A DNA stretch of 64,000 nucleotides, from the IMG/VR virus record IMGVR_UViG_3300028805_000095. One strand, written 5' to 3'. The translations under genes and the position numbers were made by a program. Below the pieces are notes generated by a model. The model had not been told where the DNA came from and ran no database searches. It saw only the letters and a program-made list of their open reading frames with translations. Below, piece by piece: positions 1 to 64,000 of the stretch (positions within the stretch are counted from its first letter, which is position 1; each line of letters opens with the position of its first letter). The stretch comes from an uncultured virus (IMG/VR IMGVR_UViG_3300028805_000095). Lineage: Duplodnaviria > Heunggongvirae > Uroviricota > Caudoviricetes.

Positions 1-204
1 AAAATGAGGGGGAGTATAGGGATGAGGAAGAGAAGGGAGAAGGAACCAAAGCATATACCAATAATTTAGTAGTCAATTTATTTTTATTTTCTAGGGAAAT
101 AATCCCTAGATATTTATTTTTTCTCTTCTATAAAATATATTATAATTATATATTATAATACTGAATGTAGTTTGAATTATATAATAATTTGGAGGTATTA
201 AATA

Positions 205-558
205 ATGAAAGTTAAGAATGAGAATATTAAAGTGCTTAAAGATTATGTAACTACTAGAGATAAGTTATCTGATAAGATGTTAGTCTTTAGTGATATAATC
301 AATAATGATTTTGATAATGGTTTTGGACCATTTATATATGAGAAAATGACTATTGAAGAAGTAAAAGGTATAGACAGAACTCTTGATGAGATTGCAGTTA
401 TTAAAGATAAGATGTATGAGTATGTAGCTTTACCATCTAATGAATTTAATATAGAAGATATGAATAAACTTGCTAAAGAGTTTATTAATCAGGCTAATAG
501 TGTAATTGAATCAGTAGATAAAGTAATTAAATATTATGAAGAATATAATTTACAATAG
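205..558 (+). CDS. hypothetical phage protein
   Basis: 117-aa ORF with GGAGG RBS, downstream of an AATTATATATTATA promoter-like motif. Confidence 0.75.
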   Translation: MKVKNENIKVLKDYVTTRDKLSDKMLVFSDIINNDFDNGFGPFIYEKMTIEEVKGIDRTLDEIAVIKDKMYEYVALPSNEFNIEDMNKLAKEFINQANSVIESVDKVIKYYEEYNLQ

Positions 559-578
559 AATATTGGAGGTATTATAAA

Positions 579-899
579 ATGGACAATTTAACTCACAAAC
601 CATCGTTAATGGAAGCTTTATTATTAAGTACTTTAACATCTAAATTTGAAAAGATAGTTAAATATATTAAGCTAACCACTAGTATAAACAAAAGTTTGTT
701 TTCAGATTCTGATATACAAAAGGTAACAGATGTTTCAGGTGTTTTTGCTGAAACAAGATCAACAATTCTATTAGCGTATGTTTCTAAATCACGAATAAAA
801 AGTATTATATATTTATTGAATGCTAATATAAATGCATCTAGTAATGTATTTATAATTAGAAGAATCTTTAATAAGTATAGGAGGTATTTAAATGATTGA
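579..899 (+). CDS. hypothetical phage protein
   Basis: 106-aa ORF with GGAGG RBS. Confidence 0.65.
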   Translation: MDNLTHKPSLMEALLLSTLTSKFEKIVKYIKLTTSINKSLFSDSDIQKVTDVSGVFAETRSTILLAYVSKSRIKSIIYLLNANINASSNVFIIRRIFNKYRRYLND

Positions 900-1233
900 C
901 ACTTCTAAATATTATAATAGAATAGAAGAATTATCTAATTTCAAAGATAAGATATATCCTAGATATGAGACAATATATCTCAACGATTCACAGTTCAATG
1001 CTCAAGTAGTAAATGGTGAATTTAAATGCAGTGAAGAGATACAAAATACTGTAAGAAATATTGCTGAATATATAGATACTTCATTAATATATGCTAAGAA
1101 AGCTAAAGAAAGTGTAGATACTAAATATGAAGCAATAAACTTAAGATATTATATAATGAGTCTAGAAAAATTAAATGATAATATATTGAAGGCATTAGAC
1201 TTATATGAGAAATGTCAATTAGAATCTGAATAA
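892..1233 (+). CDS. hypothetical phage protein
   Basis: 113-aa ORF with GGAGG RBS, overlaps the previous stop. Confidence 0.7.
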   Translation: MIDTSKYYNRIEELSNFKDKIYPRYETIYLNDSQFNAQVVNGEFKCSEEIQNTVRNIAEYIDTSLIYAKKAKESVDTKYEAINLRYYIMSLEKLNDNILKALDLYEKCQLESE

Positions 1234-1246
1234 GGAGAATCTAATA

Positions 1247-1594
1247 ATGAAAATTATAAATGATGGCGTATTATTTACTGAGAAGAATATTGAAGAAGCT
1301 GAAGTTATCTTCAAGACGCTACACGATGAACAAGGAATCATCTCTGATGATGAATATCGTGATTATTTAATTATTTGTGATTTAGCTAAACGTGCATTAA
1401 ATGCACCTGAATCTACTTGGGATAAAGTGTTAATATCAACTAAGGCAGTTAAACCTGATGAATATGATACTTTAACTAAAGATGATTTTGAAACAGCATA
1501 TATATGTAATAACTGTGGTAAGGCTAGTAAGTTTAAGACTAATTATTGCAGTTATTGTGGATCAGATATGAAGGATTCAGATCCTTATATTTAA
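1247..1594 (+). CDS. zinc-ribbon hypothetical protein
   Basis: C-terminal CNNCG...YCSYCG motif; AGGAG RBS. Confidence 0.7.
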   Translation: MKIINDGVLFTEKNIEEAEVIFKTLHDEQGIISDDEYRDYLIICDLAKRALNAPESTWDKVLISTKAVKPDEYDTLTKDDFETAYICNNCGKASKFKTNYCSYCGSDMKDSDPYI

Positions 1595-1611
1595 AGAAGG
1601 AGTGTAATAGT

Positions 1612-2217
1612 ATGGCTAAGAATAATATGTGGGGTGTTAAGTTAAAAGATGACAGACCCATTCATGTTGTATTATTTGTATCACGAAATAAAGATAATGA
1701 CCACATCAAAGGATTTAAAGAAAGACGTAAATCATTTATTACTACTGAAGATATTAATAGTTATAAAATACTTAATGAATTTTATAGCTTCAGTAAAGCA
1801 GGTGTATATGGAGAAACAAGTAGAATGTATTATTCTCTTAATGCTAGAAATTCAGAGAAAATATATAAAGAGTTAATGCATTTTCTTATTGATAATCCTG
1901 ATTTTAATCTCGCTAGTATTCAATCTAAATTAGCTAGTATTGCTGCTAAAAAAGAATGTGCCGCAGAGAAGAAATGGCTCTTTGACTTTGATATTAATGA
2001 TTATGATTCATTAGCAGAATTTATGAATGATATTAAAGATATAGACGATTCGGTAGAATTAAATTATTATAATACAATACATGGGTTTGCAGTTACATGT
2101 AGTCATGGATTTGATACTAGAACTTTATTAGAGAAATGGAATGCTGTTACTCTAAAGAGAGATGATTTATTATTGGTTAAATGGTATGGTAATTATTATA
2201 TGGGCAATGAGGACTAA
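1612..2217 (+). CDS. conserved phage hypothetical protein
   Basis: ATG at 1612 follows AAGGAG; contains SRNKDN, RMYYSLNAR, WLFDFD and TIHGF motifs. Confidence 0.7.
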   Translation: MAKNNMWGVKLKDDRPIHVVLFVSRNKDNDHIKGFKERRKSFITTEDINSYKILNEFYSFSKAGVYGETSRMYYSLNARNSEKIYKELMHFLIDNPDFNLASIQSKLASIAAKKECAAEKKWLFDFDINDYDSLAEFMNDIKDIDDSVELNYYNTIHGFAVTCSHGFDTRTLLEKWNAVTLKRDDLLLVKWYGNYYMGNED

Positions 2218-2219
2218 TT

Positions 2220-2840
2220 ATGGACTATGCTAAGAATTATTTATTATATACTTTAAACCAATATAATCATTTCAATGAATCTAGTATTGCTCTAGCATAT
2301 GGATATGTATTTGAATTTAAAAGAATACAGAATAATATAAGATTTGCTAATGATCAAGAGACTGTATCTTCATATATTGTAATTGTAAATATTAAAGATT
2401 CTATAGGATCTATAATCTACTCATTTAAGATGGATGAATCAGATACAATGAGAGCTCTGGAATGTATAGGTGAATTTTTATACTATTATACAGATACAGA
2501 TTCAAGTATGTATATTGGATTTCCAATGTCTAATAATAGTAATGGAAGATTTCCTACATTATATTTCTATAATACTAGTAGAATCTGTGATGAGTATGAA
2601 GAAGATACACAGAATAAAGCAAATGTATATTTTAATTATCCTACTGGAGAAAGTAGATATATAGATTTGACTGTAATAGATGATTGTGCTAATGGAGATA
2701 AAAGACAAATTCTAAAGATACCAATGTGCGCATCTGAAGTAGAAGATATGATGTTTCAGATATGTATAGCTATTAATGTTGATTTAGGAGATTATCTACA
2801 AGATCATTTTGGCGATAGTGAATTCATATTTGGTTATTAA
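2220..2840 (+). CDS. array-adjacent hypothetical protein, paralog A
   Basis: 206 aa; aligns with 6559..7119 (YGYVFEFKRIQNN vs LGYVFEFSRVSNN; SNNSNGRFP vs SNNGKIP); its stop abuts array 1. Confidence 0.8.
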   Translation: MDYAKNYLLYTLNQYNHFNESSIALAYGYVFEFKRIQNNIRFANDQETVSSYIVIVNIKDSIGSIIYSFKMDESDTMRALECIGEFLYYYTDTDSSMYIGFPMSNNSNGRFPTLYFYNTSRICDEYEEDTQNKANVYFNYPTGESRYIDLTVIDDCANGDKRQILKIPMCASEVEDMMFQICIAINVDLGDYLQDHFGDSEFIFGY

Positions 2841-2841
2841 A

Positions 2842-3090
2842 AGTGAATCAATGAATCTAGATATATCATAAGTGTACGAATGAATCAAAAATAGCAGATA
2901 TTTCTATTGTAAGCGAATGAATCAAATACATATATGATATTTCAATGGTATAAAATGAATCATCATTCTAGATATTTCAAAATAATATAATGAGTCAAGA
3001 ATATTGAATATATCATGCAAAGCCAGAACGGACCATTAACAATGTGATATTTCATAAAATGTAGTGTGAATCAATTTATTAAGATAACTT
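2842..3090 (+). repeat. TIGR-like dual-repeat array 1 (about 6-7 units)
   Basis: Alternating AATGAATCA-like and GATATTTCA-like 9-mers separated by unique 8-11 nt spacers; period about 37 nt. Confidence 0.85.
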
Positions 3091-3120
3091 AAATGTTTTA
3101 TATATACGAAAGGAGAATAA

Positions 3121-3405
3121 ATGAGAGATATACATTGTCCTAAAGATATAGGACTTAATAATATATTTATTGGTGAAGATTGCAAAGCAGAACAATGGTA
3201 TGATAACTGCTATCATTGTTGGTCTTCTGCTATTGCAGAGAATAATCAAGAATATTACAAAGGAAAAATTAAAGAAGAACTCGAAGAACTTAAGACAGAA
3301 ATACAAACATTTGCTTATCCTTATGACGGTTTATTTAATGAAATAGTTGATTTAACACGAATAGAAGAAATATTTGATAAGCATATATCTACATTGAAAG
3401 GATAA
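3121..3405 (+). CDS. hypothetical protein
   Basis: 94 aa, AAGGAG RBS. Confidence 0.7.
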   Translation: MRDIHCPKDIGLNNIFIGEDCKAEQWYDNCYHCWSSAIAENNQEYYKGKIKEELEELKTEIQTFAYPYDGLFNEIVDLTRIEEIFDKHISTLKG

Positions 3406-3411
3406 TTAAAT

Positions 3412-3708
3412 ATGAAAGCGGTAATTAAACTTGACTTGCCTAAGTATCAAATAGGCGAAGAAGTAAATTTATATTTTCATGATTCTATGATGACAAAAGG
3501 AATAGCTGAAGCTGATACTACTAATGAAATTATAACTTGTAAAGATTGTAAACATTGGGAAAGTGATGTAATGGAACTGATAGATGGCTTTCCGATCATA
3601 GTAGCTCATAGTATATGTAATAAATGGGGTGGTGGTTGTCAAACTAATCCAGATGGATATTGTCACTTGGCAGAAAAGAGAGAATCTGAAGGAGAAGCCA
3701 ATGAATAA
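3412..3708 (+). CDS. Cys-rich hypothetical protein
   Basis: ITCKDCKHW...DGYCHLAE motif typical of small Firmicute phage proteins. Confidence 0.7.
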   Translation: MKAVIKLDLPKYQIGEEVNLYFHDSMMTKGIAEADTTNEIITCKDCKHWESDVMELIDGFPIIVAHSICNKWGGGCQTNPDGYCHLAEKRESEGEANE

Positions 3709-4003
3709 AATATATTGGGATGACGTAAACGGAAAAGTTACCACAGATTCAAGGTATGCGCCTATTATCAAGGGGCAAGATAATTATATCGAAACCTATG
3801 AGATTTACGGAACTGACAATAAGATAGACATATCATATACACAGGCAATAAAAGAAAATGAAAATATGTACTATTACAGAAAACACATACTCAATATGTA
3901 CAAACTTGAATATTGTGATTTAGGTAAACTTATTAAACTTGTAATACCAAGTGATAAGTATGATTCGTTGGTGGAAGAACTTAAAGGAGAGGACAACAAA
4001 TGA
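3701..4003 (+). CDS. hypothetical protein
   Basis: ATG at 3701 after GAAGGAG within the 3629..4003 ORF. Confidence 0.6.
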   Translation: MNKIYWDDVNGKVTTDSRYAPIIKGQDNYIETYEIYGTDNKIDISYTQAIKENENMYYYRKHILNMYKLEYCDLGKLIKLVIPSDKYDSLVEELKGEDNK

Positions 4004-4099
4004 GCAGCGATGAAATTGTTAAGTTAGCAGAAGTTGTAATGATTACACTTGCTTGCCCGTTATTGCTACCGATTGTTTTAGAAGATAAGGAGAAACAAA

Positions 4100-4420
4100 A
4101 TGAAGAAAAGTATTAAAAATAGCATTTTTCTTGGGATTATAGGAATAACAATGTTATTTAACACAGGTTGTTCAAGTTGCGAGAGAATGAAGAAGAATAT
4201 AAGTAGTGATTTTAATAATGGATTAAATCGTTCAGTATATGTCTATGATATGACAGGCAATTTAATTAAAACTTATAAAGGGAAAATTGATATTGAAGAC
4301 ACTGAAGCCGAAAACAAAATAAAATTCGATATTTCCGACAATCAAAATCAAAGAATTATAATTTATAATGCTATTGTTATTGTGGAAGAAGAAGTAAAAG
4401 GAGAAGCCAATGATAGCTAA
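4100..4420 (+). CDS. putative lipoprotein
   Basis: Hydrophobic N-terminus followed by TGC lipobox-like motif. Confidence 0.6.
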   Translation: MKKSIKNSIFLGIIGITMLFNTGCSSCERMKKNISSDFNNGLNRSVYVYDMTGNLIKTYKGKIDIEDTEAENKIKFDISDNQNQRIIIYNAIVIVEEEVKGEANDS

Positions 4421-4616
4421 AGAAACAGAAAGTATGAGCGCTATTAAATCTCTTAAAAAGGTGGCTTATGCACAAGGATTAATTGATGAATCGATGAATA
4501 GAGAAAATCACGAAATGTTTCCTGAGATTCATGGGCATTTAGAAGAAACACTTATGAAACACTACCAAAAGGGCAGAGAAGATTATAGAGCAATACAAAA
4601 TGGAGATATAAAATGA
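4410..4616 (+). CDS. hypothetical protein
   Basis: 68 aa, AAGGAG RBS, translationally coupled. Confidence 0.6.
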   Translation: MIAKETESMSAIKSLKKVAYAQGLIDESMNRENHEMFPEIHGHLEETLMKHYQKGREDYRAIQNGDIK

Positions 4617-4787
4617 CAGATATAGAGCGAATTGAAAAACTTGAAAAAGAAAATGAAATAATGAAAAAGGTACTTGTTATGTTTATTTCAAATCTTAATC
4701 ATTATGGAGAATTAAGATATTTTAATTACAAAGATAAGGAAGTATTAGACAAACTATTAGGACAGTTGATTTTGTAAGAGGATAACA

Positions 4788-5009
4788 ATGGCAATTGAAT
4801 TACCAAATTGGGCAAGAATAGGAGCAGAAGTATTGGTTAAAGATATATGGATGATAAGGGGAGATAACCCTAAAGAATGGTATGTCGAAAAGATTATTGC
4901 TTTTGGATATGATGGAGTATTTCATCAGGCACATAATTGCCCAATGTACTTCACAGAATTTAATCAATATGGAAAGACAATAAAATTGAAAGGAGAGAAC
5001 AATGGGTAG
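4788..5009 (+). CDS. hypothetical protein (paralog of 6297..6542)
   Basis: Shares LPxWARIxAExLxKD and AFGYDGVFHQAHNCP with 6297..6542. Confidence 0.75.
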   Translation: MAIELPNWARIGAEVLVKDIWMIRGDNPKEWYVEKIIAFGYDGVFHQAHNCPMYFTEFNQYGKTIKLKGENNG

Positions 5010-5421
5010 TTTTATATGCAGACAGCCAAACGGACTTCTTTGCAGATTTTCAACAGTAGTAGATACAGTTACTCACTACAATATGACAGATGAAGAGTAT
5101 ATTCAAATGAAAATGGAGCAGGCAAGAGAAGAAGCCGAAGATACTATTAAAAATTACATAAAACCTTTTGAATGGATAGATGATTATTTTGTTGATAATA
5201 ATATGACGGAAGAAGAATTTGAGCAGATAAAGGCTAAAATGTATAAACCGAAAGAAGAGACAATCAAAGCATTAGAGCAAGAGCCTATTCTTGACAAGAT
5301 AAGAACCGAGATAGAAGATACAGGAGCATATGAACAAGAAGTAAATGGAAGAACAGAATTTGCGAAAGGTATCACATATTGTTTAAATATTATTGACAAG
5401 TATATGGAAGGAAGAGATTAA
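5002..5421 (+). CDS. hypothetical protein
   Basis: 139 aa, AAGGAG RBS. Confidence 0.7.
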   Translation: MGSFICRQPNGLLCRFSTVVDTVTHYNMTDEEYIQMKMEQAREEAEDTIKNYIKPFEWIDDYFVDNNMTEEEFEQIKAKMYKPKEETIKALEQEPILDKIRTEIEDTGAYEQEVNGRTEFAKGITYCLNIIDKYMEGRD

Positions 5422-5423
5422 TA

Positions 5424-5741
5424 ATGATGAAGAGAGTATTTATAAGCCAGCCAATGAATGGTCTATCAAATTTACAGATAGAAAAAGATAGGTCAAGGGT
5501 TATTGAAAGACTATATAACGATGGATATATACCTGATGAAATAACAGTTATTAATACATTTATTCAAGAAAATGCTCCTGATAATGTAAACAGTAGATTG
5601 TGGTATCTTGCAAAATCAATCGAATTACTGTCTGGTGCAGATATAGCGGTATTTGCTAAAGGCTGGAGAAATGCGAGAGGATGCCAGATAGAATTCAAAT
5701 GTGCAAAAGAATATGGAATATCCTGTATTTGTGAGGATTGA
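5424..5741 (+). CDS. DUF4406 / nucleoside 2-deoxyribosyltransferase-like protein
   Basis: VFISQPMNG...GWRNARGCQIEFKCAKEYGI signature. Confidence 0.7.
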   Translation: MMKRVFISQPMNGLSNLQIEKDRSRVIERLYNDGYIPDEITVINTFIQENAPDNVNSRLWYLAKSIELLSGADIAVFAKGWRNARGCQIEFKCAKEYGISCICED

Positions 5742-5765
5742 GTCATAGGAAAGAGAGGGAGGTAT

Positions 5766-6005
5766 ATGGCAGTAATTATATTAAAAATACCAGATAAATA
5801 TGTACCTAAACATAAAAACGTAATTGATTTACGCTTACATTTTGCTGATGGACATATTATCGATGCAGATGGTTGTGAATTTATAGAATTACCAGATAAT
5901 ATGTGCACTCAAAGATGTTGCTTAAAAAATCCTATTGCTCTTAAAGATCAGTGCATGGAAATAATTGACAAACGTATATCTGCATTAAAGGGAGATAACC
6001 GATGA
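5766..6005 (+). CDS. hypothetical protein
   Basis: 79 aa, GGAGGT RBS. Confidence 0.6.
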   Translation: MAVIILKIPDKYVPKHKNVIDLRLHFADGHIIDADGCEFIELPDNMCTQRCCLKNPIALKDQCMEIIDKRISALKGDNR

Positions 6006-6295
6006 CACAATATGAATTTAATAAAATCAAAGAAAAACTAGCTTATACTGCAGGTAAATCTAGTGATGGACGATGTTTGGTCTTAGACTTTGATACAACA
6101 ATTGAATATCTTAATAAGTTTGTAACTAAAGATAATGAATTAATTATTGAAGAACTTGAAAAGGTAGCAGCAGATTTAGATGCGATAAAGCATACAAACA
6201 TAGAGCCAATTACTAAACAAAAAGAAGTTGTTGTTGGAATTGGTGAACTAATGGCAGTTTTTCAAATTCATATATCTAAGTTAAAAGGAGATTAA
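6002..6295 (+). CDS. hypothetical protein
   Basis: 97 aa, ATGA overlap with the previous gene. Confidence 0.6.
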   Translation: MTQYEFNKIKEKLAYTAGKSSDGRCLVLDFDTTIEYLNKFVTKDNELIIEELEKVAADLDAIKHTNIEPITKQKEVVVGIGELMAVFQIHISKLKGD

Positions 6296-6296
6296 T

Positions 6297-6542
6297 ATGG
6301 CTAGACCAAAGATTATTAAATTACCATCTTGGGCGAGAATAGATGCAGAAATTCTAATAAAAGATGTAAATATGATTAGAGGTGCTGACCCTGAGAAATG
6401 GTATCCTGAAAGAATTACTGCGTTTGGATATGATGGTGTATTTCATCAAGCTCATAATTGCCCAGAATATTATACTAAGTTCAGTGAATATGGCAAGACT
6501 ATAAAGTTGAGAGATGAAGTAAATGCTGATGATATTTATTAA
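6297..6542 (+). CDS. hypothetical protein (paralog of 4788..5009)
   Basis: Near-identical motif set to 4788..5009. Confidence 0.75.
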   Translation: MARPKIIKLPSWARIDAEILIKDVNMIRGADPEKWYPERITAFGYDGVFHQAHNCPEYYTKFSEYGKTIKLRDEVNADDIY

Positions 6543-6558
6543 GTGAGGTGATAATATC

Positions 6559-7119
6559 TTGGAAGAGAAGATGGCATTAGGATATGTCTTTGAATTCTCT
6601 AGAGTTTCTAATAATGTAACTTTCAAAGATGATGATACAATCTCTAAGAATATTATCATCTTAAATATTAAGAATACTATAGGTGTTATAGTATATACTA
6701 TTCGTATGAATGAGACAGAATGTATTAGACTTATGGATGTGATTACGATGTAAATGTTTAACTTCTTTGACTTAGGTAACGAATGTAGGATACATCTATC
6801 AATATCTAATAATGGAAAAATACCTATACTGCATTTTCATAATATAGATGAGAGATATATAAATAATCCTAATTACAACGATCCTCATTTTTCAGAGTAT
6901 AGGAGTCATATACTATCCATTTATGAGGCTGATATGAACGACCAAAATTCATATACGCAAATTTTAAGCATTCCCTTAGGAGATACAGAGGTAAGTGATT
7001 TTGTATTCAATTTATACTTTAGTGGACTCATAGACTTAGTATTTCCAGCAGAAGTAGAAGAAAGACTAGATATTATTATGGGAAGAATATTTGGAGACAA
7101 TTGGCATAACTTTGATTAA
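6559..7119 (+). pseudogene. array-adjacent hypothetical protein, paralog B, interrupted by one in-frame TAA (6751-6753)
   Basis: ORFs 6559..6753 and 6754..7119 share a frame and align colinearly with 2220..2840; the stop aligns to a Phe; context is ATG-TAA-ATG. Confidence 0.7.
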
Positions 7120-7121
7120 TA

Positions 7122-7807
7122 AATGAATCTGAGAGTTTAATATATTTCAATGGTAAGATAATGAATCATATATTTTCAGATATATCAATGATAGAAAAAT
7201 GAGTCATTCGTAATAATATTTCAAATGTTAAATAACGAATCTCTGATACTATATATTTCAAGATATTTTAAATGAGTCACCCAATATTGATATTTCATTG
7301 GAAAGAAAACGAATCACGGACAATATAATATTTCATGATGTGTTAAATGAGTCTCCGATACCTAATATATCTTATAAATAAGAACGAATCAGTGTTGAAT
7401 GATATGTCAATAGTTAAGAATGAATCAATTCCGTGTAGATATTTCATATGAAAACAATGAATCTAAAATACTGAATATATCAAGAGCAGTCTTAATGAGT
7501 CAGATATTGAAATATATCATAATATGATAACGAATCAATACCTATCGATACTTCAAAATAGGCTAAATGAATCTAAGAATAAAGACATTTCAAGTAGAGA
7601 GTTAATGAGTCAGAGTCTCTAATATATCAATAGAAAACAACGAATCAACTATAATAAATACATCAACTATAAATGAATGAACCAAAGAATTTAATTATCC
7701 CACTATAGGTAAGTGAATCAAAAAGGACAAATATGTCAATTGTAAATAAATGAATCAATATATGGAATATTTCAGACGTTTGAATGAGCCAACTAAAAAT
7801 TATTTCA
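7122..7807 (+). repeat. TIGR-like dual-repeat array 2 (about 19 units)
   Basis: AA(T/C)GA(A/G)TC(A/T)-N8-11-(G/A)ATAT(T/A)TCA-N8-11 units, about 37-nt period, immediately upstream of the Nop-domain gene. Confidence 0.9.
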
Positions 7808-7889
7808 GTTATAAATAATATATATGTAATGGTAGATGGCTTTTATAGTCATCTACCTAAAATTTTAATATATCAAATGGAGGTATTAT

Positions 7890-9011
7890 ATGAACGAGAA
7901 TTTTTTGAATGATGAAGTAATGAACGAGGAAGAAGTTACTAAAGTCGATGAGCTTTTAGTTCTTAATAAGAAGAACTTAAAAGAGATTGATGTACAGTCT
8001 CCTTCCATCAATGAGGCTAGATTCCTTATTGATAACTATTATCAGATCCAGCAGATGCGAATCAATACGGCTAACCAGATAAGAGCATTAGCTCAGGGCG
8101 CTGATAATAAGTCAAGCAAAGAAGAACGTAATGCAACAAAGATTACGTCTTCTATGTTATTATATGACCAGTATGTAACTATGGAAGCAAATGCTAAGAA
8201 GTTATTGGATTCATTTATTGAGTCTAACTATATTTCTAGATATGCATCTAGAATAGCAGGCGTGGGTCCTGTATTAGCAGCTTCATTAGCAGCATATCTT
8301 GAACTTAAAATAGAGCCCGACGGAACAACTAAGATGCATGCAGGGAGCTGGTGGAATTACGCAGGTTTGGCGGACAACGTAAGACCCTGGCTTGGTGCTA
8401 CTAAGTCTAAAGAGCTTGTAGAAAAGGCTATTGAAGATTGTGGTGGTAAGCTTGATGACGAAACTATGGTTGTTATCTGTGGACGTTCCCAGTGGAATAT
8501 CGACCACTTTAAGAAATTTAAGGACTGCTACAAGGAAGGTAAGAAAGGTGGCAAATGGAATAAAGAAGCTGTTATCAAGGCATGTTCTGTTATCCCGTAT
8601 AATAAAGACCTTAAAGTTGTTTGCTATAAAATAGGCAGTTCATTCCATAAGTTATGCAATAACCCCAAGTCGATGTATGGTCGTTTGTACAAAGAAAGGC
8701 TTCAGTATGAAACTATGAAGAACGAAAAGGGAGATTATGCAGACCAGGCTGCTCGAATTCTTAAAGAGAAGAACTTTAAGAATAAAGAAATACGTGAAGT
8801 ATATGAATCAGGTAAATTACCTGTATCACATCTTTATATGAGAGCTGAGAGATGGGCCACAAAATTATTTATCAGTCATCTCTTCGAAGCAGCATATTGG
8901 AATCAGTTCCATGAGATGCCTCCTAAGCCTTACGTAATGTGTTATATGGAAAATCATTGTGACTATATCCAGCCGGAATGTCCATACGATGAGGCTCTTT
9001 GGGATAAATAA
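7890..9011 (+). CDS. tasA: Nop/IS110-domain RNA-guided protein, TasA-like (no RuvC or HNH seen)
   Basis: Coiled coil FLIDNYYQIQQMRINTANQIRA; IAGVGPVLAA; WWNYAGL; YNKDLKVVCYKIG; YGRLYKER; HLYMRAERWATKLFISHL; no DEDD domain; flanked by dual-repeat arrays. Confidence 0.8.
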   Translation: MNENFLNDEVMNEEEVTKVDELLVLNKKNLKEIDVQSPSINEARFLIDNYYQIQQMRINTANQIRALAQGADNKSSKEERNATKITSSMLLYDQYVTMEANAKKLLDSFIESNYISRYASRIAGVGPVLAASLAAYLELKIEPDGTTKMHAGSWWNYAGLADNVRPWLGATKSKELVEKAIEDCGGKLDDETMVVICGRSQWNIDHFKKFKDCYKEGKKGGKWNKEAVIKACSVIPYNKDLKVVCYKIGSSFHKLCNNPKSMYGRLYKERLQYETMKNEKGDYADQAARILKEKNFKNKEIREVYESGKLPVSHLYMRAERWATKLFISHLFEAAYWNQFHEMPPKPYVMCYMENHCDYIQPECPYDEALWDK

Positions 9012-9020
9012 AGTAGATTA

Positions 9021-9047
9021 AAAGGAGGAGTATAATACTCCTCCTTT
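9021..9047 (+). terminator. stem-loop after the tasA-like gene
   Basis: AAAGGAGGAGTA-TAA-TACTCCTCCTTT. Confidence 0.6.
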
Positions 9048-9076
9048 ATATATTATTATAAGAAAGGAAATCAATC

Positions 9077-10363
9077 ATGTCAAATTATTTTGATGAAATC
9101 ATAGGATATGAGAATATCAAAAAGGAGTTGATGATTATTAGCGATATGCTTAATAATCCGGAAGAATATAAGAAACTTGGTGTATTTTGTAAAGAAGGTG
9201 TATTATTATATGGATTCCCTGGAACTGGTAAGACAACAATGGCTAAATGCTTATTAAAATCTGTAGAATCTAATAGAAAATCTTATATAATCCGCAAAAA
9301 TGATGCTGATGGAGATTTTATAAAGTATATTACAGATACATTTAATCAAGCAAAATCTAATGCTCCGGCTATAATATTATTAGATGATTTAGATAAGTTT
9401 TCCGATAATGAAAAAGCACTAGATACATCAGAATTTGTAACGGTGCAATCATGTATTGATGATGTTAAAGATATAGATGTATTTGTAATTGCTACATGTA
9501 ATGATGATAGTAAATTACCAAATTCTCTTAAACGATCAGGTAGACTTGGAAAAACTTTATATGTAAGTATACCAATTTATAAAGAAGCTGTAGAGATTAT
9601 TAAGTATTATATAAATAAATCTGGAAGATGTGCAGATGATATTGATATTGATAGCATTGCCGCTATATTAAATGGAGAATCGTGTGCAACACTAGAGAAT
9701 ATTATTAATAATGCAGCTATTCTGGCGGCATATAATAGACAAGAAACTGTAACATTACAGAATATAGTTGATGTAGCCATAGAACATTTTTATCTATCTC
9801 GAGAAAATATGAATGAAATATCTGATGATTTCAAGAGACGAGTAGCATATCATGAAGCTGGACATACTGTTATATCTGAACTATTACGTCCTGGTTCTGT
9901 AGCTATGGTTTCTATTAGAGATAATTGTACTTATGGAGGAGATTTTGGATTTACCAAAAGATTTTACAGAAATCAATATGACCAATTTAATTCAGATAAT
10001 AATACTGTTGATATAAAAATACATTTAGCAGGCAAAGCAATTGTTGAATTAATTTATGGTGTTGCAGATATAGGTGTTACGTCTGATCTGAGTAATGCTT
10101 ATATGAATGCTGAAACAATAATAGGTCATTATGCATCTTTAGGATTCTATAATTTCTCTTGCAAATGGAATGGTGATGATTCTGCGGTTAATAATAGAAA
10201 AAATATTGCTATATCTTTCTTACTTGAGAAAGAATATATGGAAGTAAAGAAAATGCTAGCAGAACATAGAGAGTTAGTAGATAAGATTGTAGATGCTCTC
10301 ATGGAGAAGACTACATTAGTTTACTCAGAAATTCAAGAAATAATCAAACCATATAGGGAGTAG
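9077..10363 (+). CDS. soluble FtsH-like AAA+ ATPase / M41 zinc metalloprotease
   Basis: Walker A GFPGTGKT, Walker B ILLDD, LKRSGRL arginine finger, AYHEAGH zinc motif; no transmembrane segment. Confidence 0.85.
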   Translation: MSNYFDEIIGYENIKKELMIISDMLNNPEEYKKLGVFCKEGVLLYGFPGTGKTTMAKCLLKSVESNRKSYIIRKNDADGDFIKYITDTFNQAKSNAPAIILLDDLDKFSDNEKALDTSEFVTVQSCIDDVKDIDVFVIATCNDDSKLPNSLKRSGRLGKTLYVSIPIYKEAVEIIKYYINKSGRCADDIDIDSIAAILNGESCATLENIINNAAILAAYNRQETVTLQNIVDVAIEHFYLSRENMNEISDDFKRRVAYHEAGHTVISELLRPGSVAMVSIRDNCTYGGDFGFTKRFYRNQYDQFNSDNNTVDIKIHLAGKAIVELIYGVADIGVTSDLSNAYMNAETIIGHYASLGFYNFSCKWNGDDSAVNNRKNIAISFLLEKEYMEVKKMLAEHRELVDKIVDALMEKTTLVYSEIQEIIKPYRE

Positions 10364-10406
10364 ATTACTACTCCCTGCTATTTTATTAAAGTCAATCAAT
10401 AATTAT

Positions 10407-11293
10407 AATGAATCAACACAAGACGATATGTCACAATCTATGAATGAATCATTTGACATGATATTTCAGTGTTAAACAATGAATCCTAAAATCGAAATAT
10501 TTCAGAGTAAACCGAATGAGCTATATAAGATACATATATCAATGATATCGAAGCGAATCTATGGCAATAGATATATCAATACTTTGAGAATGAGCCACTA
10601 CAACGAATATATCAAAAATGAGTAAACGAATCATATGTTTGTATATTTCACACAAGGAAAATGAACCATTGAAGAACAATATTTCACAGTAATTGAAGTG
10701 AATCTAGAGAAGCCGATATTTCAATTATCATATGAATGAATCACGGAAATTAGAATATTTCACGGCAGCCTAAATGAATCTAGAACATAAAAATATCATA
10801 GCCCATTAATGAATCAGAGTTCATAATATATCATCATAGAATAAATGAGTCACATAGGATTAAAATTTCATAATGATCACAACGAATCACTTTATAAAAA
10901 TATTTCAATAATGAATAAATGAGCCTATATCTGTTATATCTCAACGAAAGGTTAACGAATCGTGCAATATAAATATTTCATGGAAAGTTAAATGAATCTA
11001 GGCTGACCAATATGTCAAGATGTGGTAAATGAATCATATACTATCGATATTTCGAGCCGATTGCAATGAATCAAAATAGAATAATATATCAAAGATTATA
11101 TTAATGAATCAACATGAATAAATATATCAAAATATTGTAAATGAATCACACTTAGTCAATATTTCAAAATGAATGCAATGAATCATGAAACATAAATATA
11201 TCAACAAACATTGAATGAATCGGAGTATTACGATTATATCACACATAATGAAATGAATCACATTCTTCCGATATTTCAAAATGCTGGGAATGA
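10407..11293 (+). repeat. TIGR-like dual-repeat array 3 (about 24 units)
   Basis: Same two alternating 9-mers, unique spacers, period about 36.8 nt; ends at a terminator. Confidence 0.9.
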
Positions 11294-11297
11294 AAAG

Positions 11298-11334
11298 AAC
11301 CACTAGGGATTAACTCCCTAGTGGTTTATTTTTT
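11298..11334. terminator. probable bidirectional intrinsic terminator closing array 3
   Basis: AACCACTAGGGA-TTAAC-TCCCTAGTGGTT followed by a T-rich tract, between convergent units. Confidence 0.8.
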
Positions 11335-12070
11335 AAGTTCTACTAATCATATTATGTCTATTTGCCGCAGTATGAGGTGTCATGTAATTAATATCGATCA
11401 AATTGGAATATATGTTGCACCCTAATAGATACACATTCAGTGTATTCTTGGCTATACTATCTGCTTTACCTACATTATAATCATTCATGGATACACTACC
11501 CTTAGCAGAAATAATACTATTCATCTCAGCAGATGCTTTCATACTATCTGCTCTTACTCTAGATAATTCATCCATAGTAAAGTCTAATCCATATGCAGCT
11601 AATGACTCAAACTCTCTATCTGTTTCCTTAGCACCCTTATCTTCAGATGTAAGCATACCAGTCTTCATATCTCTCTTTTCTGTATTTAATGCCACATGAG
11701 ATTTCTTATAAACCATTTGCTGCATTCTCTTGATATGAAGATAAATAACCATACACTCTTGAGATTGTACAGCTTTACCATCTAGACTCTTATATACATG
11801 AGGCATATTTACTCTCTCGATTAATGGTTTATTCAATATTTTAAATGCCTCTATAATCTGTTCCATCTTAGGTTCTATTTTAAATATCTCATAATGGAAT
11901 CTTAAAGGTAATCTTCTCTCAAAGAAATGATAAAATTCATTATCATTCATCTTAGAAAAAATTCCTCTATAATAATCAGAATTAGTATGAGAGGGATCTA
12001 TAGCATCAAGTACTCTGTAAATAAGTACTTCAGCATCTTCTCTCTGCTTAGGTGTAATTAATTCAGCCAT
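11333..12070 (-). CDS. RNA polymerase beta subunit, C-terminal fragment (second enzyme, likely the virion RNAP)
   Basis: YLHIKRMQQMVYKKSH, KGAKETDREFESLAAYG, ELSRVRADS and TLNVYLLG parallel RpoB YMLKLxH, GQRFGEMEVWALEAYG and EMLTVKSDD. Confidence 0.7.
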   Translation of the reverse strand: MAELITPKQREDAEVLIYRVLDAIDPSHTNSDYYRGIFSKMNDNEFYHFFERRLPLRFHYEIFKIEPKMEQIIEAFKILNKPLIERVNMPHVYKSLDGKAVQSQECMVIYLHIKRMQQMVYKKSHVALNTEKRDMKTGMLTSEDKGAKETDREFESLAAYGLDFTMDELSRVRADSMKASAEMNSIISAKGSVSMNDYNVGKADSIAKNTLNVYLLGCNIYSNLIDINYMTPHTAANRHNMISRT

Positions 12071-12561
12071 TATTTATTCTCCTTATCAGTATTAACCTCT
12101 ATATCTGCTCCATATAATCCTATAATATTTAAATTAGAGAGTTTCTTATGTTCTCCGCTAAATCCGATTAAGAATTTAGTATCCTTGGGAATCTCTTTCT
12201 TGAATTGCATAACTATATATTTCGGTATTACTAATTCTATGTAATTAGTAGCTGTATAGTTTGTAGGAATTATAGTATTATTTGACAAATGAGTTTTAGG
12301 TTTATTATAAAGATATTCTACAGGACCATCTCCCTTATCTACTAATGGAAATAATATAGGTACATAGAATTTACCTATTACATCAGTGTAACTATTCTCC
12401 ATAGTCTTATAGGTTTTTCCTGCCATATCATACTTAATTAGTGTTTCTAATGATAAATCGTCTTCAGATAATTCAGGAAGTGTTATAGCTTCCATAAGAT
12501 GTGCTATTTCGATTACTAGTTCAGTATAGTAATCATTATCATTATTATTTGTTATATTCAT
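12070..12561 (-). CDS. hypothetical (possible virion) protein
   Basis: 163 aa, AAGGAG RBS, preceded by AACA-N6-TA. Confidence 0.65.
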   Translation of the reverse strand: MNITNNNDNDYYTELVIEIAHLMEAITLPELSEDDLSLETLIKYDMAGKTYKTMENSYTDVIGKFYVPILFPLVDKGDGPVEYLYNKPKTHLSNNTIIPTNYTATNYIELVIPKYIVMQFKKEIPKDTKFLIGFSGEHKKLSNLNIIGLYGADIEVNTDKENK

Positions 12562-12579
12562 AAGCGTAAATCTCCTTAT

Positions 12580-12591
12580 TAATCAAATGTT
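12580..12591 (-). promoter_or_regulatory. AR9-type late promoter-like motif AACA-N6-TA
   Basis: Minus strand AACATTTGATTA just upstream of the RBS. Confidence 0.5.
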
Positions 12592-12733
12592 CGAGCTGGT
12601 GAAATATTGATAATTTATTTATACTTGAACTTAATGATAATCAGATTAAAATTTTCTGATTTAAAAGTAATTTGAATTATAAATAATATAAATGTAAGAG
12701 ATTAGATTTATTTATTATGGAGGTATTATAACT

Positions 12734-13222
12734 ATGAAAATGACACCAGAGGGAATGCTTTTTGATGATGTATATGAATTGACTTATTACGTATTGGAAG
12801 AACTTGGATTACAATTATTACCAGATGGAAAGATATTTGATCCTATCAAGAATGAGATATTATCTTTCAATGGCATGATTATCAAAGGTTCAGTAAATCC
12901 TAATAAGATAAATTATGCAGGACAGGGAGAGATTACATTAGACTTATTGAATAATGTAAGATTAACCACTGTACTCTTTGGAAGATTTCTTCAGAGTAAA
13001 ATGGCTGAGGGTATGCCTTTTGTATCTCAATATACAGAAGAATATGTAGATGATACAGAAGTGAAATTTAATAGACTTGTGGTAAAACACGATACTTATA
13101 ATCAGACGGTATCGAGGTATTACCACAATAAGTGTTTAAAGTTTATTGATATGATTTTTTTACTTGATGATGATAATGTGGAATTAAGAAACTTTGACAC
13201 TACTATAGATGATGAAATGTAG
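12734..13222 (+). CDS. hypothetical protein
   Basis: 162 aa, GGAGGT RBS. Confidence 0.75.
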   Translation: MKMTPEGMLFDDVYELTYYVLEELGLQLLPDGKIFDPIKNEILSFNGMIIKGSVNPNKINYAGQGEITLDLLNNVRLTTVLFGRFLQSKMAEGMPFVSQYTEEYVDDTEVKFNRLVVKHDTYNQTVSRYYHNKCLKFIDMIFLLDDDNVELRNFDTTIDDEM

Positions 13223-13233
13223 GAGGTGATTAT

Positions 13234-13428
13234 ATGGTAATTAAATCAGAACGAGAGTTTAAACAAGCTCTAAATAAATATAAGCGAGAAAATCCTAATT
13301 GGATACATGAGATAGAAGTTGAATATCAACCAATAGAAGAAGCACCAGAAAAAGAAGAGAAGAAATCAAGTTTTATATCTGATGTCTTTTCTATAATGGA
13401 AACTGTGCTTGATATAATGTGGAGATAG
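13234..13428 (+). CDS. hypothetical protein
   Basis: 64 aa, AGGAGGTG RBS. Confidence 0.6.
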   Translation: MVIKSEREFKQALNKYKRENPNWIHEIEVEYQPIEEAPEKEEKKSSFISDVFSIMETVLDIMWR

Positions 13429-13445
13429 TAATGGAGAGATAAGCA

Positions 13446-14108
13446 ATGAGTAGTTACATGGATAAGAAAACACTAGATTGTGATATGAACGAGTGCAATA
13501 AGAAATGTCCTCATTATAAAGATTGCTTAGCTGAATTTAAATTAGGTGGTAGAGGGACTAATAATCCCTCTACACTATCTGCTGAGATATCTAATTTTGA
13601 GATATATGATAATAGTAATACACCAGATAATTTTAAGATTAATATCTGTGAAGTTCCTGGGTTATTAATCAATAAGGCTATCATATCACAGTTTAATTCT
13701 AAAGAAGAACCTGAAGTTAAGAATATCATTACAGCGGCATTAAATAAATTTGTTATTCCTAATGATAATGATGTAAAGTCATCTATTATCAAATATGATT
13801 CTATGAAATATCATTTTGTATTTAATTGTGTAGACTGCAATGGATTGAATGATTTTGTAGATTATGCTACAGATGATAATGTTTCTTTTTACTGTAGATA
13901 TTGTGGTAAGAAACATAAGTTTGATTTAACTAAAGTTATGGATACTACAAATAATCATGAAGACAAAGAATCTGCATCACAAAAATATTTAAATGAATTT
14001 ATAGCATTGGGAAATTGTGATGGATGTACAACTCATGGTTGTGAAAGAACTTTGGGATGGGCTGTAACTTGTAAGAAGTTTTTAGATTATATTATGGAGA
14101 AGAAGTAA
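13446..14108 (+). CDS. Cys-rich hypothetical protein
   Basis: Several CxxC pairs. Confidence 0.65.
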   Translation: MSSYMDKKTLDCDMNECNKKCPHYKDCLAEFKLGGRGTNNPSTLSAEISNFEIYDNSNTPDNFKINICEVPGLLINKAIISQFNSKEEPEVKNIITAALNKFVIPNDNDVKSSIIKYDSMKYHFVFNCVDCNGLNDFVDYATDDNVSFYCRYCGKKHKFDLTKVMDTTNNHEDKESASQKYLNEFIALGNCDGCTTHGCERTLGWAVTCKKFLDYIMEKK

Positions 14109-14371
14109 TGGATAATGTAGAAGTTAAAGAAGTTAAATCAACCACTAAAATTCATCATTTTACATGTGATGATTGTGGTGCTGATTTAGGTTCATATGAA
14201 GAATATGAAGATGGATATTATAAAGTGCCCAAAAGATTTCATATTGAACACGTCAAACTAAAAGGTCATTATTGTAAAGAATGTGGTATGAAACGTGTTA
14301 ATGAAGTAGTTGATTTTGCAAGATCAAAAGGTTTTGATATCGATAATCATGTATGGGGGCAGCTGGGCTAA
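14108..14371 (+). CDS. zinc-finger hypothetical protein
   Basis: CDDCG...HYCKEC. Confidence 0.65.
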   Translation: MDNVEVKEVKSTTKIHHFTCDDCGADLGSYEEYEDGYYKVPKRFHIEHVKLKGHYCKECGMKRVNEVVDFARSKGFDIDNHVWGQLG

Positions 14372-14550
14372 TGAATGGTTTTCTTAAAGCAATAGGTGCT
14401 TTTGTATTTTCATTATTTCTAATGGGATTACCTGTTCTATTGACTCTTAGTATTGTACTACAATGGAATGCAATTGTAATGTATCTACTAATAATTGTAA
14501 ATTTAATAGAATTAGGAATGTTTACAATGGGATTAGCTTCAGGAGATTAA
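14371..14550 (+). CDS. small membrane protein
   Basis: Two hydrophobic segments; TAATG coupling. Confidence 0.55.
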   Translation: MNGFLKAIGAFVFSLFLMGLPVLLTLSIVLQWNAIVMYLLIIVNLIELGMFTMGLASGD

Positions 14551-14586
14551 TTATGGAAGAATTTAAGGAAAGGAGGTAAGTAAGTC

Positions 14587-15841
14587 ATGGTAGATAAACA
14601 ATTTATCTTAAACGATGACCAAGAAAAAATAGTAACTGCAGGTGTGAAGTTCCTTAGATCAGATGGACCACAGGAATTCCAGTTCACGGGCCCTGCAGGT
14701 ACTTAGTTGAACTGGAAAATCAGTTGTACTTCATGAGATTATAAAACGAGCTCATTTATCGCCTGATCAATATGTATGTTGCTCATTCACTGGTTCAGCT
14801 GCCGTGGTGATGAGGACAAGAGGATTTACACATGCAAGGTCTTTACATTCTCTTCTATATGAACTTGTAAAAGTTCCTGTAGTGAAGTATAATCTAGATG
14901 GTTCATTAAATCCTGCTTATGATACCTCTTTGAATAAACCTAAATATGAGTATAAATTTGTACCAAGGGAAGTAGGAACTCTAGATCCTAAAATTCAAGT
15001 TATAATAATAGATGAAGGGTATATGGTTCCTGATTGGATGAAGAAAGATATTCTTAAACATGGTAAGAAGGTTATTGTTGCTGGAGATGCAAATCAGTTA
15101 CCTCCTATTGGTGGAGAACCTGCATTCTTAACTGGTGAAGGGGTAATGAGATTGACTCAGATAATGAGACAGCAGGAAAATAATCCTATTGTATATATTG
15201 CGAATCGGATACTTAACAACGAACCTATACATTGTGGATTATATGGAAATAGAGTGCTTGTTATACCAGATACAGAACTAACTACTGATATGGTTATGGA
15301 TGTAGGAAACATTATATGCGGAACAAATAAGACTAGAGATTATTTCAATAATAAGATAAGAGATATGCTTGGATTAGATCCTCGTATTCCTACATATGGT
15401 GACAGAGTAATCTGTAGAAATAATAACTGGCAATTAGTGAAAGACAATATAGCATTGGCAAATGGCTTATCTGGAGTTATATGTTCTCCTGTAAGTATAA
15501 ACTCATATAGTGTGACATCTAACGCTGTTGCTATAGATTTTCTACCTGATTTGCTTGATACACCTTTCAATAACTTATTAATAAATTATAGTTACCTCTG
15601 CGGAGATTATGAGACTCGTAATAAGATAAAAGAGGATAAGTTTGCTACTATAGGTAATGGTGAACTATTTGAGTATGCATATGCATTGACCACTCACTTA
15701 GCGCAGGGCTCTGAATATCCTTGTGGAATATTCTATGAAGAATATCTCAGGTCAAATATTCAGAAACAACTCTGTTATACAGGTGTAACTCGATTTAAAG
15801 AGTTCATGATTTACGTAAAGAAGACTACAAAATATTATTAA
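14587..15841 (+). CDS. Dda/RecD-like SF1B helicase; Walker A interrupted by a 10-nt insert (join 14587..14703,14714..15841; 414 aa)
   Basis: AAGGAGGT RBS; MVDKQFILNDDQEK...TGPAGT then TAG; resumes in the +1 frame as GKSVVLHE...FTGSAA; later IIIDE, GDANQLPP, TQIMRQ, YAYALTTHLAQGSEY, YTGVTR. Confidence 0.85.
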
Positions 15842-15946
15842 ATTATTATAGACAGAACAGTAAGATAAAAGAATCAATAATTAGTAAGGACGATGGTTGT
15901 TCTTACTAATTATTATTCCCGTTTTCTTCAAAAAGGAGAAAAATTT

Positions 15947-16546
15947 ATGGATAATAAACATCTTGGAAAGAGAATACTTCAACAAGAAGAAGAGAAAAAG
16001 AAAGGATTAAATCCTTTTGTATTTTATAATAAGACAGAAAAAGGTGTAAAACCTTTTGAAGAGTTAAGTGAATCTGTAAATCATGAACACAGATTTGCTA
16101 TAATGCGTACTACTGAGAATGGTAAGTATGTAAGATCAGGACAATTATGGTTTTCTCTTAATGGAGTTGAGATATTCACTGATTTAGATAATATAATTTA
16201 TGTAGATACTATCAATAATACCTTTATTGTAAAGAACGGGGATAAGATTATTGAAGAAATATCACCTGAAGACCCTGAACAAAGACAGTATGTCTTACTC
16301 ATGAAATGTGTAGATGATAATGAGGAAGAATACTTCAAATGGGAATCGATGATAGGCAGAACATATTGTTATAATTATATTGTGAATAATATAGATTTAT
16401 TCAGTATATATCCAGATGAGTCATTCGTACTAACAGAGAGAGTATCACTCAAAGATGCAATAACAATCTCTGAGTTTGTTAGATACTTAAAGAACGCTGA
16501 ATTGGTCGAAGAAGACGGATTTGATATCGATGAATACATATATTAA
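15947..16546 (+). CDS. hypothetical protein
   Basis: ATG at 15947 after AAAGGAG; AACA-N6-TA at 15856-15867. Confidence 0.7.
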   Translation: MDNKHLGKRILQQEEEKKKGLNPFVFYNKTEKGVKPFEELSESVNHEHRFAIMRTTENGKYVRSGQLWFSLNGVEIFTDLDNIIYVDTINNTFIVKNGDKIIEEISPEDPEQRQYVLLMKCVDDNEEEYFKWESMIGRTYCYNYIVNNIDLFSIYPDESFVLTERVSLKDAITISEFVRYLKNAELVEEDGFDIDEYIY

Positions 16547-16618
16547 AAATAATTATAATTATATATAATATATATGATAGATGAAGAAGAATTTGTGCGA
16601 AAGGAGTAGAATAATTAA

Positions 16619-17038
16619 ATGAGTAACTATTTTACTTCATCCATTAAACATTGGGGTACGGACGATTTTATACCATTACTTAAACCTGAAGACATCCAGC
16701 GTTCAGCTAAGGAGAGGATATTCAGAGAAATGGTTAGGGGAAAAATCGACTACACCCAATATGGCAGATATTATCTCGACAGTAAGTTTTTGGCGAATTT
16801 GATAGTCGCTTGTGATAATGAACTTACTAATAATGCCGTTATAGCTAGAGCATTAGAGCTGTATGACACAGTCGACCCAGGGCACATTGAAATCATTCAT
16901 AATAGAACTAGATATACATATCTTGTAAGTATATATAGTCTTTTATTGGATAGATTAAGAACATTGGAAGTTACTGGTAATGTCGGCGTGCTAACAGATA
17001 TTCAATATGTCCTAAACGGTATTAATAAGTATATTTAG
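16619..17038 (+). CDS. hypothetical protein
   Basis: 139 aa, AAGGAG RBS. Confidence 0.75.
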   Translation: MSNYFTSSIKHWGTDDFIPLLKPEDIQRSAKERIFREMVRGKIDYTQYGRYYLDSKFLANLIVACDNELTNNAVIARALELYDTVDPGHIEIIHNRTRYTYLVSIYSLLLDRLRTLEVTGNVGVLTDIQYVLNGINKYI

Positions 17039-17049
17039 GAGGTAATATC

Positions 17050-17481
17050 ATGACAAAGGCTCACCTTGAACAATTTCTCCAGACGTGTAAAGAAGCGGGA
17101 ATTGAGAAATGGACTTTAAGATTCGAAGGTGGAAACCGTAGTGTTACTCACGGAAATGATAGTACTAGAATCATTCTTCGTGATGACGACCTGATAATTA
17201 TAGAACCTACCCATAACTATGCTACACCTAATGGCCAGTTCAACATAACTACCTGTACATATGAGATGATTGATAATGTGAGAGTACTTGATGTACCTTT
17301 CGCAGAATCTATTGATATCTTTAAAGGCCTTGGCATTTATGATGAAGAGCTTGAAGATATGGTTAAGCATAGCGTAAAGAGACAACCTATAATTCCAGGT
17401 ACTGGTGGATTTGCTACCATTAAAGATTCTGAAGGAAAAGACGTCGTTCCTCCAGGATCTTCAGGTTATATAACAGAATAA
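17050..17481 (+). CDS. hypothetical protein
   Basis: 143 aa, AGGAGGT RBS. Confidence 0.75.
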   Translation: MTKAHLEQFLQTCKEAGIEKWTLRFEGGNRSVTHGNDSTRIILRDDDLIIIEPTHNYATPNGQFNITTCTYEMIDNVRVLDVPFAESIDIFKGLGIYDEELEDMVKHSVKRQPIIPGTGGFATIKDSEGKDVVPPGSSGYITE

Positions 17482-17532
17482 CCTATTATCTTTTTAATGA
17501 CAGAAAAAATATATTATTGGAGGTACCAAATT

Positions 17533-18369
17533 ATGTTTGGAAACGGATATGGTAACATGGGATTCCCTCAGGGAACAGGATATCAGTATATGGGCGCACC
17601 TGTAGCTCCTCAGAAGATTAATAACGTATTAACTAATGAAGAGATTCAGAAGCTCATCCAGAAGGAAAACCAGTTCAGTCTTCAGTTAACTGAAACAGAA
17701 GTATTAAGAGCTAAATGTAATCATAGAATGGCAGATGGTCTTAAGGATGCAATCGTAGAAGATCCTGTTACAGGAGTTTCAAGATGTTCTATCTGTGGTT
17801 ATGAGTTCAGACCTCTTCAGGTTCAGACTTCTATTGAAACAATTCAGGAAGCTGTTGATAATATTGTTGACGTTCTTCATACTATCAAACTTTTATATTT
17901 AAGCTTACCTGCAGATGTAGCAGCAGAATATTTCCAGATCATTCCTTTGATTGAGAAGATTCCTAAGCTCTTCGAGTATGCAGTTAAAGATTATACAAAG
18001 CATGAAGGTGCTAACCCTTATGCATATAACAATAAGAACATGTCTACACTCAATCTCTTCCAGATGCTTTGTGGCGGTGGAATGCCTATGGGACAGTCTT
18101 ATATGGGTGCACCTACAGTTGATCCTAATGCTCAGGCAGCACAGCCTCAGATGGCACAGCCTTATCCTCAGATGGCTCCTGGTTACAGCATGCCTTACGG
18201 TAATCCTTACGGAATGCCTTCGAACGGATTCGGATTTAATCCTGGATACATGCCTCAGACATCAGGATTCCAGTACAACTCACAGCCTGCTCCTGCAGCA
18301 GATGCTAATGCACAGGCAGCAGCCCCTGCACCTGCAGCTACAACAGTTACAGAAACATTCAAAGCTTAA
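17533..18369 (+). CDS. Zn-binding protein with a low-complexity Q/P/G/Y/M tail
   Basis: CNH...CSICG motif; GGAGGT RBS; prion-like C-terminus. Confidence 0.75.
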   Translation: MFGNGYGNMGFPQGTGYQYMGAPVAPQKINNVLTNEEIQKLIQKENQFSLQLTETEVLRAKCNHRMADGLKDAIVEDPVTGVSRCSICGYEFRPLQVQTSIETIQEAVDNIVDVLHTIKLLYLSLPADVAAEYFQIIPLIEKIPKLFEYAVKDYTKHEGANPYAYNNKNMSTLNLFQMLCGGGMPMGQSYMGAPTVDPNAQAAQPQMAQPYPQMAPGYSMPYGNPYGMPSNGFGFNPGYMPQTSGFQYNSQPAPAADANAQAAAPAPAATTVTETFKA

Positions 18370-18419
18370 TTTAATTACTAAGCAAATTCAAATTCATCTA
18401 TCAAATAAAACAGACTCTT

Positions 18420-18448
18420 GGCTCAGAGTTTCATACTCTGAGCCTTTT
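18420..18448 (+). terminator. intrinsic terminator
   Basis: GGCTCAGAGT-TTCAT-ACTCTGAGCC-TTTT. Confidence 0.75.
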
Positions 18449-18539
18449 GTCCGTCTTTGTTAATTTTTAAATGAGGATATACTTTTTGGTAATCCTCGAA
18501 AACCTAAAGATATATCACATAGTTTAGGAGAAAGATATA

Positions 18540-19724
18540 ATGAACGAATCTGAAGAAAAGAAAATAATTCAACCATTTAAATTTTATCCGTCTAAAAAGA
18601 AAACAAATATAATGACTAAACATTTTCCTATAATATATAATCCGATGAATAATACATGGTTTATGGAAGGAAATAATATAAGACTTATTAATATCCCAAA
18701 CGATTTTTGGATCATTGAATATTTAGATAAATATGTATGTAGTTTTCATATGAATTGTGACTCTATCTCTGCTTCAATGTTTTTACCACAAGGTGAACGA
18801 ACCATATCAATGGCAAAAATTATGGCTATTATATATGGAAAAATAAATAATTTTGATACTAGATATAGAGTATACTTTCATAATAAACAATATATCGATA
18901 ATAATGGAATGATGATATTAGATGTTTCACCATCTAATATATGCCTTGCGTCGGATAAATATTTTATAGAAGATCAAGAATATATTTACATTCAAATTTT
19001 GCATCTAGATAATATTTTCGCTAAAATAAATAAAGAAATAAAAGATATAATTATAAATGAATATGGACAAATAAGATACAATCATAAGAAAGGTATACGG
19101 ACAAATGTAGCAGGAATACCGCGTTCAACGTGTTCTTTAAGTTTTGTTATTTATAATTTATTTAATAATAATAAAAATCCACAAGATGTTAGACAGAAAA
19201 ATAATATTATCCAATATAATTCTATTTTAAATATAAATTATTTAGATTTTACTATAGATAATATATATTGTGGCTGTGATATCAGAATAGACAATCAGTA
19301 TGCATATATTAATATACCAAAGTACAATAATATTGAGTCATTTTTTGATAAGGATATTTATTTGCTGCATAAAGAGGATTTTGATAAAATTACATGCCTT
19401 TTATCCCGAGATGGATATGTAAGGATTTCTTTTGCAAAGAGACCACAATCTGTTCCATCGGCGTTACATAGATATATATTATATTTATTAATGATAGATT
19501 ATAAAATAGATCCAAAAATACTAAAAGGAGTTGAAGTTCATCATATAAATGGAAATAAACTGGATAATAGAATAGAAAATTTATTTATATGTGGCCCTTC
19601 AATACATCAATATATTCATAGAAATATTGAGAAACTTAATAGTGATATGAAAATAAAATCAAATATTATAGAGATATTAACACTTGGATATATACCGGAA
19701 ATATATTTAAAAATATATAAATAA
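18540..19724 (+). CDS. free-standing HNH homing endonuclease
   Basis: LHRYI...EVHHINGNKLDNRIENL...HQYIH at the C-terminus; very AT-rich; upstream of gyrB. Confidence 0.75.
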   Translation: MNESEEKKIIQPFKFYPSKKKTNIMTKHFPIIYNPMNNTWFMEGNNIRLINIPNDFWIIEYLDKYVCSFHMNCDSISASMFLPQGERTISMAKIMAIIYGKINNFDTRYRVYFHNKQYIDNNGMMILDVSPSNICLASDKYFIEDQEYIYIQILHLDNIFAKINKEIKDIIINEYGQIRYNHKKGIRTNVAGIPRSTCSLSFVIYNLFNNNKNPQDVRQKNNIIQYNSILNINYLDFTIDNIYCGCDIRIDNQYAYINIPKYNNIESFFDKDIYLLHKEDFDKITCLLSRDGYVRISFAKRPQSVPSALHRYILYLLMIDYKIDPKILKGVEVHHINGNKLDNRIENLFICGPSIHQYIHRNIEKLNSDMKIKSNIIEILTLGYIPEIYLKIYK

Positions 19725-19739
19725 TTTTAGGAGGAAATT

Positions 19740-22456
19740 ATGGCTAAATTACAAACAGCTGAATTAACTCAAGAACAAATTGATGCTATTGATAAATATG
19801 GTGATAGTATCACTACAATGAAAGACTTCGTTAGCATTACTAGACGAAGGCCAGGATTTATGATAGGTGCTATAGGAAATGCCGGCTTCCTCAATATGAT
19901 GAGAGAAATATTTCAAAATTCCATAGATCAAATAACAGATAACTCTAGTCCATGTGATTGGTTTTCATTTAAATATGATATGAATACATTAGAAGTCACA
20001 GTATGGGATAATGGCAAAGGCTTTCCATTTGATGATATGGTAAGGATACTTACAAAAGAGTATACCTCTAAAAATTATGAGAAAAAACCTGGACAATATA
20101 GCACAGGTATGCACGGGTGTGGTGCAAAAATTTGCCTAGCTTTATCTGAAGTTGCCACTGTAGATTCTTATAGATACGATGGCGAAGCTAGAAGGTTAGA
20201 GTTTAAGAAAGGATATGCAACCACAAAAGATCCCAAGTCAATTCCTAATAAAGAAAAATTTCAGGGTTCAATGGTTAAATTCATACCTGATTTAGAGGTA
20301 ATGGGTGAAATAAATCTTGATTGGCATGCACCATATAAGCTCATTAAACATATTATGTCTATAACGCCCATAGGAAGTCAGATGGATTTTATTGCTATAG
20401 ATTTAGATGGAGTAGAGCACAAAGAGCATATAGTAAATAAGGATGGAATAATAACAGACCTTATTATGAAGGTGAAGAATCCTATTATTAAACCTATTAC
20501 TATGTCATTTGATGACGGTACTCATAAACTTGAAGCTGCATTTACTTACGATGGTGGTGATGATAAGAATCCACCTGATCCTGAACCTAGAATAACATCT
20601 TTTTGCAACTGTTGTCCAACCAGTAAGAATAATGGAACCCATACTGACGGCACTATTGGAGGTATAGTAAAGTGGTTTTCTGATTATATGAATAAGGTAT
20701 ATCTTATTAATCAGAAAGCTAAAGAAAAGACTGTTGTCACTGCTGGTGATGTAAGAACAGGTTTAAACTTGTTCGTTGCTGCAGCTCATCTTGAACCTAT
20801 ATTCTCTGGTCAGGCTAAGGATATGCTTACTAATAGTGATATGGTGCCCTTCTGTAAAGATGTGGTTATTAATGCTCTTAATGAGTGGAGTAAAGCAAAC
20901 CCAGGAGACTTATTGAAATTATCTAAGTACTTCAAAGATATTGCAGATATCAGAATGAAGACGGATAAAGAGAAAGTAAAGATAGTTACCAAATATCAGG
21001 AGAATAGTTTAACTGGATTACCTGCTAAATACTCTCGTCCTAAAGGAAAGTGTGAAGAGCTTATACTAGTAGAGGGTGATTCAGCTGGTGGCACAGCAAA
21101 AGTAGCTAAGGGACCTAATCAAGGTATATTCCCTTTAAAAGGTAAAGTGCCTTCAGCATTTGAAAAGAGCAAACAAGATTTCTGGAACAATGCAGAGATT
21201 CAGGGTATTGCTAGAATCATATTAGGGCATCCTTATACAGGTAAGAATTTTGATATTAATGATGTAGTATGGGATAAGATAATATTCATGGCAGATGCCG
21301 ACGTAGATCAAATTTAGTGAACGGTCTAAAAATGCTTTTCGTGTAACCACACGGGTAATAGATTAATCTATTGCTAACGGTAAGAGTTGAATAAGACTGC
21401 TGTATGAAGCCACAAGAGATATACAGCCATAGGCCATAGACGAAGCAGCTCTCTAAGAAAGCTTAAGGTCCATAGAAATATGGATAGCTAGTAATACCGT
21501 CTCATCCGTTTATAACGGGAAGGGCTAACGACTATCTCCGTGAAGGAGAGTACATCTACTATTGGTACGTAGGTGGAAAGAGCATTCTAGTTTTATAACT
21601 AGTAAAATATAGTCTGGCTTAATGGAAACATTAAGAATTAACGGGTTCGCACATCGCCTCATTATTATTGAGATATTTCATACTTTATATGCCTCAATTA
21701 ATAGAAGCAGGAAAAGTTTATAAAGCTATTCCTCCTCTCTATAGCACTACAAATAATAATAAGATTACATACTTTACAGATAGAGTAGAATTTGTAAAAT
21801 GTGTACAGAAGTCATTTATAAATCAGAATAAGATATCAGATATTAAATCTAAACAACCTTTATCTGGTAGAGATATGACATTATTCTTTATGAATAATGA
21901 AGATTATGTATATGAACTTGAGAGTTTAGCAACTACATATGCAGTTGATCCGAAGTTATTAGAGATGGCATTATATGCGCATATTCATAATAAGAAAATA
22001 TCTGATGTCGCTAAGAAACTTAAAGCTGAGTTTAGATTTATGAATGTAACCCAAGACAAGAAAGGAAACTTCTTGTTTGAAGGAACTATTAAAGAATCTA
22101 ATTTCTTATATACAGACCAGAAACTTATTAGTGACTGTGATAGTATGATTAAAATCATTAATAAGAATAGAGAGTTATATTATCTTTTAAATGGTCAGGA
22201 AGCATCTATCTATGATATTATGAAAGCATTCGAAGCATGTAAGCCTCCTAAGCTTCAAAGATATAAAGGTTTAGGTGAAATGAACGAAGATCAGTTAGCT
22301 GCATCTACATTATTGCCTGAATCAGATAGAATGCTTGTACGCTATACTTTAGATGATGTCAAGGAAGAACTTGGAATTATCAGAGAGTATGAATCTGACC
22401 GTTCTAAGTTACTCGATTTAGTTGGTACTGTAAGACGTGTAGATTTGTTAGATTAA
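19740..22456 (+). CDS. gyrB: type IIA topoisomerase subunit B, spliced (join 19740..21308,21644..22456; 793 aa)
   Basis: EIFQNSID, DNGKGFP, GMHGCG, VEGDSAGG, PLKGK, MADADVD|GSHIASLL, QRYKGLGEM. Confidence 0.9.
21309..21643 (+). mobile_element. group I intron (ORF-less, 335 nt) in gyrB
   Basis: Removal restores DADVD-GSHI; exon ends in U with P1 TAGATC/GGTCTA; P7 strands AACGACTA and ATATAGTC; ends in G. Confidence 0.88.
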
Positions 22457-22499
22457 GGGGAGTTGAAATATACTCCTCTTAATATAAGGAGTATATTTT

Positions 22500-22979
22500 A
22501 TGTATGGATTAGATTATATAGATATTATAAAACAGAGAAACAATGGCAAGATTCCAATAGATCAATTATGGAATTTGAATACTGACAGACAATTATGGTA
22601 TGATATTCCTGGATTCAATGGTTATCAAATATCTAATGCTTATCACGTTAGGTCATTTAAATATAAGAATAAATATCCTTTCGGAGTTCTTATAATGCCT
22701 GATAAGAATAATAATTTTGAATTATCTGATAATGATAATATGAGAATTAAAATATCATTACAAGAAATTATAGATAAATCTATATATAAAGGTGCCATTG
22801 AATATCCCACATATTATATCAATCAGATATCAAGAAATAAGAGACTTGGTATAAATCAAGATCCAATATTAACTGCACAGAAGAAAGGACTAGTACGTAA
22901 ATCTGTCCCTGTAAACAAACAAGAAAATACGGCTATGGCTAGATTTACTGTAACTAATAATCCTAGACCTCTGTTGTAG
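22500..22979 (+). CDS. NUMOD4-motif protein (probable endonuclease remnant)
   Basis: WYDIPGFNGYQISN...VRS; no clear HNH motif. Confidence 0.55.
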   Translation: MYGLDYIDIIKQRNNGKIPIDQLWNLNTDRQLWYDIPGFNGYQISNAYHVRSFKYKNKYPFGVLIMPDKNNNFELSDNDNMRIKISLQEIIDKSIYKGAIEYPTYYINQISRNKRLGINQDPILTAQKKGLVRKSVPVNKQENTAMARFTVTNNPRPLL

Positions 22980-23032
22980 TTTACAATATTTAATACATAG
23001 AAATAGAATAAAAATAAGTGAGGTATCTATAA

Positions 23033-25399
23033 ATGCCTGAAAAAATAATTGAAAGATCATCTAAGGATATGTATTTAGATGATATGGTCAAATATTCCAT
23101 CATTGTAAATAGACGTAGAGCTATACCTGAAATTCGTGATTCACTTAAACCTGTCCAACGGAGAGTAATATATGATATGTATGAACTAGGCGCGTCATCA
23201 TATGAGAAAAGAAAGAAATGTGGACGTATTGTTGGTGATACAATGGGCAAATATCATGTACATGGTGATAGCTCAATTTATACCTGTATGGAGCCTATGG
23301 CTAATTGGTGGAAAAGTAAGATTCCACTTATAGCGCCACATGGAAATTTTGGTAACTTATCAGGAGATTCACCTGCTGCAATGAGATATACAGAAGCTGG
23401 TTTATCCGTGTTCGGATATGAATGTCTGATAAGTGAATTAAATGAAGCTAAGTATGTAGTAGACTGGGTAGATAATTTTGATGGATCGTTTAAAGAACCT
23501 GAGTATCTTCCTGCTAAAGTACCTCTACTGCTTGTAAACGGTTCATTTGGTATTGGAGTTGGTTTAACCACTAGTATCCCTACTCATAATTTAAATGAGG
23601 TGATAGAGGCAACTCGCAAGCTTATTAAGAATCCCAATGCTGATGTAGTTCTTATACCTGATCATTGTCAGCCTCTTATAATATTTAATGCTGATTGGAA
23701 GAAGATATCCAATACAGGTTATGGCAATTATACTGTAAGAGGTATAGTAGAGAAGTTTGAAGATAAAGGATATCCAGTAATATCTGTAAAATCTCTTCCT
23801 GATGGTGTAACAACCGATTCTATAACAACTAAGTTATATAGTATGGTTGAACAGAAGCAGTTACCTATGGTGAAAGATATTATTGATTATTCTGCAAAAA
23901 CAGTTGATATTCGTATTATACTTAAAAAAGGTGGAGATGTCAACTATGTAGAAGAATTACTCTACAGTAAGACTCAAGTACAGACTAATGTATCTGTAAA
24001 CTTCGAAGTTGTAGATGGAATGAATCATTCTAGAATGTCTTATAAAGAATATCTTCAGAAGTTTATTGAGTTTAGAGCAACTACCAAGTTCAGATTATAT
24101 TGTAATAAGTATAAGACAGTATCAACTAGAATGCATAAGCTTGAGACATTTATTAAGTTTATTGAATCTGGTGAGATTGATAATATAATCGATATGGTAA
24201 AGAAACAGAAGACAACCAATGATGATGAAGTAGCTGAGTATCTTATTAAGAAACTTAATATCACAGACCTACAAGCAGGATTTATATTATCAACTAATAT
24301 CAAATATTTATCAAGAGGTCATCTTGAAAGATATAAACAAGAGTTTAAAGAATTATCTCAGGTACATGAAGTATATCGTAAGGCTATTACAGATGATGGT
24401 TCTATTATCATGAAAGAGATTGATGATGAACTTGTTTACTTTGAAAAGAAATATGGTTCTCCTAGATTATGTAAAGTAGTTGAGAAGTCTTGTGATTTAA
24501 ATATTCCTAAGGGAGTGTTTAAGATAGTTGTAACAGAGAAAAACTTTATCAGAAAGATATCCGATGTAGATAAGATAGGCGTAGTAAAAGGAGATAATCC
24601 TAAATTTATCTTGAGAGTAGATAATACTGAAAATATTCTCTTATTTGATAATAAGGGTAAAGTATTTAAACTTCCTGTACATAAGATACCTGTAACTGAT
24701 AAATCTTCTGCAGGAACAGATGTAAGATTCTTAATCAGAAATCTTACGGCAGATATAGTAGCTGTACAATATGAACCTACATTAAAGATGCTACAAGATA
24801 AGAAAGCAGATGGATACAGAAAACACTTCATTACGATTGTAACTAAAGAAAATATTATTAAGAGATTGGATATTGAAGATTTCTTAAATGTAAATGCAAG
24901 TGGTCTATTATATTCTAAGATTCGTCCTAGCGATGAAGTTGTAGATATAAGTCTAGTTCCAGATAATTTAGATATAGCGATTTATAGTGCACAGAAAGCA
25001 TTAAGATGTAAAGTATCAGAGATTCCTCTATTAAAGCGAGCATCATCTGGTGCCAAAGCAATGAATACTGATGAACCTATAGAAGGCTTATCTATAATCT
25101 ATCCTAATACAGAATATCTAGTGGTAGTAACCAGAAATGGTAAGTTTAATAAGTTTACTATAAACTGTTTAGCTGCTAAGGGTAGAGGTAAATCTGGTAA
25201 TAATGTAATCAAACTTGAAAATGGAGATTCTATATTCAAGTTATATGGTGCTTGTGATAAAGATATAATCAGAGTTACAACTGCTGATGGTATTGAAGAA
25301 GTATCTGTGGCTGAGATAAAGCCTAAATCAGGAATAGCTGCTGGTCAGAAGATGATTAAGAGTAGACAACCTGTAGTAAAGAGTGAAATAATCTATTAA
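23033..25399 (+). CDS. gyrA: type IIA topoisomerase subunit A
   Basis: RAIPEIRDSLKPVQRR, YHVHGDSS, catalytic AAMRYTE, LLVNGSFGIGVG, beta-pinwheel-like CTD. Confidence 0.9.
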   Translation: MPEKIIERSSKDMYLDDMVKYSIIVNRRRAIPEIRDSLKPVQRRVIYDMYELGASSYEKRKKCGRIVGDTMGKYHVHGDSSIYTCMEPMANWWKSKIPLIAPHGNFGNLSGDSPAAMRYTEAGLSVFGYECLISELNEAKYVVDWVDNFDGSFKEPEYLPAKVPLLLVNGSFGIGVGLTTSIPTHNLNEVIEATRKLIKNPNADVVLIPDHCQPLIIFNADWKKISNTGYGNYTVRGIVEKFEDKGYPVISVKSLPDGVTTDSITTKLYSMVEQKQLPMVKDIIDYSAKTVDIRIILKKGGDVNYVEELLYSKTQVQTNVSVNFEVVDGMNHSRMSYKEYLQKFIEFRATTKFRLYCNKYKTVSTRMHKLETFIKFIESGEIDNIIDMVKKQKTTNDDEVAEYLIKKLNITDLQAGFILSTNIKYLSRGHLERYKQEFKELSQVHEVYRKAITDDGSIIMKEIDDELVYFEKKYGSPRLCKVVEKSCDLNIPKGVFKIVVTEKNFIRKISDVDKIGVVKGDNPKFILRVDNTENILLFDNKGKVFKLPVHKIPVTDKSSAGTDVRFLIRNLTADIVAVQYEPTLKMLQDKKADGYRKHFITIVTKENIIKRLDIEDFLNVNASGLLYSKIRPSDEVVDISLVPDNLDIAIYSAQKALRCKVSEIPLLKRASSGAKAMNTDEPIEGLSIIYPNTEYLVVVTRNGKFNKFTINCLAAKGRGKSGNNVIKLENGDSIFKLYGACDKDIIRVTTADGIEEVSVAEIKPKSGIAAGQKMIKSRQPVVKSEIIY

Positions 25400-25400
25400 G

Positions 25401-25437
25401 ATATAGGGGGATATAAATTATCCCCCTATATATTTTG
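25401..25437 (+). terminator. intrinsic terminator
   Basis: ATATAGGGGGATA-TAAAT-TATCCCCCTATAT then a T-rich tract. Confidence 0.7.
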
Positions 25438-25525
25438 TCTAAAATCCGTCTCTTAAATACTTTTATAATTATATATAATATAAGTGTAGTAGAGACAATT
25501 TATATATTGGAGGTATTAAAATTAT

Positions 25526-26806
25526 ATGAGTGCTTTTCTAAAAGAATTGAATAAAGAACTGGAGAACTTGAATGAGAAGTTAAACATAACTATTCCGTTT
25601 GATGACCAATCATTCAAGTTGAGAACTCCTAGAGTAACAACTACAGATTATGAATATGATGATAAGAATAGAGTTAAGAAGTCATATTCGGATATGTATG
25701 GTTTGAATACTGTAACTGAATTTGAATATGATGATAATGGTAATCTTATCAAATATTCTACAGTAACAAACAATAATCCAAATACAGAAACAGTTACAAC
25801 TAAAGAATATGATGACCAGAATAGAATACTCAGTTCAACATCTGATAGATATATTGAGACTTATGAGTATACTGAGAATGGATTTATCCAGGTAACTAAA
25901 GATGTTGAAGAAGAGACAGAAACTACAGAAGAATTCATCTTAGAAGATGGTAATCAGACGTTACTCAGAATGGAAAGATTCTCTGTTCAGAAAGGTTATA
26001 TTGACAAGAAGATAGAATCAGAGATTGGTGATGGATGGACTAAAGTAAGCTACTATGAAGATATTAAACAGGATGGTAATCTAGTTAGAGTTCATTCTGA
26101 GAAAATCAATGATGATAATATGCCTATAGAATTCACAGATATTCAACCAGGTAACGACAATGAAATCGTAGAATTCAAGGTACAATTTACATATGCTGAG
26201 AATGGTAAAGATATTACCAATATCAAGACATATGCTAATGATGAATTGACAGAAGATAATGATACTGAGATAACTATTAATGAAGATAGCTCTAGAGAAA
26301 TATATTCTCATGGTATAAGAACTAAGAAGTATTCTAAAGATGGTTATAATATAATGGAAAATTTCTATGAAGCAGACTATTCTGGAGCAGATATTGAATA
26401 TAAAATCAATATCACATCAGAAGATAATAAGTTTACTTTAGAGAAGACTGTTATGAAGGCTAAACCTGGTATACCTTCTTCAACTGCAGTAATGGTATCA
26501 TCTACTGATTATAATATCGATTTAGTGAACTTAAAATTAATCGATATTAATATCAAGACAGATAATAAGAAGTATGAATTTGGTTCAGATTTACATGGTG
26601 GACCTTCTGCTTATGCTAGTGTGACTACATATACCGAGAATGGTGATCTTGATAATTGTTATAATGTAGAATATACTAGGACATTATTAGATGATCCATT
26701 GACTAATTATTTATCTGGCAAGGTATATCAATTCATCGAAGAGAACGAACAGTTCAAACAATTATTAGAATTAGCTGAGGTAAATTATGAAGAACTCAAA
26801 AAATAA
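25526..26806 (+). CDS. acidic YD-repeat-like protein
   Basis: Repeated YEYDDKNR / FEYDDNGN / KEYDDQNR motifs. Confidence 0.65.
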   Translation: MSAFLKELNKELENLNEKLNITIPFDDQSFKLRTPRVTTTDYEYDDKNRVKKSYSDMYGLNTVTEFEYDDNGNLIKYSTVTNNNPNTETVTTKEYDDQNRILSSTSDRYIETYEYTENGFIQVTKDVEEETETTEEFILEDGNQTLLRMERFSVQKGYIDKKIESEIGDGWTKVSYYEDIKQDGNLVRVHSEKINDDNMPIEFTDIQPGNDNEIVEFKVQFTYAENGKDITNIKTYANDELTEDNDTEITINEDSSREIYSHGIRTKKYSKDGYNIMENFYEADYSGADIEYKINITSEDNKFTLEKTVMKAKPGIPSSTAVMVSSTDYNIDLVNLKLIDINIKTDNKKYEFGSDLHGGPSAYASVTTYTENGDLDNCYNVEYTRTLLDDPLTNYLSGKVYQFIEENEQFKQLLELAEVNYEELKK

Positions 26807-27302
26807 GAAAATAGAATTCAGAAATCCAGCTTGGGTAGAATGGTCTATGACTAATCATACCGAAGACGAGATTAGGGATGCTATTTTAAACAAACCAGAA
26901 TTGGTTTGTTACACTTATCTATCAAGGTATTCACAGATGAGTGGGGAATTTATTGAGAATGAATTCATTGTTTTATCAACGGGATTATTTACTGGTCATC
27001 CTGAGTACTATAATGAGAAGAATCGAAAGTTTATTACTGAGATTCTATTTATAGAGTCTACTGCGGATAGACTAGATATTTTATTGGAGAGATGTGAAGA
27101 TGCAGATATAACTCCTGATTTTAAAGCATACTGCAAACTTTTACATAATCCAATAAGAACAAAGATAGACTGGTGGCAAATAGCTTGTTATCAAAATAAC
27201 TTAACTCCTGAATTTAGAAATAAATTTCGTAGTAAATTTAAAGAGGCTAAAGCTAGAGTAGATAGACCAGTCGAGAATATGTCTATTAATGATTCATTGT
27301 AA
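26787..27302 (+). CDS. hypothetical protein
   Basis: 171 aa, GAGGT RBS. Confidence 0.7.
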   Translation: MKNSKNKKIEFRNPAWVEWSMTNHTEDEIRDAILNKPELVCYTYLSRYSQMSGEFIENEFIVLSTGLFTGHPEYYNEKNRKFITEILFIESTADRLDILLERCEDADITPDFKAYCKLLHNPIRTKIDWWQIACYQNNLTPEFRNKFRSKFKEAKARVDRPVENMSINDSL

Positions 27303-27423
27303 TCCTCTACAATAGAATCAACTTATTAATAGAAAGCATTTACAAAATCCTTTACTAAGGTGCTTATACTTTATTTAAACTGCTGCTAACCTTTTCATAG
27401 AGTATAAGCACCGTTATGCCTAG

Positions 27424-27480
27424 CAGAATGTAGTTTAATTGGTAGAACAATTTGTATGTGTTCGAATCACATCATTCTGA
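27424..27480 (+). tRNA. tRNA-like element lacking an anticodon arm
   Basis: Acceptor CAGAATG/CATTCTG; D-arm TAGTTTAATTGGTAGAAC; T-arm ATGTG-TTCGAAT-CACAT; only about 7 nt between the D and T arms. Confidence 0.65.
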
Positions 27481-27490
27481 ATTAAACTTT

Positions 27491-27859
27491 TATATGAAAG
27501 AGTGGATTGAGATTTAGCGATCGTAATTCTAGAACAAACGATCAAGTTATCTCATGATTCATGAGGGTGCGGCGATAGAGTAGGAGGATACTGGATCAGT
27601 AGATATAAGTCACGTATGAGGCATTCGAAAGAAGGTATCCTTACAGGTGGTGACCGATAATTAACAGGATAATTAGCTCTATACCTCGGTAGGAGGCGAT
27701 GCTATAGGTGTCCGATACATAAACCGGTTTAATGTATTGGTCTGTAATGAGCTCTTTCATATAGTACTTGATAAAAGGGTCATAGCTTTTATCAGGATTC
27801 AAAACTTGATATTGAGAGAATCGTTTTATAAATAGTATATATATCAAGAGTATACTATG
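27491..27859 (+). ncRNA. large structured non-coding RNA candidate
   Basis: GC-richer intergenic segment; 13-bp closing helix 27491-27503/27751-27763; nested helices. Confidence 0.55.
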
Positions 27860-27945
27860 GAAGTTTTAGAAACTCATCTTTGGATTAGAGTACAGCTCAA
27901 TATCACATTTGCTCCTTTCTTGGAAACAATGGTTTGTTGTTTGCA

Positions 27946-28345
27946 GGTATATGTGGCCTCAAAACTACATATACCATTTGGAGATTATATTCTCCTCGAG
28001 CGATTGATTCATCTAACTTCAAAAAGTTCATTAGATGAGTCCTCTTGTAAAAATTAACAAAAACGGGTATACATAGCCTCAAAACTATGTATACCACTCG
28101 GAGTTATGTTACTCCATTGGCCCATCCGAAATTTAAAGAGAACATAGGATGGAGCCTCCTTCATATGGAAAGGTATACATAGCCTCAAAACTATGTATAC
28201 CACTCGGGATATTCTTTTAACCCTTCTTTAGGAATATTCCAAACCTTCCGTCTTGTAAATGTCGGAAAAACAATTTCAAAAGAACTTAGGTATATGTGGC
28301 CTCAAAACTACATATACCACTCGGAATGCGGTTAGACTCATTCCA
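27946..28345 (+). repeat. four copies of a structured RNA repeat (11-bp stem, CCTCAAAA loop)
   Basis: Hairpins at 27946, 28066, 28172 and 28289 with compensatory stem changes. Confidence 0.8.
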
Positions 28346-28375
28346 TCCCGAACTGGGAAATAATACCTTCAAGTA

Positions 28376-28461
28376 TCTTGTATAGTTTAGAAGGACCGGA
28401 TTAGGTTTGGTTAAAACAATCTCTATGCAGATAGACGTGGGTTCGAGACCCTCTACAAGAT
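28376..28461 (+). tRNA. tRNA-like element with an expanded D-loop and aberrant anticodon arm
   Basis: Acceptor TCTTGTA/TACAAGA; TAGTTTA...TAAAAC D-stem; GGG-TTCGAGA-CCC T-arm. Confidence 0.55.
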
Positions 28462-28506
28462 ATCATTGAGTTTCGCTAACATTTACTCAATGGATTTCCT
28501 TTCGTA

Positions 28507-28552
28507 ATAACCAGACGGATATCTACCTGTCCGTCTGGTTATATTTTTTTTT
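28507..28552 (+). terminator. intrinsic terminator ending the RNA cluster
   Basis: ATAACCAGACGGATA/TGTCCGTCTGGTTAT followed by a T run. Confidence 0.75.
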
Positions 28553-28615
28553 AATATTTTATTAATATACTGACTTATTAGTAATATAAGTTTTTATATA
28601 GAGGAGATATATTTT

Positions 28616-29830
28616 ATGGCATCTAAATTAATGAATTTATTTAGAGACAAGATGGCTAAAAGTAAGAGTTCAAATATCAAAGAAGCTAACTTCGATGTAA
28701 TGTATCCTACTGGATTTCTTGGAATTGACTACATTAATGGCACCTGTGTGCACGTTAAGGGCAATGGTATGGATATGTCATATAATTCAGTTGGCCTTAT
28801 GGATGGTAGTAGTTGCACATTCATCTCTCGTTCTGGTACAGGTAAGTCAACACTAGTTACTCAGATTATAGGTAATCAATTAAGACAGTTCCCTAATTCG
28901 ACTGCATATATAGATGATATTGAAGGTTCTCTTCCTATATCAAGAAAAGAGTTCCTATTAGGATTATCTGAAGAAGAACTTAATGATAGAGTATTCTTTA
29001 GAAATACAGATATTACTACAGAGAATGTATATGACAATATCAGAAGCATTTATGATATAAAAATGGAAAATAAAGCAGAATTTGAATATGATACTGGTTT
29101 ATTCGATATTTATGGAAATAGAATTTATAAACTTGTACCTACATTCTACTTTATCGATTCATTAGCATTACTTATGCCAGATGAAGTTATGCAGGATGAT
29201 GATTTAGGAAGTAATATGACAGGTTCTTCTGTAGCTAAACAGAATACTGCTTTAGTAAAGAAGATTAGTCAGTTACTTAAAGGAGCAAATATTATGCTCT
29301 ATACTATAAATCATATTCTTGATGATATTCAGATTGGATTTATTCCTAAGCCTCAGCAGATTGCTGGACTTAAGCAAGGTGAGAGATTACCTGGTGGAAA
29401 GACTATGCTTTATTTAGCGAACAATATGTTTAGACTTGATGAAAAAGGTCTACTTAAAGAATCAGAGGGCTATGGAATTAACGGTAGTATAGTAGATATA
29501 ACAATCGTTAAGTCTAGAACTAATGCTAGTAGAAGATCTGTACCTCTTATTTTTGATAAATCAAATGGTGCATTTGACAATGAATTATCATTGTTACATT
29601 TATTAAAAACAGAAGGTTATACAGCAGGAGCTGGAAAGGCATGCTATATAACAACTAATCCTGATGCTAAATTTTCTCTTAAGACGTTTAAACAGGATCT
29701 TAGAAGTAATCCTGAATTGCAAGTTGCATTTGCTACGGCAGCTAAGACTGTATTAGAGGGATTATTATCAGATACTAAAGTACAAGAGAAATCAGAAGAA
29801 GATTTCGATATTAATAGCATGATATTATAG
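28616..29830 (+). CDS. RecA/UvsX-like recombinase
   Basis: PTGFLGIDY, SRSGTGKST Walker A, IDDIEGS, YFIDSLA Walker B, YTINH, LPGGK, VKSR. Confidence 0.8.
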   Translation: MASKLMNLFRDKMAKSKSSNIKEANFDVMYPTGFLGIDYINGTCVHVKGNGMDMSYNSVGLMDGSSCTFISRSGTGKSTLVTQIIGNQLRQFPNSTAYIDDIEGSLPISRKEFLLGLSEEELNDRVFFRNTDITTENVYDNIRSIYDIKMENKAEFEYDTGLFDIYGNRIYKLVPTFYFIDSLALLMPDEVMQDDDLGSNMTGSSVAKQNTALVKKISQLLKGANIMLYTINHILDDIQIGFIPKPQQIAGLKQGERLPGGKTMLYLANNMFRLDEKGLLKESEGYGINGSIVDITIVKSRTNASRRSVPLIFDKSNGAFDNELSLLHLLKTEGYTAGAGKACYITTNPDAKFSLKTFKQDLRSNPELQVAFATAAKTVLEGLLSDTKVQEKSEEDFDINSMIL

Positions 29831-29953
29831 AAATTTATAATGGAAGAGATTCTATATCTCTTCCATTTGATTTCTTTATTAAAAGAAATTATAATAATAT
29901 ATTATAGAAGTGTATAGCAAACAAAATCATTTTATAAAAGGAGAATTCTAATT

Positions 29954-30178
29954 ATGGAAATTCTATCAGTAGGATCATTTCTTCCAGGCAAGCCTATTAG
30001 TGGTAAAGATAATATCATTGTCTGCAAGAAATGCCAAGCTACACTAAAGTTTAATTATGAAGATATGTGGGTAAAACACAAGTTAGGTAATGAAATGAAT
30101 TATATAACTTGTATGTCATGTGGTCATGAGATGCCTGTATCTGAAGTAAAGAGAGATGAATATAAGAGAAAACAATAG
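29954..30178 (+). CDS. zinc-ribbon protein
   Basis: CKKC...CMSCG. Confidence 0.65.
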   Translation: MEILSVGSFLPGKPISGKDNIIVCKKCQATLKFNYEDMWVKHKLGNEMNYITCMSCGHEMPVSEVKRDEYKRKQ

Positions 30179-30252
30179 TCTTATAATTCATCTCTCTGAT
30201 ATATAGATTTCTATATGTCGTGATTAGTTTTTTATTAAGAAAGGAAATAATT

Positions 30253-32983
30253 ATGGCAGAATCTTATTATAGTGAAAAACTAGCAGAGGCTGAAGCTAGG
30301 ATACAATCGCCAGAGAGTATGCTAGGAATAGGCCTAAAACAACCTTTCAATAACTGTGAATCAGCATCTCGTAAACTTATGGCGTCGGTACACACGTCAC
30401 ATACAATGCCCCTATTCCGCGGGGAGAAAGCATTTATTGAGACTGGTTATGAGATTAGATTTGGTGATTATAGTTCTTCTATTACTAAGACTGATAGTGA
30501 TTATAGGGTTATAGCAAAGATATCTAAATATTCATTCTCTCCGAATCATATGTATTATCTAATCGTAGAGGATTTAAGGGCTAGGAAGTTAGATGTAATA
30601 GAAAGAATACCATATCATTATGTAACTGAATCATATGGATTCTTATATAATAATACTACATTGGACAATACAGAAGTTGGTCAGGTTATACCTAATAATA
30701 CTATTATGCAGAAGTCACTAGCATTTGACCAGTATAATAATAGAACAGATGGCCTGAATCTTAATGTAGTATATTTGAGTCTAGACCAGAATCTAGAAGA
30801 TTCAGTAATCGTAAGTCAGGCAGCAGCAGATAAGATGTTAGCTCCATTGGTTAAACCTGTATCTATAATGATAAATGAGAATAATATTCCGTTGAATCTT
30901 TATGGAGATGATAAGGTTTATAAATGTATTCCTGATATAGGTGAAGATATTAAGGATAATATCTTGATAGCTTTACGTAAGGAAAAGAAAGAAGAGATGG
31001 TATTTACTGAATCTGTAGATAGATTGAGAACAGTAATGATGTCTGATGAGAAGAAGCTATTAGCTGGTAAGGTAATAGACGTAAATATCAGATGTAATAA
31101 CCCAGAGAATCTCAATACGTATCATAATAGTCAGTTTAAGATGTATTATGATGAGTTACAGAGAATGTCTCAGGAGATTGTTACTGCAGTAACACCATAT
31201 CAGATGAATGGATATGAGATATCTTATGATTTAAAGAAGTTATATAGTACATCTATCCAGGTACTTAATCATGTAGAATATATTGACAAGAGACCTTTCT
31301 CTAATATCATTCTTGAAGTAGTTGTATTGGAAGATATGACATTGAAAGAAGGAGATAAAGTATCTAATCGATACGGAGGCAAAGGCGTCGTTAGTAAAAT
31401 AGTTCCTACAGAATTAATGCCTACATTCGGTGATGATAACGAAAGAGTAGATTTGATATTCAACTCATTCACTATGTATAACCGTGTAAATCCTGGTCAG
31501 ATATTTGAAACTCATATAAATCATGTATCTCATGAAATAGTAAAGAAGATATCTTCTGGTACACTAACTATAGCACAATCATTTGCTGAGATATATAAAT
31601 TCTTGGATATAGTAATACCAGAAGAGAAAATTGCATTAAAACAATATGTAGATGATATGAGTATGGAAGAGAAGAGATTCTATCTCGAATCTGTAGTTAT
31701 GGATGGTTGTATACAATTATCTATGAAACCTATATCTGATAGTTTTGATATAGATAGATTAAAGAAGTTGTATGATACATTCCCTTATGCTACTCATATG
31801 ACATTAAAAGTTCCGATGAAAGATTCCAATGGTAATTATCGTATGGTAAATGCCAGAAGAAAGGTCATAGTTGGTAAAGAATACATATACAGGTTGAAGC
31901 AATTTGCCGAAGAGAAATTTTCAGCTACATCTTTATCAGCTACTAATGTCAAAGGAACTAATACTAAATCTAAGGCAGCTAAGAATTGTAATGAATTATA
32001 TTCTAATACACCGATAAGGTTCGGCAAACTCGTTGCCAGTGTATAGGGTAACCTGTGCACTCTCCAAGGTTAAATGCAGGTAATAGGTCAAGAGTCTTGC
32101 ACCAAAGCGGAATTCAATAGCATAGAGAATAAACGTAATGGTACGAAAGTAGAAAAAACGCAAGAATGATTCATGGTGAAATAAAAGCTTATATATCTCT
32201 CCAAATATATAAGTCCTAAAAATCGTTAACAAGCCTTGTTCATGCAGCGAAACATCATATGCGAAGATAATAAATGATGGACGTTCAACGACTATCCGAT
32301 TGGGTCGGAGTAAAACCACAAGTATACAATGGTGGAAGAAAAATCTTGCTCCTCATATGAGGATGTACAAATAGTCTGTACACTGAGTAATGTCAGTGGA
32401 TATCTATATGATATCTCTATAAGAATTAATACGACTTATAGAAAACATTTTATAGAACATGGAGGTCAATAACTTTAATCATATAGGACCTGAAGCAGTT
32501 ATACAGAATCTTATGATTCATTCTGTATCTCCTCAGGGTAGAAAACGTGTAGAAGAAATGTATACATGCAACCCTTATGATATTGACATCAAATTAGATA
32601 TGAATTCAACAAATAGAGTTGCTGAGATAGTTAATACTTATCTGAAAGCTATTGGATTGAGACTGGTATTTGCTAAAGTACCTAAGTATAGATATAAGAC
32701 AGCTATATCTCCATTTACTAGTCAGACTAATCCTATCATTGATCCGTTTATACAAGCACCTTCTGATGTAGAAGATAAGGCTAAGTATATTGAAGAGATG
32801 AAGAAGTTTGAGGCAAAGAAGGCTAAAGATAAGAAATTAATTCAACCGTTTGTATTTGACGTTAGTGATATACGTAGAAAATACAGACAGAACGAGATTA
32901 ATAAACTGGCATTCCAGTATAGAAATCTCACTGCTAGAGAAAGATACGAATTATATAAGAAACAACAAGGAGAAGAGGGATAA
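30253..32983 (+). CDS. RNA polymerase beta subunit, C-terminal half, spliced (join 30253..32025,32456..32983; 766 aa)
   Basis: SRKLMAS, NLEDSVIVS, GDKVSNRYGGKGVVSKI, NRVNPGQIFE, YIYRLKQ, PIRFG|NMEV (RFGEME homolog). Confidence 0.88.
32026..32455 (+). mobile_element. group I intron (ORF-less, 430 nt) in RNAP beta-C
   Basis: Removal restores RFG-NME; P1 GGCAA/TTGCC; TTCAACGACTAT and AATAGTCTG core strands; ends in G. Confidence 0.82.
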
Positions 32984-33071
32984 AATATCCCTCTTCTCTA
33001 TTCTACTGGTAGTAAATTGTAGATTTTTAATATTTACAAAACAGTAGAATAAGAAAGGAGGTATTATTATC

Positions 33072-35417
33072 GTGGAACAACAGATGAAGTTGATATTTGA
33101 TGAATTATGCAAGGCTAATTCTTCTATATTAACTTTAGAGAATATCAATTTCATATCTAATACTGCGATATATCTGTTTAATAAGTCCAGAAATCATGAA
33201 GAATTTACAGAAGAAGATGTAAATACTTTAAAGATATTGATTATGATATGTAATCTGACTTATAATAGAACAGATGGATTAATCTTACCAGTAGAAGATG
33301 GAGTATATGATATTCTAAATGAGAAATATAAATCTATAGACCCACACTTTCAAGTTGGCTCTGCAGTGGTACAATTTCAGTCTATGGCTGAGAAGCAATT
33401 AGAGCAAGAAGGTAAACAAATCATACAACCGTTTGTGATGATTGAACAACCGAAGAATAATGACGAGATATCTCTACAATTTAGAGATGAGATAAAGAGT
33501 TTTGACCAGCATAAGTATAATTTCAATGATGTATTCTATGATAAAAATCAATATATGTACGATATGAATATATCAAAGAGAACACATAATACAGCTCATA
33601 ACCATCCTGAACTAGTAGGTACATTAGATAAGGCTAAATTTATCTTAAATCAAGATGCTATAGATAAAGATGTATTTGATGACCCTAATGTATCTGTATT
33701 AGAGAGAGATTTCTTTGGCAAGCATATAATGATGGGAATCATTACACCAGACCAAGAGTTAGATATGGTTATTGAATTGAAGATGGACGGCATAAGTGTG
33801 GAAGCTGACTGTACAGATATAGTCACATCTGCAAGAACTAGAGGTGATACAGGTATAGGATTAGCCTCTGATATAACTCCAATGCTGTATGGATATAAGT
33901 TTACTAGAAATGATGTGCTGAAAGACAGAACAGTAGGAGTCAAATTTGAAGCGATAATGACTAAGTCAGATTTAAGCAGATTCAATATCGCCAGACAAGC
34001 TAATTATGCTAACTGTAGAACTGCAATAATTGGATTATTTGGTGCATCTGATGCTAATTTATATAGAGATTATATTACATTAGTACCGTTAGCTATTGAT
34101 AGAAAAGATGTACCTGAGATATCTAATCGTATGGAAGAAATAGAGTTAATGAATAGACTCTATAGAACTAAAGGTGAGCCGTTAAGACATGTATATATCC
34201 ATGGAAATTATCAAACTTGTTTGTACTTGATTAAGAAATTTGCTGAAGAAGCTAAATACGCTAGAAATTATCTAGATTTTATGTTTGATGGAATAGTTGT
34301 AAGTTATTTAGATGAAGGTATCAGACAGAAACTAGGTAGAGTAAATAATGTAAACAAGTATTCTATGGCAGTAAAGTTTGATCCTATGTCTAAATTAGCA
34401 ACTTTCTTAGGATATACATATGAAGTTGGTTCAACTGGAGCGATATGTCCAATGATACATTATACACCTACCGAATTCATGGGTGCTATAATGACTAAAA
34501 CTTCTGGAGCTAGTTATGCTAGATTCCAAGAATTAGCTTTAAGAAGAGGTGATGTGGTTAAAGTAACTTATACCAATGATGTATTGTGTTATGTAGATAA
34601 ACTGGATTGTGAGCATAATAGAAATAATACAGAACCATTAGAAGTATTTCCTGAAGTTTGTCCTGTTTGTGGAACTAGGTTGGTATTCTCTGATAGTGGT
34701 AAGACAGCAAGCTGTCCTAATTTCAATTGTGATGGTAGGAAAATAGCTCGTATGTCGAACATGCTAAAGAAGATGAATGTCAAAGGATTCTCAGATAGTA
34801 CAGTATATCAATTAGGAGTATATTCATTCCATGAGTTAATGAGTATGTCTGAACAGGATATGCAGATAATTGGTCCTACTAATGCATATAATCTAGTTAC
34901 AGCATTGAATACTTTAAGAACAGAACCACAAGAAGATTATAAGATAATAGGTGCTTTAGGATTTACTGGTTTAAGTGCTAGAAAATGGAAGCTGATATTA
35001 TCTTCTATATCTATAAGAGATTTGATTAAGTTATCTGGGGAAGATTTACTGATAGTGATATCTGAGATTAAGGGACTTGGACAAGCAGCAGCAGAAACAA
35101 TCTATAATGAACTACCATATTATATAGATGATATAAATTATATCATAAATAATATGAATATAATTAATTCTGTAGATGCTGTGCCTTTATCTGGTAAACA
35201 TATAAGATTCACAGGTACTAGAGATTATGAATTAGAAGCACAATTAAAAGCAATGGGTCACGATGCTGACTCAAAGGGAACAGTTACTAAGGAAACTGAT
35301 ATACTGATAGTTCCTTATGATGGATTTAGTAGTAGTAAAACTGCTAAGGTATCTAGTGACTGTATTGTAGTTGCGTTAGATGAGTTTAAAATGAATATGA
35401 GTAAATATTTATTGTAA
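33072..35417 (+). CDS. ligA: NAD-dependent DNA ligase
   Basis: GTLDK, ELKMDGIS, TRGDTGIG, FDGIVV, AVKF, CPVC...CPNFNC zinc finger, HhH and BRCT-like RFTGT. Confidence 0.9.
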   Translation: MEQQMKLIFDELCKANSSILTLENINFISNTAIYLFNKSRNHEEFTEEDVNTLKILIMICNLTYNRTDGLILPVEDGVYDILNEKYKSIDPHFQVGSAVVQFQSMAEKQLEQEGKQIIQPFVMIEQPKNNDEISLQFRDEIKSFDQHKYNFNDVFYDKNQYMYDMNISKRTHNTAHNHPELVGTLDKAKFILNQDAIDKDVFDDPNVSVLERDFFGKHIMMGIITPDQELDMVIELKMDGISVEADCTDIVTSARTRGDTGIGLASDITPMLYGYKFTRNDVLKDRTVGVKFEAIMTKSDLSRFNIARQANYANCRTAIIGLFGASDANLYRDYITLVPLAIDRKDVPEISNRMEEIELMNRLYRTKGEPLRHVYIHGNYQTCLYLIKKFAEEAKYARNYLDFMFDGIVVSYLDEGIRQKLGRVNNVNKYSMAVKFDPMSKLATFLGYTYEVGSTGAICPMIHYTPTEFMGAIMTKTSGASYARFQELALRRGDVVKVTYTNDVLCYVDKLDCEHNRNNTEPLEVFPEVCPVCGTRLVFSDSGKTASCPNFNCDGRKIARMSNMLKKMNVKGFSDSTVYQLGVYSFHELMSMSEQDMQIIGPTNAYNLVTALNTLRTEPQEDYKIIGALGFTGLSARKWKLILSSISIRDLIKLSGEDLLIVISEIKGLGQAAAETIYNELPYYIDDINYIINNMNIINSVDAVPLSGKHIRFTGTRDYELEAQLKAMGHDADSKGTVTKETDILIVPYDGFSSSKTAKVSSDCIVVALDEFKMNMSKYLL

Positions 35418-35535
35418 AAATTTACAAACCTATCTAACAGTTTTAGTAATGAGCAAAATAGATATCAATAATATATTATATCTATGAGCTAATACATGTA
35501 TTCTCAAAATAATCATTTTAAGGAGGCAAGAAAAA

Positions 35536-36138
35536 ATGATAAGAGCTCTTAGCGACACAAAAGTGTGTCAGATGGTATCCACAGGATTATATTCTGAGAA
35601 AGGATTTGATGTACCTGCTGCATTCGTTCCTAAGTTATTGGATGTAACTGTAGTAGCAACTACTGATGCATTGAAGGACATTAAGTCTAAGGATTATCCT
35701 GTAGCATTTAAGTATTGCAAGCCCAATGGAGATTTCATTTGTGCAGGAATTGTAAAGTTCTTCCCTAATGAAGATAAGGACAATCCTGGCAACTGGAATT
35801 ATACTTGGACATTTGATGAGAAGGATCTTGAAGGTATCGATCATGTAAGAGATCCTTATGACAGCGCTCTTAATTCATATTTTAGAGGTGCATCTATTTC
35901 TAAATATGGATTTGATGCTAAGGAATCTGTTTACTATGGAGATGTAGCTTGCTATCTCTTCCAGTGTATTAAGAAATGGTTAGATGACAACGCTGTTGAA
36001 GGTGAAGAGAATGGTGTTGCTCTTGATGGTATTATCCAGTTTAGAGTGGCTGTAGAAGAAGGTGAGAAAGTAATGTCTGCAGAACCTGATTCAGAAATCA
36101 AGGTACTCATTAAAGACGACGCGGCCATTGAGGCCTAA
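35536..36138 (+). CDS. hypothetical protein
   Basis: 200 aa, AAGGAGG RBS. Confidence 0.75.
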   Translation: MIRALSDTKVCQMVSTGLYSEKGFDVPAAFVPKLLDVTVVATTDALKDIKSKDYPVAFKYCKPNGDFICAGIVKFFPNEDKDNPGNWNYTWTFDEKDLEGIDHVRDPYDSALNSYFRGASISKYGFDAKESVYYGDVACYLFQCIKKWLDDNAVEGEENGVALDGIIQFRVAVEEGEKVMSAEPDSEIKVLIKDDAAIEA

Positions 36139-36204
36139 TTTTAGTTGAGTGGAATATATCCACTCAATAATGGGAATTTTCAGAGAGGAGAGAATTTTTT
36201 ACCA

Positions 36205-36930
36205 ATGGCAATCTATGATAAGTTAGTAAATATAAAAGGTGGCCGTTTTGGTGTCTTCTCAGAAGAATATTATAAATCTCATATGGACATTCTAAAAGAT
36301 GATGACCATTGTGCAGTAGAGATAAATCGTAATGGAAAGAATTATATCTTACCGATATTAAGCACTATGAATAGTGCAGATAATCCTGGTATTTATAGTG
36401 CTGATGGTAAGATTAGTTTCATAAACTATCCATCAGAAGAAGATGAAAAAGCATATATGCCAGAAGGCGATGACGTGCTGTTATTTGATGATTACGATTC
36501 TTTACAGACAATTAGTGATGCTAAGAAGAAGTTAGATGAGAGCATTAATAAACTTATAGAGACGACAGACGGTAGTTCGATTTATAGACCTCCGCTCTTA
36601 GAAAGTGATTCTGCAGAAATGCGTGCAATGAAAGAATGTATCATAGCAAAGAATATTGACCTTGATAAATACAAGGACAGATTTGGGGCTAATTATCCTA
36701 ATGATAAGAGGAAGCTCAAAGATGATAATATCACTTTGAATATGATATCTAGAATGTGTGAGAACTTAGACATCAGATTAGACTTAGTGTTTAGTGATGC
36801 TAGTGGAGAAATTCCTAATCCTATGGATAAAGTTGTTAAAGCAAATATTATTCCTGGAGATGGAAGCTGTATAATTATCAGTAAAGATACAGTTGATGAT
36901 ACTGATGAAATAGAAGATGACGAAGATTAA
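36205..36930 (+). CDS. hypothetical protein, possible HTH
   Basis: ATG after GAGGAG; ITLNMISRMCENLD resembles an XRE-type helix. Confidence 0.65.
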   Translation: MAIYDKLVNIKGGRFGVFSEEYYKSHMDILKDDDHCAVEINRNGKNYILPILSTMNSADNPGIYSADGKISFINYPSEEDEKAYMPEGDDVLLFDDYDSLQTISDAKKKLDESINKLIETTDGSSIYRPPLLESDSAEMRAMKECIIAKNIDLDKYKDRFGANYPNDKRKLKDDNITLNMISRMCENLDIRLDLVFSDASGEIPNPMDKVVKANIIPGDGSCIIISKDTVDDTDEIEDDED

Positions 36931-36944
36931 TGGAGGTTTTATAA

Positions 36945-38816
36945 ATGGAATTGACACAATCTCAATTTATGAGACTTTATAATGAAACTCATCGAGAGCA
37001 GTTTAATCCAGTATTCTTCGAACGTAGTAATCAGGAAATCATGGATTGTATGAAGAAGATTATCTTATCTTGTGAAAGAGATAAGTATTTCACTCTCAAA
37101 GTTTTAGATATGAGAGAAATTTACGATTATGAAGAAATAATAAATCTCTTAAGAGATTACGAAGACAAGAGTAGAAAGAAATCGTCAAAGGCTGAAAACC
37201 CTTATGATTATATCAACATCAAAGATTCTGACATCATGCTATTAGAGGTCAAGTATTTTATAAGACATAATGGTACAGAGATTGATCAGATTACTAATGA
37301 AGTAAGATGTAATCCTTGGGAAGTATTGACAGTATACATTGTACTTCCGAGATTTACTAAGAAGTATTATTTCAGATTGAATGGTAATTATTATAGCGAT
37401 ATCTTTCAGATAGTAGATGGTTCAACTTACAATAACATCACTGGTGGTAAGAATAAGAAAAGTCAATGTAATACATTCAAGACTATGTTCACCCCGATAA
37501 GAATGTATAGAGTTTATAGAGACCTACAAGATGTATCAGGAGAGATGATTAAGCATACTGTATTTACGGTTAATATTAATATAGTATTCAATTCATTTAC
37601 TAACTGTATATTCTATCTATTAGCGAACTATGGATTCTATAATTGCTGTGATTTCTTAGATATTCATTGTGTGCAAATACTTGATGAACCTATCCTTGAC
37701 GGAGAACATTATAACTTTGAAAAACACGGTATTTATGTGACGTATCCTAAATATTGTTATCAAGATCCTATGGTACAAGCATTCGCTGCTACTATAGTCG
37801 ATGCTATTAGTTCTAATTGTACTATAGATGACTTATTTGATATAAGATATTGGTTACTAAACTTAGGTGCTGCTTTTAAGAATGCTTCGATTGAAAAAGG
37901 TTTGTTTATTCTAGATGCTTTAGATGGTACTTATGATTTAATTACCAAAGAAGAATTACATTTACCAGATGATATGAAAGCTGATATCTATATGGTTCTT
38001 AGATGGTTAATGAGAGAATTTGGATATATCAGAGCTAAGAATAATGTAGATGTAACTCTAAAGAGATATAGAATAGGTGAGCCTATCGCAGCAGTATATG
38101 CAAAGAAAATAACCACAGGTCTAAATATCTGTGCAGATATGGGTAAGAAAGTTACACTTTATAGTGTGCATAAGCATATTAATACGATACCTATGTATGT
38201 AATTAATAATATCATAAATATGAGTAACTTAATTGCATATAGAGATTTAGTAAATGATAATGATGGAATGACAGCATTGAAATTTACTTATAAAGGAATC
38301 TCTGGATTAGGTGAGAATGGAACTTCTATTCAACAGACATATCGTTATGTAGACCCTAGTCATGCTGGAATATTAGACTTAGATAGTTCAACTACTTCCG
38401 ATCCTGGAATGAGTGGAACTATCTGTCCATTAGCAACTGTTTATAAAGGTAATTCATTCTCTGAATATGAAGAGCCGAACTTCTGGGAAGAACAATATAA
38501 GCATTTCCAGACAGAATGGTTTGAATCTCATTATCCTAAGAAGATACAGCCATTCGTATTTAAGGAACCTTATACTCCAGATTATACATCTTTAAGAAAA
38601 CAAATAGTTAAAGAGAATCTAGAGATAGATAAAGTCATAGTTCCATTCTTTAGTGTAGAAGACCCTAGCATCGAATACTCAATAGCATACTTCCAAGTAG
38701 GTGAAGAGTATGAAAGTGAGAAACAAGTTCCTTCTATGTTTACTATAGTTAATGACGACGAAGCTGAATCTATCAATACCCTCGATGACTATGATGATTA
38801 TGATGATTATGACTAG
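36945..38816 (+). CDS. RNA polymerase beta subunit, N-terminal half
   Basis: LPRF...YFRLNGNYYSDIFQIVD; KFTYKGISG; YRYVDPSHAGILDLDSSTTSDPGMSG (RDVHxSHYGRIC homolog). Confidence 0.82.
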   Translation: MELTQSQFMRLYNETHREQFNPVFFERSNQEIMDCMKKIILSCERDKYFTLKVLDMREIYDYEEIINLLRDYEDKSRKKSSKAENPYDYINIKDSDIMLLEVKYFIRHNGTEIDQITNEVRCNPWEVLTVYIVLPRFTKKYYFRLNGNYYSDIFQIVDGSTYNNITGGKNKKSQCNTFKTMFTPIRMYRVYRDLQDVSGEMIKHTVFTVNINIVFNSFTNCIFYLLANYGFYNCCDFLDIHCVQILDEPILDGEHYNFEKHGIYVTYPKYCYQDPMVQAFAATIVDAISSNCTIDDLFDIRYWLLNLGAAFKNASIEKGLFILDALDGTYDLITKEELHLPDDMKADIYMVLRWLMREFGYIRAKNNVDVTLKRYRIGEPIAAVYAKKITTGLNICADMGKKVTLYSVHKHINTIPMYVINNIINMSNLIAYRDLVNDNDGMTALKFTYKGISGLGENGTSIQQTYRYVDPSHAGILDLDSSTTSDPGMSGTICPLATVYKGNSFSEYEEPNFWEEQYKHFQTEWFESHYPKKIQPFVFKEPYTPDYTSLRKQIVKENLEIDKVIVPFFSVEDPSIEYSIAYFQVGEEYESEKQVPSMFTIVNDDEAESINTLDDYDDYDDYD

Positions 38817-38824
38817 GAGGAAAT

Positions 38825-39082
38825 ATGGGACCTAAAGATAATGTATACTTTGTATATTCTGACCAGCAGATAAAAGAAGATAAACAGATAAATAACAATA
38901 TTGGTAGAAAGTTTGAACCTGGTAATGTCTCTATAGGCAATACCAGAGCAAAATATAGCAAGATAATTCTTACTAGTGATTTAGATAAGATGACAGCTAT
39001 GTATCCTGATACCAAGATTGTTACCAAAGGCATATTAGGTAATATTAAATATACTGCAATAGATAATGGATTCGTAAGATAA
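38825..39082 (+). CDS. hypothetical protein
   Basis: 85 aa, AGGAGG RBS, followed by a terminator hairpin near 39088-39121. Confidence 0.7.
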   Translation: MGPKDNVYFVYSDQQIKEDKQINNNIGRKFEPGNVSIGNTRAKYSKIILTSDLDKMTAMYPDTKIVTKGILGNIKYTAIDNGFVR

Positions 39083-39152
39083 TTTTATATGACTCTATAG
39101 GCTTAGTCCTATAGAGTCATAAATTTTTGTATATTTGGAGGTATTGATTTTT

Positions 39153-39872
39153 ATGCTTACTAACAAATTGACTTTAGAAGAATATATCAAGATATTCAAT
39201 TTCTTATCTAAAGTAATCTTTTATTCTACTTTAGGTAATCCGTATTCAAAGAATACAAATCCTTTAGGACCACTTAGAAAAGAATGTTGTACAGATTTAA
39301 TTAAGAATGACAGATATTTAAATTTAGCAGCGGAGAAATTGGCAAAAAAGACCGACATATATGAAGATTTTAAAATACAGGACATGTATACTAGTAAAAT
39401 CAGCGATGATATAACAGTATCAATTGTTACATTTGAAAATTCTAAAGCTATGACAGAGACCAATTCAGACGTTTTTATAGAAGAACCTTTATTTAGAGAT
39501 GATAATATACGTCTATATGTGTTCATAGATACTGGATTATTTGACCCTAATAATAATGAGTGCATAAGTTGTAGAAAGTATTTAAATGAAATTCTTGATT
39601 CTATACATTATGTAATCAACGTTTATCCAGTAACAGTAGGTAAAAATAGAGGAATGAAATGTAACTATGCTTATTTTAATGAACTAATGAGTCATTTACT
39701 ATATTCAAATGATGATGAAGAAGAATCTTATATGCATAAGATTAATATCACTATAGATAAGATTACAGGTGTAGTTACTGATGATAGTAGAGATTATCTG
39801 GCTCTTAATCTTGATAAGTTGGAAGAAATAAGAGCAATATTTAGAGATTTCATATACTTGGCTAAATACTAA
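39153..39872 (+). CDS. hypothetical protein
   Basis: ATG after GGAGGT. Confidence 0.65.
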   Translation: MLTNKLTLEEYIKIFNFLSKVIFYSTLGNPYSKNTNPLGPLRKECCTDLIKNDRYLNLAAEKLAKKTDIYEDFKIQDMYTSKISDDITVSIVTFENSKAMTETNSDVFIEEPLFRDDNIRLYVFIDTGLFDPNNNECISCRKYLNEILDSIHYVINVYPVTVGKNRGMKCNYAYFNELMSHLLYSNDDEEESYMHKINITIDKITGVVTDDSRDYLALNLDKLEEIRAIFRDFIYLAKY

Positions 39873-39891
39873 AAGAAAAGGAGGTGTAGTT

Positions 39892-40317
39892 ATGTCCTTA
39901 AGTGAAGAAGATAGACAATTTGCTCAAGATTTAAAGAAATTACCACCGATAATAATTGCTAAATTATTATGTGAACCTAGTGAATATGATTGCTCAACAT
40001 GCCCAGTGAATACAGGTGCAACCACTGCACTTCCATGTGGTGATATTAATTGTTCATTAATTGATACAGATGAACAGATGATATCATCAGTAGTTGTAGA
40101 TTATTTCAGAACTATACGTTACATGTCAGATGAAGATGCTTTGAAACGATTTAGAGATTTTAATCAAGAGACATTGTCAAAATGCATTGATGCTTTAATC
40201 GCTGAACAAGACGCACGTCATAAAAAGTTTGAAGAATGGCATGAGCGATTTAATAGAGACTGGGATGATGACCGTAGAAGAGAAGAATGGGATAGAATGA
40301 GAAATAATGAGTGGTAG
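39892..40317 (+). CDS. hypothetical protein
   Basis: 141 aa, AAGGAGGTG RBS. Confidence 0.65.
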   Translation: MSLSEEDRQFAQDLKKLPPIIIAKLLCEPSEYDCSTCPVNTGATTALPCGDINCSLIDTDEQMISSVVVDYFRTIRYMSDEDALKRFRDFNQETLSKCIDALIAEQDARHKKFEEWHERFNRDWDDDRRREEWDRMRNNEW

Positions 40318-40381
40318 AGATACCACTCATTATTATTTTTTATTACTAGTAGAACCTAATTATAACAAGGAGATTAATTAT

Positions 40382-40660
40382 ATGGCAATCATACCTTTTA
40401 TAACAAGTGAGAACTACTGTATGCATTGTAAGAGTGAGAATACTTTGGTATATCATGATTTACATGGTAAAGATTATAATCAATTATTATATCCTATACA
40501 GTATGCTCAGTGTAAAAAATGTGGTCATATCTACTTTATGAGATGGGTTCCTACTGAAAATGGTGAAGTTATCCCTTTCTATGATGAAGAAGATACGATT
40601 GATAAATTTAGTAAAGAAATTATAGATTATGCAAAAACTCATAGGAGAATTTTGACATGA
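40382..40660 (+). CDS. zinc-ribbon protein
   Basis: ATG after AAGGAG; CMHC...CKKCG. Confidence 0.65.
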   Translation: MAIIPFITSENYCMHCKSENTLVYHDLHGKDYNQLLYPIQYAQCKKCGHIYFMRWVPTENGEVIPFYDEEDTIDKFSKEIIDYAKTHRRILT

Positions 40661-40800
40661 GATATTTACATATAAGATTAGAGTCCTATATTGGTATCTA
40701 TAATGGAATGGGTAAAGAAGTTATAGATATAGATTTATCTAGTTCTAATAATAAGATAATCTTACTATCAGGAGCTAATGGAGAGGTTAAATATGGCTAA
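40657..40800 (+). pseudogene. truncated duplicate of the sbcC 5' end (47 codons)
   Basis: MRYLHIRLESYIGIYNGMGKEVIDIDLSSSNNKIILLSGANG aligns gap-free with SbcC MKYLAVRLDNYAGVYNGQHKESIYIDLSNSKSKIVLVSGKNG. Confidence 0.85.
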
Positions 40801-41590
40801 AGGTTTTTTTATAGACATGACAGGTAATACATATAACTATCTAACTGTAATCAATTTAAATAAAGAGAAAAGTGATGAAATGGGTTGTTTATATTGGGAT
40901 TGTATATGTAAATGCGGAAATAAAGTGACTGTTGCTGGTAGTAATTTAAGACGTGGCGATATTAAATCATGTGGATGTTTGCGCAGAGAAAGAATGTCTA
41001 AGTCTAATCGTATAGAGTTTGATGAAAATCTTGGATGCCTTAGAGTGTACTTTAATAATTGTGACGATTACTTCTTATGCGATGTAGAAGATAGAGATAT
41101 AGCAGAACAGTATTGTTGGTATAAGAATAGTTATGGATATGCTGTGCACAAGGATAAACATATAATTCATTTTCATAGACTTGTGATGGAAAAATATGAA
41201 GATATAGAAGATAGTCAAGTTGACCATATAAATAACGATAGATTAGATAATAGACGATTTAATTTAAGAAAATCTGATAATGGCAATAACAGTAGAAATA
41301 CTATTGGATATTCTAATACAGGTGAAAGGAATATTTGTTATGATAAGTCCAGAGATAAATATGTATTCAGTATTATGATAAATGGTAAAAAATATATGAA
41401 AAGATTCAATACAAAGGACGAAGCTATTGAATATCGTGAGCAGTTTAAGCAAGATCATCCAAATGACTTTTATTATAATCCATTAATGGATGCCAGATTA
41501 AGAGATCCGTCAACTATAATACATCCATTTAAATTTATAGATCAATCAAAAATAATAAAACCATTTTATTATATAAATAATGAGGAATAA
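40793..41590 (+). CDS. HNH-AP2 homing endonuclease
   Basis: WDCICKCG...KSCGC, FHRLVM...VDHINNDRLDNRRFNLR, AP2-like C-terminus. Confidence 0.85.
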   Translation: MAKGFFIDMTGNTYNYLTVINLNKEKSDEMGCLYWDCICKCGNKVTVAGSNLRRGDIKSCGCLRRERMSKSNRIEFDENLGCLRVYFNNCDDYFLCDVEDRDIAEQYCWYKNSYGYAVHKDKHIIHFHRLVMEKYEDIEDSQVDHINNDRLDNRRFNLRKSDNGNNSRNTIGYSNTGERNICYDKSRDKYVFSIMINGKKYMKRFNTKDEAIEYREQFKQDHPNDFYYNPLMDARLRDPSTIIHPFKFIDQSKIIKPFYYINNEE

Positions 41591-41593
41591 AAA

Positions 41594-44299
41594 ATGAAAT
41601 ATTTAGCTGTAAGGCTTGATAATTATGCTGGTGTATATAATGGTCAGCATAAAGAGTCAATTTATATAGACTTATCTAATTCTAAAAGTAAGATAGTTTT
41701 GGTATCAGGAAAAAATGGTTCATCTAAATCTACCATAATAAATGCGATAAATCTATTACCTGATGGTAGTGAAAGTTTTATTGAAGGTAAAGCTGCTTCT
41801 AAGTATCTTAAACTTACTGATGGAGTGAATATATATGAAGTAACCTTCTCTCATCCTGTAGATAAGAATGGTAATCGTGTAGTTACCAAAGTAAGTTTAT
41901 TAAAGAATGGTGTAGAAATGAATCCTAATGGAAATGTAGGTTCATATAAAGATATTATCTTTAATGAGTTTGATATCGATGGAAACTTCTTATCCTTATC
42001 TAAGATATCTTCCGATAATAGAGGATTAGCAGATAAGAAACCAGCAGAGAGAAAGAAGATAATGTCATCATTAATAGCATCATTAGATACATATAATGAG
42101 ATTTATAAGAATCTTAATAAGAAGGCTAATGTATTTAAGTCATATGTAAATACTATTGGTAACAAGATATCTTCTGCTGGAGATGAATCATTATTATTAG
42201 ACACTAAAGCATCATTAGAAGCAAAAGAACTTGCTTTGAATAATACTATAATCGCTTCTAGAGATAAAGTAGTTGAATTTAAGACTGTATTATCTATGAA
42301 TGATAAAGATGGTTCTCTTAAAGCCAGATATGATGAATTAGAAAGTAATCTAAAGATAGCAGAAGAGAAATGTAATCAATCCTATAGAGAACTAGTTAGA
42401 ATTAAAGATAATAATAGTGAATTTAACTTCGATAAAACAAATGAAGAAATCGAAAAGTACACTAAATTGCTGAATCAGCACTCGTCAGATATCGAAAAAG
42501 ATATATCTGAGATGAATGCAATTCTCATAAACGTGAATTCTGTCAATTCCGATATAGATAGACTGGACATACGAATTGAGAAGCTCTCAGGTGAGGTTGA
42601 TAACGATTTAGAGAAAACTATTAAAGAATATAAATCTAAGATGGTTGATATTCAATATAGTATATCTAAACTAGAAATAAAAGATATCAATTCAATAACA
42701 TCAGAAGAGATTAATAAGGCGATAGATATATTTGAACAGATAGCATTAGCAGTAGATTCTGTATATGAGCAAACTTCTTTAGATGATTTGAAAAAACTGG
42801 AAAATGACGTGGATACTCAATATGAAAAGTTCGTAGCTGTTGAATCTAAATTAAAAGATACCATGGCAGAATTAACTATCAAGAAGAATAATATGGAACA
42901 TGATAAAGAAATAGTATCTGTATTAGAGAATAGACCTAAGTCTTGTAAAGATGATAGTTGTGTATTTGTAAAAGCTGCTTTAGATATCGCTGAGAATTAT
43001 GGAGGAACTAAGAAATTACTTAGAGATTATAATGAGGTATCTAAACATTTATCTGGTGTAACTGCCGAACTAGAGAATTTACAAAATGTAATTATACCTG
43101 ATTATAGACGTTTAATAAGTATCAATAATATCATTAAAGGTATATTTAATTTAGTAAATGAGAATAGTATATTATTATCTAAATTTTATAAAGCCAGAAA
43201 TTTATCCGATACAAAACACATGTACTATTTAATCTGTGACCAGGAATATAGATTTAATGAATTTAGAGATTTATCTAAATATAGAAATCTATCTAATGAT
43301 ATCATAGAATATAAATCTCTAGATGAGATAGTATCTAAACTAGAAGTAAAATACGAGATTCAGAAGAATAGCATGAATCAATTAAATGAATATATTGCTG
43401 AGAGAGATGAGAAGATTATTACTAGAGATAATTATAAAAAAGAATATGATGCTAAGAAGAATGATAAAGTATTCTTAGAAGGTATGATAGATACTATAAA
43501 CAGAAATCTTTCTATATTAACTCAATATCAAACTAAGTTTGATGAATGGAATAATAGTAAGATAGAATTAGATGCTATGAAGAAAGAATCTGATACTATA
43601 AAAGAATCTTTTAAGTCTTCTTTAGATATTCTGAATAGCATATCAGAATTAGAAGAATTGATAAGAAACTCTACAGAAGAGTTAACTCCGATAATAGAAC
43701 AGAAGAACAATATAGATGCTCAATTAGTACTTATATCTAGTTATAAGAATGAGTATGAGATGTATAAAGAAAAGTTTGATTTTGTATCTAAATTAAGAAA
43801 CTATAGTTCTCCTACATCTGGTAGTATCCAATCATTGTTTATGTCTATTTATATGGATAAGACTCTTGTAATGGTAAATCAACTTCTAGGAATGTTATTC
43901 GGTGGAGAGTATCAGATACTGCAATATGTAATTAATGAAGATGAATTTAGAATACCTTTCTTAGGAAATGGTATGACTGTAGATGATATATCATCTGGTT
44001 CTACATCTCAAGTATGTATGATGGGTATGATAATTAACTTAGTCTTAGCAAATATGTGTTCCACTAAGTATAATATTGTATCTCTAGATGAAATAGATGG
44101 TGGTCTAGATAATCAGAATAAGTATATGTTTATCGAAGTACTTAATAAGATATCAGATATTCTTAATATAGACCAGATATTTGTTATATCTCATTCTATA
44201 GAGTCTTCATTGGTTAATACTGATGTAATACTTACATCCAAGTCACAGGATTATGCGGATTTATTCGCAGATTCAAACATTTTATACCAGCCAAACTAA
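41594..44299 (+). CDS. sbcC: SbcC/Rad50-like ATPase
   Basis: SGKNGSSKST Walker A, long coiled coils, central CKDDSCVF hook-like motif, SSGS signature, SLDEIDGGLD, VISH. Confidence 0.85.
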   Translation: MKYLAVRLDNYAGVYNGQHKESIYIDLSNSKSKIVLVSGKNGSSKSTIINAINLLPDGSESFIEGKAASKYLKLTDGVNIYEVTFSHPVDKNGNRVVTKVSLLKNGVEMNPNGNVGSYKDIIFNEFDIDGNFLSLSKISSDNRGLADKKPAERKKIMSSLIASLDTYNEIYKNLNKKANVFKSYVNTIGNKISSAGDESLLLDTKASLEAKELALNNTIIASRDKVVEFKTVLSMNDKDGSLKARYDELESNLKIAEEKCNQSYRELVRIKDNNSEFNFDKTNEEIEKYTKLLNQHSSDIEKDISEMNAILINVNSVNSDIDRLDIRIEKLSGEVDNDLEKTIKEYKSKMVDIQYSISKLEIKDINSITSEEINKAIDIFEQIALAVDSVYEQTSLDDLKKLENDVDTQYEKFVAVESKLKDTMAELTIKKNNMEHDKEIVSVLENRPKSCKDDSCVFVKAALDIAENYGGTKKLLRDYNEVSKHLSGVTAELENLQNVIIPDYRRLISINNIIKGIFNLVNENSILLSKFYKARNLSDTKHMYYLICDQEYRFNEFRDLSKYRNLSNDIIEYKSLDEIVSKLEVKYEIQKNSMNQLNEYIAERDEKIITRDNYKKEYDAKKNDKVFLEGMIDTINRNLSILTQYQTKFDEWNNSKIELDAMKKESDTIKESFKSSLDILNSISELEELIRNSTEELTPIIEQKNNIDAQLVLISSYKNEYEMYKEKFDFVSKLRNYSSPTSGSIQSLFMSIYMDKTLVMVNQLLGMLFGGEYQILQYVINEDEFRIPFLGNGMTVDDISSGSTSQVCMMGMIINLVLANMCSTKYNIVSLDEIDGGLDNQNKYMFIEVLNKISDILNIDQIFVISHSIESSLVNTDVILTSKSQDYADLFADSNILYQPN

Positions 44300-44336
44300 C
44301 TTTCATATAATTTATTAACGCAGGAGATGATGTGGC

Positions 44337-44645
44337 ATGAATAAGTTCCTTTTGATAATTGATAAATTATTTAGCCATCAAGACAACGCTGGTAAGCATA
44401 GATATATCGTCAATGATGGATGTAGAAGTCCAGAGAAAATACTTTCCAAGAGAAAGTATATTAAAGAATTTGATCCAAGTGTTGAAGACATAGATAATGA
44501 GCATTCTTTAGTAATTAATATTAGAGATTCTGCTCTGGAGAAATTTAGGAATAAGAATTTCGATTTTGATAGGTCTACAACACAAATTATCTATGACGAT
44601 AAATTTATATCAGGTATTAATGGTTATATATTTATAATACGTTAA
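44337..44645 (+). CDS. hypothetical protein
   Basis: 102 aa, AGGAG RBS. Confidence 0.55.
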   Translation: MNKFLLIIDKLFSHQDNAGKHRYIVNDGCRSPEKILSKRKYIKEFDPSVEDIDNEHSLVINIRDSALEKFRNKNFDFDRSTTQIIYDDKFISGINGYIFIIR

Positions 44646-44834
44646 ATTACTCCATATGACTGGGCTATTATAGCCCAGTCAAACTTTTTTTCAATTATAT
44701 ATAATATTAATGTAGTAGAGAAGATTTGGCATATTAATTTCCCCAATCTTCTCTACTACACTTATTTTGTATTAGAATACAATGTAACTCAAAAACTTTT
44801 TTAATTAAAATAATTTTATATGGAGGAAATTAAC

Positions 44835-46436
44835 ATGTTCAAATTCAAAACAACACATCCTACAGTAGCAGCTGTAGCAGCATCAGTTGGTGCAGCTAAC
44901 TTATCGAAGTCAGTAGCAGAATCTCAAGAGAACGAAGTGCCATTCGATGAAGATTCAAAAGAAACAAAGAAGAAAGTAAAAAAGAAAAAGAAATCAATTA
45001 ATGTAATAGATGTTGCATTATTGGGTACAATCTATAGTGGATTAAAAATATATGATATAGTCACAGATGGCATTATTCATGGCGGACTTGCTGGAGAGAT
45101 TAAAGATAGGAAAGCAGAGAAAAAGGCTAGAAAGGCTGAGAAGTTACAGGAAAAGCAGAACTATAAATTAGTTTCTGAAGAGATTGTTTACCCGCCCGCA
45201 ATAGTTGAATCTGATGAGCCTAAAACAGCCGAGTTTACAGTTCAGCAGGATACAAACACTCAGCCTGTAAATAATATTATGCTTAACAATTTAATCAGAA
45301 AATATAATTATACTGATAAAATTTTAGCAACCGCTGCATTATGGTGCTGTGAAAAGATAAATGATGATCAAGTTGGTGCTGTCATAGCAAGTATTGATAC
45401 TGATGAATCTAACAACGAAAAGCTCATCTTCCTTAATTCCGCAACTATGTTCTTTGCTGATAAGAGATTTGCAACTAACCCTAAGTTCACTGATATTGAA
45501 TTTACAGTTTCTGCTGAATCTCTTGAGACAGTGATTAGAGATTTATCAACACTTGATATATTGAGAGACAATCAGATTCTTAGCGATATCATTTCTAGAT
45601 CTAAAGAATATATTAAAGCTAAATCTAATAAGAATGTAATTATCTTTGATAATAGTAAACTTAATCTTAATGTATCTAAGTGCCCTCAGCAAGTTGTATC
45701 AAAGATCGAAAGAGTACTTGGTGATGTTTTGGCAGAATGTAATCATACTTTAAATCAGCTTCCTACAGGATTAGTTGAATTAAGAATGTTTAAATCAGAA
45801 GATCAGACAGATATCTATATGATTGATCCTGGTGTAATCTTTGCTGGTGAAGTTAAGATGCTTGTAACTGATGTAAATGGAAATGACTTCTTTACATCTA
45901 ATATTCCTTTGATTAGAAAGTTCATCTTAAATAATTCGTATAGAGTAGCTATGGAAGATGTTCCTGAGATGCTTATTAATGAGCATCAGTTTCTCGACCA
46001 GTCTCTTATGATTAATTATGACTTCACAAATATCAATGCTAAGATGAAAGAGATGACTATCGAAGATATGCAGAAGCTTGAAGCTAAGCTTAACTATATC
46101 AGAGCTGAAGTAATTGATAAATTTAAAGTATCTCCTAGAATGAAGATTAAGAATTTTAAGTCTATAGATTCATTCCAGGTATCTTCTGACAACAAGATTC
46201 CTTCACCTATGGAAGAGATGACCAAAGAAGTTATCAATGGATTAACTATCAAGGTTAAGAAGGATGAATATACATTCGAATTGAGAGATGAGAATGGTAA
46301 TTTAACTAACCAGGATAAAGTTACTATGGATTATAGCGTAGTAGTTCAGTTAGCATCTGGAACTGTAGATATTAATACTGCTCGTCAGTTAAATAATACT
46401 ATTAAAGTCCAGAATACTGTAAATGGTACTAAGTAA
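44835..46436 (+). CDS. hypothetical protein
   Basis: ATG after GGAGG; about 533 aa; Lys-rich N-terminal region. Confidence 0.75.
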   Translation: MFKFKTTHPTVAAVAASVGAANLSKSVAESQENEVPFDEDSKETKKKVKKKKKSINVIDVALLGTIYSGLKIYDIVTDGIIHGGLAGEIKDRKAEKKARKAEKLQEKQNYKLVSEEIVYPPAIVESDEPKTAEFTVQQDTNTQPVNNIMLNNLIRKYNYTDKILATAALWCCEKINDDQVGAVIASIDTDESNNEKLIFLNSATMFFADKRFATNPKFTDIEFTVSAESLETVIRDLSTLDILRDNQILSDIISRSKEYIKAKSNKNVIIFDNSKLNLNVSKCPQQVVSKIERVLGDVLAECNHTLNQLPTGLVELRMFKSEDQTDIYMIDPGVIFAGEVKMLVTDVNGNDFFTSNIPLIRKFILNNSYRVAMEDVPEMLINEHQFLDQSLMINYDFTNINAKMKEMTIEDMQKLEAKLNYIRAEVIDKFKVSPRMKIKNFKSIDSFQVSSDNKIPSPMEEMTKEVINGLTIKVKKDEYTFELRDENGNLTNQDKVTMDYSVVVQLASGTVDINTARQLNNTIKVQNTVNGTK

Positions 46437-46520
46437 TCAATAATATAAGGGAGAGGTTCATTATGAACCTCTTTCTTTTTTGTTATTTTTTGCCTATTTA
46501 GGGGCAATTTCTACTATTTC

Positions 46521-46532
46521 AACATCTTATTA
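46521..46532 (+). promoter_or_regulatory. AR9-type late promoter-like motif AACA-N6-TA
   Basis: AACATCTTATTA directly upstream of the giant virion gene RBS. Confidence 0.55.
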
Positions 46533-46558
46533 ATACTTATATAGGAGGTATAATCTCG

Positions 46559-49500
46559 ATGAATGCAACACAATACTTACGTAATGTGGGCAAAAGTATG
46601 GGATACGTAGCTATTGATAGTTTCAAGAATATGGCTCCCAATACTGCTGCATTGTTTGAAAATGCAAAAGATTTTTCCTCTGATTTATATCAAACGATCA
46701 ATGACTTCAAAGGTAAAGCTGTCGGTGCAGATACTGGCAGCCTTAAAGGCTCTATTAAGAATACTGCTTCTGAAACATGGAAGAATGCCAGAGATGACTT
46801 TCTTTCAGGTAAGTGGTATAACAAAGAAAGAAAAGATGCTGCTAATGATCAAATGCTCAAGGATATGGGCTTTGACTTTGATTTCAATTTTGATATTGAT
46901 GATTTCGGAGACTATGAAGACACCTCAGAGAAAGCTGCTGCAGAGCAGAGTCAGAAAGAAACTCAAGCCGTTGTCGGAACTATCAATAGTTCCGTGGCAT
47001 CCGCCGCTAATACAGTAGCCTCTGTTACAGCAAAGTCTACAGACTATTTAGCATCAGTACAAAATACAAATACTGCAGCATTATATAATTTAAATACTCA
47101 AGGTTTCAATAACGTAAACCTTGGTTTAAATGCTATTAATGCAAATATTGGTGCTCTTGTTTCGTTAGCTAAACCTTTAACCGATCATATGCAGAACTCT
47201 GCTGTGTTCTATGCTAAGAGTACAGAGTATCAAGACAAATCTTTGAAGTTATTAGAGCAATTAGTAAAGAATACAACACCTGCTCAGAGGAAGAGATCCT
47301 CTAGCGGTAAAGCATCGTTTGAAGATTATGTAAGTGATAGTGGTATTGACCTTGCAAGACTCTTTGGAGATATGAAGGGCAATGCCTCTAAGGAGTTAAA
47401 AGAATACAAAGAATTATTTGCAATGCTTGGTGGAGGTAAAGGTCTTACTGGAGACATCACAGCTTCACCTATATCATTCTTATTATCTTCTTTTCTTATT
47501 CCTGGATTAGTAGGTGAGAAAAGACGTGGTAAGATTAAAGGCTTTGATGATTATTTAAAGACTTTAGGTATCGGAGCATTAGCTAGAGGTTCTAGAAAAT
47601 TTAACGATAGTGCCCTTGGTAGTTTATTGAGCATAATTGGTATAGAGATACCTGAACTTAAGTCTAGATCTTCCATAGATACAAAAAATTATATTCAAGG
47701 CAAAATAGACTGGGATGGTCAGTCAAAGAAAGCTATAACTGAAGTTATTCCTTATTACCTCTCTAAGATGACAGCCATTATGGATGGTTCTGGAGAGATG
47801 GAAATCTTTGATTATAAGGCAGGTAAGTTTACTACAACTACTAAACTTAGAGAGTCTTATGAATCAGAGAGAAGAAAGACTGCAAGTTCTGCAGGATATG
47901 ATTTATCTCGTAAATTAGAAAAAGCTGGTACTGGAATTACTAAAGACGAATTAGATAGTTTCAGTACTATACTAATGCTTTATGGTGGTAGAGATTTAGA
48001 TATGTTATTCTCTACAAGAAATCAGGATAGAACTGAATATCTTAAGAATCATAAAGAAGTAAGAGAATTCCTTGATAAACATCCTGGAATAAACAAGATG
48101 ATACGTCAGGGTACATTTGCTGGTAATACCAAAGGTGCAGTTACTAAATATGATTTAACTAACTACTTTGGTGAAATTACTGGTACTATGGCCAGAAATT
48201 CGAGAAACCATGCTCAATGGGAAGAAGAAGGTACTTATGGTATGCTCTTCAACGAAGCAATGGGTCTTAATAGTAAATCTGGCGGTGTAGGATTATTCGG
48301 TAGAGATAGTAGTAACTATAGTGCACTTGATTACCTTAGAGGTATATATCTCAATACATTTGATCTTAGTGTAAAGAGTTCTAAGAGAAAAGGTGCAAAG
48401 CCTCCTTTAAGCAGTTCAGGAATTCCTACTAATACTAATAAAGCTATGTCAGAATCTGTTAAGGAAGAGTCTGTTGCTAGTGGTAAAGGCATGAATCTCG
48501 CTGCAGGTGGAGAAGAAGGCTTCTTAGAGAAGCTTAAGTCGACACTTCATGACATCGTGTTCAATGATGGTGGTTTACTTGGTTGGGCTACTAATGAACA
48601 GACTGGTGTTAAAGCTAAGTTCAAAAAGCTTGGTGGTAAGTTTAGAGACTTCTACTTTGGCCCTCAGGATACTGTAGTAAATCAGTATTTAGGTGGTGTT
48701 GTACGTAAGACTGGTTTAGCTGCTCTTTCAGAAGGTGAAATAGTTATACCTGCTCAGTTTAATCCTTATTATAATAAGAGAATTAACAGAAGAGCACAAA
48801 GAGCTGGAGAAAATAGAGCAATATCTAGATTCTTTGGTGGATATGCTGATGGTACTACTGATGCTGGTGATGAAGCATCTAAGAAACTTCATATTGATGC
48901 AAATAGTTTCTTAGGTAAAGCTGGCAATACAATGGCTAAAGGCTTTAGTGACTTTGGTGTATTATTATTTAATCTCTTTAGTGAATCTATGGGATTGAAT
49001 GGTGAGAAAGCTACATTTGAACAGCAGAGAGCTAAGGTTGCTGATATTATTGGTAATGCTACCAAGAGTATCAAGGGATTCGCTAATGAACATGGTTCTG
49101 ATATGTTAATTGGAGCTATGGTAGGCGGTGGTGTATCCTTATTAACAGGTGCTGCTATAAATCCTATACTTGGTGCTGCTGTTGGAGCTGGTACTAGCCT
49201 CATTATGACATCAGATAAAGTAAGAGATTTCTTATTTGGCACTGATAAAAAGAGAGGTCTAATGGGTGATTTTGGTAAAGACGTACGTAAATTCGTAGAA
49301 GATCAATTACCTGTAACACTCATGTCAGGAGCAACAGGTGGTGCTGCTGGTTTATTATTAGGACATCCTGTAGTTGGTATGTTCTTAGGAGCTGGAGCTG
49401 GATTCATTAGTCAATCGAAGAAAGCACAGAACTTATTGTTCGGTGAAATCAATGAGACTACTGGTGAAAGAGAAGGCGGTATATTACCTGCAAAGATGCA

Positions 49501-52500
49501 AAAATTCTTAAGAAATGCTGTACCTGGTGCATCTGCTGGTGCTATTAGTGGTGTTATTGCCACAGCATTAGGTGGACCTTTTGGTTTAGTTGGAAATATG
49601 TTATTAGGAGCTGGTGTTGGTACTTTTGTCACCAGTGAAAAATTCAAAGACTGGTTCTTAGGAAAAGAAGGAGAAGATAGAAAACGTGAAGGTGGTTTTG
49701 TAAAAGAATTAAGAGAAAGAGTTCTTAATCCCGTCAGAGAGATATTCTTCAACTTATCAGATAGAATCAGACAAGACGTAAGAGATTATATAGCTATACC
49801 ATTGGCACAGCACTCTAAAGAACTTGTCACAAAAATATATAATTCTAGAATCGTCCAAGGTGGTATACGAGGTGTTAAGTCTATTGGTACTGGTATCAAA
49901 ACTGGTTTAGGTAAACTTGGCATTAATTTAGATAATGTAAAGCCATTTGATCTTAGAGGTACTAGAGATAAAATAGTAGCTAGAAACCTTATGGGTGGAT
50001 ATGGTGTAAGAGATAAAAGCGGTAGATTCCTTACAGCTAAGCAGAAATTAGATAGATTTGAAGGTCTAAGTGATCTCGAAGGTTACGAAGATTATATCGG
50101 GGGCTTTGGATATAAAACAGCTTCAATGTTATCGGAAGATAATATGAATGATAAGCAGTTGTTGGCTTTAAATAGACAACTTTCTAAAGTTAATAATGCT
50201 TCTGATTTGGCTGCATTAGGATTCAAAGGAACCTTTACAGATGCTCAAGTTAGAAGATTAAAAGAATCTGCTAGAGTAGAGGCTAAAGCTAGAAAAGCTA
50301 AAACTCCTATAGACCATATCGCTATAGCTACAGATAATATTAAAAATACATTAGAGACAATTAAGACAGAAGGTTTAAAACCTTATGCACCTCCAAAAAC
50401 GTCTGCTGAATATACTGAATATAAAAATGCTGAAGAAGCTAAAACAGCAATAGAACGTAAGATGCTTGAGTTACAAGAGCAAAGTGCAAAAAAGTTTAAT
50501 GATGTATTTGGTTTAGGTGATGATGGAAAACCTTTACCTGAGAAATCAAATAAGAAAAAAGAGAGTATTCTTAATAAGTTATTTGGTGAAGAATCTATTA
50601 TTGGTAAAGCTTCAGCATTCATCGTAAAAGCTGGTAAATGGATTTCTGCTATTGGACTTGGTGCTTTAATATTATCCGCTTTTGGTATATTTGATGATTT
50701 CATATATAATTTATCCGAAAAACTTGGTCTTGGAGTATTTGGTGCAAAAGATACTGGTGATTTTACTGTTGGTGGATATGGATATCTTGGTGGCGGCACT
50801 GGTGGTGGATATACAGATGCTGACGGAAATGTTGTGCCTTTAGGAGATATCAGTAATGTTGTTAATTACAAAGATCCAACAGATATTAAGAAAGCTTACG
50901 ATAGTATTAAAGATTATACTTATAAAAGAACTGATACTTATAGTTGGTCTGAAAGAGCTAAAGAAGCATTAGTTAGAAATAGTCCTAAAATAATATCTAC
51001 TGGATTAGCTTTAGCGTCACATGCTGTTACATTACTTAGTAGCAAAATGACTGAAGTACTGACTATGATTCTTAAAATACCAACAGTCAATAATATGCTT
51101 GCTAAGGGTGGATATTATATAATAGATCCCGCCGATGATGCAGCAAAAGCAGTATCTAAGATAATACCTGTAGATTTAGTAGAAAAATTAGGAGCTAAAG
51201 AAATATCAGAAATATTATCAGATGTAACAACTGTTATTAATATAGCTATGGCTATTATTGACTTTACAGCAGGTTATCAGGATGCCGAAGTAACAATGCA
51301 TGTAGCTAACCCATCTATTGGAGAAAGAGTTATATCTGGTATGGTTAGGGCTTTGAAGAACTTGATTCCTGTTGTTGGTGTTTTAATCCCAGATAAACTC
51401 GTAGTTGATGTTTTTGTAAAAATGTTTGGTGGTGCTTTGGGGCTAGATGATTTTGAAGCACGAAGAGCCGAGGCAGATGAAATCGTAGCACAGTATAATG
51501 CTGAGCATGGTACAGAATTAAATTGGAACCAATATCAGAAATCTGTACTTGATAATAAGACTTGGACTGAACAAGCCTGGGAAGGTGTAAAGACCAGAGT
51601 AGGTAGAACCGTTGAAACAGCTCAAATATTTGGTAAAGATGCTAAAGAGAACGGTTTAGGTTCTGCTTTATCTAATTATTTAGGTGGAGGATTCAATAGA
51701 GCTCTTGAGAAAACTATGTCAACTCAAGGTGGCAATCTCATCTCAAATGGTATAGAACTTAATGCAAATGTTATTGACCAACTAATGCCTGGTATTATAG
51801 GTGATATTTTAAGTTCAATAAATAGAGCTAGAATGTATGGATGGGCTGGTGATTTTGCAGGAATTGCAAGTGTTAACCTTGAAGTATTCGAAGGTTCTGA
51901 TGATCCTATCACTGGATTTATGTCTCATTTGATAAATCCTGTACTTACATTAGTAAAAGTTGAAGCATATGCTACTGCAGCAGGTGTTAAATTAGTTCAA
52001 AATATAAAAGATGGATTTAAAGAATTTGATTTTGGAAGTAATCCTTTTGCTTCTTTAGTAGAGGATTACTTAAATATTAACCTCCATGCATTAGCTGGTG
52101 ATGTGGGAGAGATGTGGACTTATAAGCCTAATCTTAATACTGGAAATAAGTTTATCGAAGGCATATGGGATATTGTTATGACAGCTGATAAGCTCATGAA
52201 TACTCCTTTTGCTGCTGTAACATGGGTTGTTAAGAAAGTATGGAATGGAATATCCGACTTTGCTGCACCTTTCTTAGAGTCAGATTCGATAGCTGCTGGT
52301 ATAGATATGGCAAAAACAGTCATGGCTGGAGATTTATCAGGGCTATGGAAATCCACAAATCCTGTTACTGAAAAAGGCGGATTGATAGGACCATTAGCTA
52401 GTATTGGTCTTTTCATTAGTAAAGCTCTTTGGACAGGTCCAACATTAATGGTTAAAATAGGAAAATTAATGCATGATCCTATTTTGAAATTCATTGATGG

Positions 52501-55500
52501 AATGGAAACAGGAATAGATTATATTAAATATCAAGGAGAATATGCTGCAAATCTCATCCATAGAGAGAACAGTACATTCGAAGAAGCTATCGATATTCCT
52601 AATCCTGCAGAAGAAGTACCTTTTGCTGGTGTATTTAAAGCGGGTGCTGTTACTGCTAGAATATTTGCAATAGCAATGGAAGTATTCAAAGGAATAGGAC
52701 GAGGCATCAAGATGAACGTCATTGATCCTTTAATGACTACACTTAGAACAGATATTAATAACGTAAAGACATCTATACAGACTGGTATTGACATTGCTAA
52801 TTCAGAAAGTGACTTAGGTACAAAGTTCGATCAGTTATTTGACTTGCCTACAGCAGCTACACCAATCGGTGAACTATTTAATAGTATAGCATTTGGCGGT
52901 AGACTCACTGGTATAGCAATAGTCGGACTCAAATATTTAAGTGAAAAAGTATCAGAGCATGTTGTAAAAGTTTTAGATACTCTTAAACCTCGTATAGATA
53001 ATATTAAAACAAGTATCAATGACGGTGCTAACTTAATCTCATCAGAAGCAAGTGTTGGTACGAAGATGAATGAAATATTCAGTGTACCTGACCCCAATGG
53101 TCCTCTTGATGGATTATTGAATGCTATTGCTATTGGTGGTAGACTTGTTGGTGCAACTTATGTTGTTACAGAATATGTAGGTAATAAGGTATCAGAGAAA
53201 GTTAAACCTATTGTTGATACTGCTAAAACAGTTGTTACAGAGTTAAAAACTCAAGTAGATACTGGTAATGAAATATTTAGTAAATCGGGTGATGACGCAT
53301 GGACAGCTATTAAAGAATTATTTAATGTGCCTAAGCCTACCAATTTAATGGAAACATTGTCATGGCCTATATTAATGGGTGCTAGATTTACAGGTGCTGG
53401 AATTGCTATAACTAAAGCAGTTGGTGAATCAATACATAGCAAATTAGCTCCATTGGTTGATCCGATTACTGCAGATTTTGCAGCTTATGAAGACGCTATG
53501 GCAAAGATAGATAAGAAATTTTCTGAAAAAGCCGAAGGAAGCGATATTTGGAATATGGAATCCCCTGCATTTAGCGGAAGCGCTATACAACCTATATTAG
53601 GCATGGCATTCGGTTTTAAGAAAGCTATATTTGGTTTAATTAGAGGAGTTGCTGGTAAATTTGAAAATGTACTTTCAGCCACAAATGTCTTCAATACATT
53701 ATGGGATAAATTGAAAAATATCGCTAATGGCGGAGGAAATTCTGGTATAGCTGGTGGTGGATCTGGATTTATATCTCAGAGAGACGCTAAATATGCTAAT
53801 ATGGGTCTTGGTGGCTATAATGTAGGAGAAATGGGCTGTGGTCCTGCTGCTGCATCTATGGTACTGGGTAACTCTATGTCCTCTAATGTAAGCTTAGCTA
53901 GAAAATATCAGACAGCAGGTGGTACTGATTTAGCATACTTCGGAGAAGCATTTGCTAGAAATGGTAGAACACCGATTTATTATAATTTAGGTGGTGGAGC
54001 TTCAGGAGTTGATATGGTAAGAGATATTGCTTCTGGTAAGCCTGTAGTATTAATGGGAAGAGATCCTTATAATACAAGTAAGGCCAATTCACCGTTTGGA
54101 CCTAATAATCACTATGTAGTTGCTAGAGGATTCCGTAATGGAGGCATCGTAGTAGATGACCCTGAAGCTTCTGCAGGTGGAATGATATATGACCCTTCAA
54201 TATTAGCAAACGTTACTGCTGCTGTTGGTGCAGGACGTTCTGGATTAGGCAGAAGAAGACGCAGACTCTTAGGAGTAGGTGGTGGCGCTGCTACTGTTAA
54301 TGGCGTTACTGACCAGATATGGTCATTCTTCAAAGCCAAAGGATATAGTGATGCTGCTGTTGCAGGTATTCTTGCAAATATTCAGCATGAATCTGGATTT
54401 AATGTCAATGCAGTTGGTGATAGTGGTCATGCATATGGCTTATGTCAGTGGCATGATTACAAGAGTACATCAAGCGGTAGATATGCTAATATGTATGCTC
54501 TTGCTAAATCAATGGGTAGAAGTGTATCAGACTTAACTGTACAACTTTCTCATATCCATAATGAGATAGGACAAGCTGGAGCAGGATATCCTTCAACAAG
54601 TGATCCGTATACAGCAGGATATAATTTCTGTGTAAACTTTGAAAGACCTTCTGATAGTGCTACTAAAGGAAAGCAGAGAGGAAATACTGCTAAGGAATTC
54701 TATGTTCGCTATAAAGGACAGACAGGATCTTATTCAGATACTTCTGGAATGATTAGTGGTGAGACTGGTAGTGCTCTTGGTGCTGCGTTAAGTAATGCCA
54801 ATAATAAGACACTCCTTCAGAGAATTCTTGGATTTACATCTTCACTTGGATCATTTGGAAGTGTATTTAGTAAATTTAATATAGCTAATATGTTCAGTAA
54901 CGCTGTTACTGGTAATAAGAATACTTCATTTACATTTAAGAGTGCTGGATTATTAAGTGGTTCTACTACTAACAATAACGTTCCTGTAGGTAACTTCCCT
55001 AATGGACAGCCTGTTGACTATATGAGAGCAATGTTAGGAAAGCTTCAGTATAGTAACAAAAACAGAGATCCAGAGAAAGGTGGAGGTGACTGCTCGTCAA
55101 CAGTTGCTTGGGCTTTAACTAAAGCTGGTATACCTGTAACGTCCGACTCTAGATGGCAGTATGTCAACAAAGATGGTTCAACACCTAGTTGGCAGAATGT
55201 TCTTTGGTATAATGGTGGTAAGAGATTGACTGGAAATATTCCTGTACAGCTTCAGCCTAATGACGTCATCTTCTATTCACATGGCGGAAGTAATTATCCT
55301 GACCATGTAGATCACGTAGAGATGTACAATGGTAATAATACTACTATTGGTCATGGTGGAGGAATTGGTACAAAGACACGTCCTATCACAACTAACCAAG
55401 ACCAGATTATAAAGATCGTACGTCCTAAGGGTGTAGGAGCTTCTGGTTCAGGTTTAGGCGATCTTGCTATGAAGCCTAAGAGAATGAGTACTATTACTAA

Positions 55501-55819
55501 TGGCGGAAAAGTTTATAATCTCTCTGATTATAAGCGTATTCCTAAAGCTGCAGGTGCAAGCGGAGTTGCTGGTGGTATAGATAAGAGCACTGCTCTGATT
55601 CTAAAGACTATGATTACTTTAATAGAATCAATTGTTAAGAATACAGATGATATCAGTGCGATTTATCAGTTATTATCCACGTATTGTGCAAATAACTCTG
55701 ATACCAAGTCTGCAGAGATTATCTCTAAACTCATGCAGGAAAGAGACACTGACAACTCTAGAATAGAAGATAACTTAGCTGATTTAAAGGCTACCGTAGA
55801 TTCTATTTTAGCAAGCTAA
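46559..55819 (+). CDS. giant tape-measure-like virion protein with three C-terminal catalytic domains, probably peptidoglycan hydrolases
   Basis: 3086 aa; Gly/Ala hydrophobic repeats; C39-like SQRD...GCGPAAASM...HYVV; tail-lysozyme AVAGILANIQHESG...AYGLCQW...FERP; NlpC/P60 GDCSS...HVEMY. Confidence 0.8.
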   Translation: MNATQYLRNVGKSMGYVAIDSFKNMAPNTAALFENAKDFSSDLYQTINDFKGKAVGADTGSLKGSIKNTASETWKNARDDFLSGKWYNKERKDAANDQMLKDMGFDFDFNFDIDDFGDYEDTSEKAAAEQSQKETQAVVGTINSSVASAANTVASVTAKSTDYLASVQNTNTAALYNLNTQGFNNVNLGLNAINANIGALVSLAKPLTDHMQNSAVFYAKSTEYQDKSLKLLEQLVKNTTPAQRKRSSSGKASFEDYVSDSGIDLARLFGDMKGNASKELKEYKELFAMLGGGKGLTGDITASPISFLLSSFLIPGLVGEKRRGKIKGFDDYLKTLGIGALARGSRKFNDSALGSLLSIIGIEIPELKSRSSIDTKNYIQGKIDWDGQSKKAITEVIPYYLSKMTAIMDGSGEMEIFDYKAGKFTTTTKLRESYESERRKTASSAGYDLSRKLEKAGTGITKDELDSFSTILMLYGGRDLDMLFSTRNQDRTEYLKNHKEVREFLDKHPGINKMIRQGTFAGNTKGAVTKYDLTNYFGEITGTMARNSRNHAQWEEEGTYGMLFNEAMGLNSKSGGVGLFGRDSSNYSALDYLRGIYLNTFDLSVKSSKRKGAKPPLSSSGIPTNTNKAMSESVKEESVASGKGMNLAAGGEEGFLEKLKSTLHDIVFNDGGLLGWATNEQTGVKAKFKKLGGKFRDFYFGPQDTVVNQYLGGVVRKTGLAALSEGEIVIPAQFNPYYNKRINRRAQRAGENRAISRFFGGYADGTTDAGDEASKKLHIDANSFLGKAGNTMAKGFSDFGVLLFNLFSESMGLNGEKATFEQQRAKVADIIGNATKSIKGFANEHGSDMLIGAMVGGGVSLLTGAAINPILGAAVGAGTSLIMTSDKVRDFLFGTDKKRGLMGDFGKDVRKFVEDQLPVTLMSGATGGAAGLLLGHPVVGMFLGAGAGFISQSKKAQNLLFGEINETTGEREGGILPAKMQKFLRNAVPGASAGAISGVIATALGGPFGLVGNMLLGAGVGTFVTSEKFKDWFLGKEGEDRKREGGFVKELRERVLNPVREIFFNLSDRIRQDVRDYIAIPLAQHSKELVTKIYNSRIVQGGIRGVKSIGTGIKTGLGKLGINLDNVKPFDLRGTRDKIVARNLMGGYGVRDKSGRFLTAKQKLDRFEGLSDLEGYEDYIGGFGYKTASMLSEDNMNDKQLLALNRQLSKVNNASDLAALGFKGTFTDAQVRRLKESARVEAKARKAKTPIDHIAIATDNIKNTLETIKTEGLKPYAPPKTSAEYTEYKNAEEAKTAIERKMLELQEQSAKKFNDVFGLGDDGKPLPEKSNKKKESILNKLFGEESIIGKASAFIVKAGKWISAIGLGALILSAFGIFDDFIYNLSEKLGLGVFGAKDTGDFTVGGYGYLGGGTGGGYTDADGNVVPLGDISNVVNYKDPTDIKKAYDSIKDYTYKRTDTYSWSERAKEALVRNSPKIISTGLALASHAVTLLSSKMTEVLTMILKIPTVNNMLAKGGYYIIDPADDAAKAVSKIIPVDLVEKLGAKEISEILSDVTTVINIAMAIIDFTAGYQDAEVTMHVANPSIGERVISGMVRALKNLIPVVGVLIPDKLVVDVFVKMFGGALGLDDFEARRAEADEIVAQYNAEHGTELNWNQYQKSVLDNKTWTEQAWEGVKTRVGRTVETAQIFGKDAKENGLGSALSNYLGGGFNRALEKTMSTQGGNLISNGIELNANVIDQLMPGIIGDILSSINRARMYGWAGDFAGIASVNLEVFEGSDDPITGFMSHLINPVLTLVKVEAYATAAGVKLVQNIKDGFKEFDFGSNPFASLVEDYLNINLHALAGDVGEMWTYKPNLNTGNKFIEGIWDIVMTADKLMNTPFAAVTWVVKKVWNGISDFAAPFLESDSIAAGIDMAKTVMAGDLSGLWKSTNPVTEKGGLIGPLASIGLFISKALWTGPTLMVKIGKLMHDPILKFIDGMETGIDYIKYQGEYAANLIHRENSTFEEAIDIPNPAEEVPFAGVFKAGAVTARIFAIAMEVFKGIGRGIKMNVIDPLMTTLRTDINNVKTSIQTGIDIANSESDLGTKFDQLFDLPTAATPIGELFNSIAFGGRLTGIAIVGLKYLSEKVSEHVVKVLDTLKPRIDNIKTSINDGANLISSEASVGTKMNEIFSVPDPNGPLDGLLNAIAIGGRLVGATYVVTEYVGNKVSEKVKPIVDTAKTVVTELKTQVDTGNEIFSKSGDDAWTAIKELFNVPKPTNLMETLSWPILMGARFTGAGIAITKAVGESIHSKLAPLVDPITADFAAYEDAMAKIDKKFSEKAEGSDIWNMESPAFSGSAIQPILGMAFGFKKAIFGLIRGVAGKFENVLSATNVFNTLWDKLKNIANGGGNSGIAGGGSGFISQRDAKYANMGLGGYNVGEMGCGPAAASMVLGNSMSSNVSLARKYQTAGGTDLAYFGEAFARNGRTPIYYNLGGGASGVDMVRDIASGKPVVLMGRDPYNTSKANSPFGPNNHYVVARGFRNGGIVVDDPEASAGGMIYDPSILANVTAAVGAGRSGLGRRRRRLLGVGGGAATVNGVTDQIWSFFKAKGYSDAAVAGILANIQHESGFNVNAVGDSGHAYGLCQWHDYKSTSSGRYANMYALAKSMGRSVSDLTVQLSHIHNEIGQAGAGYPSTSDPYTAGYNFCVNFERPSDSATKGKQRGNTAKEFYVRYKGQTGSYSDTSGMISGETGSALGAALSNANNKTLLQRILGFTSSLGSFGSVFSKFNIANMFSNAVTGNKNTSFTFKSAGLLSGSTTNNNVPVGNFPNGQPVDYMRAMLGKLQYSNKNRDPEKGGGDCSSTVAWALTKAGIPVTSDSRWQYVNKDGSTPSWQNVLWYNGGKRLTGNIPVQLQPNDVIFYSHGGSNYPDHVDHVEMYNGNNTTIGHGGGIGTKTRPITTNQDQIIKIVRPKGVGASGSGLGDLAMKPKRMSTITNGGKVYNLSDYKRIPKAAGASGVAGGIDKSTALILKTMITLIESIVKNTDDISAIYQLLSTYCANNSDTKSAEIISKLMQERDTDNSRIEDNLADLKATVDSILAS

Positions 55820-55908
55820 TTTAAAATAATTAATGGCTGGTAGGTTTAATTCCTACCAGCCTTAACTTTTATATAATTAACTTATATGATATGTGGAGGT
55901 AACTTAAT

Positions 55909-57444
55909 ATGCCAGCTAGAGTAGTTTCAAATCAATATAGTTATGCTAATGCTGACAGTATTAGCAATTACCGATTAACCAGTGCAGGTGCATCTGAAGT
56001 AGCAAATATAGGATATGATACCGATACTAGTGGTTACAATAATGGTGGGCAACATATCACTATGATTAAAAATACCAGAGGTATCTATGGTATCCCTTAT
56101 CAGTTCTTACCTACTGTAGATCCTAGAATAAGTGGTACAGATTTAGGTGCTAAATATGCAGAGAAGATAGTTGCTAAGATGCCTTTATTATTCTTAACTC
56201 CTTGTAAACAGAAGTTTATGGATGGATATGATCAGAATACAAAATCTACGTTCTTAAGTGCTTTATTATCTGGAGAACAGAATGATTTATTAAATCAGGT
56301 TGTTTCTAAGAATGGTAAATATTATAAGACAGTATTCATGTGGGACGAGTACTATAAATACATTAACAGTTTATGTGCTCAATTAGCTATTTATATGGGA
56401 TTAGATAATGTAAAGATCCCTACAAATAATGGTGAAAAGAAGATAGAAGATATCAACTGGGCGACTGACTTAGCTAATGAAGAATTTAATAATCTGTTTT
56501 TAAGTTTAAATAAACAAGATAATGGATATATTAATGCTAGACATGCTGTGGTATATTATCTGGATGGTTCTTCTGTATCATCTATGAGTGAATCATTTGG
56601 CAACAGTACAACAGAATCTTCTTTAGCATCACAGTTAAATGGATACAGTGAAACTATTAATGAAATCAAGTTCTTAGTTGGTGAAGATAATGCTTTAGTA
56701 AGTTCATTACAACAAGCTGCTGGAGATTTATCAAAAGGATTTTCAGAAGGCCTTGAAGGTATAGTATCTAATTTTGCTGGCGGTATGCTAGCAGATTTAG
56801 CTGGTAAGGGAACTTCATCTATAATAAGTGGTGGTAAATTAGTATTCCCTAAATTATGGCAAGACTCATCATTTGCCAGATCTTATTCATTCGATATCAA
56901 ATTAAGATCACCTGACCATGATAATCTTTCTATATTCTTGAATATTATGGTTCCTTTTATTCACTTATTAGCATTAGTATTACCTGTAGCACATGAAGAC
57001 AATGCCAACTCTTATAATGCTCCTTTCTTGGTAAAGGGTTATTGTAAAGGTCTATTTAATATAGATATGGGTATGATAACAGATATGTCTGTTACTAGAG
57101 GTGCAGAGTGTCAATGGAATGATGATGGTCTTCCTACGCAGATGGATATTTCTATATCTATAGAAGATTTATATAGTTCACTCTATATGTCTGCTCTTAA
57201 TAATGCTACACCACCATTATTACTTAATAGACTTAAGGATTCGATATCATTAGTTCAGAATACAACTATGATGGATTATCTTGCTAACTTAGGTGGTTTA
57301 AACTTAGCAGATGAACAGTTAGCTCGTTCAGCACGTATGTTGGTTAAACTTGTTAAAGGTACTACTGCTAGTGGTATTCGTAATGATATCTATAATACAT
57401 TTGACAGAGCAATTACTAATAGAATAAAATTCTTATATCAATAA
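55909..57444 (+). CDS. virion structural (baseplate/tail-associated) protein
   Basis: 511 aa, follows the tape-measure-like gene; FPKLWQDSSFARSYSFDIKLRSP and GMITDMSVTRG tail-tube-like motifs. Confidence 0.6.
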   Translation: MPARVVSNQYSYANADSISNYRLTSAGASEVANIGYDTDTSGYNNGGQHITMIKNTRGIYGIPYQFLPTVDPRISGTDLGAKYAEKIVAKMPLLFLTPCKQKFMDGYDQNTKSTFLSALLSGEQNDLLNQVVSKNGKYYKTVFMWDEYYKYINSLCAQLAIYMGLDNVKIPTNNGEKKIEDINWATDLANEEFNNLFLSLNKQDNGYINARHAVVYYLDGSSVSSMSESFGNSTTESSLASQLNGYSETINEIKFLVGEDNALVSSLQQAAGDLSKGFSEGLEGIVSNFAGGMLADLAGKGTSSIISGGKLVFPKLWQDSSFARSYSFDIKLRSPDHDNLSIFLNIMVPFIHLLALVLPVAHEDNANSYNAPFLVKGYCKGLFNIDMGMITDMSVTRGAECQWNDDGLPTQMDISISIEDLYSSLYMSALNNATPPLLLNRLKDSISLVQNTTMMDYLANLGGLNLADEQLARSARMLVKLVKGTTASGIRNDIYNTFDRAITNRIKFLYQ

Positions 57445-57553
57445 TCATATAGAGATGAGATTTATTCTCATCTCTATATTTATTTTTTATCATTACACAA
57501 ACTATTTATTAAATAAGCAGATAACGGCTTATAATTTATATGGAGGTATATTG

Positions 57554-57766
57554 ATGAATAGTAGAGAACAGTATGAAAAAAGCTATAATTATATGAATGA
57601 CCTACAGAAAGGTTTAACAGGTACAGCTATTACTATAGATTTTAATAAACTAGATGAAGTTACCGCTGGTGAAGTAAGAGATTTATTAAACAGATGCTTT
57701 GTAAGAAGAAAAGGCACAATTTTTAATACGATTTTGAATGGCGTACATGACGGATATTTTGATTAA
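57554..57766 (+). CDS. hypothetical protein
   Basis: ATG after GGAGGT. Confidence 0.55.
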   Translation: MNSREQYEKSYNYMNDLQKGLTGTAITIDFNKLDEVTAGEVRDLLNRCFVRRKGTIFNTILNGVHDGYFD

Positions 57767-57839
57767 TACACTAAAATTATCTAAAATATTTTTCAATGAT
57801 ATATTATATAGGTAATAAAGGAAGGAGTGTGATGAATTT

Positions 57840-60800
57840 ATGAGTGAAATTGTAGATGAATTCGATGATGGATATCTAGTTGAAGATGATTTTCCTAAAG
57901 AGTTGGATATGAAGATTAAGTATTCATATCCAGATAATCCCGACTATGAAATAGTGAGTTTCCTTGAGAGAATAAATTTTGATGCCGAGAAGCTGGAAGA
58001 CTTACAGAAGAACAAGGGATTCATTATACAGGCTTCTAAGTCTACTAAGAAAGAGATTAAGAATCCTGATGGAATATTCTCGACTAGATTTGCACAGAAG
58101 TTAGGAGATGACAATGCATTCCAAGATAGATACTCATGTAACTGTGGTGCATTAAAAGGTTCTATGAATAGAGGTCTAGTCTGTCCTACTTGTAATTCTC
58201 AATGTAAATTCATTGATGATGATTTCTCTATATTTGGATGGATAGAAATTGATAAAGAGTATGCTGTAATACATCCGATTATGTATAAACAGCTTAATGG
58301 TTTCTTTGGTACATCTAAATATATTAAAGATAAGAAATCTAAACGCGGTTCAGTATTACGAAATATATTAGACTTTGATCCAGAGATAGATAAAGATGGA
58401 CATATTGTCGGATATAAAGAGAGAAAAGGTGAACCTTATTATGGTATTGGAATGATAGAGTTCAGAAAACGTTTCGATGAGATTCTGGAGTTTTATTATA
58501 ATAAGAATCATAAGAAAGATGTTTATAATGATATCATCCATGATAAGGATATCATATTCACTAATTCGGTTCCTGTATTCACTACTTTATTAAGACCTAT
58601 GGATATTGTTGGGGGTTCTATGTATTATGAAAAGACAAATGAACTCTATAATATCATGGCTAAACAGGCTAAGTATATTAATCGTAATAAACGTTCTATG
58701 GATAGAAATCTCAATCTAAAGAATCAACAGTTATTTAGATTTCAATCTAAATATATAGAATTATATGATGAAGTAGTAGAGATTCTATCTGGAAAGAAAG
58801 GTGAACTAAGAACACTTGTATCTGGTAGATTTAACTTTAGTTCTAGAAATGTTATTAAACAGAATCCGAACTTAAGAATCGACCAGGTCGAATTACCTTA
58901 TGCGGAATTGGTAATTACACAAGAACAGAGAATCATTAATATATTGCATAGAACTTATAATATTACTTATCAAGAAGCATATAATCAATGGTTCAAAGCA
59001 GTAGGAGAAGTTGATCCAATAATTGTAAATATATTACAGGATATAATTAAATCCTCATGTAATGGAGAAGGATTACCTGTAATAATTAATAGAAATCGTG
59101 CGACTTGTTCAATATTGAAAAGATATTGCATAGATTATAAATCTATGAACTGATAACTCGAGAAGTGGAATGATAGGGTAACGCCTTGAAACACTCCTCT
59201 AATACTCCGACATGCATTAAGGTGAAAACTTTTTTGTATGAAGCTCGGTGAAGTCGGCATTTATATATGTCGGGAGTCTATAAAGTATCCATGGTGAGTA
59301 TGATAATTTATCTGACGAACTTCTGAATTAAAGTCTTGTATTAGTGTGGTCTAGTAAGAAGGGTTTCTATGAACGACCATAGTATATTATAGGTATATTC
59401 TAGCTAATATAATTCACAAGAAGCACCTAAAGATACATATGCAAAGATAGAGTTATTGGAACAAGGAAAGGTAGATATGTTCATATCTGCTGAAAAGCGG
59501 TGATCGAAGCGTAGATAATTCTTGTAATGAGAATAGGAGTAATGGTCACCAGTCAATATATTGTATATAATAGTATCTCGAGAATTATTATATATCTTAT
59601 ATTGATGGCACGCCGTATGCGGTGAAAGTCGCATGTACGGTGTAGAGTGGGGGAAAAGATAGAGATAACTTCAAAGTCTTACCTATCACTATCAACTATA
59701 TCATATGGATATGTTATTTGTCCGGCTGGATAGTGATATCCAGTAAAAACTACCGTATTAATTGCTGGAAACTCCTTAGAGCTTAAAAGTACTAGTAATA
59801 GTAATAATCTTTTAAGATTGGACAATCAGCAGCGAAGAAAAAGTATATTTAAATAAAATAAATAGGAGGTGATATTTCATGACTCCTATAAAATGTGCAT
59901 ATGAAAAGTTTGTTGACATAACAGATAAAATTGTCCCAAATGTTAAACCATATTATAAGATTAGTAATATGGGAAGAGTTTATAGTTTACATTCTGAAAA
60001 AATTATATCGAATGCTATAGATTCCAAAGGATATTATTATGTACAGCTACAAACATATAATGGACCCAAAGCTTGTAGAATTCATAGACTTGTATTAACA
60101 GCATTTGATTATCATGAAGGTTGTGAGAATGAATTGGTGAATCATGTCGATGGTGATAAATTAAATGATGATTTATTTAATCTAGAGTGGGCAACTTATT
60201 CCTCTAATCTTTGTCATGCTATTAGTCATGGATTAATTACATATGATAATAGAGGTTCATTATCAAATGAACAAGTTGAAACAATATGTAATTATTTGAT
60301 GGATTTAAATTATTCACCAACAATGATTGGTCAAATATTAAATATACCGCAAAATATGATATATTCTATATATTATAGAAGGGCATATTTGAGCATTTCG
60401 TCGAAATACACATTTCCTGATAGATCAAATATCAAATATAGTCGTATATTACCTATGAATAAAATAGAAGATATTTGCAAAGCATTTCAGGATACGGTAA
60501 ACGAAAGACAATCAATGGGTGCAGATGATTATATTCGTTTATGTTTGAATATCGCAAATGTTGATATTAACAAATCAACAATTAGACTTGCTCAGAGAAT
60601 ATTATATAAATCAGTAAATACAGAAATATCAGATAAATATACTTTTTAACGTTCAACGACTATCAAAAGCATAGTATAGGAGAAAGACCTATATGAAGAA
60701 GCGAGTAGAGTAGAATACAAGTGTATTCGAAATGTACGGGGACTCTATATTGGTAACAGATATAGAGTTGAAGATATAGTCTAGTATCCCATTATAATGA

Positions 60801-61476
60801 TGGGGAAGTTCATAAGAGAACTGCACAGATTAACGACCTGTGTGAATGATACGCAATCTTACAGATGTACTGCGTTGGTATTAACTTCAACTATTGTATG
60901 AGTGTTCCTCTTAGTGTATTAGTACCTCTCGCGGCGGATTTTGATAAAGATATAAGCTGTCAAAGTAAAACTCCTTTAATTGCTGGAAACCCTCGTTAGG
61001 CTTAAGGTACCAAAGTGTGACAATCCTTAAGATAGAGACAATCAGCAGCGAAGCTCTAGAAATAGAGAACGTTCAACGACTATCGAAAGCATAATATAGA
61101 AGAAATATCTATATGAAGAAGCGAGTAGAGTAGAATGCAAGTGTATTCGAAACGGGGAGCAGTGTAAGTATGGTAATAGTATTTATACTGAAGATATAGT
61201 CTAGACTATATAGAGATATATAGATATTAAACATCAGGCGATGTCTTAAATATCATGCATATTGTGAACTCAAACTTTTATGAAATGGCTAGGGAAGTAT
61301 TTAATCCTAGAAATGCCATGTATATATCTAGAAATGACGGTATGTTGAATAAAGATGTATTACCGCAAAAAGATACATTGGTAAATCTTAATACTTTGAA
61401 CGATATGTCCTTACGTAAATATAGTGACTCTGAAAGAGAGCATATCGAAAAGATTAAAGCTAAATTTGTAGGCTAG
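57840..61476 (+). CDS. RNA polymerase beta' N-terminal/catalytic subunit, four exons (57840..59097, 59693..59710, 60854..60945, 61237..61476; 535 aa)
   Basis: DGIFS...YSCNCG...CPTC zinc finger, GKKGELR...GRFNFSSRNVI; splicing gives INRNPTISYGSILQMYC...PLAADFDGDVLNI. Confidence 0.88.
59098..59692 (+). mobile_element. group II intron (ORF-less, 595 nt)
   Basis: 5' GTGCG; domain V ACGCCGTATGCGGTGAAAGTCGCATGTACGGTGT; domain VI ending CCTATCACTAT; EBS1 GGTTTCT (59362-59368) pairs with the exon end AGAAATC. Confidence 0.9.
59711..60853 (+). mobile_element. group I intron with an HNH homing endonuclease ORF
   Basis: P1 GGAT|A/TGTCC with U-G pair; AATTGCTGGAAAC, AATCAGCAGC, TTCAACGACTA and AAGATATAGTCT core elements; ends in G. 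Confidence 0.9.
59879..60649 (+). CDS. intron-encoded NUMOD4-HNH homing endonuclease
   Basis: YKISNMGRVYS; IHRLVLTAF...VNHVDGDKLNDDLFNLEWATYSSNLCHA. Confidence 0.88.
   Translation: MTPIKCAYEKFVDITDKIVPNVKPYYKISNMGRVYSLHSEKIISNAIDSKGYYYVQLQTYNGPKACRIHRLVLTAFDYHEGCENELVNHVDGDKLNDDLFNLEWATYSSNLCHAISHGLITYDNRGSLSNEQVETICNYLMDLNYSPTMIGQILNIPQNMIYSIYYRRAYLSISSKYTFPDRSNIKYSRILPMNKIEDICKAFQDTVNERQSMGADDYIRLCLNIANVDINKSTIRLAQRILYKSVNTEISDKYTF
60946..61236 (+). mobile_element. group I intron (ORF-less, 291 nt) inside the catalytic ADFD|GD
   Basis: P1 TTTGAT|A/TGTCAAA; same core elements as the upstream intron; in-frame ligation requires a terminal A. Confidence 0.85.
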
Positions 61477-61536
61477 TTTAAAAAGAGCAGTAATGGAATA
61501 GTTATAGAGAATGTGATTTTCCTATCTGCTCTATTT

Positions 61537-61621
61537 GGTAGTGTGGCAGAGCGGAATTGCGGAGGCTGAGAAGCCTCGGTATCTGATCAATACCATGATG
61601 GTTCGACTCCATCAACTACCA
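61537..61621 (+). tRNA. class II (long variable arm) tRNA-like element with an abnormal anticodon loop
   Basis: GGTAGT/ACTACC acceptor; TGGCAGAGCGGAATTGC D-arm; GAGGC-TGAGAA-GCCTC (6-nt loop); GGTAT/ATACC variable arm; GATGG-TTCGACT-CCATC T-arm. Confidence 0.65.
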
Positions 61622-61629
61622 CATGGCAT

Positions 61630-61799
61630 TGAAGGTTTGGCTTGCTTAGGACCTTCATAAAAACCTGTTCCCAACGATGATTTCTAAAGAGCAAGTAGAA
61701 TCATCTGGCAAGGGCGGAAGATAAAAAACTTGGGAAGGTGTGACGAACGGTTGGGGTGTCCTCGACGTTTAGTAGTCCGTGCTTAGAGTTACCCTTGCA
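61630..61799 (+). ncRNA. pseudoknotted structured RNA candidate 3' of the tRNA-like element
   Basis: Two hairpins with complementary loops plus crossing helices TTCCCAA/TTGGGAA and GCAAGGG/CCCTTGC. Confidence 0.5.
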
Positions 61800-61829
61800 T
61801 TTAAATATATATTTGGAGGTATTATATAA

Positions 61830-62039
61830 TTGGATAATAAATATTGTAAATGGGTCATAAGACCTGGGACTAGTGGAAGTTTATGGGCTCATACACCATG
61901 TAAACATGGATTTAATTATCTAAGTAAAATAAGTAGACCTAGTGAGGTAGAAGATGCATATAATGGAAGATTATGCCCTATATGTGGTAGAACTATTAAG
62001 ATAGATATGTCATTAATGGTAGATGATATGGAGGTGTGA
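61830..62039 (+). CDS. zinc-ribbon hypothetical protein
   Basis: TTG start after GGAGG; CPICG. Confidence 0.6.
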   Translation: MDNKYCKWVIRPGTSGSLWAHTPCKHGFNYLSKISRPSEVEDAYNGRLCPICGRTIKIDMSLMVDDMEV

Positions 62040-62047
62040 GGTAATAT

Positions 62048-62383
62048 ATGCTAAGTAAACAAGAGTTATGGAATAAAGCTGGAACTAGTGAGATTATTAC
62101 TAGAGATGATTTAGGTGTAGATCCATCGGATAATGATTACGGATTTGTAATATTAAATGAAGGATTTACACTAAAATCTTTAGATAAAAGGAGGCTGAAT
62201 AAAATGAATGGTACTATAGAGATTCCTGCAGAATTAATAGAGACATTTGAAACTTATAAGACAAAATACGCTGAATTAGAAAAGCGTAAAGCATCTGGAG
62301 AACCTTCTATTGATCACTGGAGATTAAACTCTGAAGTTAGTAAGATGGAACAACAGATACTTGAATACATAAGAGGTTTATAA
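62048..62383 (+). CDS. hypothetical protein
   Basis: 111 aa, GAGGT RBS. Confidence 0.65.
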   Translation: MLSKQELWNKAGTSEIITRDDLGVDPSDNDYGFVILNEGFTLKSLDKRRLNKMNGTIEIPAELIETFETYKTKYAELEKRKASGEPSIDHWRLNSEVSKMEQQILEYIRGL

Positions 62384-62386
62384 TAT

Positions 62387-62614
62387 ATGGATACTAAAGA
62401 TGGTAATCATAAAGTTACTTTGAAAATAGGATGTTCATGGACAACTATTTTACAAATTGTCTTTATAATACTTAAGCTTTGTAAAGTTATTAACTGGAAA
62501 TGGATCTGGGTATTGGCTCCTACATGGATGAGTATTTGTTTAGCAATAGTAGCTTTTATGATATTTATATTCATATGTGTTCTACGTGGTTATATTAAAA
62601 AGAAGAGGGATTAA
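62387..62614 (+). CDS. small two-TM membrane protein
   Basis: LQIVFIILKLCKVINWKWIWVLAPTW, a common phage membrane motif. Confidence 0.7.
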   Translation: MDTKDGNHKVTLKIGCSWTTILQIVFIILKLCKVINWKWIWVLAPTWMSICLAIVAFMIFIFICVLRGYIKKKRD

Positions 62615-62679
62615 ATTTCCCTCTTCTTTTATTTTTATCTATAACACCCATATAATTAATATATAGGAGGTAATTAACC

Positions 62680-62880
62680 ATGGCTAATATTGGATCATGT
62701 ATGGGTGATGGTATTAATAAATGTGATTATTGTGAATTTAGAGATTTATGTTCTATTAGAAATGAAATAGATTCTACAGATAGTGGCGATCCTTGTGAAG
62801 GATGTCCTGGTCCTAATAATGGTAATAACTCTGATAAGAAATTATATCCTAATTACTTAAGATGGTGGACTAAAGGATGA
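62680..62880 (+). CDS. Cys-rich hypothetical protein
   Basis: AGGAGGT RBS; AACA-N6-TA at 62643-62654. Confidence 0.6.
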   Translation: MANIGSCMGDGINKCDYCEFRDLCSIRNEIDSTDSGDPCEGCPGPNNGNNSDKKLYPNYLRWWTKG

Positions 62881-62917
62881 TATTTTAATAATTTATAACC
62901 CTTATCACTTAAATATA

Positions 62918-63370
62918 ATGCCAGAGAAAGTTATATTTATAGGAAGGGAATCTTTTATGTCACATAAGAAAATGTTTAAATTTGGAAGTAGAGGAGTTGA
63001 GATAATCTGTAAAGAAGATTTAACCGTAGAGAAGTTAATTGATAGAGATATTATTAAGTCTTATATGATTAAATCTAAAGACCATAAGTATGCTTTGATA
63101 CAGTGTACTAAGAAGTATTTCATTGTAGCATATTTAGGTCAGGAATGTGGGTATATAGAAAACAAGAGAACTAAGACTAGAGATTTATTTGAATTTGAAT
63201 GTCCTGAAGAAGACATATCATTCTTTAAGTTAAAGAAGTATAAGTCATCAAATCACACATATGATTATGAGAATGAAGATTCAGATAATGAGAGAACTAT
63301 GATATTTAAAGAGGGAGTTTTCTATCTTAATTCGAAAGGATATACACATCATGAAAAAGAAAGAGCTTGA
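62918..63370 (+). CDS. hypothetical protein
   Basis: Up to 150 aa ORF; start uncertain. Confidence 0.55.
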   Translation: MPEKVIFIGRESFMSHKKMFKFGSRGVEIICKEDLTVEKLIDRDIIKSYMIKSKDHKYALIQCTKKYFIVAYLGQECGYIENKRTKTRDLFEFECPEEDISFFKLKKYKSSNHTYDYENEDSDNERTMIFKEGVFYLNSKGYTHHEKERA

Positions 63371-63881
63371 GAAAGCAATAGCATTGTATGATACTATTGA
63401 AGGTGCTGTATTAGTTGATAATTATATAGCAAAATTATATAAAGAAGAGATTGACGAATTAGCTACATTCGTTAAGAAAGTAAGTGAAGATGTATTATCT
63501 ACACCTAAACATGTTAAAGCGCATGGTTTTATTGAGGATATTAAGAAGACTTATTTAGTACAACTTAATGAGACTAATCAAGTAGTTATAGTATTAACTA
63601 TTGATACTGAACCATTTGATAGTGTTGAATATGGTAAATATGATGTAGATATAGCATTATCATTTAGAATATTTGATAAATCTACATGGTTAGATCAGTT
63701 CGTGGTTACTGGTGTTGGTAAACATGGTGGAATGGATTTAGACGAATTCCAAGATTGGGTGTTATTACTTAGATTCTTATGTACTAAGAAGAAAGAGAAT
63801 GCTAAATATATTCCCACGAATGAACAGATGATAGTCAATATTCTAAACGATGTTGAAAAGACATTAGAAGGAAAAGACTAA
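63351..63881 (+). CDS. hypothetical protein
   Basis: 176 aa ORF followed by a terminator. Confidence 0.65.
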   Translation: MKKKELEKAIALYDTIEGAVLVDNYIAKLYKEEIDELATFVKKVSEDVLSTPKHVKAHGFIEDIKKTYLVQLNETNQVVIVLTIDTEPFDSVEYGKYDVDIALSFRIFDKSTWLDQFVVTGVGKHGGMDLDEFQDWVLLLRFLCTKKKENAKYIPTNEQMIVNILNDVEKTLEGKD

Positions 63882-63886
63882 TATAA

Positions 63887-63922
63887 AACCACTAGAGCAT
63901 AACGCTCTAGTGGTATATTTTT
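63887..63922 (+). terminator. intrinsic terminator
   Basis: ACCACTAGAGC-ATAAC-GCTCTAGTGGT then a T-rich tract. Confidence 0.75.
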
Positions 63923-64000
63923 TATATTATTACCCAACCGATGGTTTCTCCACCTTTAACATCAGTAACTCTGATTCTATTGTTCAATATTCTAGCATTA

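What the first reader, a model, noticed from the sequence alone, without database searches (positions are those of the whole stretch)
14701..14713. Candidate programmed ribosomal bypass in the helicase Walker A (ACT-TAG-TTGA-ACT)
Seen: after a strong RBS the ORF from 14587 reads ...TGPAG-T(ACT) then TAG. A second ACT lies 10 nt downstream, followed by GGA AAA TCA (GKS) in frame with the rest of an otherwise intact helicase. Skipping exactly 10 nt restores GPAGTGKS. A small hairpin (AACTG-GAAAAT-CAGTT) overlaps the landing site. Established: matched take-off and landing codons with a stop after take-off define T4 gene 60 bypassing. The insert is far too short for a self-splicing intron. Inference: a translational hop, which could also protect a conserved site from homing endonucleases.
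Basis: partly seen in the sequence, partly recalled or inferred. Interest (0 to 1): 0.8.

Follow-up and report, generated by a model that had tools for sequence, protein, structure and literature searches.

The report
Ten-base ribosome hop in phage helicase
A helicase gene of an uncultured ruminant-gut jumbo phage is cut in two by ten extra bases inside its ATP-binding motif, and comparison with relatives suggests that ribosomes skip those bases, which would be a rare natural case of translational bypassing.

Summary
A 39-codon ORF behind a strong RBS ends ...GPAGT(ACT)-TAG. Ten bases later a second ACT is followed by GGA AAA TCA, which opens a 375-codon start-less frame encoding the rest of a Dda/RecD2-like helicase. 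The +1 frame holds TGA inside the insert, so a simple +1 or -2 shift fails. Only a move from ACT to ACT restores GPAGTGKS.

It is not an assembly error. Six distinct 39-aa N-terminal ORFs (74-100% identical) stop at the same residue. Contigs from two other studies keep the 10-base length. The substitutions shown are mostly synonymous in the two joined frames. No intact allele closer than 83% was found.

Best explanation, at 0.58: a programmed short-gap bypass. It works like T4 gene 60 and most resembles the proposed 10-nt bypass in Streptomyces phage Hau3 terminase. It is not a member of the gene 60 cassette.

Sister phages break the same motif in other ways, for example with one extra base (GCS-MGG-C, +1 type). 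A distant homologue carries an intein in the same P-loop.

Still open: no relative's DNA at the site could be read, one relative seems to have a 9-base gap, and no RNA structure beats shuffled controls.

The parts
14571..14577 (+). Shine-Dalgarno sequence AGGAGGT, 9 nt before the ATG of the N-terminal segment
   Evidence: sequence
14587..14703 (+). N-terminal coding segment, 39 codons, ending FTGPAGT. It holds the conserved LNxxQE helix, strand beta-1 and the first five Walker A residues.
   Evidence: It aligns to the N-termini of intact relatives (A3).
14701..14703 (+). Proposed take-off codon ACT (Thr39)
14704..14713 (+). 10-nt coding gap TAGTTGAACT. It starts with the frame-0 stop TAG and ends with the landing codon.
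   Evidence: Its length is kept in contigs of runs X4 and X5.
14708..14710 (+). TGA in the +1 (helicase) frame inside the gap. It blocks any simple +1 or -2 shift made upstream of it.
14711..14713 (+). Proposed landing codon ACT. It is the first ACN triplet in any frame after the take-off codon.
   Evidence: triplet list
14714..15841 (+). C-terminal coding segment: GKS... 375 codons plus TAA. It has no start codon for its first 30 codons. It matches a Dda/RecD2-like SF1B helicase (AAA_30, UvrD_C_2, phrog_325).
14697..14731 (+). Candidate two-part hairpin: AGGTAC/GTACTT outer stem, 7-nt bulge TTAGTTG, AACTG/CAGTT inner stem, GAAAAT loop. It places the take-off and landing codons on one strand.
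   Evidence: -7.0 kcal/mol, z -0.58, so not better than shuffles. Conservation untested.
14662..14732 (+). Imperfect inverted repeat: 25-nt arms, 72% complementary, 21-nt loop holding the take-off codon and TAG. Its core is CAGTTCA/TGAACTG.
   Evidence: Two of the seven core pairs are broken in the X4/X5 allele (14680 C>G, 14682 G>A).

Best explanation
The gene encodes one 414-aa Dda/RecD2-like helicase that is made by programmed translational bypassing.

Proposed steps:
1. Ribosomes start at ATG 14587 and read 39 codons.
2. They stall with peptidyl-tRNA-Thr on ACU (14701-03) and the stop UAG in the A site.
3. [quoted passage not shown]
4. Decoding resumes at GGA AAA UCA, which gives an exact Walker A, GPAGTGKS.

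Shown: the anatomy, its conservation, and the signs of selection on both halves.

Inferred: the hop itself and its efficiency. Any stimulator is also inferred; candidates are the AGGU directly before the take-off codon and the local hairpins. The benefit is inferred too: low or regulated helicase dosage, and/or an altered DNA target that resists P-loop-directed homing endonucleases.
For: (a) Geometry. Frame 0 closes at 14704 and the helicase frame opens at 14711. The first codon of the open frame is identical to the last sense codon, and it is the first ACN triplet met after take-off.

(b) Fit to homologues. Skipping the 10 nt makes the protein colinear with intact homologues, with no gap in the alignment.

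(c) Initiation signals. Only the N-terminal ORF has an RBS and a start. The next 31 codons of the helicase frame have no start, yet 33 of 39 residues match P0004.

(d) Conservation. Six distinct 39-aa N-terminal ORFs end at the same residue: GPAGT, GPAGS (three variants), GSAGT and GAAGT, at 74-100% identity. All C-parts in the 90% cluster are full length at 343 aa.

(e) Independent assemblies. Contigs of runs X4 and X5, from two other studies, carry the GSAGT allele and cross 14709 without an indel.

(f) Selection. Among the 40 of 191 differences that were displayed, changed codons were synonymous/non-synonymous 7/0 (X3), 19/5 (X5) and 19/7 (X4) in the joined frames. This includes 6/3 in the N-terminal ORF.

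(g) No intact allele. None closer than 83% identity appeared among the 120 best of 917 homologues.

(h) Genetic code. The phage uses all three stops normally: TAA 36, TAG 11 and TGA 6 in 53 ORFs. Stop reassignment therefore does not explain the break.

(i) Precedent. 10-nt and 7-nt frame-breaking inserts that start with a slow codon are proposed to be bypassed in Streptomyces phage Hau3 and prophage terminases, with a junction peptide seen by mass spectrometry in E. coli (PMC10732093, passages read).
Against: No protein, RNA or raw-read data cover the site. All four runs laid were contigs, and the RNA run X22 did not reach the site.

No relative's DNA at the gap could be read, so covariation of take-off and landing codons (Thr versus Ser alleles) is untested.

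The X3 contig is one base shorter ('left out 1 at 14709', net -1 over the gene). That would make the gap 9 nt and put it in frame with TAG in that relative. This fits a hop but also fits stop read-through.

No predicted RNA structure beats shuffled controls (z 0.90, -0.58, -0.67, -1.66). The core of the long stem is broken in the X4/X5 allele.

There is no SD-like GAG inside the gap as there is in gene 60.

The 3-nt match could also be the microhomology of an insertion event.

The 5' part of the gene recombines freely. Some of the apparent purifying selection could therefore have been imported from intact alleles.

Only 40 of 191 differences were visible for the selection count.
Confidence: 0.58

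Rival explanations
1. Null allele. The insert simply inactivates a dispensable helicase. Interrupted alleles are common because breaking this site is itself favoured, for example to escape a host defence that senses the helicase or a homing endonuclease. No full-length protein is made.
For: T4 Dda is non-essential (recalled). About half of the near-clade alleles are broken in or near the P-loop codons. The break type is uncoupled from the C-part phylogeny, as expected if alleles spread by gene conversion.
Against: Breaks cluster in the first ~120 nt instead of being spread along the gene. All C-parts of 343-389 aa are free of further stops or shifts, and all helicase motifs are kept. The start-less leader and the 39-aa ORF are conserved with mostly synonymous change. 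The matched ACT/ACT and the exact restoration of the motif would be coincidences.
Confidence: 0.15
2. A different recoding route. One option is a +1 shift at ACT-TAG plus read-through of the +1-frame TGA, which would give GPAGT-S-x-T-GKS. Another is TAG read-through in 9-nt-gap relatives. Either yields a P-loop with three extra residues that still fits GxxxxGKS, because G38 then takes the first position.
For: The X3 contig suggests a 9-nt, in-frame gap. Any 3-residue insert after Thr39 formally regenerates GxxxxGK[ST] (from the sequence). Sister alleles use a plain +1-type site, GCS-MGG-C.
Against: In the window this needs two rare events in a row, a shift and a TGA read-through. TGA and TAG are ordinary stops in this phage. 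The family motif GxAG[TSVC]GKS, with A35 and G36 invariant, would be displaced and strand beta-1 would be followed by GPA.
Confidence: 0.12
3. RNA-level removal. The 10 nt are deleted from the transcript, by polymerase realignment on the ACT repeats or by an unknown processing activity, and the mRNA is then read normally.
For: The phage is AR9/PBS1-like and encodes its own unusual multisubunit RNA polymerase (phrog_3233 hit at 11333-12070; tblastn). The gap is flanked by a 3-nt direct repeat.
Against: No such 10-nt excision is known (recalled). The gap is too short for a group I or II intron or a bulge-helix-bulge intron. Neither of the two Rfam matches at 14400-15000 (both on the - strand) reached its gathering score. 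There is no homopolymer for slippage.
Confidence: 0.05
4. Two separate polypeptides, a 39-aa peptide plus a C-terminal protein started internally, assemble into an active enzyme.
For: Split phage enzymes that reassemble are known, for example T4 gp39/gp60 and split NrdA (read in bioRxiv 10.1101/2022.08.31.505936, section 12).
Against: There is no start codon or RBS for the GKS-containing frame until GTG 14804 / ATG 14810, which lies 30 codons past the P-loop lysine. The split would cut the P-loop itself.
Confidence: 0.03
5. Assembly or sequencing artefact.
For: The window comes from a single metagenomic contig.
Against: The same break is seen in 6 distinct N-terminal ORFs from JGI, ENA and Logan sources and in contigs of independent studies.
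Confidence: 0.01

Closest known systems
Proposed +10 / +7 nt translational bypass in the large terminase of Streptomyces phage Hau3 and two prophages (PMC10732093; passages read)
   Same: The inserts are short (10 nt, and 7 nt in a relative) and break the frame at a conserved junction. The flanks are adjacent in intact homologues. A slow-to-decode codon forms the first triplet of the insert. A +1 frameshift would add residues at a conserved site. An SD-like element and local pairing near the landing codon are invoked.
   Different: Here the slow codon is the stop UAG, not the rare UUA that depends on bldA tRNA. The host gene is a helicase and the site is the Walker A motif. The phages are low-GC ruminant-gut jumbo phages. 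The +1 frame is naturally closed by TGA. There is no sequence homology.
T4 gene 60 bypass cassette and its homologues (bioRxiv 10.1101/2022.08.31.505936, sections 3 and 12 read; PMC5462505, listing only)
   Same: Take-off and landing codons are matched. UAG follows the take-off codon directly. Take-off is early in the ORF (codon 39 here, codon 46 in gene 60). The insert lies in a highly conserved region, where in T4 it blocks nicking by a homing endonuclease.
   Different: The gap is 10 nt against 50 nt. There is no homology. No MobA or other endonuclease gene is adjacent; the nearest HNH gene is 2.7 kb away at 18540-19724. No supported take-off stem-loop, no GAG in the gap and no known nascent-peptide signal were found. 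All gene 60 homologues reported in that preprint lie in topoisomerase genes.
Low-level hops over a stop or hungry codon in E. coli (Weiss et al. 1987 and later work, seen as citations in PMC10732093 and the preprint; content recalled)
   Same: Peptidyl-tRNA re-pairs to a nearby matching codon when the A site holds a stop. No elaborate signal is needed.
   Different: Those were synthetic or accidental and of low efficiency. Here the site is fixed in a natural lineage and appears to be under selection.
byp elements of Magnusiomyces capitatus mitochondria (as described in section 3 of the preprint)
   Same: Many frame-disrupting inserts in essential genes are tolerated by bypassing, and they spread like small mobile elements.
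   Different: Those inserts are 27-55 nt, GC-rich and mitochondrial. In this 64-kb window only one gene carries an insert.
+1 programmed frameshift sites: prfB CUU-UGA-C, Ty1 CUU-AGG-C, Ty3 GCG-AGU-U (recalled)
   Same: The sister 'type B' alleles reconstruct to GCS-MGG-C followed by a frame-0 stop three codons later. That looks like a hungry-codon +1 site.
   Different: The window's own site cannot use a +1 shift because of the TGA at 14708-10.

Membership tests
Programmed translational bypassing (mechanistic class) | Matched, non-overlapping take-off and landing codons | tested here: met
   ACT 14701-03 and ACT 14711-13. It is the first ACN triplet after take-off.
Programmed translational bypassing (mechanistic class) | Stop or hungry codon in the A site at take-off | tested here: met
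   TAG at 14704-06. TAG ends 11 of 53 ORFs in the window, so it is a real stop here.
Programmed translational bypassing (mechanistic class) | Skipping the gap gives a product colinear with uninterrupted homologues | tested here: met
   GPAGT+GKS aligns without a gap to GxAG[TSVC]GKS of intact relatives. 54 of 54 IMG/VR loci have both halves in one reading frame, one of them (L016) split by an in-frame intein in the P-loop, and 28 of 28 usable metagenome loci are uninterrupted.
Programmed translational bypassing (mechanistic class) | The interruption is conserved, with purifying selection on both flanks | tested here: met
   6 distinct N-terminal ORFs stop at the same residue. Synonymous excess is seen in the displayed differences. 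Caveat: the difference list is partial and the gene is recombinogenic.
Programmed translational bypassing (mechanistic class) | Covariation of take-off and landing codons among relatives | not testable with these tools
   Ser-ending alleles exist (P0123, P0128, P0129), but their DNA could not be fetched.
Programmed translational bypassing (mechanistic class) | A full-length product with the junction peptide is observed | not testable with these tools
   Needs expression and mass spectrometry.
T4 gene 60 / MobA bypass cassette (homologous family) | About 50-nt gap homologous to the gene 60 cassette, inside a topoisomerase II large-subunit gene, next to mobA or its remnant | tested here: not met
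   The gap is 10 nt in a helicase gene. The neighbouring ORFs have no endonuclease hits. There is no DNA match in the phage collection.
T4 gene 60 / MobA bypass cassette (homologous family) | Take-off stem-loop with the take-off codon in its 5' strand | tested here: inconclusive
   AGGUAC...GUACUU with an inner AACUG/CAGUU stem can be drawn (-7.0 kcal/mol), but z is -0.58 against shuffles. Conservation is unknown.
T4 gene 60 / MobA bypass cassette (homologous family) | SD-like GAG about 6 nt 5' of the landing codon | tested here: not met
   The gap TAGTTGA has no GAG or GGAG. An AGGT lies at 14697-14700, directly 5' of the take-off codon.
Hau3-type short-gap (+10/+7) bypass | A 7-10 nt frame-breaking insert that begins with a slow codon, with flanks contiguous in intact homologues | tested here: met
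   A 7-nt variant is inferred for P0004 from its out-of-frame N-terminus; this is inference, not sequence.
Hau3-type short-gap (+10/+7) bypass | The trigger is the rare UUA codon, dependent on a developmentally regulated tRNA | tested here: not met
   The trigger here is UAG.
Simple +1 (or -2) programmed frameshift | The new frame is open from the shift site onward | tested here: not met
   TGA at 14708-10 in the +1 frame.
Intron or intein | A self-splicing RNA fold, or intein blocks in frame | tested here: not met
   The insert is only 10 nt. Neither of the two Rfam matches at 14400-15000 (both on the - strand) reached its gathering score. A true intein in the same P-loop is seen only in distant locus L016.
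Dda/RecD2-like SF1B helicase | AAA_30 and UvrD_C_2 domains, with Walker A, Walker B (IIDEGY) and C-terminal motifs | tested here: met
   phrog_325 at 3.4e-55, AAA_30 at 3.7e-12 and UvrD_C_2 at 2e-06. RecD2 structure 3e1s matches at 1.7e-10. Walker A is complete only after the skip.

The most novel reading that the evidence does not exclude
The P-loop codons of this helicase are a battleground with homing elements. Related jumbo phages carry a set of different micro-insertions in or near the same few codons: 10 nt, apparently 9 and 7 nt, and 1 nt, plus two further break types. These change the DNA target without changing the protein, because ribosomes hop or shift over them. The interrupted 5' modules then spread between phages by gene conversion. 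On this reading, recoding would be a general, repeatedly evolved form of immunity against inteins and homing endonucleases, and short-gap bypassing would be far commoner in phages than the few known cases suggest.
Probability: 0.2. Interest if true: 0.88.

Novelty: new variant of a known kind. Interest (0 to 1): 0.74.

Why it matters
From the papers read here, natural programmed bypassing is known from the T4 gene 60 cassette and its homologues, yeast mitochondrial byps, and one proposed case in a Streptomyces phage.

A conserved 10-nt hop in an unrelated gene, triggered by an ordinary stop codon, would show that short hops can be fixed and maintained in nature. Natural variants (different take-off residues and gap lengths, and a sister +1 site in the same motif) give ready material for dissecting what a minimal bypass signal needs.

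It also matters for annotation. Gene callers split this helicase into a 39-aa 'hypothetical protein' and a truncated helicase in every allele seen.

If the link to homing endonucleases holds, it would extend the MobA/gene 60 logic, in which the insert protects the target site, to other conserved motifs.

Tried and rejected
DNA search of the gene against GenBank phages found no match.

IMG/VR held no close relative when searched with the single protein. With an alignment it gave 54 loci, all 56% identical or less, and none carried the insert.

The metagenome scan gave 40 loci. I dropped 12 that lack the Walker A region (L055, L061, L064, L072, L075, L077, L089-L094). The other 28 are all uninterrupted. 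The one 82% relative, L055, starts 15 residues past the site.

The genome-contig scan found no relative. No whole genome is held for the window.

Earlier findings of this scan returned nothing in three look-ups.

RNA run X22 laid only on 15070-15111 and 15197-15347, not on the site. It says nothing about RNA-level removal or expression.

RNA folding of four segments around the site was no better than shuffles.

Rfam at 14400-15000 gave nothing above gathering score.

Stop-codon reassignment is rejected, because coding density is 81% and all three stops are used under table 11.

A quadruplet reading of TAGT is rejected, because TGA follows. I used that reading only to put X at the break for a Pfam search.

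A search for other split genes in the window found none on the + strand comparable to the helicase.

Two literature searches for a helicase or P-loop bypass and for rumen jumbo-phage recoding returned no relevant report. For PMC13037316 I saw only the search listing.

Full report
**What is in the sequence**

The window's + strand carries AGGAGGT (14571-77), then ATG 14587 and 39 codons ending ACG GGC CCT GCA GGT ACT (FTGPAGT), then TAG at 14704-06. Ten bases after the first ACT lies a second ACT (14711-13). It is followed by GGA AAA TCA and an open frame to TAA 15839-41.

That frame matches a Dda-like helicase: phrog_325 at 3.4e-55, AAA_30, AAA_19 and UvrD_C_2. It also matches the RecD2 structure 3e1s at 1.7e-10.

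The helicase frame has TGA at 14708-10. Frame 0 therefore closes at 14704 and the helicase frame opens only at 14711. Its first start codon is GTG 14804, 31 codons in, and no RBS precedes it.

Skipping 14704-14713 gives GPAGTGKS and a 414-aa protein.

**Chance**

The bare pattern codon-stop-N4-same codon occurs 212 times in the window. With 35 open codons before it and 100 after it, only 14701 remains. With any gap of 4-60 nt there are 27 such places on the + strand and 1 on the - strand, so the pattern alone proves nothing. The comparative evidence decides.

**The organism**

The contig is 259,257 bp with 31.8% G+C. Coding density under table 11 is 81%, and all three stops are in use: TAA 36, TAG 11, TGA 6.

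The nearest cultured phages by tblastn are the Bacillus jumbo phages AR9/PBS1 and Staphylococcus jumbo phages, at about 32% identity. A phage RNA polymerase beta-like ORF lies at 11333-12070. Sequencing runs that hold the stretch are sheep, bovine and goat gut samples.

**Relatives with readable DNA**

- IMG/VR: 54 of 54 loci (25-56% identity) have the N-terminal part and the Walker A in one frame. One of them, L016, carries an intein inside the P-loop (GSAGTGK | intein | TTLIRYF).
- Metagenome contigs: of 40 loci, 12 lack the region. The other 28 are uninterrupted, including L056 at 73% identity.

The break is therefore confined to the close clade.

**The close clade (protein records only)**

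Among the 13 closest proteins (67% identity or more), 5 are short forms.

A search with the 40-aa N-terminal stretch found three further 39-aa ORFs ending at the same residue:
- P0123 ...FTGPAGS
- P0124 ...FTGSAGT
- P0125 ...ISGAAGT (74% identical)

Cluster look-up added P0128 and P0129 (GPAGS variants). It also added C-parts P0126 and P0127, both 343 aa, full length, and differing from the window's by a few residues.

No intact protein closer than 83% (P0003) appeared among the 120 listed of 917 hits.

**Independent assemblies**

I laid Logan contigs of four runs on 14560-15860.

- Runs X4 and X5 come from two other studies. Their substitutions reproduce P0124 exactly (S25T, E30I, Q32E plus six synonymous codons). 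They have depth at 14709 without any indel, so the 10-base length is kept.
- In X5, 17 letters differ in 14568-14721 and 13 of these lie at 14649-14691. At most 4 can therefore fall elsewhere, including in the gap.
- Directly after the site, 14722-14798 is 'same length, diverged' in both runs. This is a mosaic segment.
- The X3 contig (11,389 nt, 62 differences) shows 'left out 1 at 14709'. Its other four gaps pair up, so the gene is one base shorter overall. That relative seems to have a 9-base gap in frame with TAG. I could not see its letters, and this remains unexplained.
- RNA run X22 did not cover the site.

**Selection**

Only 40 of 191 differences were displayed. Among these, changed codons were synonymous/non-synonymous as follows, read in frame 0 before the gap and in the helicase frame after it:

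| Run | Synonymous | Non-synonymous |
|---|---|---|
| X3 | 7 | 0 |
| X5 | 19 | 5 |
| X4 | 19 | 7 |

The 31-codon start-less leader is conserved: 33 of 39 residues match P0004. All helicase motifs are intact in every interrupted allele. This argues that ribosomes enter the helicase frame from the upstream ORF.

**Mechanism**

A +1 or -2 shift made before 14708 runs into TGA. Frame 0 ends at TAG. Both are ordinary stops in this phage.

The only single event that yields the family motif is for the peptidyl-tRNA-Thr to leave ACU and re-pair with the next ACU. That ACU is also the first ACN triplet in any frame after take-off.

Candidate stimulators are inferred only:
- AGGU lies directly 5' of the take-off codon. 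At spacing 0 an SD/anti-SD duplex would be strained, and after a 10-nt slide it would be relaxed.
- A two-part hairpin spans 14697-14731.
- A 25-nt imperfect inverted repeat, 14662-86 with 14708-32, puts the take-off codon and TAG in its loop.

None folds better than shuffled sequence (z 0.90 to -1.66). Two of seven core pairs of the long stem are broken in the X4/X5 allele.

**Other breaks in the same motif**

A profile of N-termini (A3) found 18 short proteins.

- Type B: seven proteins (P0139-P0145) are 38-44 aa and end ...G[KRSF]ARH[WR]. Reading them together with the out-of-frame N-termini of C-parts P0007, P0130, P0131, P0132 and P0011 gives a nearly unique DNA: GAC GGC MGG GCC MGG CAC NGG TAA in frame 0. 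In P0143/P0011 the x and Ala codons read TCA GCG instead of MGG GCC. P0012/P0144 was checked by hand. This amounts to one extra base between the Ala and Gly codons of GxAGTGKS, a +1-type site (GCS-MGG-C) with a stop three codons later.
- Type C: P0138 ends ...AGTG.
- Type D: P0146 and P0147 end ...QVFE and ...QILE.
- P0004's N-terminus (MQALRVRSTGKS) back-translates to ...ACG TAG Y ACN GGN, a 7-nt gap. This is inference only.
- Four of the 18 (P0122-P0125) are the type A ORFs already described.
- The remaining four (P0148-P0151) run through GKS or GKT in frame.

On a tree of C-parts, type B needs at least 4 changes. P0127 (type B) is nearly identical to the window and to P0126 (both type A). 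P0131 (type B) is nearly identical to the intact P0136. The 5' module with its break therefore moves independently of the rest of the gene.

**Comparison with the known**

The closest case is the proposed +10/+7 bypass of UUA-headed inserts in the Hau3 and prophage terminases, with a junction peptide seen in E. coli (PMC10732093, passages read).

T4 gene 60 shares the matched codons, the UAG and the early take-off. Its cassette, however, is 50 nt, is homologous only within topoisomerase genes, and travels with MobA. Its insert protects the site from nicking (bioRxiv 10.1101/2022.08.31.505936, sections 3 and 12 read).

The present site works like these but is not a member of the gene 60 family. 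Two searches found no report of a helicase P-loop bypass.

**Verdict**

This is a real, conserved interruption of a selected gene. The best explanation is a programmed 10-nt hop (0.58). Some form of recoding that restores the helicase is about 0.75 likely. The main rival is a tolerated null allele (0.15).

Noticed in passing
L016:2501-3577 and upstream (IMG/VR contig): A distant homologue (35% identity) has an intein of roughly 280 residues inserted inside the Walker A (GSAGTGK | AQPVDTM...VTHN | TTLIRYF). The same P-loop is therefore a homing target in this helicase family.
   Followed up: partly
Relatives only (proteins P0139-P0145 with P0007, P0011, P0012, P0127, P0130-P0132): 'Type B' alleles have one extra base between the Ala and Gly codons of GxAGTGKS. 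They reconstruct to GCS-MGG-CAC-NGG-TAA, a likely +1 frameshift site. There are 7 distinct N-terminal ORFs, scattered over the C-part tree.
   Followed up: partly
Relatives only (P0138; P0146, P0147; P0134; P0065, P0079): Further break types exist. N-terminal ORFs stop after ...AGTG or after ...QVFE/QILE. A 270-aa C-part on a 64.7-kb contig starts at the Walker B (MVPDYM). Two C-parts at 58% identity start at MPMAYTG. The DNA was not seen.
   Followed up: no
window:14722-14798: In runs X4 and X5 the 77 nt right after the P-loop are 'same length, diverged', while the flanks are 90-95% alike. This mosaic segment suggests frequent gene conversion centred on the site.
   Followed up: partly
window:61537-61621 (+): A tRNA gene (Rfam tRNA, 35.6 bits) has a long variable arm and a 6-nt anticodon loop, UGAGAA. 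ARAGORN could not name an anticodon. If U33 is kept, the anticodon would be GAG (Leu). A link to recoding is not shown.
   Followed up: partly
window:18540-19724 (+): A 394-aa ORF has an HNH_3 endonuclease domain (7.4e-08). It is the nearest homing-type endonuclease, 2.7 kb downstream of the helicase gene.
   Followed up: no
window:7890-9011 (+): A 373-aa ORF matches a PHROG annotated as transposase (phrog_4285, 2e-26).
   Followed up: no
window:9077-10363 (+): An FtsH-like protein with AAA ATPase and Peptidase_M41 domains is encoded by the phage.
   Followed up: no
window:46559-55819 (+): A single 3086-codon ORF; it was not analysed.
   Followed up: no
window:14704-14713 versus 14721-14730: By eye from the sequence, the insert TAGTTGAACT resembles the downstream coding stretch CAGTTGTACT (8 of 10). 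GTACTT is repeated at 14699 and 14726. This may be a clue to the insert's origin or part of the hairpin.
   Followed up: partly
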